Source: Spirochaetota bacterium
GTDB lineage: Bacteria; Spirochaetota; UBA4802; JAFGDQ01
Direction of reading: 5' to 3'
Assembly (NCBI GenBank): GCA_043803405.1
Contig: JAZDKB010000018.1
Coordinates: 1-64,000, forward strand
Length of the DNA stretch: 64,000 nucleotides
Shown piece by piece: positions 1 through 64,000 of this stretch (position 1 is the first letter of the stretch; each line of letters opens with the position of its first letter). The notes beneath the pieces are model-generated. The model had not been told where the DNA came from. It searched no databases and worked only from the letters and a program-made list of their open reading frames with translations. A program made the translations under genes and the position numbers.

Positions 1-117
1 TAATATATTAATTATTTTTATATTCTTTGAGTTTAATTTAATGCTCATGCATTAAACTGAAAGTCTCATTTGAAATTATAAAATTGAACTACTTCTTTTA
101 AAGCACAATGTTTCGGA

Positions 118-1983
118 TCACTGCGTTTTCCTTGTAAGAGCTTCCACATGCACAAGCAAAATTGAAACGTCGGACGGGTCAACCCCCGAAATTCTTTGCG
201 CCTGGCCTATCGTTGCGGGCCTTATTCTTGAGAGCTTCTCTCTTGCTTCGTTTTTAAGTCCCTTGATCTTAGAGTAATCAATATCAGCAGGGATTAACTT
301 ATCCTCCAGCCTTTTCATCTTCTCTGCTCTTTCACTCTCTTTCTTTATATAGCCCTCATATTTTATTTCCATCTCCGCAATAGCCGCTATAGTTTCATCA
401 GGGCTTTCGTTCAATGCTTCAAGAATATGCGCAAGCTTTATCTCCGGCCGCTTTAACAGATACCCGGCCTGAAGCTTTGCAGGCAGGTTGTCGCTGCCTG
501 AACCGGAAAGCAGAGACTTTATTTTTTCATCAACCACTATTGTTTTATTTTTCAGTTCATTTGTGTATGCATCGATCCTGTCATATTTTTCTTTCATTCG
601 CGTATACTGATCCTGACCAAGCAGGCCGATCTCCAGCCCGTATGCCATAAGCCTGCGGTCTGCATTGTCCTGCCTCAAAAGCAGGCGGTACTCAGCACGG
701 GAAGTGAACATCCTGTACGGCTCCTCTGTTCCCTTTGTAACAAGATCATCTATCAGAACTCCGAGATAAGCCTCCGAACGCATAAGCACAAGCGGGTCCC
801 TGCCCTGAAGTTTTCTTGCTGCATTAATGCCCGCGATAAGCCCCTGGCCGGCTGCCTCCTCGTATCCGGACGTGCCATTGATCTGCCCAGCGTGATACAG
901 ACCGGAAATCCTTTTTGTCTCGAGCGACTGCTTAAGCTCTGTGGGCGGCACAAAGTCGTACTCAACAGCATAAGCAGGACGCATCACTTCAGCGTTCTCC
1001 AGCCCGGGCACAGTGTGAAGCATATCTATCTGGATATCCTCAGGAAGCGATGTTGAAAAGCCGTTTATGTAATACTCGTTCGTGTGCCTGCCTTCAGGCT
1101 CAAGAAACAGCTGATGCCTCGGCTTATCCGCGAATCGTCTTATCTTATCCTCAATTGAAGGACAGTATCTTGCGCCAATTCCGGTTATTTTTCCGCTGAA
1201 CATTGGCGACCTTGAAAAGTTCGCGCGAATCAGTTCGTGAGTCCTGTCGCCTGTATACGTTATCCAGCAGGGAATTTGTTCTGTTTCAATTTTCTGTGTT
1301 GAAAATGAAAACGGGATAGGCCGCTCGTCCGGCATCTGGATTTCGAGTTTTGAAAAGTCGATTGAATTTTTATTGACTCTCTGCGGGGTTCCGGTTTTAA
1401 GGCGCTTTACGGGAAAACCAAGCTTTCTTAAAGAATCTGAAAGATATTCTGACGAAAAGTCCGCTAACCTCCCGGCCTTCTGGCTGTATTCGCCGATATG
1501 AATGAGACCCTTCAAAAAAGTGCCGGTGCAGATTACAACTGCCTTTGCGGCATATTCCCTGCCTCGTTCAGTAAGCACTCCTTTTACAGCGTCCCCCTCC
1601 GCAACTATTTCTTTTGCAATATCCTGCACAATAGTTAGGCCGCGACGGTTCTCGAGAATCTCTTTCATTCTCAGCTGGTACGCTTTTTTGTCTGCCTGCG
1701 CGCGCGGAGCCCATACTGCTGGGCCTTTGCTCTTGTTAAGCATCTTAAAGTGAATACCTGTCTCGTCTATCACTTTGCCCATTTCACCGCCCAGAGCGTC
1801 AATCTCCCGCACAAGGTGGCCTTTCGCGAGACCGCCAATTGCCGGGTTGCAGCTCATCTGGCAAATTGTGTCAAGGCTGCCTGTAACGAGCAGAGTGCGG
1901 CAGCCCATGCCTGCACAGGCGAGCGAAGCTTCGGCGCCTGCGTGGCCTGCGCCTATTATGATTATGTCGAACTGGTTTTGCAT
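118..1983 (-). CDS. mnmG: tRNA uridine-5-carboxymethylaminomethyl modification enzyme MnmG/GidA
   Basis: GAGHAG FAD motif, [30 protein letters not shown] and [12 protein letters not shown] motifs. Confidence 0.98.
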
Positions 1984-2097
1984 GCCGTATTTTATTCAGA
2001 CAGATTTTTGTAATGACTTTGCGGATAAAAGTATAGCAGTATACCTGATCTGCCAGAACAATCTCTAAGCAAATCAAAAATAAATATTACACAAACG

Positions 2098-2128
2098 CAG
2101 CCGTAGTCCTATGGCAAGCCTGCGGCTG
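2098..2128 (-). terminator. Possible intrinsic terminator hairpin
   Basis: cagccgtag...ctgcggctg inverted repeat, followed by a short T run on the minus strand, downstream of ORF 2147-2620. Confidence 0.4.
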
Positions 2129-2146
2129 AAAACTTACAGAAGAATA

Positions 2147-2620
2147 TTATTTCTTTTCATTTGACCAGGAATCCGCAGCATCCTCAATTTCCTGACGCAA
2201 TTCCTCAAAAACCACTTCCCTGGTATCTTTCAACATTTTTTGTTTGTTATAGTATTTTTTCAGATCAGGGGTTTCGGATACCCCGTTTTCCTTACATACC
2301 ATTTTAAAAAATGCCTGGAGATCGATCTTTTTGCCCGATTGAGAGTAATCAGCAATAAGAACACCAAGCCATGCGGTAAAATCCAGTCTCTCTTTTCCGC
2401 GCATACGCTCTTTTATGAGAAATACACCCTTGGCAGTCAAAACAGTAGCGATTAAAAAAACAGTAACCCAGATAAAAATAACGACAATAACCGCAGCATT
2501 CCCGAACCATGAATAATTCAGCAGGTATTTTAAATAAGATCCGAAATAAATTAATATAATCAAAACCGCATAAAGCAATGCTGCAATTCCAAATATCTTT
2601 TTTTCTCTTCTGTTCAGCAT
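2147..2620 (-). CDS. Hypothetical membrane protein with two N-terminal TM helices
   Basis: 157-aa ORF with an AGGAG RBS and two hydrophobic segments. Confidence 0.7.
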   Translation of the reverse strand: MLNRREKKIFGIAALLYAVLIILIYFGSYLKYLLNYSWFGNAAVIVVIFIWVTVFLIATVLTAKGVFLIKERMRGKERLDFTAWLGVLIADYSQSGKKIDLQAFFKMVCKENGVSETPDLKKYYNKQKMLKDTREVVFEELRQEIEDAADSWSNEKK

Positions 2621-2653
2621 AGTATATTCTCCTTAACAGACTTTTTAAAAACA

Positions 2654-4459
2654 TTATTGCTTAATATCTTTGCAAATTTCCCTGGAAATTTTTAATATTT
2701 CCCTAATGTTATATTTGTCTATTTCAACATCAAGAAAAAAATCATTTTTTGATTTTAAAAAAGCAGGACAGCGGTATTCGGAATTCAGCCTGTCGGTATA
2801 TCTCTTGTAAAATACTGACAACTTTTTTTCGCTGAACAGCAGCTTTTGCCTGTTATTGACGGATAAGGAGCGAATATCAACGGCATCGGTCCTCAACAGA
2901 TCCTCAGGCTTCACATAATCAGCAGGATATCCTGAATCGTACCATGAATCTGCGATTTTCCTCGGCTCGAAAATATCTGTTAAAAAAGACGCGGTAAACA
3001 GATCGCCCGCATAGCCTGTGCTGAACATTCTGCGCGCTCCGCTTTCCCTGTCAGTCAGCAAAGGTACGGGAATAACGCTGTAATGCTCTACTCTTTTTTC
3101 CCCTGCAATGCTTCTGGCTAAATTATAAATTTTGGCGTTCTTGAATACATATTTTTCCGGGAATGTGATCTCCAGCATACTGTTAATTTTTTCTTCCGAA
3201 AAAAACCTTAAAATATTATCCTCAAATTCCTTTTGATCCTTGCTTAAAATATAGAGTACAGCCACCAGGTAGCTCCACGAGGATGTATATATCATATCCA
3301 GCTTAATATCTTTTTCATACAATGAACTGAAAAAACCCGAAAGGAATAATGAATTTGCATAATTAGTCTGTATTGTTAAAGCAGTTCTTTCACGCGTTAT
3401 CAGTTCGCCTGTTTCGCTGAAAATCTGCGGTTTTTCTTTTGATAGCACAATTCGTTTAAGCTCTGAAAGCAGTTTTTCTTTGCTGTTTATTTCAAGGTCT
3501 TCCAGTATGTATCCGCCTTCGAAAGTGCCTATATTTCTGGCATAAAAACGATTTAAAATATAATATACTCTTTGCCCGTCTTTTAACTCTGAATCGAAAA
3601 AACCGTAAAGTTCTGTTTTAGCCTTTAAACTCTTTACCAGCGGGAAAATAATATCCGATACTCCCAGAACGCTCCTCGTGAAATCCTTTTTAAAATCTGA
3701 ATGATCTATTATGATATATTTGTATTTCTGCGAAAGAAGAAAGATAATCGGAGACATTATACCCGGATTTATTTTAATCTTTGAGCCTGATAAAATATTC
3801 AGCATTGAAAGATTCTCGCTGACATTTATGACGCGCTCAAAAACAGACGCATTCTCATCCGATTTCTGTGAAATGGCAGGTGGAATATCTTTTTCAAAAA
3901 TATTGAAAACAGAATTGCCATTATATGAAGCGTCAAGAATAACAGAAGGCGCCTGCGCCGAAAGAATTATTCCGAGAGCAGCAGCAAAAAGAGAATTGCC
4001 CGAATTATGATGCTGGCTTAAAACAGTAATAACTTTGCTGCCGCGGTTTAAAAAATCGTTTCCCGCATCGGTTACATCAAATCCATTTGTTTTAATATTC
4101 CGGATATAACCCCTCATACCTTTAAAAGAAGTTAAAAACAGTTTATACATTTCAGCAGGATTAATAAGAGCAATAGCAGAATCTCTTGCTGCCTTTATTG
4201 ATCCGGTATGGTGACTGAGCGCGAACGGTATTTCCCCGAAAAAAGACCCCGGAGCAAGGTACGCGATCTCTCCCTTAACCAAAGGCCCCAGTTCAAACAT
4301 TCCATCCAGGACAGTCCCGAATGATTTAATTTTTTTTATATCAATCCTTTCGTTTTTTTGAACGTATTTTACTTCCGCAATACCGGATAGTTTTTGTATT
4401 TCATCTGAAGTTAAATGATTAAAGAATGGAATTCTTTGGAGGATATAGGGAAGATTCAT
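2654..4459 (-). CDS. cNMP-binding domain + ParA/MinD-like domain + degenerate patatin-like domain protein
   Basis: N-terminal IPFF..LT..EI..L and LAPGSFFGEI (cNMP); VITVLS..HNSGNS and IIID (P-loop-like); the C-terminal region follows the patatin layout. Confidence 0.65.
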   Translation of the reverse strand: MNLPYILQRIPFFNHLTSDEIQKLSGIAEVKYVQKNERIDIKKIKSFGTVLDGMFELGPLVKGEIAYLAPGSFFGEIPFALSHHTGSIKAARDSAIALINPAEMYKLFLTSFKGMRGYIRNIKTNGFDVTDAGNDFLNRGSKVITVLSQHHNSGNSLFAAALGIILSAQAPSVILDASYNGNSVFNIFEKDIPPAISQKSDENASVFERVINVSENLSMLNILSGSKIKINPGIMSPIIFLLSQKYKYIIIDHSDFKKDFTRSVLGVSDIIFPLVKSLKAKTELYGFFDSELKDGQRVYYILNRFYARNIGTFEGGYILEDLEINSKEKLLSELKRIVLSKEKPQIFSETGELITRERTALTIQTNYANSLFLSGFFSSLYEKDIKLDMIYTSSWSYLVAVLYILSKDQKEFEDNILRFFSEEKINSMLEITFPEKYVFKNAKIYNLARSIAGEKRVEHYSVIPVPLLTDRESGARRMFSTGYAGDLFTASFLTDIFEPRKIADSWYDSGYPADYVKPEDLLRTDAVDIRSLSVNNRQKLLFSEKKLSVFYKRYTDRLNSEYRCPAFLKSKNDFFLDVEIDKYNIREILKISREICKDIKQ

Positions 4460-5805
4460 TAAATTTTACTCAATATTTCTACAAGCTTGCTTTTCCCGTA
4501 CAGGTCAATAGGCCTTGTATTCGCAAATTCTACTGCGGACTGGGAAAAATCGCCTGCGGTAATAATTGCAATTCTTGTGGCGTTCTTTGTTCTTAAACTT
4601 TCGTGGAGTTTTCTCAGCACGCTATCCGATATTAAATTTGTGCTACGGATTATTTTTATAAGCCTGTTGCTTTTTTTCATGTTCCTGAAGCGGCCTTCCG
4701 GTTCGCTTGCAATAATTTCAACTTCAGTATCTGTTGTTTCTATTTCTATTATATTATATCCCAGCACTTCAACCATTTTTCTGCAGATAATTTCAAACTG
4801 AGCCAGACCGGCAATTAAAAAATCCTTTACATTATCATCCTGCCTCAGTTCGCCGTATTTGTTTAATTTATCCTGTACATCCCTGAAGTTCTTTTTAAAT
4901 TTATATATAGTCTCCCAGTTTATTATCGCTGAATGAATATCTCTCATCTTTTCCTGGGCTTCGGCCATAAAATACCTTAAATTCATTTCAGCATCGCTGC
5001 CTTTTCTGGCATATCTTAATCCCTTATCGAATTCAAGAATCGCTTTCGGGTACTGATCCCTTTCGATATAACATGTCCCCTTTGCCAGATAGCATTTAAC
5101 TATCAGTTCGTCATCCTTGCTTGCAACATCAAATTCCTTTACAGCCCAGTCATAATCGCTTAGTTGCCTCAATACAAGCCCAAGAAAATAATGTGCTTTA
5201 TAATTAGCATGGTCAATTTTTATTGCTTCAAGGAGGGCCTGTTTTGCGTCATTATATGACTGCAGCCTGTATTGGCTCTGCCCCAGATAATAATAAGATA
5301 AATCGTGCGTGTTGTTCAGAGCGATACTTTTTTTAAAGTATGATAATGACTTTTCGAATACTCCTGCATTAAAAAATATAACCCCTAATTCAAAATAATT
5401 TCTAAAATTTACGCTGTCTATCTGTGTTAATATCAGGAATTCTTTTTTTGCTTCTTCGGTGGCGTTACGGTCCTTATATATATTTGCAAGAATAGAACGA
5501 ACCTCGATCTCCTTTACTTTATCATTGAACTTGCCAAGCTTTAAAACCTGTCTTAATTCCAGAATTGCATATTGCAGATTATTCTCCATCTTATATGCTT
5601 TTGCCAGCAAAAAATGCGCATAAACGTCTCTGTCATCCTTTTCCAGTAATTCATTTAATCTTTTTATCGCCTGGCCTGTCTGGCCGTTTTCCAGCATCTT
5701 TGCAATTTCTTCAATTTTTCTCGGTGCTACAAATATATTGAAAAAATATAAAGCAAAGATCACGGCAATAATGACGGAAACGAAAATCATTAAATAGATC
5801 AACAT
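4459..5805 (-). CDS. Membrane-anchored TPR protein with a C-terminal Mrr-like restriction-endonuclease-fold domain
   Basis: N-terminal TM, many TPRs, C-terminal FEIICRKMV..LGY and IITAGDFSQSAVEFA..RPIDL (Mrr_cat-like). Confidence 0.8.
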   Translation of the reverse strand: MLIYLMIFVSVIIAVIFALYFFNIFVAPRKIEEIAKMLENGQTGQAIKRLNELLEKDDRDVYAHFLLAKAYKMENNLQYAILELRQVLKLGKFNDKVKEIEVRSILANIYKDRNATEEAKKEFLILTQIDSVNFRNYFELGVIFFNAGVFEKSLSYFKKSIALNNTHDLSYYYLGQSQYRLQSYNDAKQALLEAIKIDHANYKAHYFLGLVLRQLSDYDWAVKEFDVASKDDELIVKCYLAKGTCYIERDQYPKAILEFDKGLRYARKGSDAEMNLRYFMAEAQEKMRDIHSAIINWETIYKFKKNFRDVQDKLNKYGELRQDDNVKDFLIAGLAQFEIICRKMVEVLGYNIIEIETTDTEVEIIASEPEGRFRNMKKSNRLIKIIRSTNLISDSVLRKLHESLRTKNATRIAIITAGDFSQSAVEFANTRPIDLYGKSKLVEILSKI

Positions 5806-6022
5806 TGTATTTTATTCCTGGATTGCTTTTTATTAAATTCTTAATTTAACTAAATCTATTAAATTTCAAAATTGTATTCTTTTTTAGTATTTTTTAGACG
5901 AGTTGAACTTATTTTATTATCGGCATTTACAAAAATGGCAAAAGTGAAAATGAATTCGTATTCACATAATTAAAATTATGTTGACAGCAAGCCCGCTCCC
6001 GGCTTTTTATGTAAAGCATCTC

Positions 6023-6095
6023 GGGGATGTAGCTCAGCTGGGAGAGCGCTTGAATGGCATTCAAGAGGCCAGGGGTTCGATCCCCCTCATCTCCA
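6023..6095 (+). tRNA. tRNA-Ala(GGC); CCA not encoded
   Basis: GGGGATGTAGCTCAG...CTTGA-ATGGCAT-TCAAG...GGTTCGATCC cloverleaf; TTGACA at 5981 upstream. Confidence 0.97.
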
Positions 6096-6155
6096 AATAA
6101 TGCCACTTTATCAGTAAACAGCAAAATTTCCGAAAAGTCAAGCCAAAAGAATTAA

Positions 6156-7376
6156 TTACAGCCTGTGAATCACAAGCCCGTCCCTTAATTTGGGTTCAAA
6201 CCATGTCGATTTTGGGGGCATAAGCTTATCCTCGTCAGAGACCCTGATAAGCTCATCAATTAGTACTGGTTCCAGTGAAAAGGCAACAGCAAATTTCCCA
6301 GAATCCACCAGTCTTTCCAGTTCTTTCTCGCCTCTGACACCGCCAATAAATTCAATTCTTTTATCGTTCCTGGGATTTTTAATATTTAGAACAGGATCCA
6401 GTATTGTGTCATGTAATATTTGCGAGTCCAGGCTTTTAACAGCATCATCCGGTAAACCGAATTTCGGTACAAGTTTATACCACTTGTTTTGTAAATACAT
6501 ACGGAAACAATGCTTTTCCGCAATTATATTTATTTTTTCAATCGTGTATTTTTCTTCTAATTTTTTAAAATACTCATCAATAGACAAGCCGTTCAAATCC
6601 GTTACAGCCCTGTTGTACGGCATTATTAAAAGCTCATTATGAGGGAAAAGTGTTGCGACAAACCAGTTATAATTTTCCGTCCCTGTATGCTTCGGATTTT
6701 TTTCTTTTCTTTCCAGCCCTACCTTCACTGCCGAGTATGCCCTGTGATGGCCATCCGCTATATAAAGAACCTCATCCGCGAATGCTTTTTTAAATCCGCC
6801 GATAATTTCTTTATCCGAAATTACTCTAAAAATATGCCTTATCCCGTCTGCAGACAAGAAATCATACTCTGGCTTAATCTGCATGGCTTTATCAAACAGA
6901 GCCTTTTTTCCGCCGTCTTCTTTGTAAAATAAAAAAACAAGCCCGGTCTGCGCATTCAAAATATCAATGTGTTTCCTTCTGTCTTCAGCCTTTGAATCCA
7001 GAACAAGCTCGTGCTTCTTAATTATGTTATTCAGATAATCATCAATATGAAAACAGCTTACAAGCCCGGTCTGTGCCCTGCCGTTCATTATCAATGTATA
7101 TAGATAAAGATTCTCGGCATGATCCTGGATCAGTGCGCCTTCTTTTATCAGTGATTCAAGGTTTTCCTTTCCTTTAGCGTAAACAGCATTATCATATAAG
7201 TTTATCTCTTCAGGGAGGTCAATTTCCGGACGCGTGACATGATAAAAATTATATTTGTTTTTGCCTGCTATTGCTTTTGCTTCGGCAGTATTTACAACGT
7301 CATAGGGAAGCTCTGCAACCGACGAAGCAATATCTTTTCTTGGCCTTATTCCTTTAAATTCTTTTAATTTTGCCAT
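6156..7376 (-). CDS. DUF1015 family protein
   Basis: PYDVV, YIADGHHR and MPPKSTWFEPKLRDGL motifs. Confidence 0.9.
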   Translation of the reverse strand: MAKLKEFKGIRPRKDIASSVAELPYDVVNTAEAKAIAGKNKYNFYHVTRPEIDLPEEINLYDNAVYAKGKENLESLIKEGALIQDHAENLYLYTLIMNGRAQTGLVSCFHIDDYLNNIIKKHELVLDSKAEDRRKHIDILNAQTGLVFLFYKEDGGKKALFDKAMQIKPEYDFLSADGIRHIFRVISDKEIIGGFKKAFADEVLYIADGHHRAYSAVKVGLERKEKNPKHTGTENYNWFVATLFPHNELLIMPYNRAVTDLNGLSIDEYFKKLEEKYTIEKINIIAEKHCFRMYLQNKWYKLVPKFGLPDDAVKSLDSQILHDTILDPVLNIKNPRNDKRIEFIGGVRGEKELERLVDSGKFAVAFSLEPVLIDELIRVSDEDKLMPPKSTWFEPKLRDGLVIHRL

Positions 7377-7402
7377 AAAACCTCAATGGTAATATAAATA
7401 CA

Positions 7403-7804
7403 TCACGCCATATTAATGTCCCATATACGCAACCCCGGAATCTTTTTAAAATGCCTGTCATAAGTTATAAGAACAGACCCTGTCTCAATTGAATGGGCAG
7501 CTATCCAGACATCATTAATGGGGATGGGGGTTCCATTTATCTTAAGCACATCCTTTATTTCAGCAAAAATTTCAGATGTTTCTGTCGTTGCACCCAGAAC
7601 GCTTACGCTTGGTTTATCTATAAACTTCCTAATAATTTCCCTGTTCCATGATTCCTTTGAACCGCCTTTGAATCCGTAATACAATTCACCGAGTACAATA
7701 ACTGACATGTACACAATATCCGCTCTGGAAATGACATTGAGTACGTTCTCATCACCGCTAAAGAATCTGGCGTATGCGTTTGTATCAAGCAATATTTTTT
7801 TCAT
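7403..7804 (-). CDS. vapC: Type II toxin VapC (PIN domain)
   Basis: LDTNAY, GELYYG, PINDVWIAA and TYDRHF motifs. Confidence 0.93.
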   Translation of the reverse strand: MKKILLDTNAYARFFSGDENVLNVISRADIVYMSVIVLGELYYGFKGGSKESWNREIIRKFIDKPSVSVLGATTETSEIFAEIKDVLKINGTPIPINDVWIAAHSIETGSVLITYDRHFKKIPGLRIWDINMA

Positions 7805-8058
7805 TCCCAGTCTTCTTTATTTATTTTATTTAGATCTTTTATTTTCGAATTGAATTCATTTTCATCATTTTTTGACCAGACTGCAAATAGATCCAGAAAT
7901 TCTTCTCTATGATCCGAACCTTTTTTTAAATTTAATCCGAGCGCCTGCTTTAGAAGAATTTGTATTGTCTTATTAAGACTTATTTTCTGGCTCTTTGCCT
8001 TTTCATGAATTAATGATTCAATCGAATCATCCATATTATGAATTGTAATGGATTTCAT
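7801..8058 (-). CDS. Antitoxin (RHH/FitA-like) of the VapBC pair
   Basis: MKSITIHNMD...SLNKTIQILL ribbon-helix-helix pattern; ATGA overlap with vapC. Confidence 0.85.
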   Translation of the reverse strand: MKSITIHNMDDSIESLIHEKAKSQKISLNKTIQILLKQALGLNLKKGSDHREEFLDLFAVWSKNDENEFNSKIKDLNKINKEDWE

Positions 8059-8224
8059 ATATCACCTCAAAATGAACCATAATTGGTTAATTATAGTTCA
8101 AATATATATTCAAATTTTAAATAATGCAAGTATTTTTACCGAAATCTATTTTAGTAATTTTAGGGATTGCATCTGTTCAACAGCGGGATGATTTTTAAAG
8201 GAAGGATATCTTGTTCCGAATTAT

Positions 8225-8362
8225 TTATTTTGAACTTTTTCTTTCTTTAATTTTTAAAAGAACATTGATGTTTTTTTTATGATCTCTTTTTATTACGAAC
8301 CCGTCTTTTTTAAGGGATTTTTCGATTTTATACGCAATAAAATCCACTATTTTATCGTTCAT
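8225..8362 (-). CDS. Small 45-aa basic protein (below the ORF-track cutoff)
   Basis: Translated by hand as MNDKIVDFIAYKIEKSLKKDGFVIKRDHKKNINVLLKIKERKSSK; GGAAGGA RBS upstream. Confidence 0.6.
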   Translation of the reverse strand: MNDKIVDFIAYKIEKSLKKDGFVIKRDHKKNINVLLKIKERKSSK

Positions 8363-8550
8363 CAATATCCTTCCGGTTCAGTTTATTTTTTCAATATTTT
8401 TATAATCGGACGTGTTATTAAATGAGTTGAGAAATTTTCCCGCTATTATGTGTAATTTCTTTTATCTTGAATTACTAATTCAACCATAAACTGCAATTTA
8501 AAAGAACAATAGATTAAATAATATTTAACAATATATCGAAGAAATAAGTA

Positions 8551-10116
8551 ATGAATACCGGAACTGTTAAATACAATATCGAAGCATCGAAAGACGGAAT
8601 GCCGACTTTGTCAGTAATTAATGACTCAGGGAAAACCGTATATTTTCACAGCAAATACAATCCGCTAAAAGAAGCAGAAATCTTAAAAAGCAAATTTTTG
8701 CCCCAAAAGTTTGACGCAATAATTATTCTGGGCGCGGGGCTAGGGTATCATTTGCTGGCCCTTAACAGTATTAAAGAAAAGTATAATACAATAATTATTA
8801 TTGATATTATTAAGGATATTGAAAAAGAAATCGCTAAGAATCCGGAGACATGTTTCCTCACGAAATCAGCTGAGATAAAATTTATAACAGGCATGGATTA
8901 TGACAGTATTGAAGACGCATTAAATACCGAGATCGATTTCAGCGAAATAAAAGGTCTCGATATTATCGATCATCCTCCTTCTGTAAGCGCTTTCGGAGAA
9001 TATTATAATGAAGTAAAAAACATAATACGCAGGCTTATCAATATTAAGGCAGGGAATATCGCCACGCAAAAAGCGTTCGGCTGGATCTATCTTAAAAATA
9101 TTTTTAAAAATTTTTCCGCTTTGCCTGAAATGCACCCTGTATCCGCGTTATTTAATACCATGAATAAATACGCTGCAATAGTCGTTGCAGCAGGGCCGGG
9201 CATTGAAAATAATATCCGGGAGATCAAAGCCGCTCAGAACAGATTCTTTATAATTGCTGTTGATTCTGCGATGAAAACTCTGACGCATAATGGAATTATT
9301 CCGGATTTTTTCGTGTCTATTGATCCGCAGGGATTTAACCTTGAACATTTAACCGGCCTTGATACAGGCAGAACGGTCCCGCTGTTTTCTGTTTCATCCA
9401 GTCATCTTGTTGTGGAAAAATTTAAGGGACAGCGCGCGCTTTTATCGCTTAATACGCACCCGGTTTCGCAGATCATTGACGACATGTTCCCTGAAATTAT
9501 CGGGCACACAGATTCGAAAACAGGCACTGTTGCAGGCGATGCGGTAATGTCTGCAAAAGAATTCGGGTACAATGCGATCGGGCTTGTAGGCTTTGACTTT
9601 TCATTCACGCATTTTAAAATATATCCGCGCGGTACAGCATATCAGAAAAGATTTGCGAACGCCGGTTCCAGGTTCAATACTGTCGAAACCATCAATTATA
9701 ATTATATAATGAAATCGAGCAAAGGTTTAAAGCACGGGAATAAATTTACGCGAAGGTCTTTTCTCAGATATAAAGAATCCATGGAAAACTTCGTTAAGAA
9801 TTCCGGCATTATAAATATGTTCAATATTAACACAATAGGAATACCGGTTCAGGGCATTAAAAATATAGATTTACAATATTTTATTGATGCTTACTGCGGT
9901 TCTGAAATAAATAAGCACGAAATTATTGACAGCATATTTGCAGAAAAAATAATTACCGGGAAATCAGTTTCTTTTTCAAAAATTAAGGCGTTTATTCTTA
10001 AAAATAATATTTTCAGCGAGATAATGAGAGCCTCTCTTGATGCAAAAACAGCAGAAAAAAAAGGCATAAAATTAAAAACAATTTTGAAAAACACAAGTAG
10101 TCATCTCAAACTTTAA
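8551..10116 (+). CDS. DUF115 / motility-associated factor (Maf)/MptE-like protein
   Basis: HSKYNP..EA, GAGLGYH, AAGPG, AVDSA, PDF..SIDP and GFDFS motifs. Confidence 0.85.
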   Translation: MNTGTVKYNIEASKDGMPTLSVINDSGKTVYFHSKYNPLKEAEILKSKFLPQKFDAIIILGAGLGYHLLALNSIKEKYNTIIIIDIIKDIEKEIAKNPETCFLTKSAEIKFITGMDYDSIEDALNTEIDFSEIKGLDIIDHPPSVSAFGEYYNEVKNIIRRLINIKAGNIATQKAFGWIYLKNIFKNFSALPEMHPVSALFNTMNKYAAIVVAAGPGIENNIREIKAAQNRFFIIAVDSAMKTLTHNGIIPDFFVSIDPQGFNLEHLTGLDTGRTVPLFSVSSSHLVVEKFKGQRALLSLNTHPVSQIIDDMFPEIIGHTDSKTGTVAGDAVMSAKEFGYNAIGLVGFDFSFTHFKIYPRGTAYQKRFANAGSRFNTVETINYNYIMKSSKGLKHGNKFTRRSFLRYKESMENFVKNSGIINMFNINTIGIPVQGIKNIDLQYFIDAYCGSEINKHEIIDSIFAEKIITGKSVSFSKIKAFILKNNIFSEIMRASLDAKTAEKKGIKLKTILKNTSSHLKL

Positions 10117-10240
10117 TAAATCGGAATATCGCAAAATTTACTCCGAATCAGGCCTTCCCGGTTAATTTTTCATGTTTTCGATGGCTGTAGCGTCAGGCCC
10201 GAAAGGCGTCCTCATAAATTTTGCGATATTCCAATTTATT
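10115..10240. repeat. Palindromic element family A, copy 1
   Basis: 26-bp terminal inverted repeat with 1 mismatch; interior similar to 50804-50928. Confidence 0.85.
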
Positions 10241-10314
10241 ACCGGTTAATTATCTAAATTAATATTTTTAAAACAGATTCTAAAAAAACATAATCTAAAT
10301 TATATCGAGGTAAA

Positions 10315-10911
10315 ATGAAAATCGGTGTAACCGGAATTTACGCTTCAGGCAAGGGCACGGTTTGCTCAATGTTCGAAGAGCTTGGCGCAAAAGTAATTGA
10401 TACTGACATACTGGCAAGAGAAGTCGTGGAGCCTGGAACTCAGGGACTGGAGGCATACGTAAAAGAATTCGGAAAAGAAATACTGAATGCGGACGGAAGT
10501 TTGAACAGGCGGGTACTTGCAAACATTGTATTTAAGGATCCGAGCAAGGTTAAGCTGATAAACGAAACCACGCATCCTTTAATTCTGCAAAAGATGCTGG
10601 AAATTATCAGCGCTGCACCAGATAAAATATATATGGTCAACACTCCTCTTTTATACGAAACAGATTTTCATAAATATATGGATTATAACATAGCTGTTTT
10701 CGCCAATAACGACCAGGTTATTAAGCGCGGCGTTGGGCGGGACAATATTACTGAAACGGAAATAAAAGACAGGCTGAATAATCAAATTTCTCTAAATGAA
10801 AAAGTAAAACTTGCCGATTATGTTATTGATAATTCCAATACAATTGAAAATACAAAAAGGCAGGTATTAGAAATATGGAAGACTTTGCAACAAAAGATCA
10901 GAAAGGCATAA
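10315..10911 (+). CDS. coaE: Dephospho-CoA kinase
   Basis: GVTGIYASGKG P-loop, ID.D..AREVV and PLLYE motifs. Confidence 0.95.
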   Translation: MKIGVTGIYASGKGTVCSMFEELGAKVIDTDILAREVVEPGTQGLEAYVKEFGKEILNADGSLNRRVLANIVFKDPSKVKLINETTHPLILQKMLEIISAAPDKIYMVNTPLLYETDFHKYMDYNIAVFANNDQVIKRGVGRDNITETEIKDRLNNQISLNEKVKLADYVIDNSNTIENTKRQVLEIWKTLQQKIRKA

Positions 10912-11708
10912 AAGAAAAAAGTATGTATATTCTGCATCTTGATACCCCAAGAATTATTATACTTAGTTCCGTATTAATTGGTCTAATAATAACAGCAGCG
11001 CTTATTGGCATGAACATGCATAAGCTGGATCAAAAAGATAACAGCGGTCTCCCTCACGACAGCGCGGTCATGGATAACCTGGCTATAGAAAACGGCGAAA
11101 AAAGCACTGTGGACAGTACTGCTGAACCGCCCTTAAACAGCGATAATATTCTGAAAAATAAAGAAAACGATAACACAATTACCGGCATGGACAGCTCCAT
11201 AAAGCCAAAAGACAGCATGTTCGCCAGCCAGGGAGCTGATAATGTCAGCAACACAGCGGTAAAAGAATCAGCCGCAGATGTTCTCTCTCATGAAAACATT
11301 GAAACAATAATTCCTCCTGCCCATGTAATAAAAAAATCGACTCAAAAGAATTCCGTTAATGCAGCTGATAAGACAAATAAGAAGCATTCCGACAAAATAA
11401 AGAATAGTTCGAAGAGAAAAGATGTTGTGGAAGTATCTTCAAAGGAAAAAATATTTCATGCGCCGGATGATAAAAATTATTTCTCAATTCAGGTAGCTGC
11501 ATTTGATAAAAAATCCAAAGCCCTATCGGAAAAAAACAATCTTGAGGGTAAAAAATACAATTCATATATCGACAATGCAAAGGTCGGGGGAAAAACATTT
11601 TATAGAGTAATGATTGGGCCGATTAATTCAAAGAAAAAAGCAATCGATCTTCTGGAGGAAATTTCTGCCGATAAACGTTACGAAGAAAGTTATATAATTA
11701 AAAGATAA
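10875..11708 (+). CDS. SPOR domain cell-division protein (FtsN-like architecture)
   Basis: TM helix, low-complexity linker, C-terminal FSIQVAAF...YRVMIGP. Confidence 0.85.
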   Translation: MEDFATKDQKGIKEKSMYILHLDTPRIIILSSVLIGLIITAALIGMNMHKLDQKDNSGLPHDSAVMDNLAIENGEKSTVDSTAEPPLNSDNILKNKENDNTITGMDSSIKPKDSMFASQGADNVSNTAVKESAADVLSHENIETIIPPAHVIKKSTQKNSVNAADKTNKKHSDKIKNSSKRKDVVEVSSKEKIFHAPDDKNYFSIQVAAFDKKSKALSEKNNLEGKKYNSYIDNAKVGGKTFYRVMIGPINSKKKAIDLLEEISADKRYEESYIIKR

Positions 11709-11852
11709 GCTAACCCTAACCCCACTCCACTGCTCCGCCTTTGGCTCTGTACCTTCGGCCTTGTCAGGGGGGAGCAACAATTGCTGAAAATCACGGATGG
11801 GCACAGATTGTTCCTCCTTCCGTCCTTCGGCCGGAAAGGGGTATGGAGGCGT

Positions 11853-14312
11853 TTACTCGCCTTCCGGTATTACAGCAAAATCAGTTACAACATCATCTCC
11901 CTCAACATCCAGAAGCCGTACACCAACTGTCGCTCTTCCAAGCGATGATATTTCTTTTGCCGTACATCGGATTGTTTTTCCGCTCTTTGAGGCAATGACA
12001 ATCTCATCCGACTGGAATACGGACTTAATTGCTACCGATACACCGTTTTTATCCGTTACTTTAAGATAGGCCATTCCTTTTCCGCCTCTGCCCTTTGTAG
12101 CAAAGTTTCTGTACTCGACCCGCTTCCCGTATCCTTTCGCGGAAACTACAAAGAGCGAAGAATCTTTTTTTACAACATCCATGCCTATTATTTCGTCTCC
12201 GGCGCCCAGCCTCATGCCGATTATTCCTGCAGCAGCCCTTCCCATTGCCCTCATCTTGGATATATTTGTCCTTACAAGCAGGCCGTTTTTCGAAGCAATT
12301 ACAATATCATCATCCTTCTCAACCAGCTCTACAGCAACAAGCTCGTCGTTCTTCTTAAGAGTAAGGGCAATAATACCGCCTTTTTTAGCGTTCCTGTATT
12401 CCGAAACATCGATCTTTTTAAGAATGCCCTCTTTAGTAACCATGCATATATATATTTCTTTTTCAATTTCGGGAACGGAACACATTGCAGTTATGTCTTC
12501 ACCTGCGGAAAGATTAATAATTCCCTTTAATGATTTGCCTCTGCTGGTTTTGGAAGCAATAGGGATTTCATGCGTCTTAAATCCAAAAATCTTTCCTTTA
12601 TTTGAAAATAAAAATATATTATCGTGGGTCGACGAGAGTGCCATAAGCCGTATAAAATCATCTCTCTTGTTAGACATTCCGGATGCGCCCTTGCCGCCCC
12701 TTCTCTGCTTTTTAAAAGTGTCAGCGGGCAGTCTCCGCACAAATCCGTCCTGGGTGATAGTTACGACCATGCTTTCTTCCGCGATCAGATCCTCAATTTC
12801 GAAGCTTGTTACATCGCTGTTGCTGTAATCGATCTGAGTTCTCCGGCTCTCTTTATATTTCTCTTTAACTTCAAGAAGTTCGTTTTTGACAATCTCCAGG
12901 ATTCTTTTTTCGCTTTTTAAAATCGCGTTAAGTTCTTTAATGAGTTTTATCAGGCTCGCGAGTTCTTCTATTACTTTTTTAACCTCAAGACTTGTTAGTC
13001 TCTGCAGTCTCATCTCAAGGATGGCTCTTGCCTGTATCTGGGAAAGCTTAAAGGCTTTTATCAGCCTTTCTTCGGCCTGATCAACGTCTTTGGAAGATCG
13101 TATTATTTTAATTACTTCATCGATATTATCCAGGGCTATTTTTAATCCCTCTAAAATATGTGCCCTTTCTTCCGCTTTGCGTAGTTCGAATTTTGTTCTT
13201 CTTATGACTACTTCTTTTCTGTGAAGCACATAATTGGAGAGCATGCTCTTTAAGTCCAATACTCTCGGCTCTCCGTTTACAAGTGCGAGGAGAATAACAC
13301 CAAAAGAAGTCTGAAGCGGTGTGTTTTTATAAAGCTGATTAATGATTACATTTGTATTTGCGTCTTTTTTGAGACCGATATGTATCCGGAATCCCTTTCT
13401 ATCCGACTCGTCCCTGAGCTCGGATATTCCTTCGATATCGCCGTTGTTTACAAGCTCGGCTATCCTTGCAATCAGCGTAGCTTTATTTACCTGATATGGG
13501 ATTTCATTTACTATTATATTTTCCCTGCCTTTGCCCTTCTTTGATTCTTCTATCTCGATCTTTGCCCTGGCGTTTATCTTTCCCCTTCCTGTTGTGTATG
13601 CCTTATATATCCCGTCTGTGCCCATAATTATGCCGCCTGTGGGATAATCCGGGCCCTTTATATGCTTCATCAGTTCTTTTATTGTGATTTCGGGCTTATC
13701 GATAAGGGCAATTGTGCCGTCTATTACTTCTCCCATATTATGAGGCGGAATATTCGTAGCCATGCCTACAGCGATACCCGAAGAGCCATTTACGAGCAGA
13801 TTTGGAAAAGCCGACGGGAGCACATCAGGTTCTTTTCTTGTCTCGTCGAAGTTTGGGCTAAAATTAACTGTCTCTTTATCTATATCCTTAAGCAGAAGCT
13901 CGGCAGACTTAGCAAGCCGCGCTTCAGTGTACCTGTATGCAGCAGGCGGGTCGCCGTCTACTGAACCGAAATTTCCCTGGCCGTCAATAAGCTGAATCCG
14001 CATGGAAAAATCCTGCGCCATCCTGACCATTGTATCATACACGGCAGTATCGCCGTGCGGATGGAAATTACCTATAACTTCTCCGACTATCTTTGCAGAT
14101 TTTACATACGGCCTGTCGCTTCTCCATGCCCTTTCATTCATCGCATGCAAAATCCGTCTGTGAACAGGCTTAAGCCCGTCCCTTACATCCGGAAGAGCCC
14201 GGCCTACAATTACGCTCATAGCATAAGCAAGATAAGAAGTCTTCATCTTATCTTCAATTTCCACATTTAAAATATTTGGTTTTACTTCGGTTTCTTTAGT
14301 CTTGTCTGTCAT
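11853..14312 (-). CDS. gyrA: DNA gyrase subunit A
   Basis: RALPDVRDGLKPVHRR, HPHGD, RYTEAR and the GyrA-box QRRGGKG. Confidence 0.98.
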   Translation of the reverse strand: MTDKTKETEVKPNILNVEIEDKMKTSYLAYAMSVIVGRALPDVRDGLKPVHRRILHAMNERAWRSDRPYVKSAKIVGEVIGNFHPHGDTAVYDTMVRMAQDFSMRIQLIDGQGNFGSVDGDPPAAYRYTEARLAKSAELLLKDIDKETVNFSPNFDETRKEPDVLPSAFPNLLVNGSSGIAVGMATNIPPHNMGEVIDGTIALIDKPEITIKELMKHIKGPDYPTGGIIMGTDGIYKAYTTGRGKINARAKIEIEESKKGKGRENIIVNEIPYQVNKATLIARIAELVNNGDIEGISELRDESDRKGFRIHIGLKKDANTNVIINQLYKNTPLQTSFGVILLALVNGEPRVLDLKSMLSNYVLHRKEVVIRRTKFELRKAEERAHILEGLKIALDNIDEVIKIIRSSKDVDQAEERLIKAFKLSQIQARAILEMRLQRLTSLEVKKVIEELASLIKLIKELNAILKSEKRILEIVKNELLEVKEKYKESRRTQIDYSNSDVTSFEIEDLIAEESMVVTITQDGFVRRLPADTFKKQRRGGKGASGMSNKRDDFIRLMALSSTHDNIFLFSNKGKIFGFKTHEIPIASKTSRGKSLKGIINLSAGEDITAMCSVPEIEKEIYICMVTKEGILKKIDVSEYRNAKKGGIIALTLKKNDELVAVELVEKDDDIVIASKNGLLVRTNISKMRAMGRAAAGIIGMRLGAGDEIIGMDVVKKDSSLFVVSAKGYGKRVEYRNFATKGRGGKGMAYLKVTDKNGVSVAIKSVFQSDEIVIASKSGKTIRCTAKEISSLGRATVGVRLLDVEGDDVVTDFAVIPEGE

Positions 14313-14450
14313 AGTTTTATTATTATATTAAATTTAATACTCATTCCCCCCTCTTTGCGTAGCAGAGAAGTCCCAAAGGGAGGCTGCGCACGGGGTTTGG
14401 GGGTGAGTTAAAAAAAGCCCTCTTTACTTATTAATATTTGAAATTAACTT

Positions 14451-16587
<2,137 letters not shown>

Positions 16588-16651
16588 AAATAAATTTATC
16601 TTAAATTTTCAGCTTTAAAATTCTCTTAAAGCCCGGATACAGGGGATTAAA

Positions 16652-17005
16652 TTACACATTTTTTGGATATAATTTCTGCCAGTCAAGCTTCTTTGTTTCC
16701 AGTCTTATGTCTTTTATTATACCTGAGCCAAAAACATTATTAACTTCTTGTAAAATAATATCTTTCATAAACGATAATTCATTTGAATAGACCGGATGGT
16801 CAACATGAATGAATAAAATATTTTTAAAAATCCTGTCCGGAAGGCTGTGAACAGCCAGCAAATCACCGACAATATTCCGCCATTTCTTGCGTGCTTTTTC
16901 AATAACCAGCACATCGTGCAAGCCTAAATTTTCAAGAATCAATGAAATAGCGGAATTAACCGATACAGTCTTAGCCAGTCTTTCTTCTTTAAATTTGAAC
17001 TTCAT
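16652..17005 (-). CDS. DUF721 / DciA helicase-loader-like protein
   Basis: W..IVG..LA.HS.P and L.I.VD.P.Y.NEL pattern; follows recF. Confidence 0.8.
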   Translation of the reverse strand: MKFKFKEERLAKTVSVNSAISLILENLGLHDVLVIEKARKKWRNIVGDLLAVHSLPDRIFKNILFIHVDHPVYSNELSFMKDIILQEVNNVFGSGIIKDIRLETKKLDWQKLYPKNV

Positions 17006-18111
17006 AACTTTTTTACCAGCCCGTCAGGGGAAATATAATATTTTAAAATATTATCGCTTATATCTGTCCCGATTGAATCCGGATTAACAGCAGTAATAAG
17101 TATCTGATTCCCGTCTTTAACAACATCCATCAATCTGTCTTTTCTTTTCTCATCCAGCTCGCCGAATATATCGTCAATTAATACAACCGCTTTTTCTTTT
17201 GTCTGATTTTCTATAAACCGGTATTCCGCTATTTTTAAAGAAACGGCAGCAGTTCTTTTCTGTCCCTGGGAAGCGCAGTCTTTAAATAAAATGCCTTTTT
17301 TATACAATAAGGTAAAATCATCCCTGTGAGGACCGATTCCTGTAAAACCGGTAATAATATCCTTATCCCTGGTCTGATGAAACTTTTTCAGAATATCGTT
17401 TTCTTCGAATGAACTCAAACTTGCATTATATTCAATATATGGAGTTTCTTCATTCCCCGATATGCGTCTGCCGGAATCCGTAAATGATGAATTATAATTC
17501 TTCAGGAATTCAATTCTTTTTTTCAGGATAACCGACGAACGAACAGCAAGCATATCATCCCACACGTCAAGCTCCGAACTCCTGCCCTGCCTCTTCTCTC
17601 TTATGTCTCTTAAAAGTTTATTTCTTGCAGCAAGAATCCTTTTAAAATCGCTTAAAGTGTCCAGATAACCGGCATCTGTTTTGGATATTATACCGTCAAT
17701 AAATTTCCGTCTTGCCTCAGGCGGACCGGATATAAGATTAATATCTTCAGGAGAAAAAATTACTGTTAAGAACTTGCCGTAATAATCGGATATCTTTTTC
17801 TTTACAATGCCGTCTATTTTCGCTTTTTTTTGAATATTGCCCGAAAATACCGAACACCCGATTTCAAACTTTTCAAAAGAAACGCCGCCAAGAATTAAAG
17901 AACAATGATACGAAGTTTCTCCCCATTTAATTATTTCATGATCTGAAATATTGCGAAAAGATCTTAGATTGGCAATAACAGATATTGATTCCAGTATATT
18001 CGTTTTGCCCGCAGCATTCGGACCTGCTATTAAATTTATCCCCGGAGAAAATTCAAAAAATGCTTTCGTATAATTCCTGAAATTCCTTACGGCAAGTTCC
18101 TTAATAAACAT
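17002..18111 (-). CDS. recF: DNA replication/repair protein RecF
   Basis: NFRNY, GPNAAGKTN, GPHRDD, SQGQ and DDIFGELD motifs. Confidence 0.96.
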   Translation of the reverse strand: MFIKELAVRNFRNYTKAFFEFSPGINLIAGPNAAGKTNILESISVIANLRSFRNISDHEIIKWGETSYHCSLILGGVSFEKFEIGCSVFSGNIQKKAKIDGIVKKKISDYYGKFLTVIFSPEDINLISGPPEARRKFIDGIISKTDAGYLDTLSDFKRILAARNKLLRDIREKRQGRSSELDVWDDMLAVRSSVILKKRIEFLKNYNSSFTDSGRRISGNEETPYIEYNASLSSFEENDILKKFHQTRDKDIITGFTGIGPHRDDFTLLYKKGILFKDCASQGQKRTAAVSLKIAEYRFIENQTKEKAVVLIDDIFGELDEKRKDRLMDVVKDGNQILITAVNPDSIGTDISDNILKYYISPDGLVKKL

Positions 18112-18212
18112 AGTTATAACCTAATCTCCATTTTCTGTCTTCCGCCCCTTTCTTATATCAAAGACATCCGTCCGATGGAATGTTTAACGCAACGGGGATT
18201 AAAGGGATGAGG

Positions 18213-19346
18213 TTATTCGTTCTCTGTTGTCTTTATTTTTATCGGCATAATTACGGAAATGAAATCCGGATCATTATCCGGTATGAATTTAACAGGGCTC
18301 ATCTGGCCAGTAATGCCTGTAATTATTTTTTCCGAATCCATTTCTTTAATTGAGTCATATAAAAACTGGGCGTTTAAACCTATTGTTATTTCTTCTTTTA
18401 TATCCGAATCAACAGCTACATCTTCAACGCATTCACCCAGTTCGGATGTTTTAACTTCGATTGTAAGCAGATCTTTTTTAAAATGACATAAAATTGTATT
18501 TGCCGGAGGTCTCGTAAAAATCAGCGCACGTCTTAAGGATTCAGCAAGCCGGTTCTTCGGTACATGGATCGTTATATCCTGTTCCTTGGGTATTACCTGC
18601 TTATAATTCGGAAACTTATGATCTATTGTTCTTGTAACAAATTCTGTTCTGCCTATTTTAAAAAAGCACTGGTTTTCTCTCATTGAAAAAGTGCACATCC
18701 CCTCAGAGCTTAAAAGCCTTTGCAGCTCGTGCATTGCTTTTAACGGAATAATTATTCCCTCATCCAGATCTATTTCATTTTTTAAATTGCGGGTTATTAT
18801 TGAAAGCCTTCTTGAATCAGTGGCAACCAGTGTGAGATTTTGCCTTGATTGGGATACGAAAAATACCCCGTTAAAAAAAGGTTTAATTGTATCTGCCGCA
18901 GCCGCGTATATTACTTTTCTTATCATATCCTTCAGATCACCCTGGTTTATTTCAACCGCGCCCGATTCATTAAATCCTGGAATTTCAGGATAATTCTCAG
19001 CCGACGTTCCGATAAGAGTAAAATCGCCTTTTACACTGCCAGATTTTGTCTTAACAGCAATCTGGTATGAATCATCAATATCAATAGTGACAAGCCCGCC
19101 GGGCAATTCCTTAAGAAGTCCCGACAGCCTTGCCCCGTTAACAGTAAAGGAAATGTCTTCATCGGCCTGTGCGTCCAGCCTTGTTTTAATTCCTATTTCA
19201 TTATCAGTGGCCGATATTTCTATTTCGTCCCTGGAGATTTTAAAGAGGCAGTTAACCAGTATCGCATTAACGGTTCTGGACGGAATAAGAGAATCCGCTA
19301 TGCCAATAGATTTTATTAATAAATCCTTGTCCGCTTCTATCCGCAT
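18213..19346 (-). CDS. dnaN: DNA polymerase III beta clamp
   Basis: ATDNEI, VATDSRRLS, FPNYKQVIP and VIMPI motifs; follows dnaA. Confidence 0.96.
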   Translation of the reverse strand: MRIEADKDLLIKSIGIADSLIPSRTVNAILVNCLFKISRDEIEISATDNEIGIKTRLDAQADEDISFTVNGARLSGLLKELPGGLVTIDIDDSYQIAVKTKSGSVKGDFTLIGTSAENYPEIPGFNESGAVEINQGDLKDMIRKVIYAAAADTIKPFFNGVFFVSQSRQNLTLVATDSRRLSIITRNLKNEIDLDEGIIIPLKAMHELQRLLSSEGMCTFSMRENQCFFKIGRTEFVTRTIDHKFPNYKQVIPKEQDITIHVPKNRLAESLRRALIFTRPPANTILCHFKKDLLTIEVKTSELGECVEDVAVDSDIKEEITIGLNAQFLYDSIKEMDSEKIITGITGQMSPVKFIPDNDPDFISVIMPIKIKTTENE

Positions 19347-19534
19347 TTTTCTACCTCAATTAAATACTAAGTATAATAAATTATACCGCACATTAACTTA
19401 TATATATATAAATTATCAAGTGTATTTTTTAAACAGCCCGGATTCCGGCGTATCGGCAGATTTAACAAAGTTGTTATTCGATACTCGGAAATTTAAAGCG
19501 GTATTTTTTTCGCGGGTATTATTAAACAAAAAAA

Positions 19535-20887
19535 TTATATCTTCAGCTCGTGAATCATATCTTCGATTAACTCTTTTATTTCCTCTTCTTCTTCCATCAT
19601 TTTTTCCACGTTATTCATTGCGTTAAGGACCGTTGAATGATCTCTGTCTCCGAACTCCTTTCCGATATCGGTAGTGGTCATGTTTGTCAGTTTTCTGGAC
19701 AGGTACATGGCAACAAATCTCGGTTTTATGAACCTGGAATGCCTGCTTTTTGACATAATATCGTCTTTGCTGACATTAAATCTTACTGCAACTTTTTTCA
19801 TAATTTCAGATGTTGAAATATTTTTATCCGTATCTTCGTCAAAAAGTGTTTTAAGATGGAACTTCGCATCCTGAATTGTTATAGGGCTGTTGTTTACACT
19901 GGCCACTATATTCAGCCTTTTTAATGCTGCTTCAAGCGCCCTGATGCTGGACTTTATTCTGCGTGCAATATAGTTCAGCACTTCATCCGGTATTACAATG
20001 CCTTCGAGTTCAGCCTTGTTTCTGAGAATCGCCTCGCGCGTCTCCAGGTTAGGCGGTTGTATATCTGTTATAAGCCCCCATTCGAATCTGGTTCTGAGCC
20101 TCTCTTCAAGGGTAGATAATTCCTTTGGCGGCCTGTCGCTTGTTATTATAATCTGTTTTTTATTGTTGTATAATTCATTAAAAGTGTGAAAAAATTCTTC
20201 CTGGGTCTGTTCCTTTTTTTCGATAAACTGGATGTCGTCAATTAAAAGAATATCAACATTTCTGTATTTTATTTTAAAACTATTGATTGTGTTTGTCCGC
20301 AATGCCTGGATAAATTCATTTATAAAATGTTCGCTTGAAACATAAAGCACGTTCATGTAAGGTTTTTCTTTTCCCACATAATGACCTATTGCCTGCATTA
20401 AATGGGTTTTGCCGAGCCCTGTTCCGCCGTATAAAAATAAAGGATTATACTGGGTTGCCGGACTTTTGGATACTGAAACGGCAGCAGCGTGAGCCAGCTG
20501 ATTATTCGGGCCTACAACAAAATTTTCAAATGTGTACTGCGGATATAACGAGGACCTTCCGTTATCCGAATCCGATATTAAAAACTCGCTGTCATCTTTT
20601 TCAGATATTTCGTCCAAGATTTCACCTTCGTTTGTTTCAATCTTTTCATTGGCTAAAACAAATTCACAGGTCAGGTTCTGATTTGTCAAATCATTGACCA
20701 TCGCCTCAATGTAAGGAGAGTAGTTATCCGTAATATGACGTCTGGCCACATCATCCGGCACTTTTATATACAGCGTATTTTTATCAAAAGATAAAAGCTT
20801 GGTATCCCTGAACCACATATCAAAAGACTGCTTATTAATATCAGTCCTCATATTATCAAGAACTTTGCCCCAAATTTCATTAATCAT
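19535..20887 (-). CDS. dnaA: Chromosomal replication initiator DnaA (likely ATG start at 20887)
   Basis: YNPLFLYGGTGLGKTHL, DDIQF, RFEWGL and RDHSTV motifs. Confidence 0.98.
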   Translation of the reverse strand: MINEIWGKVLDNMRTDINKQSFDMWFRDTKLLSFDKNTLYIKVPDDVARRHITDNYSPYIEAMVNDLTNQNLTCEFVLANEKIETNEGEILDEISEKDDSEFLISDSDNGRSSLYPQYTFENFVVGPNNQLAHAAAVSVSKSPATQYNPLFLYGGTGLGKTHLMQAIGHYVGKEKPYMNVLYVSSEHFINEFIQALRTNTINSFKIKYRNVDILLIDDIQFIEKKEQTQEEFFHTFNELYNNKKQIIITSDRPPKELSTLEERLRTRFEWGLITDIQPPNLETREAILRNKAELEGIVIPDEVLNYIARRIKSSIRALEAALKRLNIVASVNNSPITIQDAKFHLKTLFDEDTDKNISTSEIMKKVAVRFNVSKDDIMSKSRHSRFIKPRFVAMYLSRKLTNMTTTDIGKEFGDRDHSTVLNAMNNVEKMMEEEEEIKELIEDMIHELKI

Positions 20888-20894
20888 GACATAC

Positions 20895-21300
20895 CTGTGA
20901 ATTATCAACAATTGTTAATAACTTTGTTTATAACTAAATAAACAAAAATTTAATTACACTTTATATAAAAACAATTATTTACTTATGCGATAGCAGATGA
21001 TAGGAGAACTATTTAATATAAAGATATTAGAAATTTAACCCGACAGTCTTTAATAAAACATTATGATCATATTTTTCAACAAATTAATTTGATATTTTTA
21101 AAAATACGGGAAAAATTGCAAATTTCTTAATAAGATATAGATTATCGGTTGATAACATAAAAATTATTGTTGATAAATATATTATTAATGTTAATATGTT
21201 CTACTTTTTTGTGAATATATATTTTAACTTTAATTAATGCAATATTTCTTTTCTGTTGAAATAATATTTTTCTCAAATTATGAACAAAAATAAAATAACC
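20895..21300. promoter_or_regulatory. AT-rich dnaA upstream region with a DnaA-box-like cluster (part of oriC)
   Basis: TTATCAACA at 20902; TGTTAATAA at 20913; TGTTTATAA at 20925; TGTTGATAA at 21168. Confidence 0.7.
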
Positions 21301-21316
21301 GGATAAAGGTATAATA

Positions 21317-21577
21317 ATGAGTGTTATAATAAAAGACATTGAAAAAAACAACAAAGAAATAATAAGAATTGAAGTTTCGGAATTTAAAGGCCAGGAATTA
21401 ATTAATTTACGGATATGGTTCCAGGCATTTGACGGCAGCGGCAACATGGTATACAGGCCTTCGCAAAAAGGAATAGCTATTAACATTTCAAAATATGAAG
21501 AATTAAAACAGGGAATAGAAAAAATCGGAGAATATATTAACGATAAAAAATCAGGTTTTAATTCAGAAGATCAATGA
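21317..21577 (+). CDS. PC4/p15 (YdbC-like) ssDNA-binding protein
   Basis: VSEFKGQELINLRIW...PSQKGIAI pattern of the PC4 fold. Confidence 0.85.
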   Translation: MSVIIKDIEKNNKEIIRIEVSEFKGQELINLRIWFQAFDGSGNMVYRPSQKGIAINISKYEELKQGIEKIGEYINDKKSGFNSEDQ

Positions 21578-22997
21578 TGCCGTCCTGATACAGGGAAATT
21601 AGTTCATTAACGCAAACCGACCTTGCCTTGTTAATCTGAATTTCGTCGTGAATAATATTCGGATTAACAATTCCCTGTAAAACATCTATAATCAGATATT
21701 TTGCGCCCAGCGGCAGGTTTTCAATCAAAGAAAGAATTTTATTTTTATTCATGTTTTTCAGTGCGGTCGACATTATAAACCAGCCAACGCCGAACAGCAG
21801 ATAGATCAATTCATTTTTATCGAGTTTTCTTAATATCACAGGAAAGGCTTCGTGACTCATTTTCATTTTTTGTATTTTTAATTTTTTGTACTTTGAAATA
21901 AAGTCAGCCTGCGATTCAATTCTCTCAAATACAGAAAAATTTTTCTTTTTTATAATCGAAATAATTTCTTCCAGTCTCTTTCCGGACAAATGTTTTGAAA
22001 AAAAGCTGTGATATATATCCGGATTATCCGATATGCATTTTGCAATTTCCGAATCCCTGGAATACGAGATTGTATTATATAATTCGCCAGAAGAATCGAT
22101 CTCTTCAATCCATTTAATAAAAGTTCTTTTTAATACAAGCCTGCTGTTCTGAAATATCCTGAGCCATTTCTGCATATTTAACATGAATACCGAAAATGCA
22201 AAATTATCGTTATTTTTCATTAAAATAAAAATAGATTCCTCGATCGAGTATATTCCTCCTGCAAGATCGCGTTTATTTACTGAAAGATTCCTCATGATTC
22301 TTTCCACATCCTTAACGGTATTCAATGACAGATTTTTTTTAATGAGCAAAGTATGCTGCGGAAAGGATAAAAGTATGAGAGATATCTGGTATTGCGTAAG
22401 CAGATTTTTTTTTTGAAGATGATATAATAATTTTTGAATCTCAGCTTCGTTTAAAGTATTAAAAATTAATTCCAGGTTCGGAAAATAATTAACGGGATTT
22501 AAAAAATAATTTAATATTAATTCTTCAAAAAATTCGGCGTTAAAAGAATTTATTTTTTTTGAAAAAAGTCTGATGAACTCAAAAGGAATAATCAGGCTTA
22601 AAAATAAATCGTCATCTTCTGCTTTAAACGAAATATCCAGCCTGATTTTTTTTTCAGAATTCTGAACATTACTTATAGTTTTTTTTAAAATAATCTGAAA
22701 TTCCGTTTTAAAAATAAAATTTAAAATAACTTTTAGATTATATAAATTATCATTATAATGTTTTGTGATTTTTTCTTTTCTTTCTTCGTTCGGATCTGAA
22801 CAAAATAATTCAACATTGATCTGCGTATTGCTTTTAGTAATCTGAAGAGCGCATAACATATCGTAATTAAAATACGTATTTTCATGTTCCATGAAAGAAG
22901 AAACAGAATAATGTGAAGACATAAAGTGAGATTTTAAAAATGTTTCCAGATCCGGTATAAGTAGGTTTATAATTAATCTGGCTGCCAGGTTAAGCAT
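21558..22997 (-). CDS. Protein with repeated FliG C-terminal-like domains
   Basis: LNEAEIQKLL and ILRKLDKNEL..LL....W..MSTALK segments; C-terminal INKARSVCVNELISLYQDGII resembles FliG_C. Confidence 0.6.
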   Translation of the reverse strand: MLNLAARLIINLLIPDLETFLKSHFMSSHYSVSSFMEHENTYFNYDMLCALQITKSNTQINVELFCSDPNEERKEKITKHYNDNLYNLKVILNFIFKTEFQIILKKTISNVQNSEKKIRLDISFKAEDDDLFLSLIIPFEFIRLFSKKINSFNAEFFEELILNYFLNPVNYFPNLELIFNTLNEAEIQKLLYHLQKKNLLTQYQISLILLSFPQHTLLIKKNLSLNTVKDVERIMRNLSVNKRDLAGGIYSIEESIFILMKNNDNFAFSVFMLNMQKWLRIFQNSRLVLKRTFIKWIEEIDSSGELYNTISYSRDSEIAKCISDNPDIYHSFFSKHLSGKRLEEIISIIKKKNFSVFERIESQADFISKYKKLKIQKMKMSHEAFPVILRKLDKNELIYLLFGVGWFIMSTALKNMNKNKILSLIENLPLGAKYLIIDVLQGIVNPNIIHDEIQINKARSVCVNELISLYQDGIIDLLN

Positions 22998-22999
22998 AA

Positions 23000-23290
23000 T
23001 TATATTTTATAAAGCTCTATTAATATTATACACATAATGAATATAGTATAATAGTAGTAGTAGTAGATTACAATAATAATTGTTAATAACTGTCAATATT
23101 CGGAAAAAACAGGCCTTTGAACGGAAAAAGAGTGTTGATAACCTGTTGAATTAATGTGACATAATATTGATAAGAAATCCGTATAAAAAATTATTATTAA
23201 AGGCACTTTTAAAAATATTAAAATATGCGTTCTTTGCCGAAATATCAACATCTTGATGCTGAATAATTAACAGAATATTAACAGCAAAAA
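23000..23290. promoter_or_regulatory. Putative oriC unwinding element (DnaA-box variants plus TAG trios)
   Basis: (TAG)5 at 23052-23066 next to TGTTAATAA (23081), TGTCAATAT (23091) and TGTTGATAA (23133); AT-rich flank. Confidence 0.55.
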
Positions 23291-23292
23291 AG

Positions 23293-24135
23293 TCACATTA
23301 TTTCCCCGATTTTTCCATTAAGCTGTTTTAACGCTTCTGCGGAAGCATCGCTAAACGGCAGATTTGTGAACTTTTTATATGCGTAGTTTAATTCACTTGA
23401 GGAATTTATGCGATGGATTTTTATATCTTTATAGTTTTTAAGAATGCTGATAATTTTTTTTAGATCACCGCCCTGGGAGCCTATACCGGGTATTAAAAGC
23501 GGAATATCTTTTTTTGATTTTAAAAATACGTCGGTAATTAATTTTAGTTCATCCGGGTAAGTCGCACCCACAACTGCGCCAAGTCCCGGCCTGTGCCATT
23601 CGGTTATTTTTTCCGATACGTGAAGATACAGCGGTTTTTCGTTTACTAAAATAGTCTGAAAATCGGAGGAGCTTTTATTTGATGTTTTGTTTAGTACATA
23701 AAAACCCCTGTCCGGATAGTTGTCGATAAAAGGAGCAATGGAATCGTATCCCATGTAAGGCGCAAGCGTAACTGCGTCCGCTTTAAAAAAATCAAAGCAT
23801 TCCTTTGCGTATGCATAAGCCGTTTTTGCGATATCACCTCTTTTTGCGTCCAGTATAACAGGAATACCCTGATTTTTATACATATCAATAACGGAACAAA
23901 GCGCTTCTATTCCTTCAATACCGTATTGTGCGTAAAAAGCGTAATTGGGTTTTACAGCTCCAGGATAAACTTTTTGCTGAATAATTTTATTCAGGATAGA
24001 TTCGTAAAATCCGATTATCTTTTCTTTAAGTGTTCCTGTTTTTATAGGGATATCTTCTATAACTGGATCAAGTCCCATTGATACAATGCTGTTGAATTTA
24101 TTCGATGTTTGCTTTAGTTTTTCAAGATAATTCAT
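23293..24135 (-). CDS. pyrF: Orotidine-5'-phosphate decarboxylase
   Basis: GLDP, KPNYAFY, LDAKRGDI, PYMG, VVGAT and LIPGIGSQGG motifs. Confidence 0.95.
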   Translation of the reverse strand: MNYLEKLKQTSNKFNSIVSMGLDPVIEDIPIKTGTLKEKIIGFYESILNKIIQQKVYPGAVKPNYAFYAQYGIEGIEALCSVIDMYKNQGIPVILDAKRGDIAKTAYAYAKECFDFFKADAVTLAPYMGYDSIAPFIDNYPDRGFYVLNKTSNKSSSDFQTILVNEKPLYLHVSEKITEWHRPGLGAVVGATYPDELKLITDVFLKSKKDIPLLIPGIGSQGGDLKKIISILKNYKDIKIHRINSSSELNYAYKKFTNLPFSDASAEALKQLNGKIGEIM

Positions 24136-24148
24136 TTTGAAAATCCTT

Positions 24149-24682
24149 TTATGATAATAATAACTTTATATATTTATTATAAATATCATAGTTTTCCTTA
24201 TCAAAGAGAACAAAATAAACATCAATTGGATAGTCCTCTTCGATAATAAACATAAGCACAGTGTCGATTGCTATTCTGCAGGCTTCATCCTTCGGGTATC
24301 CATATACTCCTGACGAAATTGCGGGGAAAGAAATCGATTTTAAGCCGTGTTTCTTTGCAAGGCGCATGGAATTATAATATGAATTTGTAAGGATATCTTT
24401 TTCCCCGCTTTTGCCGTCCCTGTAGATTGGCCCGGGCGTATGGATCACATGCTTTGCTTTGAGATTATACCCTGCCGTAATTCTTGCTTCACCGTGGCCG
24501 CACCCGCCGAGCTTTCTGCACTCCTCGAGAAGTCCTGGCCCTGCTGCCCTGTGAATTGCGCCGTCAACACCGCCGCCGCCAAGCAACGAAGGATTAGCCG
24601 CGTTCACTATTGCATCAGCATTTTCCTTTGTAATATCGGCCTGTTTAACGTGAATATGTTTTAGTAAGATTTTTCTTTTCAT
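24149..24682 (-). CDS. Macro domain O-acetyl-ADP-ribose deacetylase (YmdB-like)
   Basis: DAIVNAAN.SLLGGGGVDGAIH and FPAISSGVYG motifs. Confidence 0.93.
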   Translation of the reverse strand: MKRKILLKHIHVKQADITKENADAIVNAANPSLLGGGGVDGAIHRAAGPGLLEECRKLGGCGHGEARITAGYNLKAKHVIHTPGPIYRDGKSGEKDILTNSYYNSMRLAKKHGLKSISFPAISSGVYGYPKDEACRIAIDTVLMFIIEEDYPIDVYFVLFDKENYDIYNKYIKLLLS

Positions 24683-24717
24683 AATTAATTTCTCCTTAAC
24701 TTAATTTTAAAAGTAAA

Positions 24718-25698
24718 TTAATTACTCAGTTTTTTTAAATATTCATCGTTTAAAATAAGATCTTTGTAAACAGCGTTTATTATTTCTTTATATCCGGTTT
24801 TATCTTTTTCCTGTCCGGAAATATGCGCGATAAAGTCGTTCAGATATTTTTTAGCATCTTTTTCTTCGCCTGTCTTTGCGCTTAACCTTGCTGACCAGAA
24901 CAAAGCAATGTTTTTATCCCTGAAAGACAAGTTAGAATTTATAAGGGATTTCAGAATGCCCAGTGCTTTTTTATCTTTACCTGCTTTCTCAAAATTTGAT
25001 GCTGCCTTGAGTTCACCTGCTGTGCCGAACGGTTTATCGTTTTCATATTCATACTCTGCGTATTTCATTATTTGAGTAATGGATTTCGATCTGGAATAAT
25101 TTTTTTCTGCTTTGTATTTCAGCCTGCTGAATTTAAAAGTATCTTTTATAGCATCAAAGGCAGGATCATTGTTAAGCAAGTCCACCGACGAAAATCCCAT
25201 GTCGATCGCAGCGGATAAATAGTCGAATGCTTTGTCTTTGTCTGCTGCTTTAGCATGAAGAGCCGCCTGTTCGTAAAGAGTCCAGCAGTTCTCTTCGTTT
25301 TTTTGAACAGCCAGAAGAAGAGGCAGAACTTTATCCTTGTTGTAATTATTATAAAGATTATTTAAATAAAGAATTGAAAGCCTTTCATTGTCCGCAAGCG
25401 CCATTCTGTAATATTTTTCAGCTTCCGGGAAATTGTTTTCATATTCCTGTATAAGTCCGTAATTAATATATGCCTTATTTTTTAGCCGTTTACTTGAAAA
25501 TTCTTTTTTTAGTAATTTAACTGCCGCGGATTTATCATTACTGAAATACAGAGAAAAGACATCGTGAAAAGGATTTGTAATGTCGGGTGCAAAATTATCC
25601 GAAGCGGATTCTCCGTGCAGGCGCAGTGCAAAGAACATGCTGGCTGCAAATATCACGGCTTTAATTTTTTTACTGTATAATATTTTTCTGTTTGTCAT
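24718..25698 (-). CDS. Secreted TPR protein
   Basis: Signal peptide, TPR helices and an end-of-group-like segment AF.YL..AI.MGF....L.NDP.F..I. Confidence 0.75.
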   Translation of the reverse strand: MTNRKILYSKKIKAVIFAASMFFALRLHGESASDNFAPDITNPFHDVFSLYFSNDKSAAVKLLKKEFSSKRLKNKAYINYGLIQEYENNFPEAEKYYRMALADNERLSILYLNNLYNNYNKDKVLPLLLAVQKNEENCWTLYEQAALHAKAADKDKAFDYLSAAIDMGFSSVDLLNNDPAFDAIKDTFKFSRLKYKAEKNYSRSKSITQIMKYAEYEYENDKPFGTAGELKAASNFEKAGKDKKALGILKSLINSNLSFRDKNIALFWSARLSAKTGEEKDAKKYLNDFIAHISGQEKDKTGYKEIINAVYKDLILNDEYLKKLSN

Positions 25699-25894
25699 TT
25701 TAGTTTTATAATTAAATATTATATATGATTTTTATTAAGACTATCAAGTAAATAACACAGTTTGATTAACTTTTTTATTTCAAGGCCTTGAAACCATGAT
25801 TATTAGGACATTGATCCTAAATTTGACTATAATATGATAAAAAAATCAGTCAAGTTGAAATGTAATAACAAAATAAATTATCAAGAGTAATAAG

Positions 25895-28800
25895 ATGTTT
25901 ATATTAAAACATCAATTTTTTTTAAGTAAAACAATAAAAGCAAGTGCGGGTTTTTTGCTTTTTAACTTAATCATATTTTTCCCGTCAGTTTTATATCCGC
26001 TCAGTGATTCAATAGATAAATACCTTGAACAAAAGGCGCTGTCCGATTACGAAGGCGCGCTTAAAACGCTCGAAGACCGGACGTTCATTGAGAACGATCC
26101 TGTAACAATCGAAATGAATATGTTCAGGATTTACGAGCTGAGCAAATATCCTGAATTAACGGATAGTGCAACCGGACTTTTTAAAAAGTTACTTGCCAAT
26201 AGAACCGTAGAAAACAATCCGGCCTTAAAAGCAAGGGCGAATATACTGTTAAATTTGCTTTATTTGAAAAAAGGCAATATGTATGACGCTTCTATTGTGA
26301 AAGCAAATCTCGGTTTCATAAATAAGTTCAGGATATCAGCGCCGGTTAAAAATAAAGGAGATTTCGGCAAACTATTTAAAAATGAAGCCAATGCGGAGGT
26401 TACAGAAACAGAATGGTTTAATGCGCAAACCGATCCTTCCGGGAAAGTGGATTTGGCGGATTTTTTCGGTGAAGTCTCAGGATGTTTGTTTTATTTAAAA
26501 AGCAGCATTACAGTACCGGAGGATGGAAACTACCTTCTCTGGCTCGGAAAGACCGGTTATACGGATATCTGGATTGACGGGGGCAGGATTTTCTCGGGCA
26601 GAATGAAACACGGGTTTTTGTTTGACCAGTACTGTATTACAGTAGCGCTGTCCGGAGGAACGCATGATTTGCTGATTAAAACCGGCGATTCTATCTGCGG
26701 CGCCGGGATTGCAGTAAGACTTACCGACGAAAAGGGCAGGGCGGTAAATAATGCTGCTGATCATTACATATCAAATATATCCGTTTCTCCTGATGTACAA
26801 GTAAGACCTGTAAACACCTCCCTTTTTTATTCTCTGGAGGCTATATTAAAAACAAAGCCTGCTGAAGGGCCTGCTGCTTTTAATGCAGGATACCTGTATT
26901 ATATTTCCGGTTTGAACAGCGAAGAAGACGGAGAAGCTGAAGGTTTTTTTTCCGGAGTAAATGAGGGCTTGCCAGGTTCTGCGGCAAAATATTATTCAGG
27001 AGTGATCGCAAAAGACTCTCAAAAAAAGGAATCATATTTTAATGAATCTGTAAGGATATCCGGGGAAAATATTGAATCCCTGAATGAACTGGCTAAAATT
27101 AAATTAAGAAAAAATCAATTATATGAAGCATACCGGATAACGGATAATATCGCGGATATTAATCCTGGATCAATATTTATTAATAAATTAAAAGCGCAGA
27201 CGTTTTTAATTTGCGGCTGGTATAATGAAGCACTGAAACAGGCTTTTGCTTTGATGGAAAAAATGAAGCCTGCAGGGTATGAACTGGAGTCGCAGATATA
27301 TATTGCAGAAAAAAAATATAATAGGGCATTGCCTGCATGCAGGTTTTTGTTCGGGGCAGATAAAGATAATTCGGGAAATATTGATAATTTAATCGAATGC
27401 CTGCTAAAAACAGGCAGATACGATGAGGCTGCAGGGTTACTGACTCAGTGCGCTGGTATTTTCCCGAACAATGTTGCGTTAAGACTTAAGCTTGCTGAGA
27501 TCGACGAAAACAGAAACAGCGCCGAAACAGTGCTTCCTTATTTGCTAAGCGCAAAACAGATATCGCCGCATAATATGCTGGTTTTACTTAAGATCGGGCT
27601 TGCTTATCACAAGCTGAATAAAGATGAGCTTGCGATGCACTACCTGCGAAAAGCTCAGGAAAATGATATAAAGAATGAATTGAGTGAATGGATAGAAAAT
27701 TATATTAACAATTGCCTCATCATTATTCCTCCAAATCCCACAGGGGGGGACTTAAAGAAGATTGAAAGCCTATCTAAATGGGGATCGGGGGAAATGAATA
27801 ACTGGAAAGGAACCGACCTGGAGCGAAATATCTTCAAAAGTTTTTACTCCGGCAATCAAAACGAGCTTATTAATAATATCGAAAAGCTTTTATCAGCATT
27901 TTCGGCTGAACCTGAATCAATATTATATTACCCTGAGATCGGAAGGCTGAATTATATCAATGGAAGCAAAAGAAGCCTTGAGACTTTGCGCGGATTGATC
28001 AATTCCGTTAACAGCAAAGAAAGGCTTAGCAAAAAAAATCTGCATATCCTGTCATTAAAACTTGAGCTTGAAAAATTATTGTACGGTTATAATTTACCTG
28101 AAGCAAAAAAAATATCCGAAGAATTTTATCCTATAAAACGATGGTCTCTTCTTGGACCTTATTCCAGGTTCGGGACAGGGGATATTGATTATCCTTTCAT
28201 GCCTGAGATAATAACTAAAATAAATTCTTCTGAAATAAAGAAGAAAGATATTGTTATACAACATCCGGAGGGCATTCTTCATCCTGCCGGATATCTGTTT
28301 CCGGAAAACGGCATTGTATATGCCGTTACTTCTGTCAGTGCAGTTCAGCCTTTAAAGCTAAGGTTATATTCGGATTCATCTTATAAATTGTTTATAAACG
28401 GAAAAGAGGCATTACGAAATCTGAAAAACGAAATCCACAGAAGATGCAGGATAATAAAAGTTTCCGATTCATTAAAGTATACTTTAATGATTAAATTACA
28501 TGTTAAAGAACACGGGAATTTTCTCAGAGTTATTGTTACTGATGAAAATGATAATATCTTAAAAACCGAAGCTGATGCTTCGGAGATGAATTTTTCCGGT
28601 TTTAATTTTATTGAACAAACGGATTATCCTTACGATTATTATAATGCGGAATTAAAAAATTCGCAAAATAAAAGCAATGCATATTGCAGGCTCGGAAAAT
28701 TTTTCCGCGAAGCCGGAAGTCCGGAAGCTGCTAATTATTTCAGAAAAGCAATTGCTGCTGATGATAAAAAAGATCCAGTAAAATTGTTTTTCCTGGCAGA

Positions 28801-30286
28801 ATGCCTTTTTGATTTAAGCAATGGAGACAGAGAATCAGCAGCATACATTGAAAGCAGGGATATAGTAAACGAACTTGTGAAACACCCGGATTTTATTCCA
28901 GCGCAGCATTTATCGTTCAAGATGCTTTATGGAGTACCAAAAGGAGGATTCGCACTGGGCAACATGGGTGAATACTCCTCCTCTCTTTTGGGGCTGACTA
29001 ATACCCACATATCGGGAAACATCCGGGAAATGGCAGAAAGTCAGGGGGCTAAGTGCTTCTTCTGCCCCCTAACCCCCAAAGGGGGCAAGATCGGGAAAAA
29101 TAATGAAGGAATATTAGGTTGTTTTATTCCAGACCTGTGCCCCCTCTGGGGGTTAGGGGGCAGGAATTCGGGATATATTGAAAACTATCTTCTGATGGGA
29201 ATTGATTACTCGCGCTGGTTACTAATATGCGGGTATGAAAAGGAATTTGAGAGCGTGATAGATTTACTGAGAAAAAAATTTCCGCATGCGGTTCAGCCTC
29301 TTCTGCTTTTGGCAGAATATTATAAAGACAGAGATGTTTTTAAATCAATCGAATTATATAAAATGATCATTGAAATAGAGGCATCCGAAAAGGCTCTTGG
29401 AGAGATTATAGAAATATACAAAGAGCAGGGAAGATATGAGAATATTGAAGCAATTGGTTTATATGATACAAAAGGTCGTTACAGGAAAGATTTAATCGAG
29501 GCATTAATTGATTCAGGGAAATATGAAAATGCCAGGAAAGCTATTTTATATGAGCTGTCAGTGAAGAATGATCCGCATTATAATATCAAACTTGGCGAGC
29601 TAAATTATATTCAGGGATACGATCCTGTAATGTACTGGCAGAAAGCCCTGTTTGCCGATCCATCTGACTATTTACTTAAGTGTATGATTGAATATTTTGA
29701 AAACGGGAAAAGAAATCCGTTTAAGTTATTGGACGGCGGATTGAGCGGTAAAATTAAAGAAAAGGATAAAAACAAACCTTCAGATATCAGAGAGTTTATA
29801 GTATGGTATAAGGGACTCCTTCAGGGAGCTTTTAATATTGAGATCGATAGAGTGAATCCGGGCATTACAGGCAAAACATCAGTTGAGCAGATAAAGGCAG
29901 TATATAATTTTACTTCCCGGCAAATTAAGCTTCAGCCCGGCGCTTTGTATTCGCCTCATAAAGCAATGGATACGTATTTTAAAAAGAAAGGCAGCGCTGA
30001 AGATAAAGTAATTTTTGCATTATCCGCTCTTTCGGAATTCGGTATTAAATCGTACATCGCATTTGCGGCCGGCAGTTCTGATGCAAAGAACGGTTCGCCT
30101 GCTTCACAGAAAGATTTTACAAATATTTTGCTTTATGTTCCTCTTGATGTTAAAACAGGATTATGGCTCGATTTTTCCGATGCGCAAAATGAGTGCGGAG
30201 CAGTAAGCGACAGGCTGGCAGGAAAAGACGCTTTCGTTATTATTAAAGACAGCTATGATATTAAAAAAATAACCGGGGATCAGTAA
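25895..30286 (+). CDS. Large secreted TPR protein with two jelly-roll modules and a degenerate transglutaminase-like C-terminus
   Basis: Signal peptide; two similar beta modules (…YLKSSITVP…IWIDG; …YAVTSV…KLFING); TPRs; GSAED/FTN/WLD at transglutaminase-triad-like positions. Confidence 0.65.
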   Translation: MFILKHQFFLSKTIKASAGFLLFNLIIFFPSVLYPLSDSIDKYLEQKALSDYEGALKTLEDRTFIENDPVTIEMNMFRIYELSKYPELTDSATGLFKKLLANRTVENNPALKARANILLNLLYLKKGNMYDASIVKANLGFINKFRISAPVKNKGDFGKLFKNEANAEVTETEWFNAQTDPSGKVDLADFFGEVSGCLFYLKSSITVPEDGNYLLWLGKTGYTDIWIDGGRIFSGRMKHGFLFDQYCITVALSGGTHDLLIKTGDSICGAGIAVRLTDEKGRAVNNAADHYISNISVSPDVQVRPVNTSLFYSLEAILKTKPAEGPAAFNAGYLYYISGLNSEEDGEAEGFFSGVNEGLPGSAAKYYSGVIAKDSQKKESYFNESVRISGENIESLNELAKIKLRKNQLYEAYRITDNIADINPGSIFINKLKAQTFLICGWYNEALKQAFALMEKMKPAGYELESQIYIAEKKYNRALPACRFLFGADKDNSGNIDNLIECLLKTGRYDEAAGLLTQCAGIFPNNVALRLKLAEIDENRNSAETVLPYLLSAKQISPHNMLVLLKIGLAYHKLNKDELAMHYLRKAQENDIKNELSEWIENYINNCLIIIPPNPTGGDLKKIESLSKWGSGEMNNWKGTDLERNIFKSFYSGNQNELINNIEKLLSAFSAEPESILYYPEIGRLNYINGSKRSLETLRGLINSVNSKERLSKKNLHILSLKLELEKLLYGYNLPEAKKISEEFYPIKRWSLLGPYSRFGTGDIDYPFMPEIITKINSSEIKKKDIVIQHPEGILHPAGYLFPENGIVYAVTSVSAVQPLKLRLYSDSSYKLFINGKEALRNLKNEIHRRCRIIKVSDSLKYTLMIKLHVKEHGNFLRVIVTDENDNILKTEADASEMNFSGFNFIEQTDYPYDYYNAELKNSQNKSNAYCRLGKFFREAGSPEAANYFRKAIAADDKKDPVKLFFLAECLFDLSNGDRESAAYIESRDIVNELVKHPDFIPAQHLSFKMLYGVPKGGFALGNMGEYSSSLLGLTNTHISGNIREMAESQGAKCFFCPLTPKGGKIGKNNEGILGCFIPDLCPLWGLGGRNSGYIENYLLMGIDYSRWLLICGYEKEFESVIDLLRKKFPHAVQPLLLLAEYYKDRDVFKSIELYKMIIEIEASEKALGEIIEIYKEQGRYENIEAIGLYDTKGRYRKDLIEALIDSGKYENARKAILYELSVKNDPHYNIKLGELNYIQGYDPVMYWQKALFADPSDYLLKCMIEYFENGKRNPFKLLDGGLSGKIKEKDKNKPSDIREFIVWYKGLLQGAFNIEIDRVNPGITGKTSVEQIKAVYNFTSRQIKLQPGALYSPHKAMDTYFKKKGSAEDKVIFALSALSEFGIKSYIAFAAGSSDAKNGSPASQKDFTNILLYVPLDVKTGLWLDFSDAQNECGAVSDRLAGKDAFVIIKDSYDIKKITGDQ
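29062..29163. repeat. GC-rich palindromic element inside the coding sequence, in frame
   Basis: ctgccccctaacccccaaagggggca / tgccccctctgggggttagggggcag: 26-bp arms with 1 mismatch, 102 bp total. Confidence 0.9.
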
Positions 30287-30311
30287 TGACAATCGGAATA
30301 AAGCGGTCTTC

Positions 30312-30401
30312 GGACATATCATAATTATTTTTAATTTTTTGCAGAACTCGGTCTGCGGCCTCAGACAGTCCTCGAAAATTATAAATAATTATGATATGTC
30401 C
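30312..30401. repeat. Palindromic element family B, copy 1
   Basis: 27-bp terminal inverted repeat (ggacatatcataatt...); inverted homolog at 54888-54979. Confidence 0.88.
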
Positions 30402-30420
30402 ATGCATGGATATTTTTTAT

Positions 30421-31335
30421 CTATTCATTTTCTTCTATGTCGTTCGAGTCATCATCGTCTCCCCCTTCTCCTTCAACAAGCGTGTTTACTTTCACATTTG
30501 CGGATCTTTCTTTAAAGTATTTGCTGAAAGCCATTTTGGGAACAGGCATTTCCGGTTTTGCTTTGATTGTAATCTCTTCGCCTGTCTTGGGATTTCTGCC
30601 GACGCGCGCTTTCTGTGCAGGGCGCAGCTTTAAACGCATTCTGCCCAGCCTTCCCATGGGGACTCTTTCACCCAGAAGCATTCCGGATTCCAGCATGCAT
30701 AAATAATCATCAATGATCCTTTTTGCCTTAGTATGTGTAATATCGTTTCTTCCTGCGACATGGCCGATTATTGATTTCATTGTAAATTGAGAAATGTTCG
30801 AACCGTCCTGAATTGAAATGCTCCTGTTGATTTTAATGAACCCGTTTGTTAAAAAGATGGTAGCTTCCCTGATCCTTAAGTCCTGGTCTTCAAGGCTTAC
30901 ATCGTCTTTGCAGACTGCTATCTTCAGCAGGGAGGAGGTGCTTTTAATCGGGCCTTTTTCGAATTCGAGCGTTTTGTCTGTGCCTGTATCCTGTGCTATT
31001 TTAACATCGTCATTAATTAAAATGTCGGGGACATCGCTTCTCAGTTTTATGCTGGAGTATTCGAGCCATCTCGTATCCCCGCGCAGGGTGCCCAGGCTTA
31101 TCAGTGAACCGGAGTATGTGAGCATCAGTGCTGCTCTTTTATCGTCTTTTGCAAATGAATCGATCTCGGTCATGTTTAGGGACTTGATCTGCTCTTCGAA
31201 CATTTCTTTTTTTTCAAACCATGTATCCGTGATTTTCTGAAGAGATTCTTCCGTATCCGGAAGGCCGGAAGATTCTGTTATTGATTTAAGATGCTGTCTG
31301 ATTATTTCCGGCAGTTCGTTAAAGTTTTTTTCCAT
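30421..31335 (-). CDS. HU/IHF-family DNA-binding domain fused to a ~200-aa unknown N-terminal domain
   Basis: C-terminal RPAQKARVGRNPKTGEEITIKAKP and an acidic tail. Confidence 0.85.
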   Translation of the reverse strand: MEKNFNELPEIIRQHLKSITESSGLPDTEESLQKITDTWFEKKEMFEEQIKSLNMTEIDSFAKDDKRAALMLTYSGSLISLGTLRGDTRWLEYSSIKLRSDVPDILINDDVKIAQDTGTDKTLEFEKGPIKSTSSLLKIAVCKDDVSLEDQDLRIREATIFLTNGFIKINRSISIQDGSNISQFTMKSIIGHVAGRNDITHTKAKRIIDDYLCMLESGMLLGERVPMGRLGRMRLKLRPAQKARVGRNPKTGEEITIKAKPEMPVPKMAFSKYFKERSANVKVNTLVEGEGGDDDDSNDIEENE

Positions 31336-31591
31336 GATGTGTCTCCCTTAAAAGATGTATTTCGAGTATGTCTCAATGGATAATGCGGCTTATGCAGATT
31401 CTGGGACGTACTCTTATTTATATTTATAATTGAGATGTCTTAAAATAATAATATAATTTTTAAAACTATCTATATAAAATAATAATTTTTGAAATATAAT
31501 CAAATATTTTTTAAATGTATTGATAAAAGTGCTTTAAAAAAGTTAGTATTTTAATATTATTGTATATATAAACTAAAAATAATTCAATTAT

Positions 31592-32542
31592 ATGATTCAT
31601 AAGCACAAAGAAAAAGAAGATCATAATCATCATAAGCATGGACATCACCATAAACATGCGCACATAACCAACAAAAAGAAATTAGCGATTGTAATATTTT
31701 TTAACGCAGTTATTACGCTGGCTGAATATATCGGGGGTTTGCTGTCCGGAAGCCTTGCTCTTTTATCGGATGCCTGGCACAACCTTTCCGATGTGCTGTC
31801 GCTCATGCTGGGCTACGCGGGCGAAAAAGTTTCGGAAACCGATCCAAGTAAAAAATATTCGTTCGGTTTAAAGCGTTTTGAAGTGCTGATCGCTTTAATA
31901 AACGCTTTGAGTCTGGCTGCCGTAGGAATATATATTGTTTACGAAGCTGCAGCCAGGTTTATAAATCCGGTCCCTATTGATGTCGCGGTAATGATTCCTG
32001 TGGCTGTAATAGCTCTTCTTGGAAATACCCTTTCAATTATTGCACTTTCAAAAAATAAAAACAGCAATCTTAATATAAAGGCCGCGTTCCTGCATCTTTT
32101 ATACGATGCAATTTCGTCCGTAGCTGTAATTATTGCAGGGGCCGTTTTATATTATACGCAGCTTGTCTGGATAGATCTCGCTGTAAGTATAATAATAGTA
32201 TTTATGATGATATGGAGTTCTACGGATATTGTAAAGGAATCGTTCAGGATATTTTTGCAAGGCACTCCGCACGGAATTGACCCAGATGAAGTATACGGCA
32301 GCATTCAGGCAATAACAGGAGTAGGGAGCGTTCACGGCCTTCATATATGGTCGATCAGTTCGTCGGAGGTTTTTCTTTCATGTCATGTGTGCATTGATCA
32401 GAACATAGCAAATATAAACACTGACGAGATCATTAAGAAGGTTAATTCGATGCTTGAATCGGAATACGGGATAAACCATACTACAATTCAGGTTGAAAAT
32501 ATTGCTATATGCAGCGTCAAATCCGGATACTGTTGCAGATGA
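31592..32542 (+). CDS. Cation diffusion facilitator (CzcD/ZitB-like)
   Basis: His-rich N-terminus, SLALLSDAWHNLSD, N..AAFLHL..D and HTTIQVE motifs. Confidence 0.93.
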   Translation: MIHKHKEKEDHNHHKHGHHHKHAHITNKKKLAIVIFFNAVITLAEYIGGLLSGSLALLSDAWHNLSDVLSLMLGYAGEKVSETDPSKKYSFGLKRFEVLIALINALSLAAVGIYIVYEAAARFINPVPIDVAVMIPVAVIALLGNTLSIIALSKNKNSNLNIKAAFLHLLYDAISSVAVIIAGAVLYYTQLVWIDLAVSIIIVFMMIWSSTDIVKESFRIFLQGTPHGIDPDEVYGSIQAITGVGSVHGLHIWSISSSEVFLSCHVCIDQNIANINTDEIIKKVNSMLESEYGINHTTIQVENIAICSVKSGYCCR

Positions 32543-32556
32543 AATTTACATGCAGC

Positions 32557-33708
32557 TTACTTGAATATAAAGACCAGGCCTATTACTACCAGTATAAAAA
32601 GTATTACTACAATAACAATTAAAATTGTTGTGTTCGAACTATGTTCTTCCCTGACTTCGCCCGGTGTTTCCGAGGCTATTCTTATATCCTCTTCTTCTTC
32701 CTCAATTTTAACATAAATCCCTTTTGCGATTAAACAGAATATTTTATAGCCTCCCTTGGACAAATGTCTGATGGACACTACTCTGCCCATAATTGGGAAT
32801 ATCTTTCCTTCTTCGTAAGCTTTAAATGCTTTTGCCACTGTAATTGCTTTGGAATTTGAGGTATCCAGGTTGATTTTTATTCTGTCTCCTGTTTCAACTG
32901 ACGAAATAGCTTTGCCTTTTATCGGGGATAAAACCAGATTTCCCATAAGTATCAGCTGAATATCTTTTTTATCGACATCGATGTCTTCATCTGCGTCCGC
33001 TGATTCTGTTCCCTTTTCCTGTTTTTTCTTTTCAGCTTCAGATACTAATTCCTTATCGAGCTTATTACTTGTCTTTGATGACAGTTCCATGTCAAGGGAA
33101 GAGGTTTGCTCATAATCAATGCTCAGATTGATGTTTATGAAGCCAAATTTGTCCTGAATAAATTTTTTAATTATATTATTGGCAGCTATCTGATCATTCG
33201 CTTCAAGGTATTTTTTAAGTTCAAGTGCCCTTTGACTTGCCCCCTTTTGCGTTGAAAATGCCTGTGCCAGCTCCGTTTTCATTTTGGAAGTCATTTCGTT
33301 GTCGTGTCCGCCATGTTCATTTACGCTTATCATGTTTTCTTCAAAATTGCGCCAGCCGGTGTTGGATTTCAGATCATCAACTTCGTAAGAATGGCTCATT
33401 ATTGCGTAAGAATGTATAAGTGAAGAATAGGGGATACTGAAGAAAAACAGAAAAGCTCCATAAGTTGTTGATACTGAAAATTTAGCTTTTACCACATATA
33501 AATCCTTATATGTGCCGGAAGCCATTTGCTTTGCCTTATCAGCATCCTGATGAGTGTAATACATGGAAATATCGAGCTTCTTTTTTTGCTCCGTTAAGGA
33601 ATCGACTGCCTTCTCCATCTGCCCGGTATTTTTTTCAATTGGCCGGTCTTCTTTTTTTTTAAAATTATTTTTTGCGTTTGTATTAATTTCCCGGTTTGCG
33701 TTCATCAT
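32557..33708 (-). CDS. Hypothetical protein with a C-terminal membrane anchor
   Basis: 383-aa ORF ending in a hydrophobic helix. Confidence 0.7.
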   Translation of the reverse strand: MMNANREINTNAKNNFKKKEDRPIEKNTGQMEKAVDSLTEQKKKLDISMYYTHQDADKAKQMASGTYKDLYVVKAKFSVSTTYGAFLFFFSIPYSSLIHSYAIMSHSYEVDDLKSNTGWRNFEENMISVNEHGGHDNEMTSKMKTELAQAFSTQKGASQRALELKKYLEANDQIAANNIIKKFIQDKFGFININLSIDYEQTSSLDMELSSKTSNKLDKELVSEAEKKKQEKGTESADADEDIDVDKKDIQLILMGNLVLSPIKGKAISSVETGDRIKINLDTSNSKAITVAKAFKAYEEGKIFPIMGRVVSIRHLSKGGYKIFCLIAKGIYVKIEEEEEDIRIASETPGEVREEHSSNTTILIVIVVILFILVVIGLVFIFK

Positions 33709-33968
33709 AATTATTCTGTTTTCTCCATATAAAAGTGAAAATCCCTGCGGAGAAGTCCGTGATCATGCAGGGAGAAATTTTTACAGGGTCAGAAGCAATT
33801 TTAAAAATATTTTATTATTATATTCTATTAAAAAATAAAAGTCAAATTATAAACCGGAATTAAAATTTAGATTGATTCTTCAATAAATATCGTTAAGAAT
33901 GAGCCATTAAATTTCAGCAATCCGGCCACTGGAATTTTATTTACAAGAAAGCATGAGGGAGGCTTTAA

Positions 33969-34844
33969 ATGAGACTCAGCGACGAAGCAAGGGTGGGGCT
34001 CTTGATCACTGTAAGTTTTACGATATTTATCGTTCTTGTGGGTGTGCTTGCGAAAATAAACGTATCGCAATCCGGATACAAGCTGAAGATACATTTCGGT
34101 TTTCTGAACGATTTAAGAAAGGGCGCGCCTGTTAAGATCGGGGGCGGAATTAAGATAGGCCAGGTTGAGTCCATAACCCAGGGCGGCGAAAAAACCGAGG
34201 TGGAGGTCTGGATAGATAATAAATATAAACTTATTAAGGCATCCCAGTTCGCTATTTTCACGACAGGATTAATTGGAGAAAAGTATATAAATGTTTTTGT
34301 ACCGCCGTCCGCCGATGTCGGTAAATTTTATCTGGACGGAGATATGGTTTACGGCATTGATCCTGCTAGTTTTGACCAGATGATGCTTACGTTTCAGAGT
34401 TTTTTCCAGGAAAAGAAGGGGGGGCAGGTCCTTGCAGAGATATTCCAGAACTCGAACAAATTTGTTGCTAATTTGAATAATCTTGTGGATGAAAACAGGT
34501 ATGATATAAAAAAGTCCGTGCTTCTTATAAAGACAATGATGTCAACCCTGAATGAGGACACAAAAAATTTTATGGAGCAGCTTAATATCCTTACAAAGAA
34601 TTTATCCCAGCTTTCGGAAAGGAACAAGGAAGATATTTCCATTACTTTGCGCAATATATCCGAAACAACCAGCAGCCTGAACAAAATCATTTACAGAATA
34701 GACAGCGGGCGCGGTACTCTTGGGAAACTCCTTGCAGATGAGGAAATATACAATAACCTAAAAGACGCGTCTTTAAGCGCCAAGCATCTTTTCCGTTCGC
34801 TGGATCAGGACCCGTCCAAACTGCTGTTCAGTCCGAAAAAGTAA
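33969..34844 (+). CDS. MCE/MlaD family protein
   Basis: E.RVGL TM, L..GAPVK.GGIKIGQV, GLIGEKYI, coiled coil and GTLGKLL.D. Confidence 0.92.
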   Translation: MRLSDEARVGLLITVSFTIFIVLVGVLAKINVSQSGYKLKIHFGFLNDLRKGAPVKIGGGIKIGQVESITQGGEKTEVEVWIDNKYKLIKASQFAIFTTGLIGEKYINVFVPPSADVGKFYLDGDMVYGIDPASFDQMMLTFQSFFQEKKGGQVLAEIFQNSNKFVANLNNLVDENRYDIKKSVLLIKTMMSTLNEDTKNFMEQLNILTKNLSQLSERNKEDISITLRNISETTSSLNKIIYRIDSGRGTLGKLLADEEIYNNLKDASLSAKHLFRSLDQDPSKLLFSPKK

Positions 34845-34846
34845 TC

Positions 34847-36175
34847 ATGTCCAAAAAGAAAAATATATTTATGTGTATTTCGTGCGGCTCTGCGCATGCC
34901 AAATGGCTTGGCAGATGCCCGGAGTGCGGTGAATGGAATTCGATTGTTGAAACCGAATCCGCCGCGCCTGCGCGTGCAGGGAGAGAAAACAGGGTAGTTC
35001 CGTTATCTGACATTAAAACGGATGAATTGAAAAGAGTGAATACAGGCATTGAAGAGTTTGACCTGGTTTGCGGTGGCGGAATTGTGCCAGGATCAGTGAT
35101 ACTCATAAGCGGCGAGCCCGGGATAGGCAAGTCCACGCTCGCGCTTCAGATCGCGAGCACTTTTAAAACGTTATATGTTTCGGGCGAGGAGTCTGCCGTG
35201 CAGCTGCGGCACAGGGCGATAAGGCTTGGACTTGGAGCGGAAAACATACTTGTGCTGCAGAACGCCTGCGCAGAGGAAATTGTGAAAGCCGCGGGTCTGG
35301 AAAAATTCGGCTGCATTATCGCGGATTCGGTGCAGACGCTCTATACTTCCGGAATGCCAGGCTCGGCAGGATCAATTACGCAGATAAGGGAATCATCAGC
35401 GCGCCTTATAGAGCTTGCGAAAACAACGGGCATCCCCGTTATACTTATAGGCCACATAACTAAAGAAGGCAGCATTGCAGGGCCGAAAATACTGGAGCAT
35501 CTTGTTGACACTGTTCTTTATTTTGAGGGCGATTTTTCAAAAGAATTCCGAATGATACGCGCGTTAAAGAACAGGTTCGGTTCAGTGAATGAGATCGGCC
35601 TGTTCAGGATGACGGACGCAGGCCTTGCAGAGGTTAAGGATAAGAACAGCGTTTTTTTAAACTCGTTCAGCTCCAGCGCGCCTGGCAGCGCTATTTCCGC
35701 GGCTATTGAAGGATCGAGGACAATGCTTTTTGAGGTGCAGTCGCTGGTAGCGTTCACGAACTTTTCCAACCCGCGGCGCATGTCGGACGGATTCGACATA
35801 AACAGGCTTATACTATTGGCAGCTGTTCTTGAAAAGCACGGTTTTATGAAGCTTAACAGTTACGATGTCTTTATTAACCTTGCTGGCGGGTTCCAGGTAA
35901 ACGAAACCTGTGCGGACATGGCTGTTGCGATCGCGATAGTGTCCAGCCTTAAGGATAAGCCTGTGCCGCGCGATACAGGCTTTCTGGGAGAAATATCCCT
36001 GTCCGGAGAGATACGTCCTGTGTCGCAATGCGCAAGAAGGGCGCAGGAGTTCGCGAGATCGGGTTTCAAAAGAATAGTAGTGCCGGAAAATGACGCGTCC
36101 GAAGCAAAAAAGGCATTTAACCGCGAGATTGTTGCAGTAAAAACCATCTACGAAGCAATTGACCGCGTATTTTGA
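34847..36175 (+). CDS. radA: DNA repair protein RadA/Sms
   Basis: C4 zinc finger, GEPGIGKST and KNRFG motifs. Confidence 0.97.
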   Translation: MSKKKNIFMCISCGSAHAKWLGRCPECGEWNSIVETESAAPARAGRENRVVPLSDIKTDELKRVNTGIEEFDLVCGGGIVPGSVILISGEPGIGKSTLALQIASTFKTLYVSGEESAVQLRHRAIRLGLGAENILVLQNACAEEIVKAAGLEKFGCIIADSVQTLYTSGMPGSAGSITQIRESSARLIELAKTTGIPVILIGHITKEGSIAGPKILEHLVDTVLYFEGDFSKEFRMIRALKNRFGSVNEIGLFRMTDAGLAEVKDKNSVFLNSFSSSAPGSAISAAIEGSRTMLFEVQSLVAFTNFSNPRRMSDGFDINRLILLAAVLEKHGFMKLNSYDVFINLAGGFQVNETCADMAVAIAIVSSLKDKPVPRDTGFLGEISLSGEIRPVSQCARRAQEFARSGFKRIVVPENDASEAKKAFNREIVAVKTIYEAIDRVF

Positions 36176-36181
36176 TTAGTA

Positions 36182-36302
36182 ATCTGAACCATGATTTGCA
36201 TGATTAAAGGATTAGCATGATTGGCGTGTTTTTATGCAGTGCGTTGTTTGCTGATAAACTATGTTCTGGGAAAAAAGCGTTGTTAGCGGAAATCCCCGGC
36301 AA
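36182..36302 (+). repeat. Repeat family C (GxxExxY-associated), degenerate copy
   Basis: tctgaaccatgatttgcatgattaaaggattagcatgat...ttgtttgctg matches 47069 and 47627. Confidence 0.8.
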
Positions 36303-36309
36303 AATTTAT

Positions 36310-36545
36310 TCACACAAACGGGTTTTCAATTTTCACTCCGTCAACAACCTGGCCGTTCGCAAGGTCTTCAGTAAGCAATTTTTTTGCGCCGCTTTGAATT
36401 ACGGTCTGAATTATCCAATCTGAGTTTTTGCTTCCGCCATATTCAGTGGTTTGTTAATCTTTCAGGAAAATTTTATTGTCTTTCATGAAGTTCTTCTCTA
36501 GAAATCCCGATATGACCCCGCGTGCCGAAGTCATAGCCCTTTTTT
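36310..36545 (-). pseudogene. Decayed vapBC toxin-antitoxin remnant
   Basis: Minus-strand fragments: antitoxin C-terminus KGYDFGTRGHIGISREELHERQ*, overlapping MKDNKIFL, then KINKPLNMAEAK, then PIN C-terminus SGAKKLLTEDLANGQVVDGVKIENPFV*. Confidence 0.75.
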
Positions 36546-36604
36546 TCCTTAACGGATATGATGAAAATCTCTGTAAAATTCTCTAAATAATTAATTTTTT
36601 TTGA

Positions 36605-36629
36605 GGAATTTATTGGGATTTTTCCTACT
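36605..36629 (+). promoter_or_regulatory. Putative ECF-sigma promoter GGAAT-N15-CTACT
   Basis: Same motif and spacing at 40868-40892, upstream of the ECF sigma gene. Confidence 0.6.
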
Positions 36630-36679
36630 TAAGAAACAGGAAAAGTAAAATTACTTAAAATGTCAAATCAGGAGGATAT

Positions 36680-37561
36680 ATGAAAATTCGATTAATAATA
36701 TTGTTCAGTTCTATTGCTGTGATAATTGCATTTGCAGAATGCGGCGGTGGCGGCGGGGGAGACGATGGCGGAGGCGGAACAAACATCAACGTCACCTTTC
36801 TCGGCGTAACGCAAAGTGGCGGAACTTCAGGCACAGCAGATTCAACAGGATTGGTGCTTACATTTGACGCTGACCCGGCAACCATGACTGCGGATAATAT
36901 TGGTTTAACCGGAGCAGTAAAGGAAGGTATTCTATCAGGTACTGGAACAACAAGAACTCTTGCAATTTCGAACATCGGCGTTGCCAATGAAGAGACGGTA
37001 ACAGTAAGTATTACAAGTCCTGATGGATACACGATCACAGGTACGCCGCAGACTGCGGTAGTGTATAGATTACTCGCTATTGGTATGGATTATCTTGGAG
37101 GAAAAATAGCCTATATTCTACAATCCGGCGATCCGGGTTATGACGCCGGTGTACCACACGGGCTTATCGCAGCTACAGCAGATCAGAGTACGGGGATAGT
37201 ATGGGCATTGCCTGCATATCAGTCAACTTCAGTGCTGGGCGGGACAGGAACCGCACTCGGAACCGGCTCGGCAAATACTGACAAGATCATTGCACAGAAC
37301 GGAGTAGGAAGCACCTACGCCGCAGGGTTGGCGCGATCTTATAACGGTGGTGGCTACACTGATTGGTATCTGCCATCAAAAGATGAATTGAACAAACTAT
37401 ACCTTAATAGAGTAGCCATTGGTGGGTTCACTGATATCTACTATTGGAATTCGTCTGAGTCCCTTGCTAGCTACGCGTGGTTCCAGGATTTCTCCGATGG
37501 CACTCATAACGACAACCTAAAGCTCAATCCCGTCTATGTGCGTGCTGTCCGGTCTTTTTAA
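36680..37561 (+). CDS. Lipoprotein: Ig-like domain + DUF1566/C-lectin-like C-terminus (DGR target-like)
   Basis: Lipobox Cys followed by poly-Gly; DWYLPS.DEL and YYW.SSE...AW...F..G......K....VRAVRSF. Confidence 0.85.
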   Translation: MKIRLIILFSSIAVIIAFAECGGGGGGDDGGGGTNINVTFLGVTQSGGTSGTADSTGLVLTFDADPATMTADNIGLTGAVKEGILSGTGTTRTLAISNIGVANEETVTVSITSPDGYTITGTPQTAVVYRLLAIGMDYLGGKIAYILQSGDPGYDAGVPHGLIAATADQSTGIVWALPAYQSTSVLGGTGTALGTGSANTDKIIAQNGVGSTYAAGLARSYNGGGYTDWYLPSKDELNKLYLNRVAIGGFTDIYYWNSSESLASYAWFQDFSDGTHNDNLKLNPVYVRAVRSF

Positions 37562-37685
37562 AACTATTGGGATGAACTGAATCATTATAGCTCAGTAGTT
37601 ATTTTAAAATTTTATTTAGAAAGGAACGTATCGATGAGAATTATCTTAACGAAATTAATCATCAGTATTTTGGCAGCAATATTGT
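37544..37685 (+). repeat. ~140-bp direct repeat (gene 3' end + 72-bp spacer + next signal peptide), copy 1
   Basis: Nearly identical to 38726-38867. Confidence 0.93.
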
Positions 37686-38743
37686 TTAGCAGTTTCTTTG
37701 CATGCGGCGGCGGCGGGGGTGATTCAGAGAGCAGCGATAAAGCCATTACTGCTTTCGCGATTACAAGTCCGGCGGCAACCGGCTCTATTGATGAAAACGC
37801 GAAGACTATAGCCGTTACTGTTCCCTATGTGCCTTCGGTCACTGATTTGGTCGCGACATTTACCACTACCGGATCAAGCGTACAGGTGGGTTTAACGATA
37901 CAGGTAAGCGGCGCGACTGCCAATGATTTTACTTATCCGGTAGTCTATACTATAACCGCCGAGGATAATTCAACTGCGAACTATACAGTGACTGTGACTG
38001 TTGAATGTACTGTAATCTATAATGGGAATGGAAATACAAATGGAACAGTGCCAATTGCAAGCGCAGGCTATAACCAGGGCTCAACCGTAACCGTAGCACT
38101 CAACACCGGAAATCTTTTAAAGATAAATACCGGCGGGGTTTCATATAAATTCGACGGCTGGAATACGCAAGCAGATGGAAGCGGAACCGATTATGCTGCG
38201 GGCTCGGGAACGTTTATTATAAACGCAAATATTACATTATATGTGAAGTGGACTCCTTTTGCATTAAGAGATGTTGGCCCCGCAGGCGGACTGATATTCT
38301 ATGATAAAGGCAGTTATTCCGACAGCTGGCGGTATATGGAAGCTGCTCCAGGCGATCAACAATCTAAAAATTGGGGAACTTATGATTATACAGTACCAGG
38401 CGCTGACGGAACAGCAATCGGGACAGGGAAACAGAATACGCTTGATATCATTGCCGGAGACGCAGCAGCCGACAAAGCTGCAGATGAATGCGCTAATTAC
38501 AGTATCGTAAACAGCGGCGTTACCTTTGACGACTGGTTTCTCCCATCGTATGACGAAGTCGATCAGATGTATTTGAACTTAAAATCTCAAGGGATCGGTG
38601 GTTTCGATGCCGGTCAATATTACTGGAGTTCTTCGGAGTATGGTGTCATAAGTGCATGGGTAAAGTGGTTTGGCAATGGTGCCCCTGCGCATTGCACTAA
38701 GGCCGGCCCGGCTTGTTGTGTTCGCGCTGTCCGGTCGTTTTAA
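37634..38743 (+). CDS. Lipoprotein: Ig-like domain + InlB-B/Flg_new-like repeat + DUF1566-like C-terminus
   Basis: Lipobox FACGGG; KAITAF..T.P..TGSIDE; Y.GNG.T.G.VP and F.GWNTQADGSGT.Y; ends VRAVRSF. Confidence 0.85.
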   Translation: MRIILTKLIISILAAILFSSFFACGGGGGDSESSDKAITAFAITSPAATGSIDENAKTIAVTVPYVPSVTDLVATFTTTGSSVQVGLTIQVSGATANDFTYPVVYTITAEDNSTANYTVTVTVECTVIYNGNGNTNGTVPIASAGYNQGSTVTVALNTGNLLKINTGGVSYKFDGWNTQADGSGTDYAAGSGTFIINANITLYVKWTPFALRDVGPAGGLIFYDKGSYSDSWRYMEAAPGDQQSKNWGTYDYTVPGADGTAIGTGKQNTLDIIAGDAAADKAADECANYSIVNSGVTFDDWFLPSYDEVDQMYLNLKSQGIGGFDAGQYYWSSSEYGVISAWVKWFGNGAPAHCTKAGPACCVRAVRSF

Positions 38744-38867
38744 AACTATTGGGATGAACTGAATCATTATAGCTCAGTAGTTATTTTAAAATTTTATTTA
38801 GAAAGGAGCGTATCAATGAGAATTAACTTAACGAAATTAATCATCAGTATTTTAGCAGCAATATTGC
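38726..38867 (+). repeat. ~140-bp direct repeat, copy 2
   Basis: Nearly identical to 37544-37685. Confidence 0.93.
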
Positions 38868-40006
38868 TCGGAAGCTTTTTTGCCTGCGGAGGCGGGGATG
38901 ACGACGGCGGCACTGGAGGCGTAACAAACATCAACGTCACCTTTCTCAGCGCAACTCAGACAGGCGGTACTTCGGGCACAGCAGATTCAACAGGCCTTGT
39001 TTTAGAGTTTGACGCTGACCCGGCAACCATGACTGCGGATAATATTGGCTTAACCGGGGCTGTAAAGGAAGGTATTCTGTCTGGCAGCGGAACAATGAGA
39101 AGTCTTGCGATTTCAAATATCGGCGTTGCCAATGGAGCAACAGTAACAGTAACTATTACAAGTCCTGACGGATACACGATCACCGGCTCTCCGCAGACAG
39201 CGGTGATATACAGAGCGCCTGTTAACGTCACTTTTCTCAGCGCGACACAGACCGGCGGAACATCGGGTACAGCAGAATCAACCGGCCTGACGCTGGCCTT
39301 TGACGCTGACCCGGCAACTTTGACTGCGGATAATATCACTGTCAACGGGGCTGCAAAAGGAGCCCTGACCGGCACAGGAACCACGAGAAGTCTTGCGATT
39401 TCCGATATTAACGTTACCAATGAAGGGACTGTGATGATTACCATTACAAGTCCCTCCGGATATTCAATTACAGGCACACCAAAGACCGCGCTGGTGTACA
39501 GATTTACAGCTGCCAATATGACCATAGGCATGGACTACCGCGGAGGGAAGCTGGCATATATTCTTCAGGCCGGCGATCCCGGGTATGACGTAAATGTGCC
39601 GCATGGACTCATAGCGGCAGCAACTGACCAGAGTGGAGGAATCAACTGGGCTTTAGCAGCATATCAATCAACATCAGTGCCGGGCGGAACGGGCTGGACC
39701 CTCGGGACTGGTTCGGCAAATACGAATAACATTATAGCGCAAAACGGTGAAGGGAGTGCTTACGCAGCAGGTCTTGCCCGCGCATATAATGGCGGCGGCT
39801 ATTCAGATTGGTATCTGCCGTCGGCTGATGAGCTGAATATGCTATACCTTAACAGGGGACTTATCGGCGGTTTCAACAGTAGTTACTATTGGAGTTCGTC
39901 AGAGTACTTTGCTGACGGAGCGCGAATCCAGTATTTCGGCGATGGCACCCAGCTCGGCGGCAATAAGAATAATTACTGGCAAGTCCGGGCTGCCCGGTCC
40001 TTTTAA
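38816..40006 (+). CDS. Lipoprotein: two tandem Ig-like domains + DUF1566-like C-terminus
   Basis: Two NVTFLSATQTGGTSGTA repeats; C-terminus paralogous to 36680-37561; ends VRAARSF. Confidence 0.85.
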   Translation: MRINLTKLIISILAAILLGSFFACGGGDDDGGTGGVTNINVTFLSATQTGGTSGTADSTGLVLEFDADPATMTADNIGLTGAVKEGILSGSGTMRSLAISNIGVANGATVTVTITSPDGYTITGSPQTAVIYRAPVNVTFLSATQTGGTSGTAESTGLTLAFDADPATLTADNITVNGAAKGALTGTGTTRSLAISDINVTNEGTVMITITSPSGYSITGTPKTALVYRFTAANMTIGMDYRGGKLAYILQAGDPGYDVNVPHGLIAAATDQSGGINWALAAYQSTSVPGGTGWTLGTGSANTNNIIAQNGEGSAYAAGLARAYNGGGYSDWYLPSADELNMLYLNRGLIGGFNSSYYWSSSEYFADGARIQYFGDGTQLGGNKNNYWQVRAARSF

Positions 40007-40239
40007 GAATGATCGTGAGGTATCCATGTAAAGACGTATCATACCGCGCTTTTCGAGTCAGCAGGTTTAATGGCAATGGTGACCTGCCGGCTTCAAAGCT
40101 AATAGCTCCGTTGCCTAAAGCTGCAGCCTTCGGATTCCAGGGTTATATGTCCGCAAGCTGAGCTATTAGTTTCACTTTTCAGGTTAAAAGCTCCAAATTT
40201 AAAGCTAATAGCTCCGGTTTCAAAGGTAAATACTTTCTT

Positions 40240-40550
40240 TCAGGCATTTTTAGCTTCGCCGTCTTCAGTTTTGCCGGTTTCATCCTGAGATTTTTTAAAC
40301 CTCGCAGAGAGATCATTGTAAATGGCCTCAGCCTTAGGCATGTTTGAGTCCTTGGCGTTTTTAACTGCATTGTAAAAAGACCTTGCCTCTTTGTACGCGT
40401 CCGCACCCGCGAGATGCCTGGTATCGGTGACACCCATAAGAAGCTGCTCAAGCGGTTTCTCGAATCCGCGTAAAAGTTCAACAGCATTCATGTCCCTTGT
40501 GAACTCAGCAGCATCAAGATACTTCGGAGCGAGCTCAGGGTTCTTCTTAC
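40240..40550 (-). pseudogene. Probably 5'-truncated hypothetical gene
   Basis: Protein-like frame KKNPELAPKYLDAAEFTRDM...AGADAYKEARSFYNAVK extends upstream of the ATG to an in-frame TGA with no start codon. Confidence 0.55.
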
Positions 40551-40867
40551 CTCATAAATTATTGATCTTGATTTTACCTGCGGGTAAACGCGTCCGTAAT
40601 GTCCGCGCCTAAGGGGGCTCAAAAACCTGATTCGGAAAAATCGCCCAGCTTAACATATTTTATTTTTACGGCACAAGCATAATATTTTAAAAAGGATAAT
40701 TCTTTTTTATTGCCGGTACATAAGTATAACTTGTATCAACGGAACAGGAAATTACTCTCCGCAAAAAATTCGTTTCTGTGTGTTATTATATACTTGATAA
40801 AATGAGTCGAATTTTATATGAAGGGAGAGGTTATTTTTGCTAAATTATATTATTTTAAAATTTTTGG

Positions 40868-40892
40868 GGAATTTTTCCCAGTTTTTTCTACT
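40868..40892 (+). promoter_or_regulatory. Putative autoregulated ECF promoter GGAAT-N15-CTACT
   Basis: Matches 36605-36629; ends 28 nt upstream of the likely sigma start codon. Confidence 0.6.
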
Positions 40893-40920
40893 ATACATTC
40901 GTAAAGCAAAGGTGCTTACA

Positions 40921-41457
40921 TTGAGACTTTCAGATCCAAAGGTTGAAAATTTTGACAGGATTTATAATTCGTTTTACTCGCTGGTGTTCAGCATTATTTT
41001 TTCAAAGGTAAACAACTATCACGATGCTGAAGATATTTGCCAGGAGGTTTTTCTCAGGTTTTACAACAAGCTTGACGAGATAGAAAATCCGAGGAAATGG
41101 CTTTTAGGATGTCTGCGCATCGTTGTGCTGGATTTTTACAAACAGAAGAACAGGAAAGACGAAGATATTGACGTGCTTTTTAACGATATAAGCATGGGCT
41201 ATGTGAACGGCTTCAGAGAAGCGCGTGTAGTAATTTCTCAGATAATTGAGGAAGTGAGTGATGAGAGCGACAAAGAGGACGGTTCCGATGCTTCGATATT
41301 CAACCTTATAGCTATTTACAGATACAGTATAGTCGAAGCGAGCAGGCATTTAAAATTGAATTACAAACAGACAAGGTACAGGTATAACAGAATATGTGAA
41401 AAGATAATGTCCCGTCTGCGCGAAAGAGGGATAAAGGAACTGGGAGACCTGCTATGA
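40921..41457 (+). CDS. ECF (sigma-70 group 4) sigma factor; likely TTG start at 40921
   Basis: DAEDICQEVFLRF and RKWL region-2 motifs, C-terminal HTH-like segment; AAGGTG RBS. Confidence 0.9.
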   Translation: MRLSDPKVENFDRIYNSFYSLVFSIIFSKVNNYHDAEDICQEVFLRFYNKLDEIENPRKWLLGCLRIVVLDFYKQKNRKDEDIDVLFNDISMGYVNGFREARVVISQIIEEVSDESDKEDGSDASIFNLIAIYRYSIVEASRHLKLNYKQTRYRYNRICEKIMSRLRERGIKELGDLL

Positions 41458-42608
41458 AAGAATCTAAAAGATTAGGACAAATACTCGCAAAATATAAACT
41501 GACGTCCCCTGTTCCGTTTTTCAAAAGAAGAAAAATACTTAAATCGAAAAGGAAGATATTGGTAAAAATTTTAAAATCCGTAAGATATGATTCCGCGTTT
41601 GTGTCTGCCGCAGTGTATTTAAGCGACCTGTTCAACAGATTAGGTTTCAGATTAAGCCTTGCAGGCGGGGCAAGGGTCTTTGCCGGAGCTGCGGTTTTTT
41701 CGCTGTTCATTATTTTCTCGTCATCGCTGGCTCTTGTTTACAATTACGGCAGAGTGTCGCAGTTCATAATCGCGCTGACCGGCATAGGGGTGCAGGAATA
41801 CCGGAAAGGCTATGTTTTGGCAGCAAGAGGCGAACTGAAAATTATACGGGACGACAAAGAGCTTCCGGCTTTAAAAGCGAAAGACAGGCTGATCACAAGA
41901 GATGAGATTGTTACAGGCGCGGACGGGACAATAGTATTTCAACTGGAAAAGAAAACGCTGGTGCGGGTGATACCGGAAACCACGGTTAATGTTGAAATCG
42001 ATTTAAAAGTAAAGTCAATAGTCCTGCGCCAGGGCACTGTTCTTTGCAATGTTCAGGATATGGCAAAGGATGAGAAATTCAATGTAACAACGTTAAACGC
42101 AAGGGTTTTTGTTACAGGAACGCAGTTCAGCGTAACATACGAAAATAGGCAAACAACAATCACTGTAATTAAAGGGGCTGTACAGGCAGTCAATTTAATG
42201 ACTAATGAAACAATTCAGGTTGATGCAGGAAAGACTGCAGTGATTGCCGGAGAGGTGATCAATTTGAAAGACGCGGAAGAAGCGGAAAGAATTATCCTCC
42301 AAAAATTCGGCAAACTGGAATACATGAACAATGTTATTGATAAGAGCGATAAAGAAATGAATGACTTTGCTGAGGCGGTTTTAGCAACGGATAGGGAAAG
42401 TGAAGAACAAAAAGAAGATGAAATTAAAATAAGAACACTGGAAGATATTAAGCGTAAATACGGGAAGCTTGAAGAGGTACAGCTTTATAACGGACAAAGA
42501 TATACAGGGGCGATTATTTCCAGAGGCGGAATTTATTCTTTTATTACTGTAAAAGGCATTAAAAAGATTCCGGCAAAAGACGTGAAGAATGTGAGGATAA
42601 TAAAGTAG
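41454..42608 (+). CDS. FecR-domain transmembrane anti-sigma factor
   Basis: ATGA overlap with the sigma gene, one TM, D.IVTG.DG and V.T.NA.V.VTGTQF.V FecR motifs. Confidence 0.88.
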   Translation: MKESKRLGQILAKYKLTSPVPFFKRRKILKSKRKILVKILKSVRYDSAFVSAAVYLSDLFNRLGFRLSLAGGARVFAGAAVFSLFIIFSSSLALVYNYGRVSQFIIALTGIGVQEYRKGYVLAARGELKIIRDDKELPALKAKDRLITRDEIVTGADGTIVFQLEKKTLVRVIPETTVNVEIDLKVKSIVLRQGTVLCNVQDMAKDEKFNVTTLNARVFVTGTQFSVTYENRQTTITVIKGAVQAVNLMTNETIQVDAGKTAVIAGEVINLKDAEEAERIILQKFGKLEYMNNVIDKSDKEMNDFAEAVLATDRESEEQKEDEIKIRTLEDIKRKYGKLEEVQLYNGQRYTGAIISRGGIYSFITVKGIKKIPAKDVKNVRIIK

Positions 42609-42707
42609 ACGCTCTTTAAAGGGAAAGCAACCTATACTGCTAAGATTGTTCCCCCTGTTAAGAGGGAAAGCCGGCCGCAGGTCGGAAGGGGGTTTCGGAG
42701 GCAAAAC

Positions 42708-43091
42708 ATGAAACTAAATTTAAAACGAATAATTATTATCAGCCTGATACTGGCTGTGCTTTTTCTCTTGGCCGGTTTATTTCTATTGTTATTCAGCAGC
42801 ACAAACGAAAATAAAACCGCAATCACTAAGCAGCCTGCTGATACTATAAGTATAGCAGGGAAAAAGAATACTCCGAAACAATCCCTGGAGGAAACTTATA
42901 AAAACGTTAAGTTTAATTCCAACGAGGAAATAAAAAGGGAATTCGGCAGGGTTGAGATCGTTACTCTTTTCAGCGGTAAAGAGTACGCAGGCTTTGTGCT
43001 TACAGTTGACGATTTTTACAGAATGGTGACTGTAGGCGGATATAAAAAAATACCGATGAAAGATGTAAAATGCAGGACAATACTGGAATAA
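42708..43091 (+). CDS. Small membrane-anchored protein carrying the locus-shared C-terminal domain
   Basis: EEIKREFGRVEIVTLFSGKEYAG matches the C-termini of the flanking FecR proteins. Confidence 0.8.
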   Translation: MKLNLKRIIIISLILAVLFLLAGLFLLLFSSTNENKTAITKQPADTISIAGKKNTPKQSLEETYKNVKFNSNEEIKREFGRVEIVTLFSGKEYAGFVLTVDDFYRMVTVGGYKKIPMKDVKCRTILE

Positions 43092-43133
43092 TTTTAAAAG
43101 GCATAGATGAAAGATGAATAAAGGAGAAATATT

Positions 43134-44033
43134 ATGATAGCGCTAAAAAAACAGGTAATGTCATTCGCAGTAATAACTGCAGCAATGCTTATAGCTTTTT
43201 CTGGATGCGGCAAAAAGGAGGCCAATGAAAAGGCTGTTGTTACGTTTGTTCTGGGCGAAGTTACAATACAGCGCAAAAGCGATATTCGTAAAGCTGAAGT
43301 ACGCGATGTGTTAACCGACGGGGATATTGTTGTGACCGGAGAGAAATCGTACATTGTTGTCCAGATGGGAGACGCTCTTGTGTTCAGAGTTGAAGCTGAA
43401 TCGAAAATGGAAATCGGTTCTATAACCGAATACGGCAAAAACGAGCTTAATTTAACCGAAGGCCTGGTATTGTCAAAACTTGCAAAACTTAAGAAAGGCG
43501 AGCAGTATATCATTAAAACTCCCACTGCGACTGCATCTGTGCGCGGCACTGTTTTTTTTACGGAATATAATAACAGCGTCGCTAAAGTGGCTGTTGCCGA
43601 AGGCAAAGTAAACATAAAGCATTTATCTTCGGAAAAGGAAACCCAGGCTGAGGCAGATGCTGCTGCTGTGGTTACGGACAGTATAAACACTCGAAAAACT
43701 GATACTGTTGAAAAGCTTATCCTGCGGAAAATTCAGGAGACTGCAGTGATTGAAAATATAAATTCTATAGGCAAAGAGCAGCTTGAAAATGAAGGTAACA
43801 GGATATTCGAGAATGATATCCGCATTGATAAAAAAATAGATAAGCTTCTGAAAAAATCGATGACCCTTGATGAAATAAAATCCGAATACGGCAGGGTTGA
43901 TGTTGTAAAGCTTTATACAGGCAAAATTTACAGAGGCGCAATCTTATCGCGCGGAAATAAAGTAAAGATGATAACTCCTGATGGGACAATCGAAATAGAA
44001 TCAAAAAGCATTAAACAAACAGGATCGCGTTAA
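43134..44033 (+). CDS. FecR-domain lipoprotein (LipL45-like)
   Basis: Lipobox FSGC; AVVTFVLGEV and TPTATASVRGTVF motifs. Confidence 0.85.
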   Translation: MIALKKQVMSFAVITAAMLIAFSGCGKKEANEKAVVTFVLGEVTIQRKSDIRKAEVRDVLTDGDIVVTGEKSYIVVQMGDALVFRVEAESKMEIGSITEYGKNELNLTEGLVLSKLAKLKKGEQYIIKTPTATASVRGTVFFTEYNNSVAKVAVAEGKVNIKHLSSEKETQAEADAAAVVTDSINTRKTDTVEKLILRKIQETAVIENINSIGKEQLENEGNRIFENDIRIDKKIDKLLKKSMTLDEIKSEYGRVDVVKLYTGKIYRGAILSRGNKVKMITPDGTIEIESKSIKQTGSR

Positions 44034-44051
44034 AGGAGAGAGTGCCGGCAA

Positions 44052-45479
44052 ATGAAACTTACTTACAGCAAAGCGGCAATTATCATACAATTAATTTTGT
44101 TGCTTTTTTATGCCGGTGATCTTTTCGCTGAGTATATTTTTCTGAAGGACGGAAAGATAATTCAGGGAACCATAGTTGCGGACGAAGCGAATATAATTGC
44201 CGCAAAGGTCGGGGCCGAAACAAAAAAATACAGGCGCGCGGATATTATCCGCATACTTTATACCGATCTTACAATGGGCAGGGTTTACATTCAGAAGCGC
44301 GACGGCACAAGTGTTATTGCGTATATTGTGGATGAAGACAGGGCAGGTTATGTTTGCAGAAAGGAACTGTACGCTCCTGCCGAGTTCACTCTGAAAAGAA
44401 GCGACGTGCTTTTTGTCGCTGAGAAAAATCCGTCCGGCCTAAAGGGCGAAGCTGACATGACTTTTGTAAAGCTTGCCTGGTTCCCGCCTTATGACCCTGT
44501 AAGCGTGTATAATATTTACATGAAGACAGGCAGGCGCGGCAAATACGAAAAGGCCGGCAATGCTTCAAAAAAAGAAATTATAATTGAAAACCTTAAAAGC
44601 AATACCGAGTATTATTTTATTGTAAAGAGCGTTGACCGCGACGGTTACGAATCGTCGCCGAGCAATGAGCTTAAGATTACTACAAAGAACATTCCTCCGC
44701 TTCCGCCTAAAGACAGCTTTACTGAAGCAAAGCCGGACGGCAATTTTCTTTTAACATGGCCTTCGGCAGTTGATCCTGACGGAACAATAAAGGGATACCA
44801 CCTGTATAAAATACTTAACATGAAAACATCTTTTCTGGCTATTGTATCGAAAACGGCATATACGGTTTCCGCTAAAGAAAAATTCGACCGTATTTTTATT
44901 AAAAGCTTTGATAACCTGAATACAGAGTCGCTCGACAGCACCCCAACATACTTTGGCCCGCGCCCGGAGATCAATATCGCGGTGCAGCCGATTTACGCTA
45001 TGCCTATGCAGAATTTTAAAAAGGCCGCTGAATATGGCTACGGTGTTACCTTGCGCTGCGGTATGTCGAATTACTATTTCACAGGGCTGGATTTGAAACT
45101 GGAGGCTTCGTACATTTATTTTAAAGGCAAGGATGGTTTTGCAACGCCGGAAAACTCGGTTGATAGCATAGTCCTTGTTCCTGTCCTTTTTTCCGCAGGT
45201 TATTCGTTATATCCTTTCAAAGCCCTGCGGATTTCGCCTGCTGTGTATGCGGGTATATGCTATGTTCAAACCAGATACACTTATTTTGACATTCCGTCGT
45301 CTGCAAAGAAAACAGTTACAGACAAAGCATACGAGCCTGTTATAGGCGCAGGGATTTCAGTGCGCTGGGACATTGCGCCGTGGTTCTTTGGAGTGTCCGG
45401 CGACTACAGGTATATTTTCGAAGAGTCGAGGAAGATCGCTTTCTGGACAGTCGGGCCGTTTGCGGGAATGAAGTTTTAA
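44052..45479 (+). CDS. Secreted protein: two small beta domains + fibronectin type III + C-terminal outer-membrane beta-barrel
   Basis: IFLKDGKIIQG; L.SNTEYYF.VKSVD.DG.ES.PS (FN3); alternating beta strands ending ...GMKF. Confidence 0.8.
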   Translation: MKLTYSKAAIIIQLILLLFYAGDLFAEYIFLKDGKIIQGTIVADEANIIAAKVGAETKKYRRADIIRILYTDLTMGRVYIQKRDGTSVIAYIVDEDRAGYVCRKELYAPAEFTLKRSDVLFVAEKNPSGLKGEADMTFVKLAWFPPYDPVSVYNIYMKTGRRGKYEKAGNASKKEIIIENLKSNTEYYFIVKSVDRDGYESSPSNELKITTKNIPPLPPKDSFTEAKPDGNFLLTWPSAVDPDGTIKGYHLYKILNMKTSFLAIVSKTAYTVSAKEKFDRIFIKSFDNLNTESLDSTPTYFGPRPEINIAVQPIYAMPMQNFKKAAEYGYGVTLRCGMSNYYFTGLDLKLEASYIYFKGKDGFATPENSVDSIVLVPVLFSAGYSLYPFKALRISPAVYAGICYVQTRYTYFDIPSSAKKTVTDKAYEPVIGAGISVRWDIAPWFFGVSGDYRYIFEESRKIAFWTVGPFAGMKF

Positions 45480-45492
45480 AGAGGTAGTAGAG

Positions 45493-47064
45493 ATGAAAAA
45501 GATATTACTTGCTGTAATTACAGCTTTGTTGATCGGATCGTGTACGGACGCCATCAACGACTTGATTGACGAGCTTAACGCTGGAGTGCCGATATGCGTT
45601 GTTCAAGGGAACACTGCATCTAATCCGGACGGACGCGGGTGGGCGAATGCGTATCCTTCGATTGAAGCCGCACTGACAAGCGACAGAGCACAGGATGGAG
45701 CAGAGATATGGGTGAAGGCAGGGACGTATACTTTATCAACTCCAGTTACCATTTCCAAGTCTGTATCAATTTATGGCGGATTTAACGGCACTGAACAGAG
45801 TCGAATCGGAAGAAGCATAAATAACAATTTAACAATAATAAATGGATCCGATCCAAATTTTGTTTCTATTGGAAGTTCGGCAATAGGAAAAGTGATATTA
45901 CTCGATTGTTTTACCTTAACTGGATATCATATAGATATGACAGGGGATGGAGTTTCCGGTCCTACGATGACTATAAATAATTGTAAATTTGATAATATTA
46001 GTGTCACTTCCTCTGTTGATGGAGGAGCGTTAAGAATTGTCGAAAAAGCTTCTTTAAATATTTCGCAATGCTCGTTTAATAATTGTTTTGCAGGCAGCGG
46101 TGGAGTAATTTACGTAAATAATGGGGCTTCAATAATAATGTCAAATTCTGATTTAAGTGGAAATCATGTTGGTCCCGGATATTCCGGTGGGGCGATTTAT
46201 GCTCAGAATGATAGTAACATCCGGATTTCAAACTGTACTTTTACAAATAATTCAGCAGCTATTAATGGTGGAGCAATTTACGCAATAAGCAATTCAATTG
46301 TAACTATTTCAAATTCTTATTTTACCGGCAATCAGACATCCTCTGGAAATGGAGGTGGAATATACAACAGCAGTACAGAAGAGTTAAAGCTGAGTAATTG
46401 TAAGTTTAATGACAATAGGTCAGGTAATCACGGCGGAGCTTTATACTCTTCTTCATCTTCTGGAAAAACAACAATCAGCGCATGTACGTTTAATGGCAAT
46501 GGAACGGACGATGGTAATGGCGGTGCTGTGTGTCATTTGACAATTACTAATTTGTCTATTGTTAATTCATGGTTTTATGATAATTCGGCAGGTGATGGTG
46601 GTCAGGGTGGACTTGGCGGAGCTCTTTATGTGGCAGATGGAGATTCACATAGCTTCGTCAATTTAGCTTTTTTTGGGAATTCAGCAGAAAATAATGGTGC
46701 CGGGATTTACTTTGATGCTGGTAGTCATACAGTATATAATTCTGTAATTTATAACAATCCTGATATAGGAGCAATTCGATATAATATTTATGCAAACACA
46801 GCAACTTCTTCACTCTGGTATTGTTTTTATGATGGCGGATTAACCGGGACTACCATTGGCGCAGGCTGCATCAATTCTATAACCTCTCCCTTTGTAAGCA
46901 CTGATGAGAATAATAGTTACTTTCTCTATCCAAATGAAACTTCAGGCGTTCGTAATTCGGGATTAAGCACGATTCCCGGTTACACAATGCCAGCTACTGA
47001 TCTTGCCGGCAATCCGCGCATTACCGGACTTACTGTCGACATAGGAGCGTACGAGGCGCAGTAA
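45493..47064 (+). CDS. Lipoprotein adhesin-like right-handed beta-helix with Pmp-type GGAI/FxxN repeats
   Basis: Lipobox IGSC; DG.GWANAY and IWVKAGTY; repeated F..N....GGAIY; C-terminal DLAGNPR...VDIGAYE (choice-of-anchor Q-like). Confidence 0.85.
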   Translation: MKKILLAVITALLIGSCTDAINDLIDELNAGVPICVVQGNTASNPDGRGWANAYPSIEAALTSDRAQDGAEIWVKAGTYTLSTPVTISKSVSIYGGFNGTEQSRIGRSINNNLTIINGSDPNFVSIGSSAIGKVILLDCFTLTGYHIDMTGDGVSGPTMTINNCKFDNISVTSSVDGGALRIVEKASLNISQCSFNNCFAGSGGVIYVNNGASIIMSNSDLSGNHVGPGYSGGAIYAQNDSNIRISNCTFTNNSAAINGGAIYAISNSIVTISNSYFTGNQTSSGNGGGIYNSSTEELKLSNCKFNDNRSGNHGGALYSSSSSGKTTISACTFNGNGTDDGNGGAVCHLTITNLSIVNSWFYDNSAGDGGQGGLGGALYVADGDSHSFVNLAFFGNSAENNGAGIYFDAGSHTVYNSVIYNNPDIGAIRYNIYANTATSSLWYCFYDGGLTGTTIGAGCINSITSPFVSTDENNSYFLYPNETSGVRNSGLSTIPGYTMPATDLAGNPRITGLTVDIGAYEAQ

Positions 47065-47068
47065 GATA

Positions 47069-47216
47069 TCTGAACCGGGATTCGCAGGATTAAAGGATTA
47101 GCATGATCTGGCGTGTCTTTATGCGGTAGCTTGTTTGCTGTTGAACGATGGATGATAGCTGGACGTGGTTTGCAGAAATCCCGGCAATCCTTTAATCCTA
47201 TGAATCGTGGTTCAGA
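47069..47216. repeat. Repeat family C, full palindromic copy
   Basis: 31-bp arms tctgaaccgggattcgcaggattaaaggatt / aatcctttaatcctatgaatcgtggttcaga with 4 mismatches. Confidence 0.9.
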
Positions 47217-47259
47217 CAATATTTCCGGTTCAGACAATAAATTAAAGGTAAAATATTCA

Positions 47260-47649
47260 ATGAAGCACAGTGAGCTTACTGAAAAAATTATTGGCTGCGC
47301 TATGGAAGTGCATAAGGCTCTGGGTAATGGCTTCCAGGAAGTCATTTATCAAAGAGCGCTTGCTATTGAGTTTGCCTGTAAGGGCATATCCTTTGAAAGA
47401 GAAAAAGAAATGCCTATATATTACCGCGGAGAGAATATCGGCACGCGCAGGGTCGATTTTTTTGTAGAAAATCTTGTTATGCTGGAGCTTAAAGCTATTA
47501 CCACTCTTGAAGACGTCCATCTCGCACAGGCGCTTAATTATCTGGAAGCATATAAAATGGAGATAGGGTTACTGATTAATTTCGGTTCCAGAAGTCTGCA
47601 GTTTAAAAGGCTGCATAATAAAAAGATGAACCGGGATTCGCTGGATTAA
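47260..47649 (+). CDS. GxxExxY protein (PD-(D/E)XK nuclease-like)
   Basis: IIGCAMEVHKALGNGFQEVIYQRAL, R.DF.VE...LELK and QALNYL motifs. Confidence 0.93.
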   Translation: MKHSELTEKIIGCAMEVHKALGNGFQEVIYQRALAIEFACKGISFEREKEMPIYYRGENIGTRRVDFFVENLVMLELKAITTLEDVHLAQALNYLEAYKMEIGLLINFGSRSLQFKRLHNKKMNRDSLD

Positions 47650-47752
47650 GGGATTAGCATGATTTAGCGTGTCTTTATATGGTAGCTTGTTTGCTGTTGA
47701 ACGATGGATGACAACCGGGTGAAGTTTGCAGAAGTCCCGGCAATCCTTTAAT
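47627..47752 (+). repeat. Repeat family C copy overlapping the GxxExxY stop codon
   Basis: Direct repeat of 47071-47196. Confidence 0.88.
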
Positions 47753-47886
47753 CGATAATAATTTGCTGCCTATATTTTTGTTTCTTTTCAAAAAGAATCG
47801 TTAAGTAGATCAATCGATCTACCGATGCAATTAATAGGTCAGAACTTATGTTCAAGGAGGAACTGCTATGACCTATGGAGATATCT

Positions 47887-48057
47887 ATGAATAAAGAGCA
47901 TCTCATGAACAAGGATGAGCGTGAGATAAAACAGAAAAAAACAATCCAGCGCTCCTCAAAAATCGAGGAATTCAAGCAAAAAATTTCAGACGATCTTTAT
48001 CTGGATCACGCGATTAACAAGATCGCTTCCGACTTATCCCGCTATCTGACAAAGTAA
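47887..48057 (+). CDS. Small protein resembling the FlgM C-terminus
   Basis: RSSKIEEFKQKI...Y....INKIA..L pattern; GGAG RBS; sigma28-like TAAG-N15-ACCGATGC at 47802-47828. Confidence 0.5.
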   Translation: MNKEHLMNKDEREIKQKKTIQRSSKIEEFKQKISDDLYLDHAINKIASDLSRYLTK

Positions 48058-48109
48058 AGAAGATGCGGTTGGGATAATCGGGGGCTTTTATATTTAGAAT
48101 TAGTGAATT

Positions 48110-48181
48110 TGTCATTTCGAAGAGCAACTGAGAAATCCGTAATTTAGAAATTTAGATTTTTCACATTAGTTCGAAATGACA
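48110..48181. repeat. REP-like GTCATT...AATGAC palindrome
   Basis: tgtcatttcgaa...tgagaaatc / gatttttcac...ttcgaaatgaca. Confidence 0.8.
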
Positions 48182-48280
48182 GGCTCTAAATAATTCGATA
48201 AAATTATTGAGCAGAATAATAATTTTATTAAACACTATTTAATCCTAACGAATTAAACGGCCCCCGATTATATATTAATT

Positions 48281-49372
48281 ATGGCAGATAAACAAGAATC
48301 CTTATCCAAAATAATAGAAGATAAAAGATTAAGACTGCTTTTTTTCGGTATTCTTACGGCAGTTTTTATATTAGTAATATATATATTCAGATCATTTGTC
48401 TGGCCTTCATTGCTTGCGCTGGTTCTTTATATTTCACTAAGACCTCTGTTTAATTTTTTATTGAAATACTTCAAAAATAAATCATTATGTTCATCAATAG
48501 TGATCTTTTCCATATTAGTGTTTGTTATTTTCCCTCTGTTCTTTATACTTTTAATGCTCGCTGACCAGGCCTACGAATTTTATCAATATATTCAGCATCA
48601 GTTTAAAGCCGGGGTATTCAATGAAATTTTGCAAAGCAACATAATAATAAAAGAAATACTCGACTATATTGACATCAGCCACATTGATCTTTCAAAACAG
48701 ATTTTCGATTTTATCAGTAAAACATCCATGAATATTTTTTCCAATGTGTCCGCAGTTATAACGTTTTCAATTAATTTTATCATCAGTCTTTTCCTTATGC
48801 TTTTAATTCTTTTCTTCCTGCTAAAAGAAGGAGAAAAGCTTTCTGCAGGACTCTACAATAATCTTCCTTTCCCTGAAGATCTGGAAAAGGACGTTGTCCA
48901 CAGGTTAAATGATGTAATAAGAGTGCTGGTAGCAGGCAATTTATTTATTATGATTTTACAGGGGATGGTCCTTGGTATAGGTTTCTGGGCTAGTGGCTTA
49001 AGTGCGCCGCTTTTATGGGCTACCTTAACCTCAGTGTTATCGCTTATACCCGCTGTCGGTACAGCTATTGTCTGGGTTCCTGCTGTAATATATTTATTCG
49101 CAAAAGAATCATATATAAGCGGGATTTTACTTGGATCATGGTGTCTTCTCGGATATTTAATTCTGGAGAATGTGGTTAAGACCAGAATGTTCGGCAAAAG
49201 GCTGAATTTTCATCCCCTGGTATTTTTCTTTCTGCTTATAGGAAGCCTTAATACTTTTAATTTGCTGGGAGTAATAATTGGCCCGGTACTTCTAAGTCTA
49301 TTCTTTTCTTTATGGGAAATCTATAAATTGCTTGATAAATATCGGGCTGATAATAGAACAAACCAGAAATAA
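48281..49372 (+). CDS. AI-2E family transporter
   Basis: Multiple TMs; FFLLKEG, IPAVGTAIVWVP and G.IIGP motifs. Confidence 0.9.
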   Translation: MADKQESLSKIIEDKRLRLLFFGILTAVFILVIYIFRSFVWPSLLALVLYISLRPLFNFLLKYFKNKSLCSSIVIFSILVFVIFPLFFILLMLADQAYEFYQYIQHQFKAGVFNEILQSNIIIKEILDYIDISHIDLSKQIFDFISKTSMNIFSNVSAVITFSINFIISLFLMLLILFFLLKEGEKLSAGLYNNLPFPEDLEKDVVHRLNDVIRVLVAGNLFIMILQGMVLGIGFWASGLSAPLLWATLTSVLSLIPAVGTAIVWVPAVIYLFAKESYISGILLGSWCLLGYLILENVVKTRMFGKRLNFHPLVFFFLLIGSLNTFNLLGVIIGPVLLSLFFSLWEIYKLLDKYRADNRTNQK

Positions 49373-49482
49373 TTTTTTAATCTCGCCCTTGCAAAGGTCA
49401 ATGTAATAGTTTCTTTCGCTGAAAACAAGCCATGTTAAGATTAAAAAATTACTATTTATGAATTATTGAAGGAGCAGGTTTT

Positions 49483-50748
49483 ATGATATCCGCATTAGAG
49501 AAATATGATCCTCAGATATATGAACTGATTAGACAGGAAGAAGCCAGGCAGAGCGGTTCCATCAGGCTGATACCGTCGGAAAATTACGTATCGCAGGCTG
49601 TAATGATAGCTTCGTCAAGCTGTCTTACAAATAAATACGCTGAGGGCTACCCTGGCAAAAGGTATTACGAAGGCCAGCAGGTTACGGATCTGATAGAGAC
49701 TATCGCGATTGCGAGGGCAAAGAAAATATTCAAAGCAGATCACGCGAATGTGCAGTCATATTCCGGCTCTGTTGCGAATCTTGCAGCATATAATGCTTTG
49801 ATTAAGCCGGGTGAAACCATAATGGGTCTGTCATTATCCAACGGCGGGCATCTGACCCACGGCTGGAACGTAAGCGTTACAAGTAAATTTTACAATTCGG
49901 TACAATATACGGTAGATGCTGCTACAGGAAGACTGGATTACAACCAGATTGAAGATATGGCAAAAAAGCATAAACCGCGGATCATAATTTCGGGCGCGAC
50001 TGCGTATCCGCGCGAGATCGATTTTAAAGCTTTCGGCGAAATAGCAAAGAAAGTCGGAGCATATCACGTAAGCGACATAGCGCATATTTCCGGGCTAGTT
50101 GTAGCAGGCATTCATAACAGCCCGGTACCCCACGCTGACATTGTTTCCACAACCACGCATAAAACGCTTCGCGGGCCAAGAGGCGGCATGCTGTTATGCA
50201 AACAGGAGCACGCAGACAAAGTCGATAAGTCCGTGTTCCCCGGAGTTCAGGGCGGGCCGCACATGCATACCATAACTGCTCTTGCCGTTGCTCTTGCTGA
50301 AGCAGATACAGCGGAGTTTGTCGAATACGCAAAACAAATAAAAAAGAACGCGAAACGCCTTGCCGAAAAGCTTACCGGCTATGGCTTTAACCTGGTGAGC
50401 GGCGGAACTGACAATCATCTGATTCTCATTGACCTCCGGAATAAAAATATCCCAGGCAAAAAGCTTGCCAAGGCTCTTGACAGGGCACGTATTGTTACAA
50501 ATTACAACACTGTGCCTGGCGACACAGCGACTGCTTTCAATCCAAGCGGAATAAGGCTGGGCACTCCGGCTGTTACGACGCGCGGCATGAAAGAAGACCA
50601 GATGGACTTTATAGCGCAGTTTATCAGCAAAGTCGCGGACAACGTTGACAATGAAAAAGTAATAGAAGAAGTCGGTAAAGAAGTGCTGCTGCTTTGCTCG
50701 CAGTTCCGGGTTCCTGAGCATTTCCATATTCCCGGCGTGGATCAGTAA
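49483..50748 (+). CDS. glyA: Serine hydroxymethyltransferase
   Basis: LIPSEN, NKYAEGYPG.RYY, GGHLTHG and TTTHKTLRGPRGG motifs. Confidence 0.98.
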   Translation: MISALEKYDPQIYELIRQEEARQSGSIRLIPSENYVSQAVMIASSSCLTNKYAEGYPGKRYYEGQQVTDLIETIAIARAKKIFKADHANVQSYSGSVANLAAYNALIKPGETIMGLSLSNGGHLTHGWNVSVTSKFYNSVQYTVDAATGRLDYNQIEDMAKKHKPRIIISGATAYPREIDFKAFGEIAKKVGAYHVSDIAHISGLVVAGIHNSPVPHADIVSTTTHKTLRGPRGGMLLCKQEHADKVDKSVFPGVQGGPHMHTITALAVALAEADTAEFVEYAKQIKKNAKRLAEKLTGYGFNLVSGGTDNHLILIDLRNKNIPGKKLAKALDRARIVTNYNTVPGDTATAFNPSGIRLGTPAVTTRGMKEDQMDFIAQFISKVADNVDNEKVIEEVGKEVLLLCSQFRVPEHFHIPGVDQ

Positions 50749-50803
50749 AAGCAGGCAATAAATTACCGGAAGTCATTTCAAAAATTTACTTATATACTTA
50801 AAT

Positions 50804-50928
50804 AAATCGGGATACTTCACAATATTTACTCCGGAATCAGGCCCTCCTGGTCAGTTTTTCATGTTTTCGAAAGCTATTGCAACAGGCCTGAAAGGCGTCC
50901 TCATAAATATTGTGAAGTATCCCGATTT
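50804..50928. repeat. Palindromic element family A, copy 2
   Basis: Perfect 25-bp terminal inverted repeat; interior similar to 10141-10214. Confidence 0.85.
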
Positions 50929-50985
50929 TTGTCAGTTATTCATCTAATAAATTAATATTTTTAAGGTGTGTTCTATTTATTAATT

Positions 50986-51531
50986 TTAAGGGATTTTACT
51001 TCCGGGAAATATTATATACATATCGATTTTATCGTCGCCTTTATCGTCAACAACAGCAATGCCGTTGCTGAAAAAATATATAATATCTTTACTGCCGTTA
51101 TCCTTTTTAAGTATATGCAGGTTTTTATTCCCGTAGCTGAAAATAAAATAATCGACGCCCCTGCTGATATCAACAGAATCAATTGTAACTCTCTGCCCGT
51201 TTAATCCTGCAATAGCGCACACGGTATTCGAATTTAAAAAAAATATCGCCTTTTGAAAATTATAATAATATATCTTATCAAAAATAATTTTAACAGGAGC
51301 GCTTATTTTAAAGACATCGCTGAAAAGTTCTTTTTTTTCTTTCAGTTCTGAAATTTTATCAGGATATCCTTTCAACGCAAGAAGATCGTCGTTTGTCTGG
51401 TTAAGCAGTATATTCTCTGCTCCAAGTCCGGGCGCGATCAAAGATTTATCGTTCTTAATGCCAAGAGTATTATTGTTTTCGGCAGCAACTGCCGAAAGAG
51501 TTATCATACATATAATTATTAAGCTTTTCAT
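50986..51531 (-). CDS. Hypothetical secreted protein
   Basis: Signal peptide, 181 aa. Confidence 0.7.
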   Translation of the reverse strand: MKSLIIICMITLSAVAAENNNTLGIKNDKSLIAPGLGAENILLNQTNDDLLALKGYPDKISELKEKKELFSDVFKISAPVKIIFDKIYYYNFQKAIFFLNSNTVCAIAGLNGQRVTIDSVDISRGVDYFIFSYGNKNLHILKKDNGSKDIIYFFSNGIAVVDDKGDDKIDMYIIFPGSKIP

Positions 51532-51651
51532 TATGGTTCAGCAGCAATTATATTTTAAATATGTTGAAATAATTCACAATTCTGTTTATAATTTATAACG
51601 CTTTTTTAATGCATGTCTATCTATTTTCCGAATTAATTACAGGGAGATTTT

Positions 51652-52659
51652 ATGAAAATACTGGTTACCGGGGGAGCAGGCTATATAGGAAGCCATACAT
51701 GCGTGGAGCTTTTGAACGCAGGATATGAAATCATCGTTGTTGATAATCTGAGCAACAGCAAGGAAGAGTCGCTGAAAAGAGTAAAAGAGATCACAGGCAA
51801 AATGCCGGAGTTTCACAAAACCGATCTCCTGGACAGGGAAGCCTTGCGTACTGTTTTTGCCAAAGCAAAGATTGATGCTGTGATACATTTTGCAGGCTTA
51901 AAGGCTGTCGGAGAATCCGTGCAGATACCGCTAAGGTATTATCACAACAACATTACAGGCACACTGATGCTCTGTGAAGTAATGAAAGAATTTAACGTAA
52001 AGAACATTGTGTTCAGTTCTTCAGCCACTGTTTACGGCGATCCTCACAAGGTGCCGATTACAGAAGATTTTCCGCTGTCTGCTACAAATCCGTACGGCAG
52101 GTCCAAGCTTATTATCGAGGACATTCTACGGGACCTGTATGTATCGGACAACCTGATGAACATTGCGATACTGCGCTACTTTAACCCGGTCGGTTCGCAT
52201 AAGAGCGGGCGCATCGGCGAGTCGCCGAACGACATCCCGAACAACCTTATGCCCTACATTTCGCAGGTTGCTGTTGGCAAGCTTTCAATGCTGAGCGTTT
52301 TCGGCAGCGATTACCATACGCCGGACGGCACAGGGGTGCGCGATTACATACACGTTGTGGATCTTGCTATTGGGCACCTGGCAGCGCTTAAAAAACTCGA
52401 CGCAAAGTCCGGAGTTGTTACGTATAATCTGGGCACTGGCAGGGGATACAGCGTGCTCGACATGGTAAAGGCGTTCGAGAAAGCCTCCGGGAAAAGCGTA
52501 CCGTACAGGATCACCGGCAGGCGTCCGGGCGACATTGCAGCGTGCTATGCCGATCCTTCTAAAGCAAAAAACGAGCTGGGGTGGAGCGCGGTACGGGATA
52601 TTGATGAAATGTGCGCTGACACATGGCGCTGGCAGTCAGCAAACCCGAACGGGTATTAG
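51652..52659 (+). CDS. galE: UDP-glucose 4-epimerase
   Basis: [23 protein letters not shown] and LRYFNP motifs. Confidence 0.97.
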
Positions 52660-52731
52660 ATACTATCTCTGAATCAATTTATATTATTAAAAAATTGAAC
52701 AGAAAATTTCTGATTCTTATATATAAAATTT

Positions 52732-52998
52732 TTATTCGGGCTTCCTGTAATAAAATACCAGAAAAATCTGTATTGCTACCATAACTGCATTAAGTGCGTA
52801 TAAATAAATCACATAATCCATACTGTACAGCAATTTATGAATTATTCCGCTGACATATCCCACAACAATAAATAAATAAAATGTTACGCTTAATCCCTTA
52901 ACGTTTTTAGTTTTCAAAGTCCTGGCTATCGCGAACGGCCACGAAATCCCGAAGCATATAAGCATAACAAGTTCAAATATGGTTTTTTCTAAATACAT
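52732..52998 (-). CDS. PQ-loop/SemiSWEET-like small membrane protein
   Basis: Three TMs; CFGISWP....T.K.K..KG.S. Confidence 0.75.
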   Translation of the reverse strand: MYLEKTIFELVMLICFGISWPFAIARTLKTKNVKGLSVTFYLFIVVGYVSGIIHKLLYSMDYVIYLYALNAVMVAIQIFLVFYYRKPE

Positions 52999-53311
52999 TG
53001 TTTATATTTTTTTATGATTTATTTATTCTCATTAGACAGCAGCTGTGTTCAGCGGGATATCCTGCAATCCTATCACATTCAATTCTAAAAAAATTCTTCT
53101 ACTCACAATTTCAAACATAACAGTGTACTGCTATAAAATATAGTCAATGTCCTTTTTAATATGTCAGTAATTTTTTATAAGCTGTCTTAAAATTGTATTG
53201 CTTAATAAATAAACAGGCGATATTTACATGATTATAAAACAAAAAAGCCTGCTCTTTGATGGCAGCAGATTATCTGCAGCATGATCGATATCACTTTAAG
53301 ATAAAAAAAGC

Positions 53312-54835
53312 ATGTTATATTTTAAATCACATAGATTAAAATTTATCATTTTACTTGTTTGTTTTACTTTGCTAAAAATGCCTTTGTTTGCAGCAAAGCC
53401 CATTGCCGGAATCGTAGGGGTTAAAGCGGAAAACCTGCGTGTAACCAGCATATCTCAAATACTGGAAAATCAGCTGATAAGCGTAATCAACAGCACAGGC
53501 TCATTCAGTATTTTAAACCCCGATCTGTTAAAAGATCAGCTGACACGATACGGATGTACGGACGAAGAATGCATTCTTGCGTTTGCGCGGGCTGCAAAAA
53601 TCAATTTAATAATTAAAGCGTATGTCGAGGACAAGGGGAACTCATTAGTATTTAACATTTATTCACAAAGCATTGACCCGCCATATTACGGAAAGATCGT
53701 GTATAAATACAGAGCCGAGATCCCTCTCTCCGGTCTTAGCATTTCAGTGACTGAACACAACTACATAGCCGAAGAGCACGCGGCGTATTTTGCTGCCGGC
53801 TTGCTGCGTAATTACAAATCCCAGCAATTCATCAATATTATAAACAATTTGCCTGCTGTTGACTATGAAGAAAATGTATACGGCAATTTTGACCTCTATA
53901 GATATGACGATAATAATCAAACCGATAATGAAAATATCAGAACATATAAAACCATAGGCAAAGTCAGCATTGATAATAAAAACGTAAAAATTATTTCCGG
54001 CAACAAGATTGTCATAAATAAAAATGATTTTATTTTTTTAAACTTCAATAAAAAAGCAGAATTTATTGACAGCTTTTTTATAGGCAGAAAGCGCGAACTG
54101 GTCTTTGAGAACAAACCTTATGCAGATACGGCAGTATTGTTTTTTTCCACAGTGCCTGCAAGCGCTTTAATGCCTTTAGTTGCGCCGCTCGGTTATTATA
54201 AGAACTGCGATTATTCAGGTTTGTCGCTATGGGCATTGAATGCGTTTCCATATTTATACCTGGAATACAAAGGACTTACGAACCGCCCGGATTCGTACAA
54301 AGAAGACAATAAAGATATTTCCAGGCAGACCGCAGCTCAGTACAGGTTCGGCCTGTACATGCTTTTTTGCGGGGGAATGCCGCTCGTAATAGACGCGTTC
54401 AGCAACAGGATGCTTTTTATGGCAGCCAGCTACCAGGGCAAACAGCATTATATCGGGAACACTATGTCTGCTGTATATCTTTCCCTGATATCGGGCGGAG
54501 GCGGCATGTTCTACAAAGGATACAGGCCCGAAGGCTATTTATATTTTCATCTGCATAATATATTGCTTTATATGGCAATCAAAGAATTTTCCGCATCTGA
54601 AATCTATAACCGCGCGACTGACTCATATAGTAAACATAACGGAGACAAAAAAAAGGGTTACGGATATCTTGGCGCTCTCACGATTGTGAAAATTATAGAA
54701 ATTACACGCGTAATTCTTGTTAAGGATAATATAAAGAACGGGACAGTTATTGAAGAAAGCTTCGGATTTGAGCCCGCAGTATACAAAGATGCATACGGGC
54801 TTGGCTTCGGCGCGCAATATACTTTAAAGTATTAA
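53312..54835 (+). CDS. Hypothetical secreted/outer-membrane protein
   Basis: Signal peptide; N-terminal C.DE.C....A TolB-N/CsgG-like segment; ends in an aromatic beta-strand. Confidence 0.6.
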   Translation: MLYFKSHRLKFIILLVCFTLLKMPLFAAKPIAGIVGVKAENLRVTSISQILENQLISVINSTGSFSILNPDLLKDQLTRYGCTDEECILAFARAAKINLIIKAYVEDKGNSLVFNIYSQSIDPPYYGKIVYKYRAEIPLSGLSISVTEHNYIAEEHAAYFAAGLLRNYKSQQFINIINNLPAVDYEENVYGNFDLYRYDDNNQTDNENIRTYKTIGKVSIDNKNVKIISGNKIVINKNDFIFLNFNKKAEFIDSFFIGRKRELVFENKPYADTAVLFFSTVPASALMPLVAPLGYYKNCDYSGLSLWALNAFPYLYLEYKGLTNRPDSYKEDNKDISRQTAAQYRFGLYMLFCGGMPLVIDAFSNRMLFMAASYQGKQHYIGNTMSAVYLSLISGGGGMFYKGYRPEGYLYFHLHNILLYMAIKEFSASEIYNRATDSYSKHNGDKKKGYGYLGALTIVKIIEITRVILVKDNIKNGTVIEESFGFEPAVYKDAYGLGFGAQYTLKY

Positions 54836-54887
54836 AAGTTCATAACTATAAATTCCTGCAAAAACCAAAAAAAGCAATAACGATCTT

Positions 54888-54979
54888 AGGACATATCATA
54901 AATTATTTTAATTTTCGAGGACTGTCTGAGGCCGAAGGCCGAGTTCCGCAGGAAATTAAAATAATTTATGATATGTCCT
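54888..54979. repeat. Palindromic element family B, copy 2 (inverted)
   Basis: Reverse complement matches 30312-30401. Confidence 0.88.
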
Positions 54980-55067
54980 TGAATAAATACAATCTCTAAA
55001 TATTTTTTTTATATTTCAACTGAAGTTTCCGTAAAAATTTCCAATAAATCTATAAAACAATCAAAGC

Positions 55068-55787
55068 TTATAATAGAGCTTTCCTTGCCAGCACTCGCCC
55101 GGAATCAGTTAATAATCTATTTTCAATCATTCGGGCTATTTTTTCTTTATCAGCGTCTTTTTCGTCCTCTTCAATATTTACAATCTGATCTGCATCAAAA
55201 AGCGCTTTAAATTCACTGGTCTCGGTTTCTCTTGGATGATGATGGTGGCCGATTATATCGCAGACTTTATCGATCAGTTCTTTTCCTGCATTTAATTGTG
55301 ATAATATTCCACGCGCAATACCAGGCCCCAGTTCTTCCTGGTATTTTGCAGAATTACTGTTGTATATTCTCTCAGCGTCCTTAATGCCGATATCGTGAAG
55401 ATATGCTGCACTGTAAACAACCGCCATGTCTGCGTTTAATTCCTTAGCTATCTGTTCACCGTATTGGGCTACTTTGTTTGCGTGATTTATGCGTCTCGCG
55501 TCGCTCCCGAAATACTGTTTCATTTCCACTGCAACGCGGTCTTTAAGGCTTGATAATTCATCAGCAGGCCTGTCATTTGAAAGCTCGCCGAGGCATTGTT
55601 CTGCGAACTTGCAGTACGCAGCGCAGCCTTTATCCATTTTAGGATTCATAATCCTGTAACCGCATTTTTTGCATTTTCTTGAGCTCTCGTCCTTAAAGAA
55701 TTCTTCAGGATGCCCGCATGATGGGCAATTAACGTTAAATATAGCGTTACTGTCCCAGTATCTGGTATCCTGTCCAGGGCATTTCAT
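55068..55787 (-). CDS. HD-domain phosphohydrolase with an N-terminal Cys-rich zinc ribbon
   Basis: MKCPGQD, CPSC and CKKC; H...HD...HH...D. Confidence 0.88.
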   Translation of the reverse strand: MKCPGQDTRYWDSNAIFNVNCPSCGHPEEFFKDESSRKCKKCGYRIMNPKMDKGCAAYCKFAEQCLGELSNDRPADELSSLKDRVAVEMKQYFGSDARRINHANKVAQYGEQIAKELNADMAVVYSAAYLHDIGIKDAERIYNSNSAKYQEELGPGIARGILSQLNAGKELIDKVCDIIGHHHHPRETETSEFKALFDADQIVNIEEDEKDADKEKIARMIENRLLTDSGRVLARKALL

Positions 55788-55852
55788 TGGCTTACCTCTT
55801 TACAAAAATATAATAATCCATTTTAACAAACCCGTCTTTGACATAAGTCAAA

Positions 55853-56170
55853 TCATTTTGTATTTTCGCATATCCAGTTTAAATATGATTCCAGCCCATC
55901 AGATATATTAAACGAAAAGATTTCCGGGACTTCATATGGATGAAGCGATACGATTTCTTTTTTGATACTATCAAAAAGCGATTCTTTGCTTTTAATTATC
56001 ATAAGGCATTCACTTTCATCGCATAACTTTCCTTTCCATTCATATATAGACGTTAATCCTTCAATTATATTTACACATGCCGCCAGCTTTTTCTGTACTA
56101 ATTCATTGGCGATTTTTTTTGCTTCTGTTTTTGATGAAATTGTGCATAAAATTAAAATAAATTCAGTCAT
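55853..56170 (-). CDS. cutA: Divalent-cation tolerance protein CutA
   Basis: LAACVN, S.YEWKG and HPYEVPE motifs. Confidence 0.95.
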   Translation of the reverse strand: MTEFILILCTISSKTEAKKIANELVQKKLAACVNIIEGLTSIYEWKGKLCDESECLMIIKSKESLFDSIKKEIVSLHPYEVPEIFSFNISDGLESYLNWICENTK

Positions 56171-56392
56171 TGAGAAATTTCTCCTGTTATTAAATTTTAT
56201 CTGTGTTTAGTTTATGTTTTAATATTGACATTACGGATAAAATTTTTTTAATTATGCTTCACACAGCCTTTCTGAATATGCGCCGCAGGCGCAGGGAAAA
56301 TTTGCGGCGTCTGCGTGGCGGCTGCCATGTATTATATCTTAAAAAGATTATATATTTAAAGTCAAGATTTTTGCATTTAACAGGAGATAAGA

Positions 56393-57424
56393 ATGCGCAT
56401 CGCAATGTACTACAGCAACAATGATATACGTATTCAGGAAATTCCGGTTCCGGAAATAAAGGACGGTGAGATACTGATGCGCGTTATAGCGAGCGGAATA
56501 TGCGGAAGCGACGTAATGGAATGGTACAGGAAGGATAAGGTGCCGCTGGTTCTGGGACACGAAGTGGCAGGCGAAGTAGTGTCAATAGGTAAAGGCGTGG
56601 ACAGATTCAGGATCGGCGATAAAATTACGGCAACGCATCACGTTCCGTGCAATACATGCCATTACTGCCTTAACGGCCATCATACAGCGTGCAAAACATT
56701 GCAGAAAGGGACTTACTTTGTTCCGGGCGGTTTTGCAGAATATATAAGAATTCCGGAGATCAATGTGGACAGGGGCACTTTTCACATACCGGACGGTGTA
56801 TCCTATGAAGACGCTTCTTTTATGGAGCCGCTCGCATGCGTTATACGAGGGCAAAAGGGTGCCCGGCTTAAGCCTGGGCAGACTGTGCTTGTAATCGGGA
56901 GCGGCATAGCAGGGCTTCTGCACATTGCGCTTGCAAAGGCCCTGGGCGCAGGACTTATTATAGCTGCCGATACTCTGCCAAAGCGCCTTGAAATGGCAAA
57001 GATTATGGGAGCAGATATTGCCGCAGAAGCAAATGAAAGCCTTGGTGAATTTGTACGCGGCGTGAACGGGGGAATGCTGGCTGATCTTGTGATTATATGT
57101 CACGGGGAGTTTATTCCTGTTGCAATGAATACTGTTGAAAAAGGCGGCACCATTCTTTTCTTTGCATCTGCGCCGGAAGATGCTTTTATTCCGGCAAAGG
57201 TAAACGATATATTCTGGAGAACCGAGGTGACCCTTACAAGCACTTACGCGGGCAGCCCCAGCGACTGTGTTCTTGCTCTTAAGATGATCAAAGCCGGAAC
57301 CGTTAACGTTAATAAACTTATAACGCACAGGATAAAACTTGAAGAAGCTGTTATGGGATTTCAGGCAGTGGCATCGCCCATTCTGCATAATTCCATAAAG
57401 GTTATTGTAGAGCCCCAAAAATAA
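56393..57424 (+). CDS. Zinc-dependent alcohol/sugar dehydrogenase
   Basis: GICGSD, GHEVAG, C..C..C.......C and G.G..G motifs. Confidence 0.92.
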   Translation: MRIAMYYSNNDIRIQEIPVPEIKDGEILMRVIASGICGSDVMEWYRKDKVPLVLGHEVAGEVVSIGKGVDRFRIGDKITATHHVPCNTCHYCLNGHHTACKTLQKGTYFVPGGFAEYIRIPEINVDRGTFHIPDGVSYEDASFMEPLACVIRGQKGARLKPGQTVLVIGSGIAGLLHIALAKALGAGLIIAADTLPKRLEMAKIMGADIAAEANESLGEFVRGVNGGMLADLVIICHGEFIPVAMNTVEKGGTILFFASAPEDAFIPAKVNDIFWRTEVTLTSTYAGSPSDCVLALKMIKAGTVNVNKLITHRIKLEEAVMGFQAVASPILHNSIKVIVEPQK

Positions 57425-57554
57425 TATTGATATAATTTTATATATATAATATTATTAGTTGTTGCCTATTTGAATTATATTTGAAAAATATTTAAATTGT
57501 CTGGTTAAAGATTTATTTAATATATTAATCTTAACCTTATAAAAGGAGTGGCCA

Positions 57555-57893
57555 ATGCCTCTTACAGATCTTATTCAAAAGTCCAAAAAATTTGAAATCC
57601 AGTCATATAAAAAGCATTTTGACCCGAAAGAATTTAGAGAAACACATATACCATTTACAGGTTCTCCCAAGAAACATCCGTACGATCATAAAAAAGTGAT
57701 ATTATTGATTGATCCCTATAACAACAGTACTTCATATTATGAATTTAAAACAGCAGATATTTTACATGTGGAAGAGCTTCCGAATATTACCAATATGGAC
57801 GGCGAAACGGTAACTATGGTAAGAATATGGGTAAAGAAAGGAAGCATTGCTTTAAGATGTTCTCCATTTTTAGTCGAAGATTTAGAAATGTAA
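57555..57893 (+). CDS. Conserved hypothetical protein
   Basis: 112-aa ORF with a strong AAGGAG RBS. Confidence 0.7.
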   Translation: MPLTDLIQKSKKFEIQSYKKHFDPKEFRETHIPFTGSPKKHPYDHKKVILLIDPYNNSTSYYEFKTADILHVEELPNITNMDGETVTMVRIWVKKGSIALRCSPFLVEDLEM

Positions 57894-57950
57894 TAGAGTA
57901 TAATACTTATTTAAATTAACTGATAATAAAAATAAGCACAGGAAATCATA

Positions 57951-59519
57951 ATGGATAAATTCAAAGCGGAAAAACTCATCAACAGAATCAGAATTTTATT
58001 CGGATTGTTTTTTCTGGTATCCGGCCTGCTGTCAATCCGTTCGGGATCTGAAAAAGCTGTTTACCAGTCAATACTTATCGGAAGCGGTGTTCAGTTTTTC
58101 GTTGTTTTTTTAAACGCAATATTTCTTCGATTAAAGAAGATGCCGCAGTCGCTTATTTATTTTTCTGCAACAGTTGAAATGCTGAATATACTAATAGTTA
58201 AATTCGGATTCCATAATGATCCATTTAACGGCTGGGGACTGACCATTAAAGAGCCTTCTACATTTATTTTATTAATATTATTCTGCATAATTAACGGACT
58301 GCGCTTTAATAAAGCTCTTAACCTGTATCTGGGCGCCATTACTATTGCAGGTTACGCCACTCTTATTGCCCTGGGTGTTACTCAGGGGAACATGGTCTTT
58401 GTTACCGATGCAAAGCTGATCTTTACGCCTAACTCGCTGCGTCTGCCTACGGAAGGAGCGCTGATACTTTTTATGGCAGGCAACACCTACTTTTTATATT
58501 TAATGGCTTCGTTTACAAACAGAAATATATTTAAAATTGAGCAGGCGCGCCAGACTGCAAATGAAAATCTTGACGCAACAAATAATTTACTTGAGAATGT
58601 TAAACAGATTACAACCCAGCTTGCTTCTTCAATTCAGGAAATGTCTGCTACCACAATGTCGCTTGCCGAGAACTCGCATACTCAGGCTGCCAAGGAAGAA
58701 GAGATTGTACAGGCAAGCGCAGGCAATGTTGCAAGCATTGACGAGCTTTCATCCAATGCCCAGACGCGCTCCATAGTGCTTAAAATGCTTACGGAAAGAG
58801 TAAAAGAGCTTTCCCAATCCATTACCGAGCTCAATAAGGAAACGGATAAGTCGTTAAAACTGACCGAATCCATTACCGAGCGCATAACGGACGGGGAAAC
58901 TGCTCTTAAATCGACAAACGAAACAATGGTAGCAATCGAAGCAAGTTCCGGCGAGATGACAAATATTATGTCATTCATTAATGATATTTCGGATCAGATA
59001 AATCTGCTGTCTCTTAATGCTGCAATAGAATCCGCGCGCGCAGGCGAGGCCGGCAGAGGATTTGCAGTAGTTGCGGATGAAATATCCAAGCTTGCCGATA
59101 AGACGGCGCAGAGCATTAAGGATTTTGAGTTGCTTGTGAGAAGGAATGACCAGGAAATTAAAAAGGGCAGGCAAAATGTTAAGTATTTAAACGAGATAAT
59201 TAATAAAATAATTGTAGATATAGCGGCAATTACCGGATTAATTAATCAAATATCCAGTTTTATGCGCAAGCAGATAGAACATAATGAGAAAGTTACATCT
59301 GAATCTGAAAAAATGCAGACAATTTCCGGGGAAATCGATAACTCGCTGGAAATCCACCGTCAGTCGATTAAAACCATTTCTGAAGCAATTAAAAAAATCG
59401 GAAGCGTCAGCCAGGAGAATTCAAGTGCAACTGAAGAAATGGCTGCCAATACAGAAGAGATTTCCGGCATGGCTGAAAATCTTAAGAAGCTTGTGGATAA
59501 TTTTAAATATAGCGTATAA
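57951..59519 (+). CDS. Methyl-accepting chemotaxis protein with a multi-TM sensor
   Basis: [29 protein letters not shown] signalling-domain motif. Confidence 0.95.
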
Positions 59520-59552
59520 AATGTAATTCGTTTTTAAAACATAAGTAAATAA

Positions 59553-59593
59553 TAAAAAAACCCGATCTGTTAGAATCGGGTTTTTGTTTTTTT
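59553..59593. terminator. Bidirectional intrinsic terminator
   Basis: aaaaaaacccgat...atcgggtttttgtttt between convergent genes. Confidence 0.85.
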
Positions 59594-59613
59594 AGATGAA
59601 AAATACGGTATAT

Positions 59614-59814
59614 TTATACAAAAGAAACTTGAACTGCTCTTAGGCCTTTCTCGCTTTTTTCAATATTAAATTGTACTTCTGCACCTTCGGACAGTGTTTT
59701 AAAACCATTCCCCATAATATTTGAATGATGAACGAAATAATCCTTTCCATCATCTGCGGTAATGAATCCAAAACCCTTCTGGTCGTTAAACCATTTAACT
59801 GTACCTTTAGACAT
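59614..59814 (-). CDS. Cold-shock protein
   Basis: GTVKWFN..KGFGFI and FVHHS motifs. Confidence 0.96.
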
Positions 59815-60175
59815 ACTTTTACTCCTGTGTATTTGTGTGATTGTTTGTGAATTAGTTGTAAGACTACTATGAAGATTACCTAAGAAACATTTTTGATCGG
59901 TAAGATTATAGAAGATTTATAATAACTTAGTCACTTACCGGCTAATATAATAAACATTATATAATTTGTCAACATATAAATAAAAAATATAGATAAATAA
60001 GCAGAATAAGTATAAATTAAATATTATATTGGATATATTAGGACAATATACTTGCTATAATTTAGTCAAGGTTAAAAAATAGCATTCGTTCTCCTGCGAA
60101 AGGGAAGATATTATTTTTAGTTGTATTGCAAATTATTTAGCGAATTAAAATAAATCGTATCTATGCAAAAAGATA

Positions 60176-60204
60176 TTGACAAAAGTTCGTCATCGAACAA
60201 TACT
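60176..60204 (+). promoter_or_regulatory. Promoter with a palindromic operator between -35 and -10
   Basis: TTGACA-17nt-AATACT enclosing GTTCGTCATCGAAC. Confidence 0.65.
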
Positions 60205-60222
60205 AATGAAAAGTGGGGCTGT

Positions 60223-60654
60223 ATGGCTCCAACTCATATTATATGGCAGATCAATACTCTAAAAGATCTTGCTGAGAAATTCATATTGAAACGCTTTACG
60301 GCTTTGGGTTATGAAGGCCTTTTCCCGAGTCACGGTGGTATTCTTGCTATGCTTTTTACTGCAGGCGGAAGACTTAAAATGAAGGAAATTTCTGACAGGC
60401 TCGACAGAACAAAATCGACCGTTAGTGAACTCGTAAATAAGCTCGAGAACATGGGACTTGTCAGGAGGCACGAGTGTACTGTGGACGGTCGCGTTTGTTA
60501 TGTAAACATCACGCACAAAGGCAGGGATTTCGAGAAGGAACTTGCCGATTTAGCCCGCGAGCTTAATGAATCACTGTATAAGGGATTCAGTGAGACAGAG
60601 AAGGAAGCAGCAGAGTCGTTAATTGTGAGAATGATGAAAAATCTTGCCGAATAG
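60223..60654 (+). CDS. MarR family regulator (likely start at 60223 rather than 60163)
   Basis: KSTVSELVNKLE..GLV.R....DGR....IT.KG winged-HTH pattern. Confidence 0.92.
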   Translation: MAPTHIIWQINTLKDLAEKFILKRFTALGYEGLFPSHGGILAMLFTAGGRLKMKEISDRLDRTKSTVSELVNKLENMGLVRRHECTVDGRVCYVNITHKGRDFEKELADLARELNESLYKGFSETEKEAAESLIVRMMKNLAE

Positions 60655-60693
60655 GCTAATCAGAGAGGGGAACCTCTTTTTTATTTAAATAAA

Positions 60694-60709
60694 TTGTTCG
60701 ATGACGAAC
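60694..60709. promoter_or_regulatory. Second copy of the MarR-type operator
   Basis: ttgttcgatgacgaac is the exact reverse complement of 60185-60200. Confidence 0.7.
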
Positions 60710-60717
60710 AAAAAAAA

Positions 60718-60856
60718 GATCTTTGCACACTATACGGGCATTGTGTTATAATATGTAATTATAATGTGTTGGCTCTAGCAGGCATTTATCCGTCGGATTA
60801 CCCCCTTGTAACTACGACGAGATGATAACGCAATGCCCGTATAGTGCGTAAAGATC
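60718..60856. repeat. Long inverted-repeat element
   Basis: 32-bp arms with 3 transition mismatches and a 75-bp spacer. Confidence 0.85.
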
Positions 60857-61037
60857 GACCGGTATGTATCCTAAAAAGAAAGTCGAATAGAACAGCTTGA
60901 TAATTCGTTAGATATTACACATCATAAGAATAATTGTAACCGAAAGGTGGCCAAACATAATAGATTGTTTATAAATTAGCCAAATTGACTAATTCAATAA
61001 AATAATTTAAGTCAATATTCAGGAAGGAGTATAGCTT

Positions 61038-62432
61038 ATGATGCAAAATTTAAAAAAACTTTTTTCTCCAGAGTCAATTGCCGTAATAGGCGCTTCAAAT
61101 AGCTTTGATAAACTTGGTTATCATATTATGAAAAGCCTGGTCGGTCATTACACTGGTAAAATATATCCTGTAAATCCAAAAGGCGGGAAAGTGTGGGATA
61201 TTGACTCTTACGCTTCTATAGGCGCAATTCCCGGAAATGTTGATCTTGCCATTATTGTAGTGCCTGCAGCGCATGTGCCGGAGACGCTGCATCAATGCGG
61301 GAAAAAGGGAGTAAAAGGCGCTGTACTTATAACTGCGGGCTTCAGGGAAATTGAAGATTCGCAGGGAGAAGTGCTTCAGGAAGATATCCGAAAAATTTGC
61401 GAACAATATAATCTGCCTGTAATAGGCCCGAATACATTCGGATTTGCAAACATCGCCTCGGGTGTGGATGCCTCGTTTACATCCGAGTTCTGCGAACTGG
61501 AAAAAGGAGGCGTAACTCTCATAAGCCAGAGCGGCGGGATTTGCCACCTGTGCGGATTCCTTGCCATAGAACAAAGAATGGGTGTGGCTGCATTGATGAG
61601 CCTTGGGAACAGGCTGAACGTGGATTTCCCCGAAGCATTGCGCTTTTTTGCCGAGGAAGATACTGCTACAAAGGTGATCGCCCTTTACATAGAAGGCCTT
61701 GATGAACCCAGAAAGCTTCTCGATACTGCCAGGTCGCTCCGCGGGAAAAAGCCTGTGATCGCTTATAAATCCGGGAAAAGCGCAAAAAGCGACAGTGCTG
61801 CAAAGTTCCATACAGGATCGCTTGCAGGCAATCATGAAATATGGAAGGGCGCCTTTAAACAGGCCGGCATCCTTGAGGTTACATCAGCAGAAGAGCTCCT
61901 TGATACGGCAAAAGCGCTCGATTCATGCGCCCCTTCAAAGGGCACACGCATAGCAGTGCTTTCCGGTCAGGCAGGCCCCGGAATTATTGCGGCAGACGCG
62001 CTGGAAACGTACGGTTTGACTCTCTCACGTTTTTCGGCAAAAACACAGGAAAAAATAAATGAGTTCCTTCCGCCGATCGCAATACGCAGCAATCCCGTCG
62101 ATATGGGTCCTGCCTGGTATGATCCTAAAGCCATGCTCGACATCCTGAATTCAGTTATTGATGATGACGGAACAGACGGCGTTATTTTTATCAACATGTA
62201 CGCTTCGGCAAATCTTCCGCTGGCATCTCTCATGGAAGAATACATGAAGGATAATGCTGCTTTTAAAAAGCCGGTTATCAGCGTTATTACTGCTCCGCCG
62301 CTTGTATGGGACAAAGGTATAAAAGGGATGGACCGGAAAAAAGGAATGGCGATCCTGCCAACTCCTGAACGCGCTGCAAAAGCATTAAGTAATTTATGGA
62401 AAGTCAATCTATTAACAGCAAAGGGGGAATAA
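61038..62432 (+). CDS. ADP-forming acyl-CoA synthetase alpha subunit (CoA-binding)
   Basis: P.SIAVIGAS, GPNT.G, SQSGG, phospho-His in HTGSLAG and NPVD motifs. Confidence 0.92.
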   Translation: MMQNLKKLFSPESIAVIGASNSFDKLGYHIMKSLVGHYTGKIYPVNPKGGKVWDIDSYASIGAIPGNVDLAIIVVPAAHVPETLHQCGKKGVKGAVLITAGFREIEDSQGEVLQEDIRKICEQYNLPVIGPNTFGFANIASGVDASFTSEFCELEKGGVTLISQSGGICHLCGFLAIEQRMGVAALMSLGNRLNVDFPEALRFFAEEDTATKVIALYIEGLDEPRKLLDTARSLRGKKPVIAYKSGKSAKSDSAAKFHTGSLAGNHEIWKGAFKQAGILEVTSAEELLDTAKALDSCAPSKGTRIAVLSGQAGPGIIAADALETYGLTLSRFSAKTQEKINEFLPPIAIRSNPVDMGPAWYDPKAMLDILNSVIDDDGTDGVIFINMYASANLPLASLMEEYMKDNAAFKKPVISVITAPPLVWDKGIKGMDRKKGMAILPTPERAAKALSNLWKVNLLTAKGE

Positions 62433-62434
62433 GA

Positions 62435-63082
62435 ATGGAAAGATTATTGCTTGGAACAGAAGCTTTTCAATTTCTTGAGAAAGAAGGATTCCCTGTATTG
62501 AAAACAGTGCTTGCAAAGGATGAAAATGAAGCTGCGGCTAAGGCTTCTCAAATAGGCTATCCAGTTGCTCTCAAAATTTCTTCCTCGGATGTTGTGCACA
62601 AGACAGAAACCGGAGGCATAAAAGTCTCGCTTAAAAACGAGAGCGAAGTGAGAGAGGCGTTCAGGGATATTGTCCGGACTTTTACTGCAGATAATCCCAA
62701 CAAAAAAATCGATGGTGTTATGGTGCAACAACAGGGGAAAGGACTTGAACTGATAGTCGGAACAATGACAGATAAGCAATTTGGCCCGGTAATAATGTTC
62801 GGTTTAGGCGGCATCTTTGTCGAAGCGCTTAATGACGTTTCATTCAGGCTGATACCTCTGGAAAGCAGGGACGCGCGGGAAATAATGGAAGATCTCCAGG
62901 GCTATAAAATATTAAAGAATCCGAGATCCGAAAAGATCGATCTTTCATCTGTTCAGAATTTCATTCTTCAGGTGTCGCGTCTTGTGGAAAAGCATCCGGA
63001 AATCCGGGAGATGGATATGAATCCTGTATTCGCCTCATCCAAAGGCATAGAAGTTTGCGATGTGCGCATAAAAATCGGGTAG
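62435..63082 (+). CDS. ADP-forming acyl-CoA synthetase beta subunit (ATP-grasp)
   Basis: GYPVALKI.S..V.HKT..GG, FGPVIMFGLGGIFVE and E.D.NP motifs. Confidence 0.92.
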   Translation: MERLLLGTEAFQFLEKEGFPVLKTVLAKDENEAAAKASQIGYPVALKISSSDVVHKTETGGIKVSLKNESEVREAFRDIVRTFTADNPNKKIDGVMVQQQGKGLELIVGTMTDKQFGPVIMFGLGGIFVEALNDVSFRLIPLESRDAREIMEDLQGYKILKNPRSEKIDLSSVQNFILQVSRLVEKHPEIREMDMNPVFASSKGIEVCDVRIKIG

Positions 63083-63092
63083 TGCATAACTG

Positions 63093-63127
63093 CTTATAGT
63101 CTGAAAGTTTAGCTTTCAGACTATAAG
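63093..63127. terminator. Hairpin between convergent genes
   Basis: Perfect 15-bp stem cttatagtctgaaag / ctttcagactataag. Confidence 0.7.
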
Positions 63128-63139
63128 AGCGAATTCAAA

Positions 63140-63787
63140 TTACTTTTTTAATGCAGCTTTTATCTTATCAACCGTGTCGGTGCTGCTAATTGAAACAAAA
63201 TTCTTAAGCAATCCTTCTTTTTCATAGAAAGATACAAGAGGCGCGGTTTTCTTATTGTATGTTTCCAGCCTGAAGCTGATCGCTTCTTCAGTTTCATCGT
63301 CTCTCTGAACAACAGGGCTTCCGCATTTGAGGCATTTCCCGTCTGCCGATGCCGGTTTTGTTTTAATATTATATATTTCCTGGCAGTCTGGATTTGAACA
63401 TGTACGCCTTGTCGTTAAACGGTCAAGTATTACATCTTTCGGGACTTCAAGATTAACTACCATGTCCATTTTTATCGAAAGCTTTTTAAGCAGGCCTTTT
63501 AATGACTCTGCCTGCGGAATCGTTCTAGGAAAACCGTCCAGGATAAATCCTTTTGCGCAATCAGGTTCTTGTAAGCGCGATTCCATAATCTTCATTATGA
63601 GCGCATCCGGCACAAGGTCGCCCTTGTCCATGTACGATTTAGCTTCCTTTCCGAGGTCGCTTTTTGCTCTTACAGCGGCACGGAGAATATCACCTGTAGA
63701 AATCTGCACAGAACCGTCATATTCTGTTAACAATTTGGCAACAGTGCCTTTTCCTGCTCCAGGTGCGCCTAATAGTATAATTTTCAT
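63140..63787 (-). CDS. adk: Adenylate kinase with a zinc-binding LID
   Basis: GAPGAGKGT, STGDILR, GFILDGFPRT and QRDDE motifs; Cys-rich lid. Confidence 0.97.
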   Translation of the reverse strand: MKIILLGAPGAGKGTVAKLLTEYDGSVQISTGDILRAAVRAKSDLGKEAKSYMDKGDLVPDALIMKIMESRLQEPDCAKGFILDGFPRTIPQAESLKGLLKKLSIKMDMVVNLEVPKDVILDRLTTRRTCSNPDCQEIYNIKTKPASADGKCLKCGSPVVQRDDETEEAISFRLETYNKKTAPLVSFYEKEGLLKNFVSISSTDTVDKIKAALKK

Positions 63788-64000
63788 GAATACCTCCAAA
63801 TAGAAACATTAATTTATAATGCTGTTTATTATGCTTTTCCAAATTTCTGGAAAGAATTGATTATTTGATTAAATCATTTAGCTTATGATTTATTAATATT
63901 TAATATAGTCAACTTAAAAAATTACTGCTTGATTTATGCTTCGTATAATAATAAATTTTATAAAATTTATAAATTCGCTTTGTATTTGACTATGTATACT

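Follow-up and report, generated by a model that had tools for sequence, protein, structure and literature searches.

Category 'd' DGR targets, also called CLec2 and comprising the domains DUF1566 and DUF823 as well as Fib_succ_major, are exemplified by LdtA of Legionella pneumophila (PMC5758913). In that survey TvpA is placed with the FGE-sulfatase/CLec1 targets, a class apart from DUF1566/CLec2; up to 11 non-A differences are recorded in one target of an accepted DGR (Wu et al., PMC5758913), and ten DGRs are listed with 29 targets more than 100 kb away. Mining that is anchored on the RT overlooks such remote targets, as a further paper states (PMC8144416). Isolates of Treponema denticola that lack RT and TR keep 'target genes', interpreted as leftovers after loss of the core (PMC4891356). 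A head domain has also been described in Legionella Lcl, a trimeric, collagen-stalked glycosaminoglycan adhesin, the C-terminal domain of which (PDB 8Q4E/8QK8) has a C-type-lectin-like fold (PMC11162425); the available text of that structure paper mentions DGRs 0 times.

The window analysed here, that is, the whole stretch of 64,000 nt (positions 1-64000 of the contig), belongs to an assembly of 3.98 Mb in 54 contigs which is 94.4% complete. It contains, preceded by radA, a row of three genes on the + strand which are predicted to encode lipoproteins, each translation showing an N-terminal hydrophobic stretch and then a Cys. Gene 1 (36680..37561; 293 aa) combines a single Thr/Ser-rich stalk domain, probably Ig-like, with an Lcl_C/DUF1566 head; gene 2 (37634..38743; 369 aa) has a divergent Lcl_C-like head; gene 3 (38816..40006; 396 aa) has two stalk domains (38933-39214 and 39224-39502) and again an Lcl_C/DUF1566 head. 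A DUF1566 profile search, suggested by an initial annotation made from the sequence alone, was borne out for gene 1, which PF07603 (Lcl_C, formerly DUF1566) matches with 44.4 bits, above the cut-off, and nearly so for gene 3 (31.6 bits, E=2e-7, slightly below the cut-off of 34.9), while the profile has no match on gene 2. The profile matches of gene 2, to DUF5018-like and Listeria-Bacteroides repeat models, are both weak and below cut-off; its head is 39-46% identical to those of genes 1 and 3 (tblastn). The head of gene 1 matches residues 63-158 of the Lcl C-terminal domain (E=3e-9), which is by sequence its closest solved structure; scores with the Legionella Lcl adhesin profile NF046116 stay at 41 and 42.6 bits, where the cut-off is 500, and the translations of genes 1-3 contain no collagen-like repeat.

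In protein clusters built at 90% identity genes 1, 2 and 3 are all singletons, and among the best 120 relatives listed none exceeds 73% identity, gene 1 itself excepted; two related proteins bear Spirochaetes labels. In 4/4 relatives read (G001, G002, G005, G006) radA is directly followed by a different gene of about 330 aa, so the lipoprotein row is lineage-specific at the radA site.

At their 3′ ends, genes 1 and 3 have what are probably former DGR variable regions (37439..37558, the best preserved of the three blocks, and 39884..40003, both + strand), and gene 2 ends in an eroded block resembling them (38618..38740, + strand) with one extra codon. The ten codon pairs quoted in the initial annotation, its ORF positions and the extra codon of gene 2 are all present in the sequence; the fixed scaffold it ascribed to the three genes is seen in genes 1 and 3 and breaks down in gene 2, where V and K stand in the place of A and Q. 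In being lipoproteins with a C-terminal DUF1566 head, variable last ~40 codons, an AAC/AAT-based template and optional appended stalk domains, the genes resemble the CLec2/LdtA targets as characterized in the survey cited above; they differ from them in having no cassette, in non-A drift within the blocks and in lacking a targeting signal. Of the two models that had been proposed, the closer is LdtA (DUF1566/CLec2) and not TvpA (FGE-sulfatase/CLec1) (PMC5758913).

Scans for the head domain yielded 48 loci in genomes and 79 in metagenomes (the best 80 of 282 matches). When C-termini, 193 from 176 loci, were searched in an adenine-aware way, true TR/VR pairs came out in three of the loci, L101, L141 and L139. 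L101, from another, uncultured organism, is a complete cis cassette consisting of a lipoprotein target, a downstream motif with hairpin (11-bp GC), avd, TR (2400-2519) and an RT of 401 aa; its avd matches NF033474 with E=8e-19 and 68 bits (cut-off 80). Its target and gene 1 share 65% identity along the full length (295 columns) and have the same architecture; unlike genes 1-3, this target exists as many variants of one scaffold. The target family is hypervariable where expected: its 19 protein clusters are on average 97% identical over the scaffold and 61% over the final 40 residues. Kin of L101 are L141, L139, L095/L142, G052:C72 and L287, and a second complete cassette is found in G052, a genome of the host's order. 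The four TRs compared differ mutually by 12-32 of 120 nt; TRs of the L101-type lineage are conserved across hosts. A viral origin was considered and dropped, as among 354 viral matches the 80 best include none with an L101-lineage RT or Avd within 5 kb.

The template predicted in the initial annotation is found within the L101 TR, identical at 39/39 nt. Measured against this TR, gene 1 mismatches at 23/42 adenines and at 11/78 non-A positions (Fisher p=5e-6), gene 3 at 23/42 and 15/78 (Fisher p=2e-4), and the L101 target itself at 23/42 and 1/78; intact TR/VR pairs have 1-2 non-A mismatches. Under the adenine rule 109/120 positions of gene 1 are explained by the L101 TR. Protein conservation was allowed for by a null in which synonymous codons were resampled 20,000 times: at the 15 AAC/AAT codons of the TR the third base is kept in 14/15 cases in gene 1 and in 12/15 in gene 3, 5-6 being expected (P<=0.001). 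The adenine-biased mismatches to a real TR, together with these third bases, uphold for genes 1 and 3 the earlier description of the C-termini as variable in the DGR style. Gene 2, the block of which measures 126 nt, keeps 6/15 third bases (P=0.38), and even its best fit leaves 25 non-A mismatches; with the best-fit gap its A-bias gives a Fisher p=5e-4, and its non-A mismatches P=0.013-0.019 under the synonymous null. When the third-base test was applied to 166 C-termini, 92 were dropped and the 74 colinear with a 40-codon TR kept; 40/74 are significant at P<0.01, and in the other 34/74 the signature is absent at this threshold, so that it is not universal among such heads.

No closer template for gene 1 or gene 3 has come to light: among 10 distinct TRs, the sources of which include a sample of 401 genomes of the phylum, none gives fewer than 11 non-A mismatches. 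As the counts are made against foreign TRs which themselves differ by 12-32 nt, the 11-15 non-A mismatches overstate drift; only 5 bases in gene 1 and 7 in gene 3 fit none of the four TRs. Of the 68 positions that are non-A in all four, 13 are unlike between genes 1 and 3, and therefore one such template cannot write both. Gene 1 fits the L101 TR best (11 non-A mismatches versus 17-19 for the others). A fourth head in the genome, that of a paralog on contig C29, has a third-base signature of 12/15, retains the AT-rich downstream motif, has no hairpin and fits the L287/G052 type of TR best (11-12 non-A mismatches versus 16 for L101); therefore this genome bears traces of two types of template or more, which vindicates the earlier caveat that several templates might be involved.

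A direct comparison of genes 1 and 3 goes beyond chance. In the last 40 codons differences at codon positions 1+2 and 3 stand at 27:12, whereas the ratio over the 118 codons upstream is 34:75 (Fisher p=5e-5). The encoded residue is changed in 19/40 block codons versus 26/118 upstream (p=0.004), and among the changed codons the third base is kept in 12/19 in the block versus 7/26 upstream. Fourfold sites of the scaffold are saturated, both between gene 1 and gene 3 (34/49) and between gene 1 and L101 (35/49); inside the blocks fourfold divergence is lower (5/11 versus 34/49 upstream), a difference not significant alone (p=0.17), and the 3′ ends of the blocks show drift at synonymous sites. Because the scaffolds are saturated and yet the blocks still fit the TR, we infer that the blocks were rewritten after the scaffolds of the genes had diverged, the last overwriting falling well after that divergence.

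The machinery for such rewriting is missing from the assembly. Its only RT, the single PF00078 match, is that of a group II intron (TIGR04416, 360 bits), and the genome's own RT was accordingly ruled out as the DGR enzyme, being a group II intron maturase. Thus no DGR RT is found in the 94.4%-complete assembly; the L101 RT has no tblastn match there (best E=0.2), PF22296 has 0 matches, the L101 Avd has no tblastn match, and NF033474 gives two weak matches inside long ORFs, at 15-16 bits versus a cut-off of 80. The AAC-rich copy beside an RT or Avd gene that had been expected elsewhere in the genome is not found in the assembly by any of three template searches: an adenine-aware scan of all contigs for a TR returned A-rich noise only, none of 41 AAC/AAT-rich windows of the assembly is TR-like, and of 5006 pairs the 7 that are A- or T-biased do not involve genes 1-3. 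The L101 RT matches 8/61 genomes searched, 0 among the 6 family relatives, being absent from 2/2 congeners as well as from the other four members (6/6 genomes). An assembly of 54 contigs and 94.4% completeness would miss a DGR carried by a piece that is mobile or unbinned. The contigs of one run, compared over 35500-41000, touched 5/30 bins and 0/3 blocks, which has no bearing on activity.

A signal for homing is likewise lacking next to the genes. In 4/4 intact cassettes that were folded, the stop codon is followed by an AT-rich motif and a GC hairpin; neither is present after genes 1, 2 and 3. The folds after the stop have -3.3 kcal/mol for gene 1 and -3.1 kcal/mol for gene 2 versus -8.8 to -19.7 kcal/mol in the four intact cassettes, and downstream of gene 3 there is only a long-loop fold of -9.8 kcal/mol. 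In Bordetella phage BPP-1 the hairpin is necessary for homing (PMC3240598), although this requirement comes from a different DGR. The 72-nt spacer that follows genes 1 and 2 was weighed as an alternative homing signal and rejected, as it has no copy in the other ~300 loci, is present at the most eroded block, that of gene 2, and is absent at gene 3; elsewhere in the genome there are just two weak matches of 29-42 nt to it. What the initial annotation called remote (trans) targets or relics is consequently retained in its second half: the genes look like relics, whereas the remote variant finds no TR, Avd, DGR RT, motif or hairpin and faces 11 and 15 non-A mismatches.

The place that the downstream motif, hairpin and avd hold in intact DGRs is occupied by the first copy of a 177-bp direct repeat (37537..37713, + strand), made up of the end of gene 1, the 72-nt spacer and the start of gene 2; the second copy (38719..38895, + strand) comprises the end of gene 2, the spacer and the start of gene 3. 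The copies are 91.5% identical and differ at 2/72 positions of the spacer. They flank the body of gene 2, and recombination between them would delete gene 2 while sparing its two neighbours. The stalk at the N-terminus of gene 1 and the first stalk of gene 3 are 84% identical, the stretch leading into the heads about 70%; as the stalks are closer than the stretch into the heads, and given the 177-bp repeats, the row was probably built when domains were duplicated and shuffled in recent times, the heads being older.

Decay is common in the L101-type head family. Downstream of 158 heads (7 of 165 were dropped as too short) a full avd is found in 6 cases, an avd cut by the contig end in 2, a truncated avd in 13, the motif only in 13 and none of these in 122, where, many contigs being short, 'none' does not equal absence from the genome. 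The L101 Avd matches 7/122 genomes of the order, namely one full-length, four truncated close relatives and two distant ones. Of 40 heads with a significant third-base signature, 34 have no avd within 600 nt, again with many contigs short, and this suggests that orphaned heads outnumber cassette-adjacent ones. In a tree of 154 heads without the variable block, made by a quick method, 84/151 inner branches are open; a grouping of genes 1 and 3 has support 82 and lies among heads of several phyla, and no donor can be named.

Taken together, genes 1 and 3 very probably have, at their 3′ ends, former and now frozen targets of a Legionella-type (DUF1566/CLec2) DGR, the machinery of which is missing, and genes 1-3 would most likely be orphaned DUF1566/CLec2 targets and not actively varying receptors. 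A cassette like L101, in which a target is joined by motif and hairpin downstream, avd, TR and RT, would have written adenine-randomised cDNA into the last ~40 codons of either head, at a time when the heads were already diverged; template, RT and avd may later have been lost, or the genes may have come without them. Local duplication or recombination of the 177-bp junction would then have made the three-gene row, leaving no targeting signal, and ordinary substitutions would have accumulated since, fewest in gene 1, most in gene 2. In their present form the proteins would be a fixed set of surface-anchored lectin-fold binders with predicted stalks of varied length. A precedent is offered by the T. 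denticola leftovers, which are also spirochaete lipoproteins, several per genome, differing from the TR of another strain mostly at adenines, and of which isolate SP32 has two template types in a single genome. Those targets (PMC4891356) are FGE-sulfatase/CLec1 proteins close to a TR of their own species (19/21 changes at A in the example given), in contrast to the region studied here with its DUF1566 head, a TR from another organism and more drift.

It is improbable that an unassembled or unbinned part of the genome has a DGR which to this day diversifies gene 1, gene 3 or both in trans. In favour of it, the assembly is 94.4% complete, remote targets do exist, as the 29 targets of 10 DGRs in the survey illustrate (PMC5758913), and as few as 5 bases of gene 1 are left unexplained by any of the four TRs. 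Such a DGR would have to be reconciled with the 13/68 shared non-A positions at which genes 1 and 3 differ and which a single template cannot write, with the synonymous drift at the 3′ ends of the blocks, with the lack of motif and hairpin downstream of genes 1-3, and with the absence of a related RT in 6/6 family genomes. Quite improbable, too, is that the genes are dormant and not dead, so that an incoming DGR of the mobile lineage can re-adopt resident heads and diversification is episodic. The fresher blocks on saturated scaffolds, two template types in one genome (gene 1 with L101, C29 with L287/G052) and TRs conserved across hosts would all agree with this, but the same pattern results if every gene came in together with a cassette that it later lost, genes 1-3 retain no targeting hairpin, and recapture is seen in no case here.

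That the genes have no DGR history and are ordinary paralogs, the binding loops of which diverged under selection, is hardly credible. Their heads belong to a broad family which includes the Legionella Lcl adhesin, on which the structure paper is, in its available text, silent regarding DGRs (PMC11162425), and gene 2 has no significant third-base signature; agreement with the third bases of a non-coding template, however, is not explained by selection on protein (P<=0.001), and the predicted template exactly matches a real TR, so this explanation is already contradicted for genes 1 and 3, albeit not for gene 2. Somewhat speculative, and in our view doubtful, is an extension of the relic reading in which a single mobile DGR lineage would have visited the genome repeatedly and left its record there in layers, with template types numbering two or more: the heads of genes 1, 3 and 2 would have been rewritten at different times, kept after each visitor decayed, and then recombined into a row where the 177-bp repeats could excise or amplify gene 2. 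If this were true, the DGR would, in hit-and-run fashion, furnish hosts across phyla with fixed repertoires of surface receptors, and it could re-adopt resident genes.

On the preferred reading of frozen former targets, genes 1-3 appear to be a real and well-supported relic of a known system, most likely no longer varying; since leftover targets have already been described in T. denticola, the present case extends the phenomenon and does not change it. They offer a clean example of DGR remains and illustrate that such relics, which RT-anchored DGR finders would miss, are recognisable and can be ranked by decay from the third bases of codons alone. As orphaned heads apparently outnumber the cassette-adjacent ones, DGRs active in the past may lie behind the binding loops of many DUF1566 lipoproteins.

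The sole reverse transcriptase found in the window's own assembly is that of a group II intron maturase, intact-looking and lying on another contig (C9:277583-279034; L001:1165-2616). Heads of the Lcl_C/DUF1566 type are also encoded away from the three tandem genes, on other contigs of the assembly. At C29:26020-27000 (L003) a fourth head-bearing, lipoprotein-like gene, the expected start of which is without an ATG, is surrounded by clustered genes with predicted polysaccharide or glycosyltransferase functions; downstream of it the AT-rich motif is kept and the hairpin is absent. At C44:319-10982 (L004) some seven genes in a row are predicted to encode lipoproteins. Lcl_C domains occur in two of them (three PF07603 matches), and in the gene spanning 2352-2936 of this locus the block measures 117 nt.

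Within the window, the interval between radA and gene 1 holds an intergenic repeat of about 80 nt (36182-36263). The window has further copies of it at 47068-47150 and 47627-47706, and four or more of the other contigs carry it too. Beyond the three-gene row, an 83-aa ORF on the reverse strand (40240-40491) had no match in Pfam; its reading continues upstream beyond a stop codon, two other places in the genome hold relatives of it (44-47% identity), and it is probably a gene remnant. The row is also followed by genes for an ECF-type sigma factor, one or more FecR-domain proteins and a fibronectin-III/beta-barrel-like protein (40837-45479); in congeners, the sigma factor and radA are on separate contigs.

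Among related loci, the DGR target at L141:659-2530 has two head domains, the internal one also ending in a variable-region-like block and, judged by eye, resembling gene 2 in its N-terminal half. Fragments of avd, ending mostly at residue 40-78, lie downstream of the heads in eight loci (L054, L104, L106, L010, L016, L027, L042, and L100), with three inside 8 kb in L054. A DGR with a broken template repeat (TR) is present at L095:1398-1670 and L142:1408-1680; avd and RT are full (94% identical to L101, a complete cassette from another organism), the TR ends prematurely, about 18 codons in, and the target block is three codons longer. Judging from these features, this DGR is a cassette in the process of decay.
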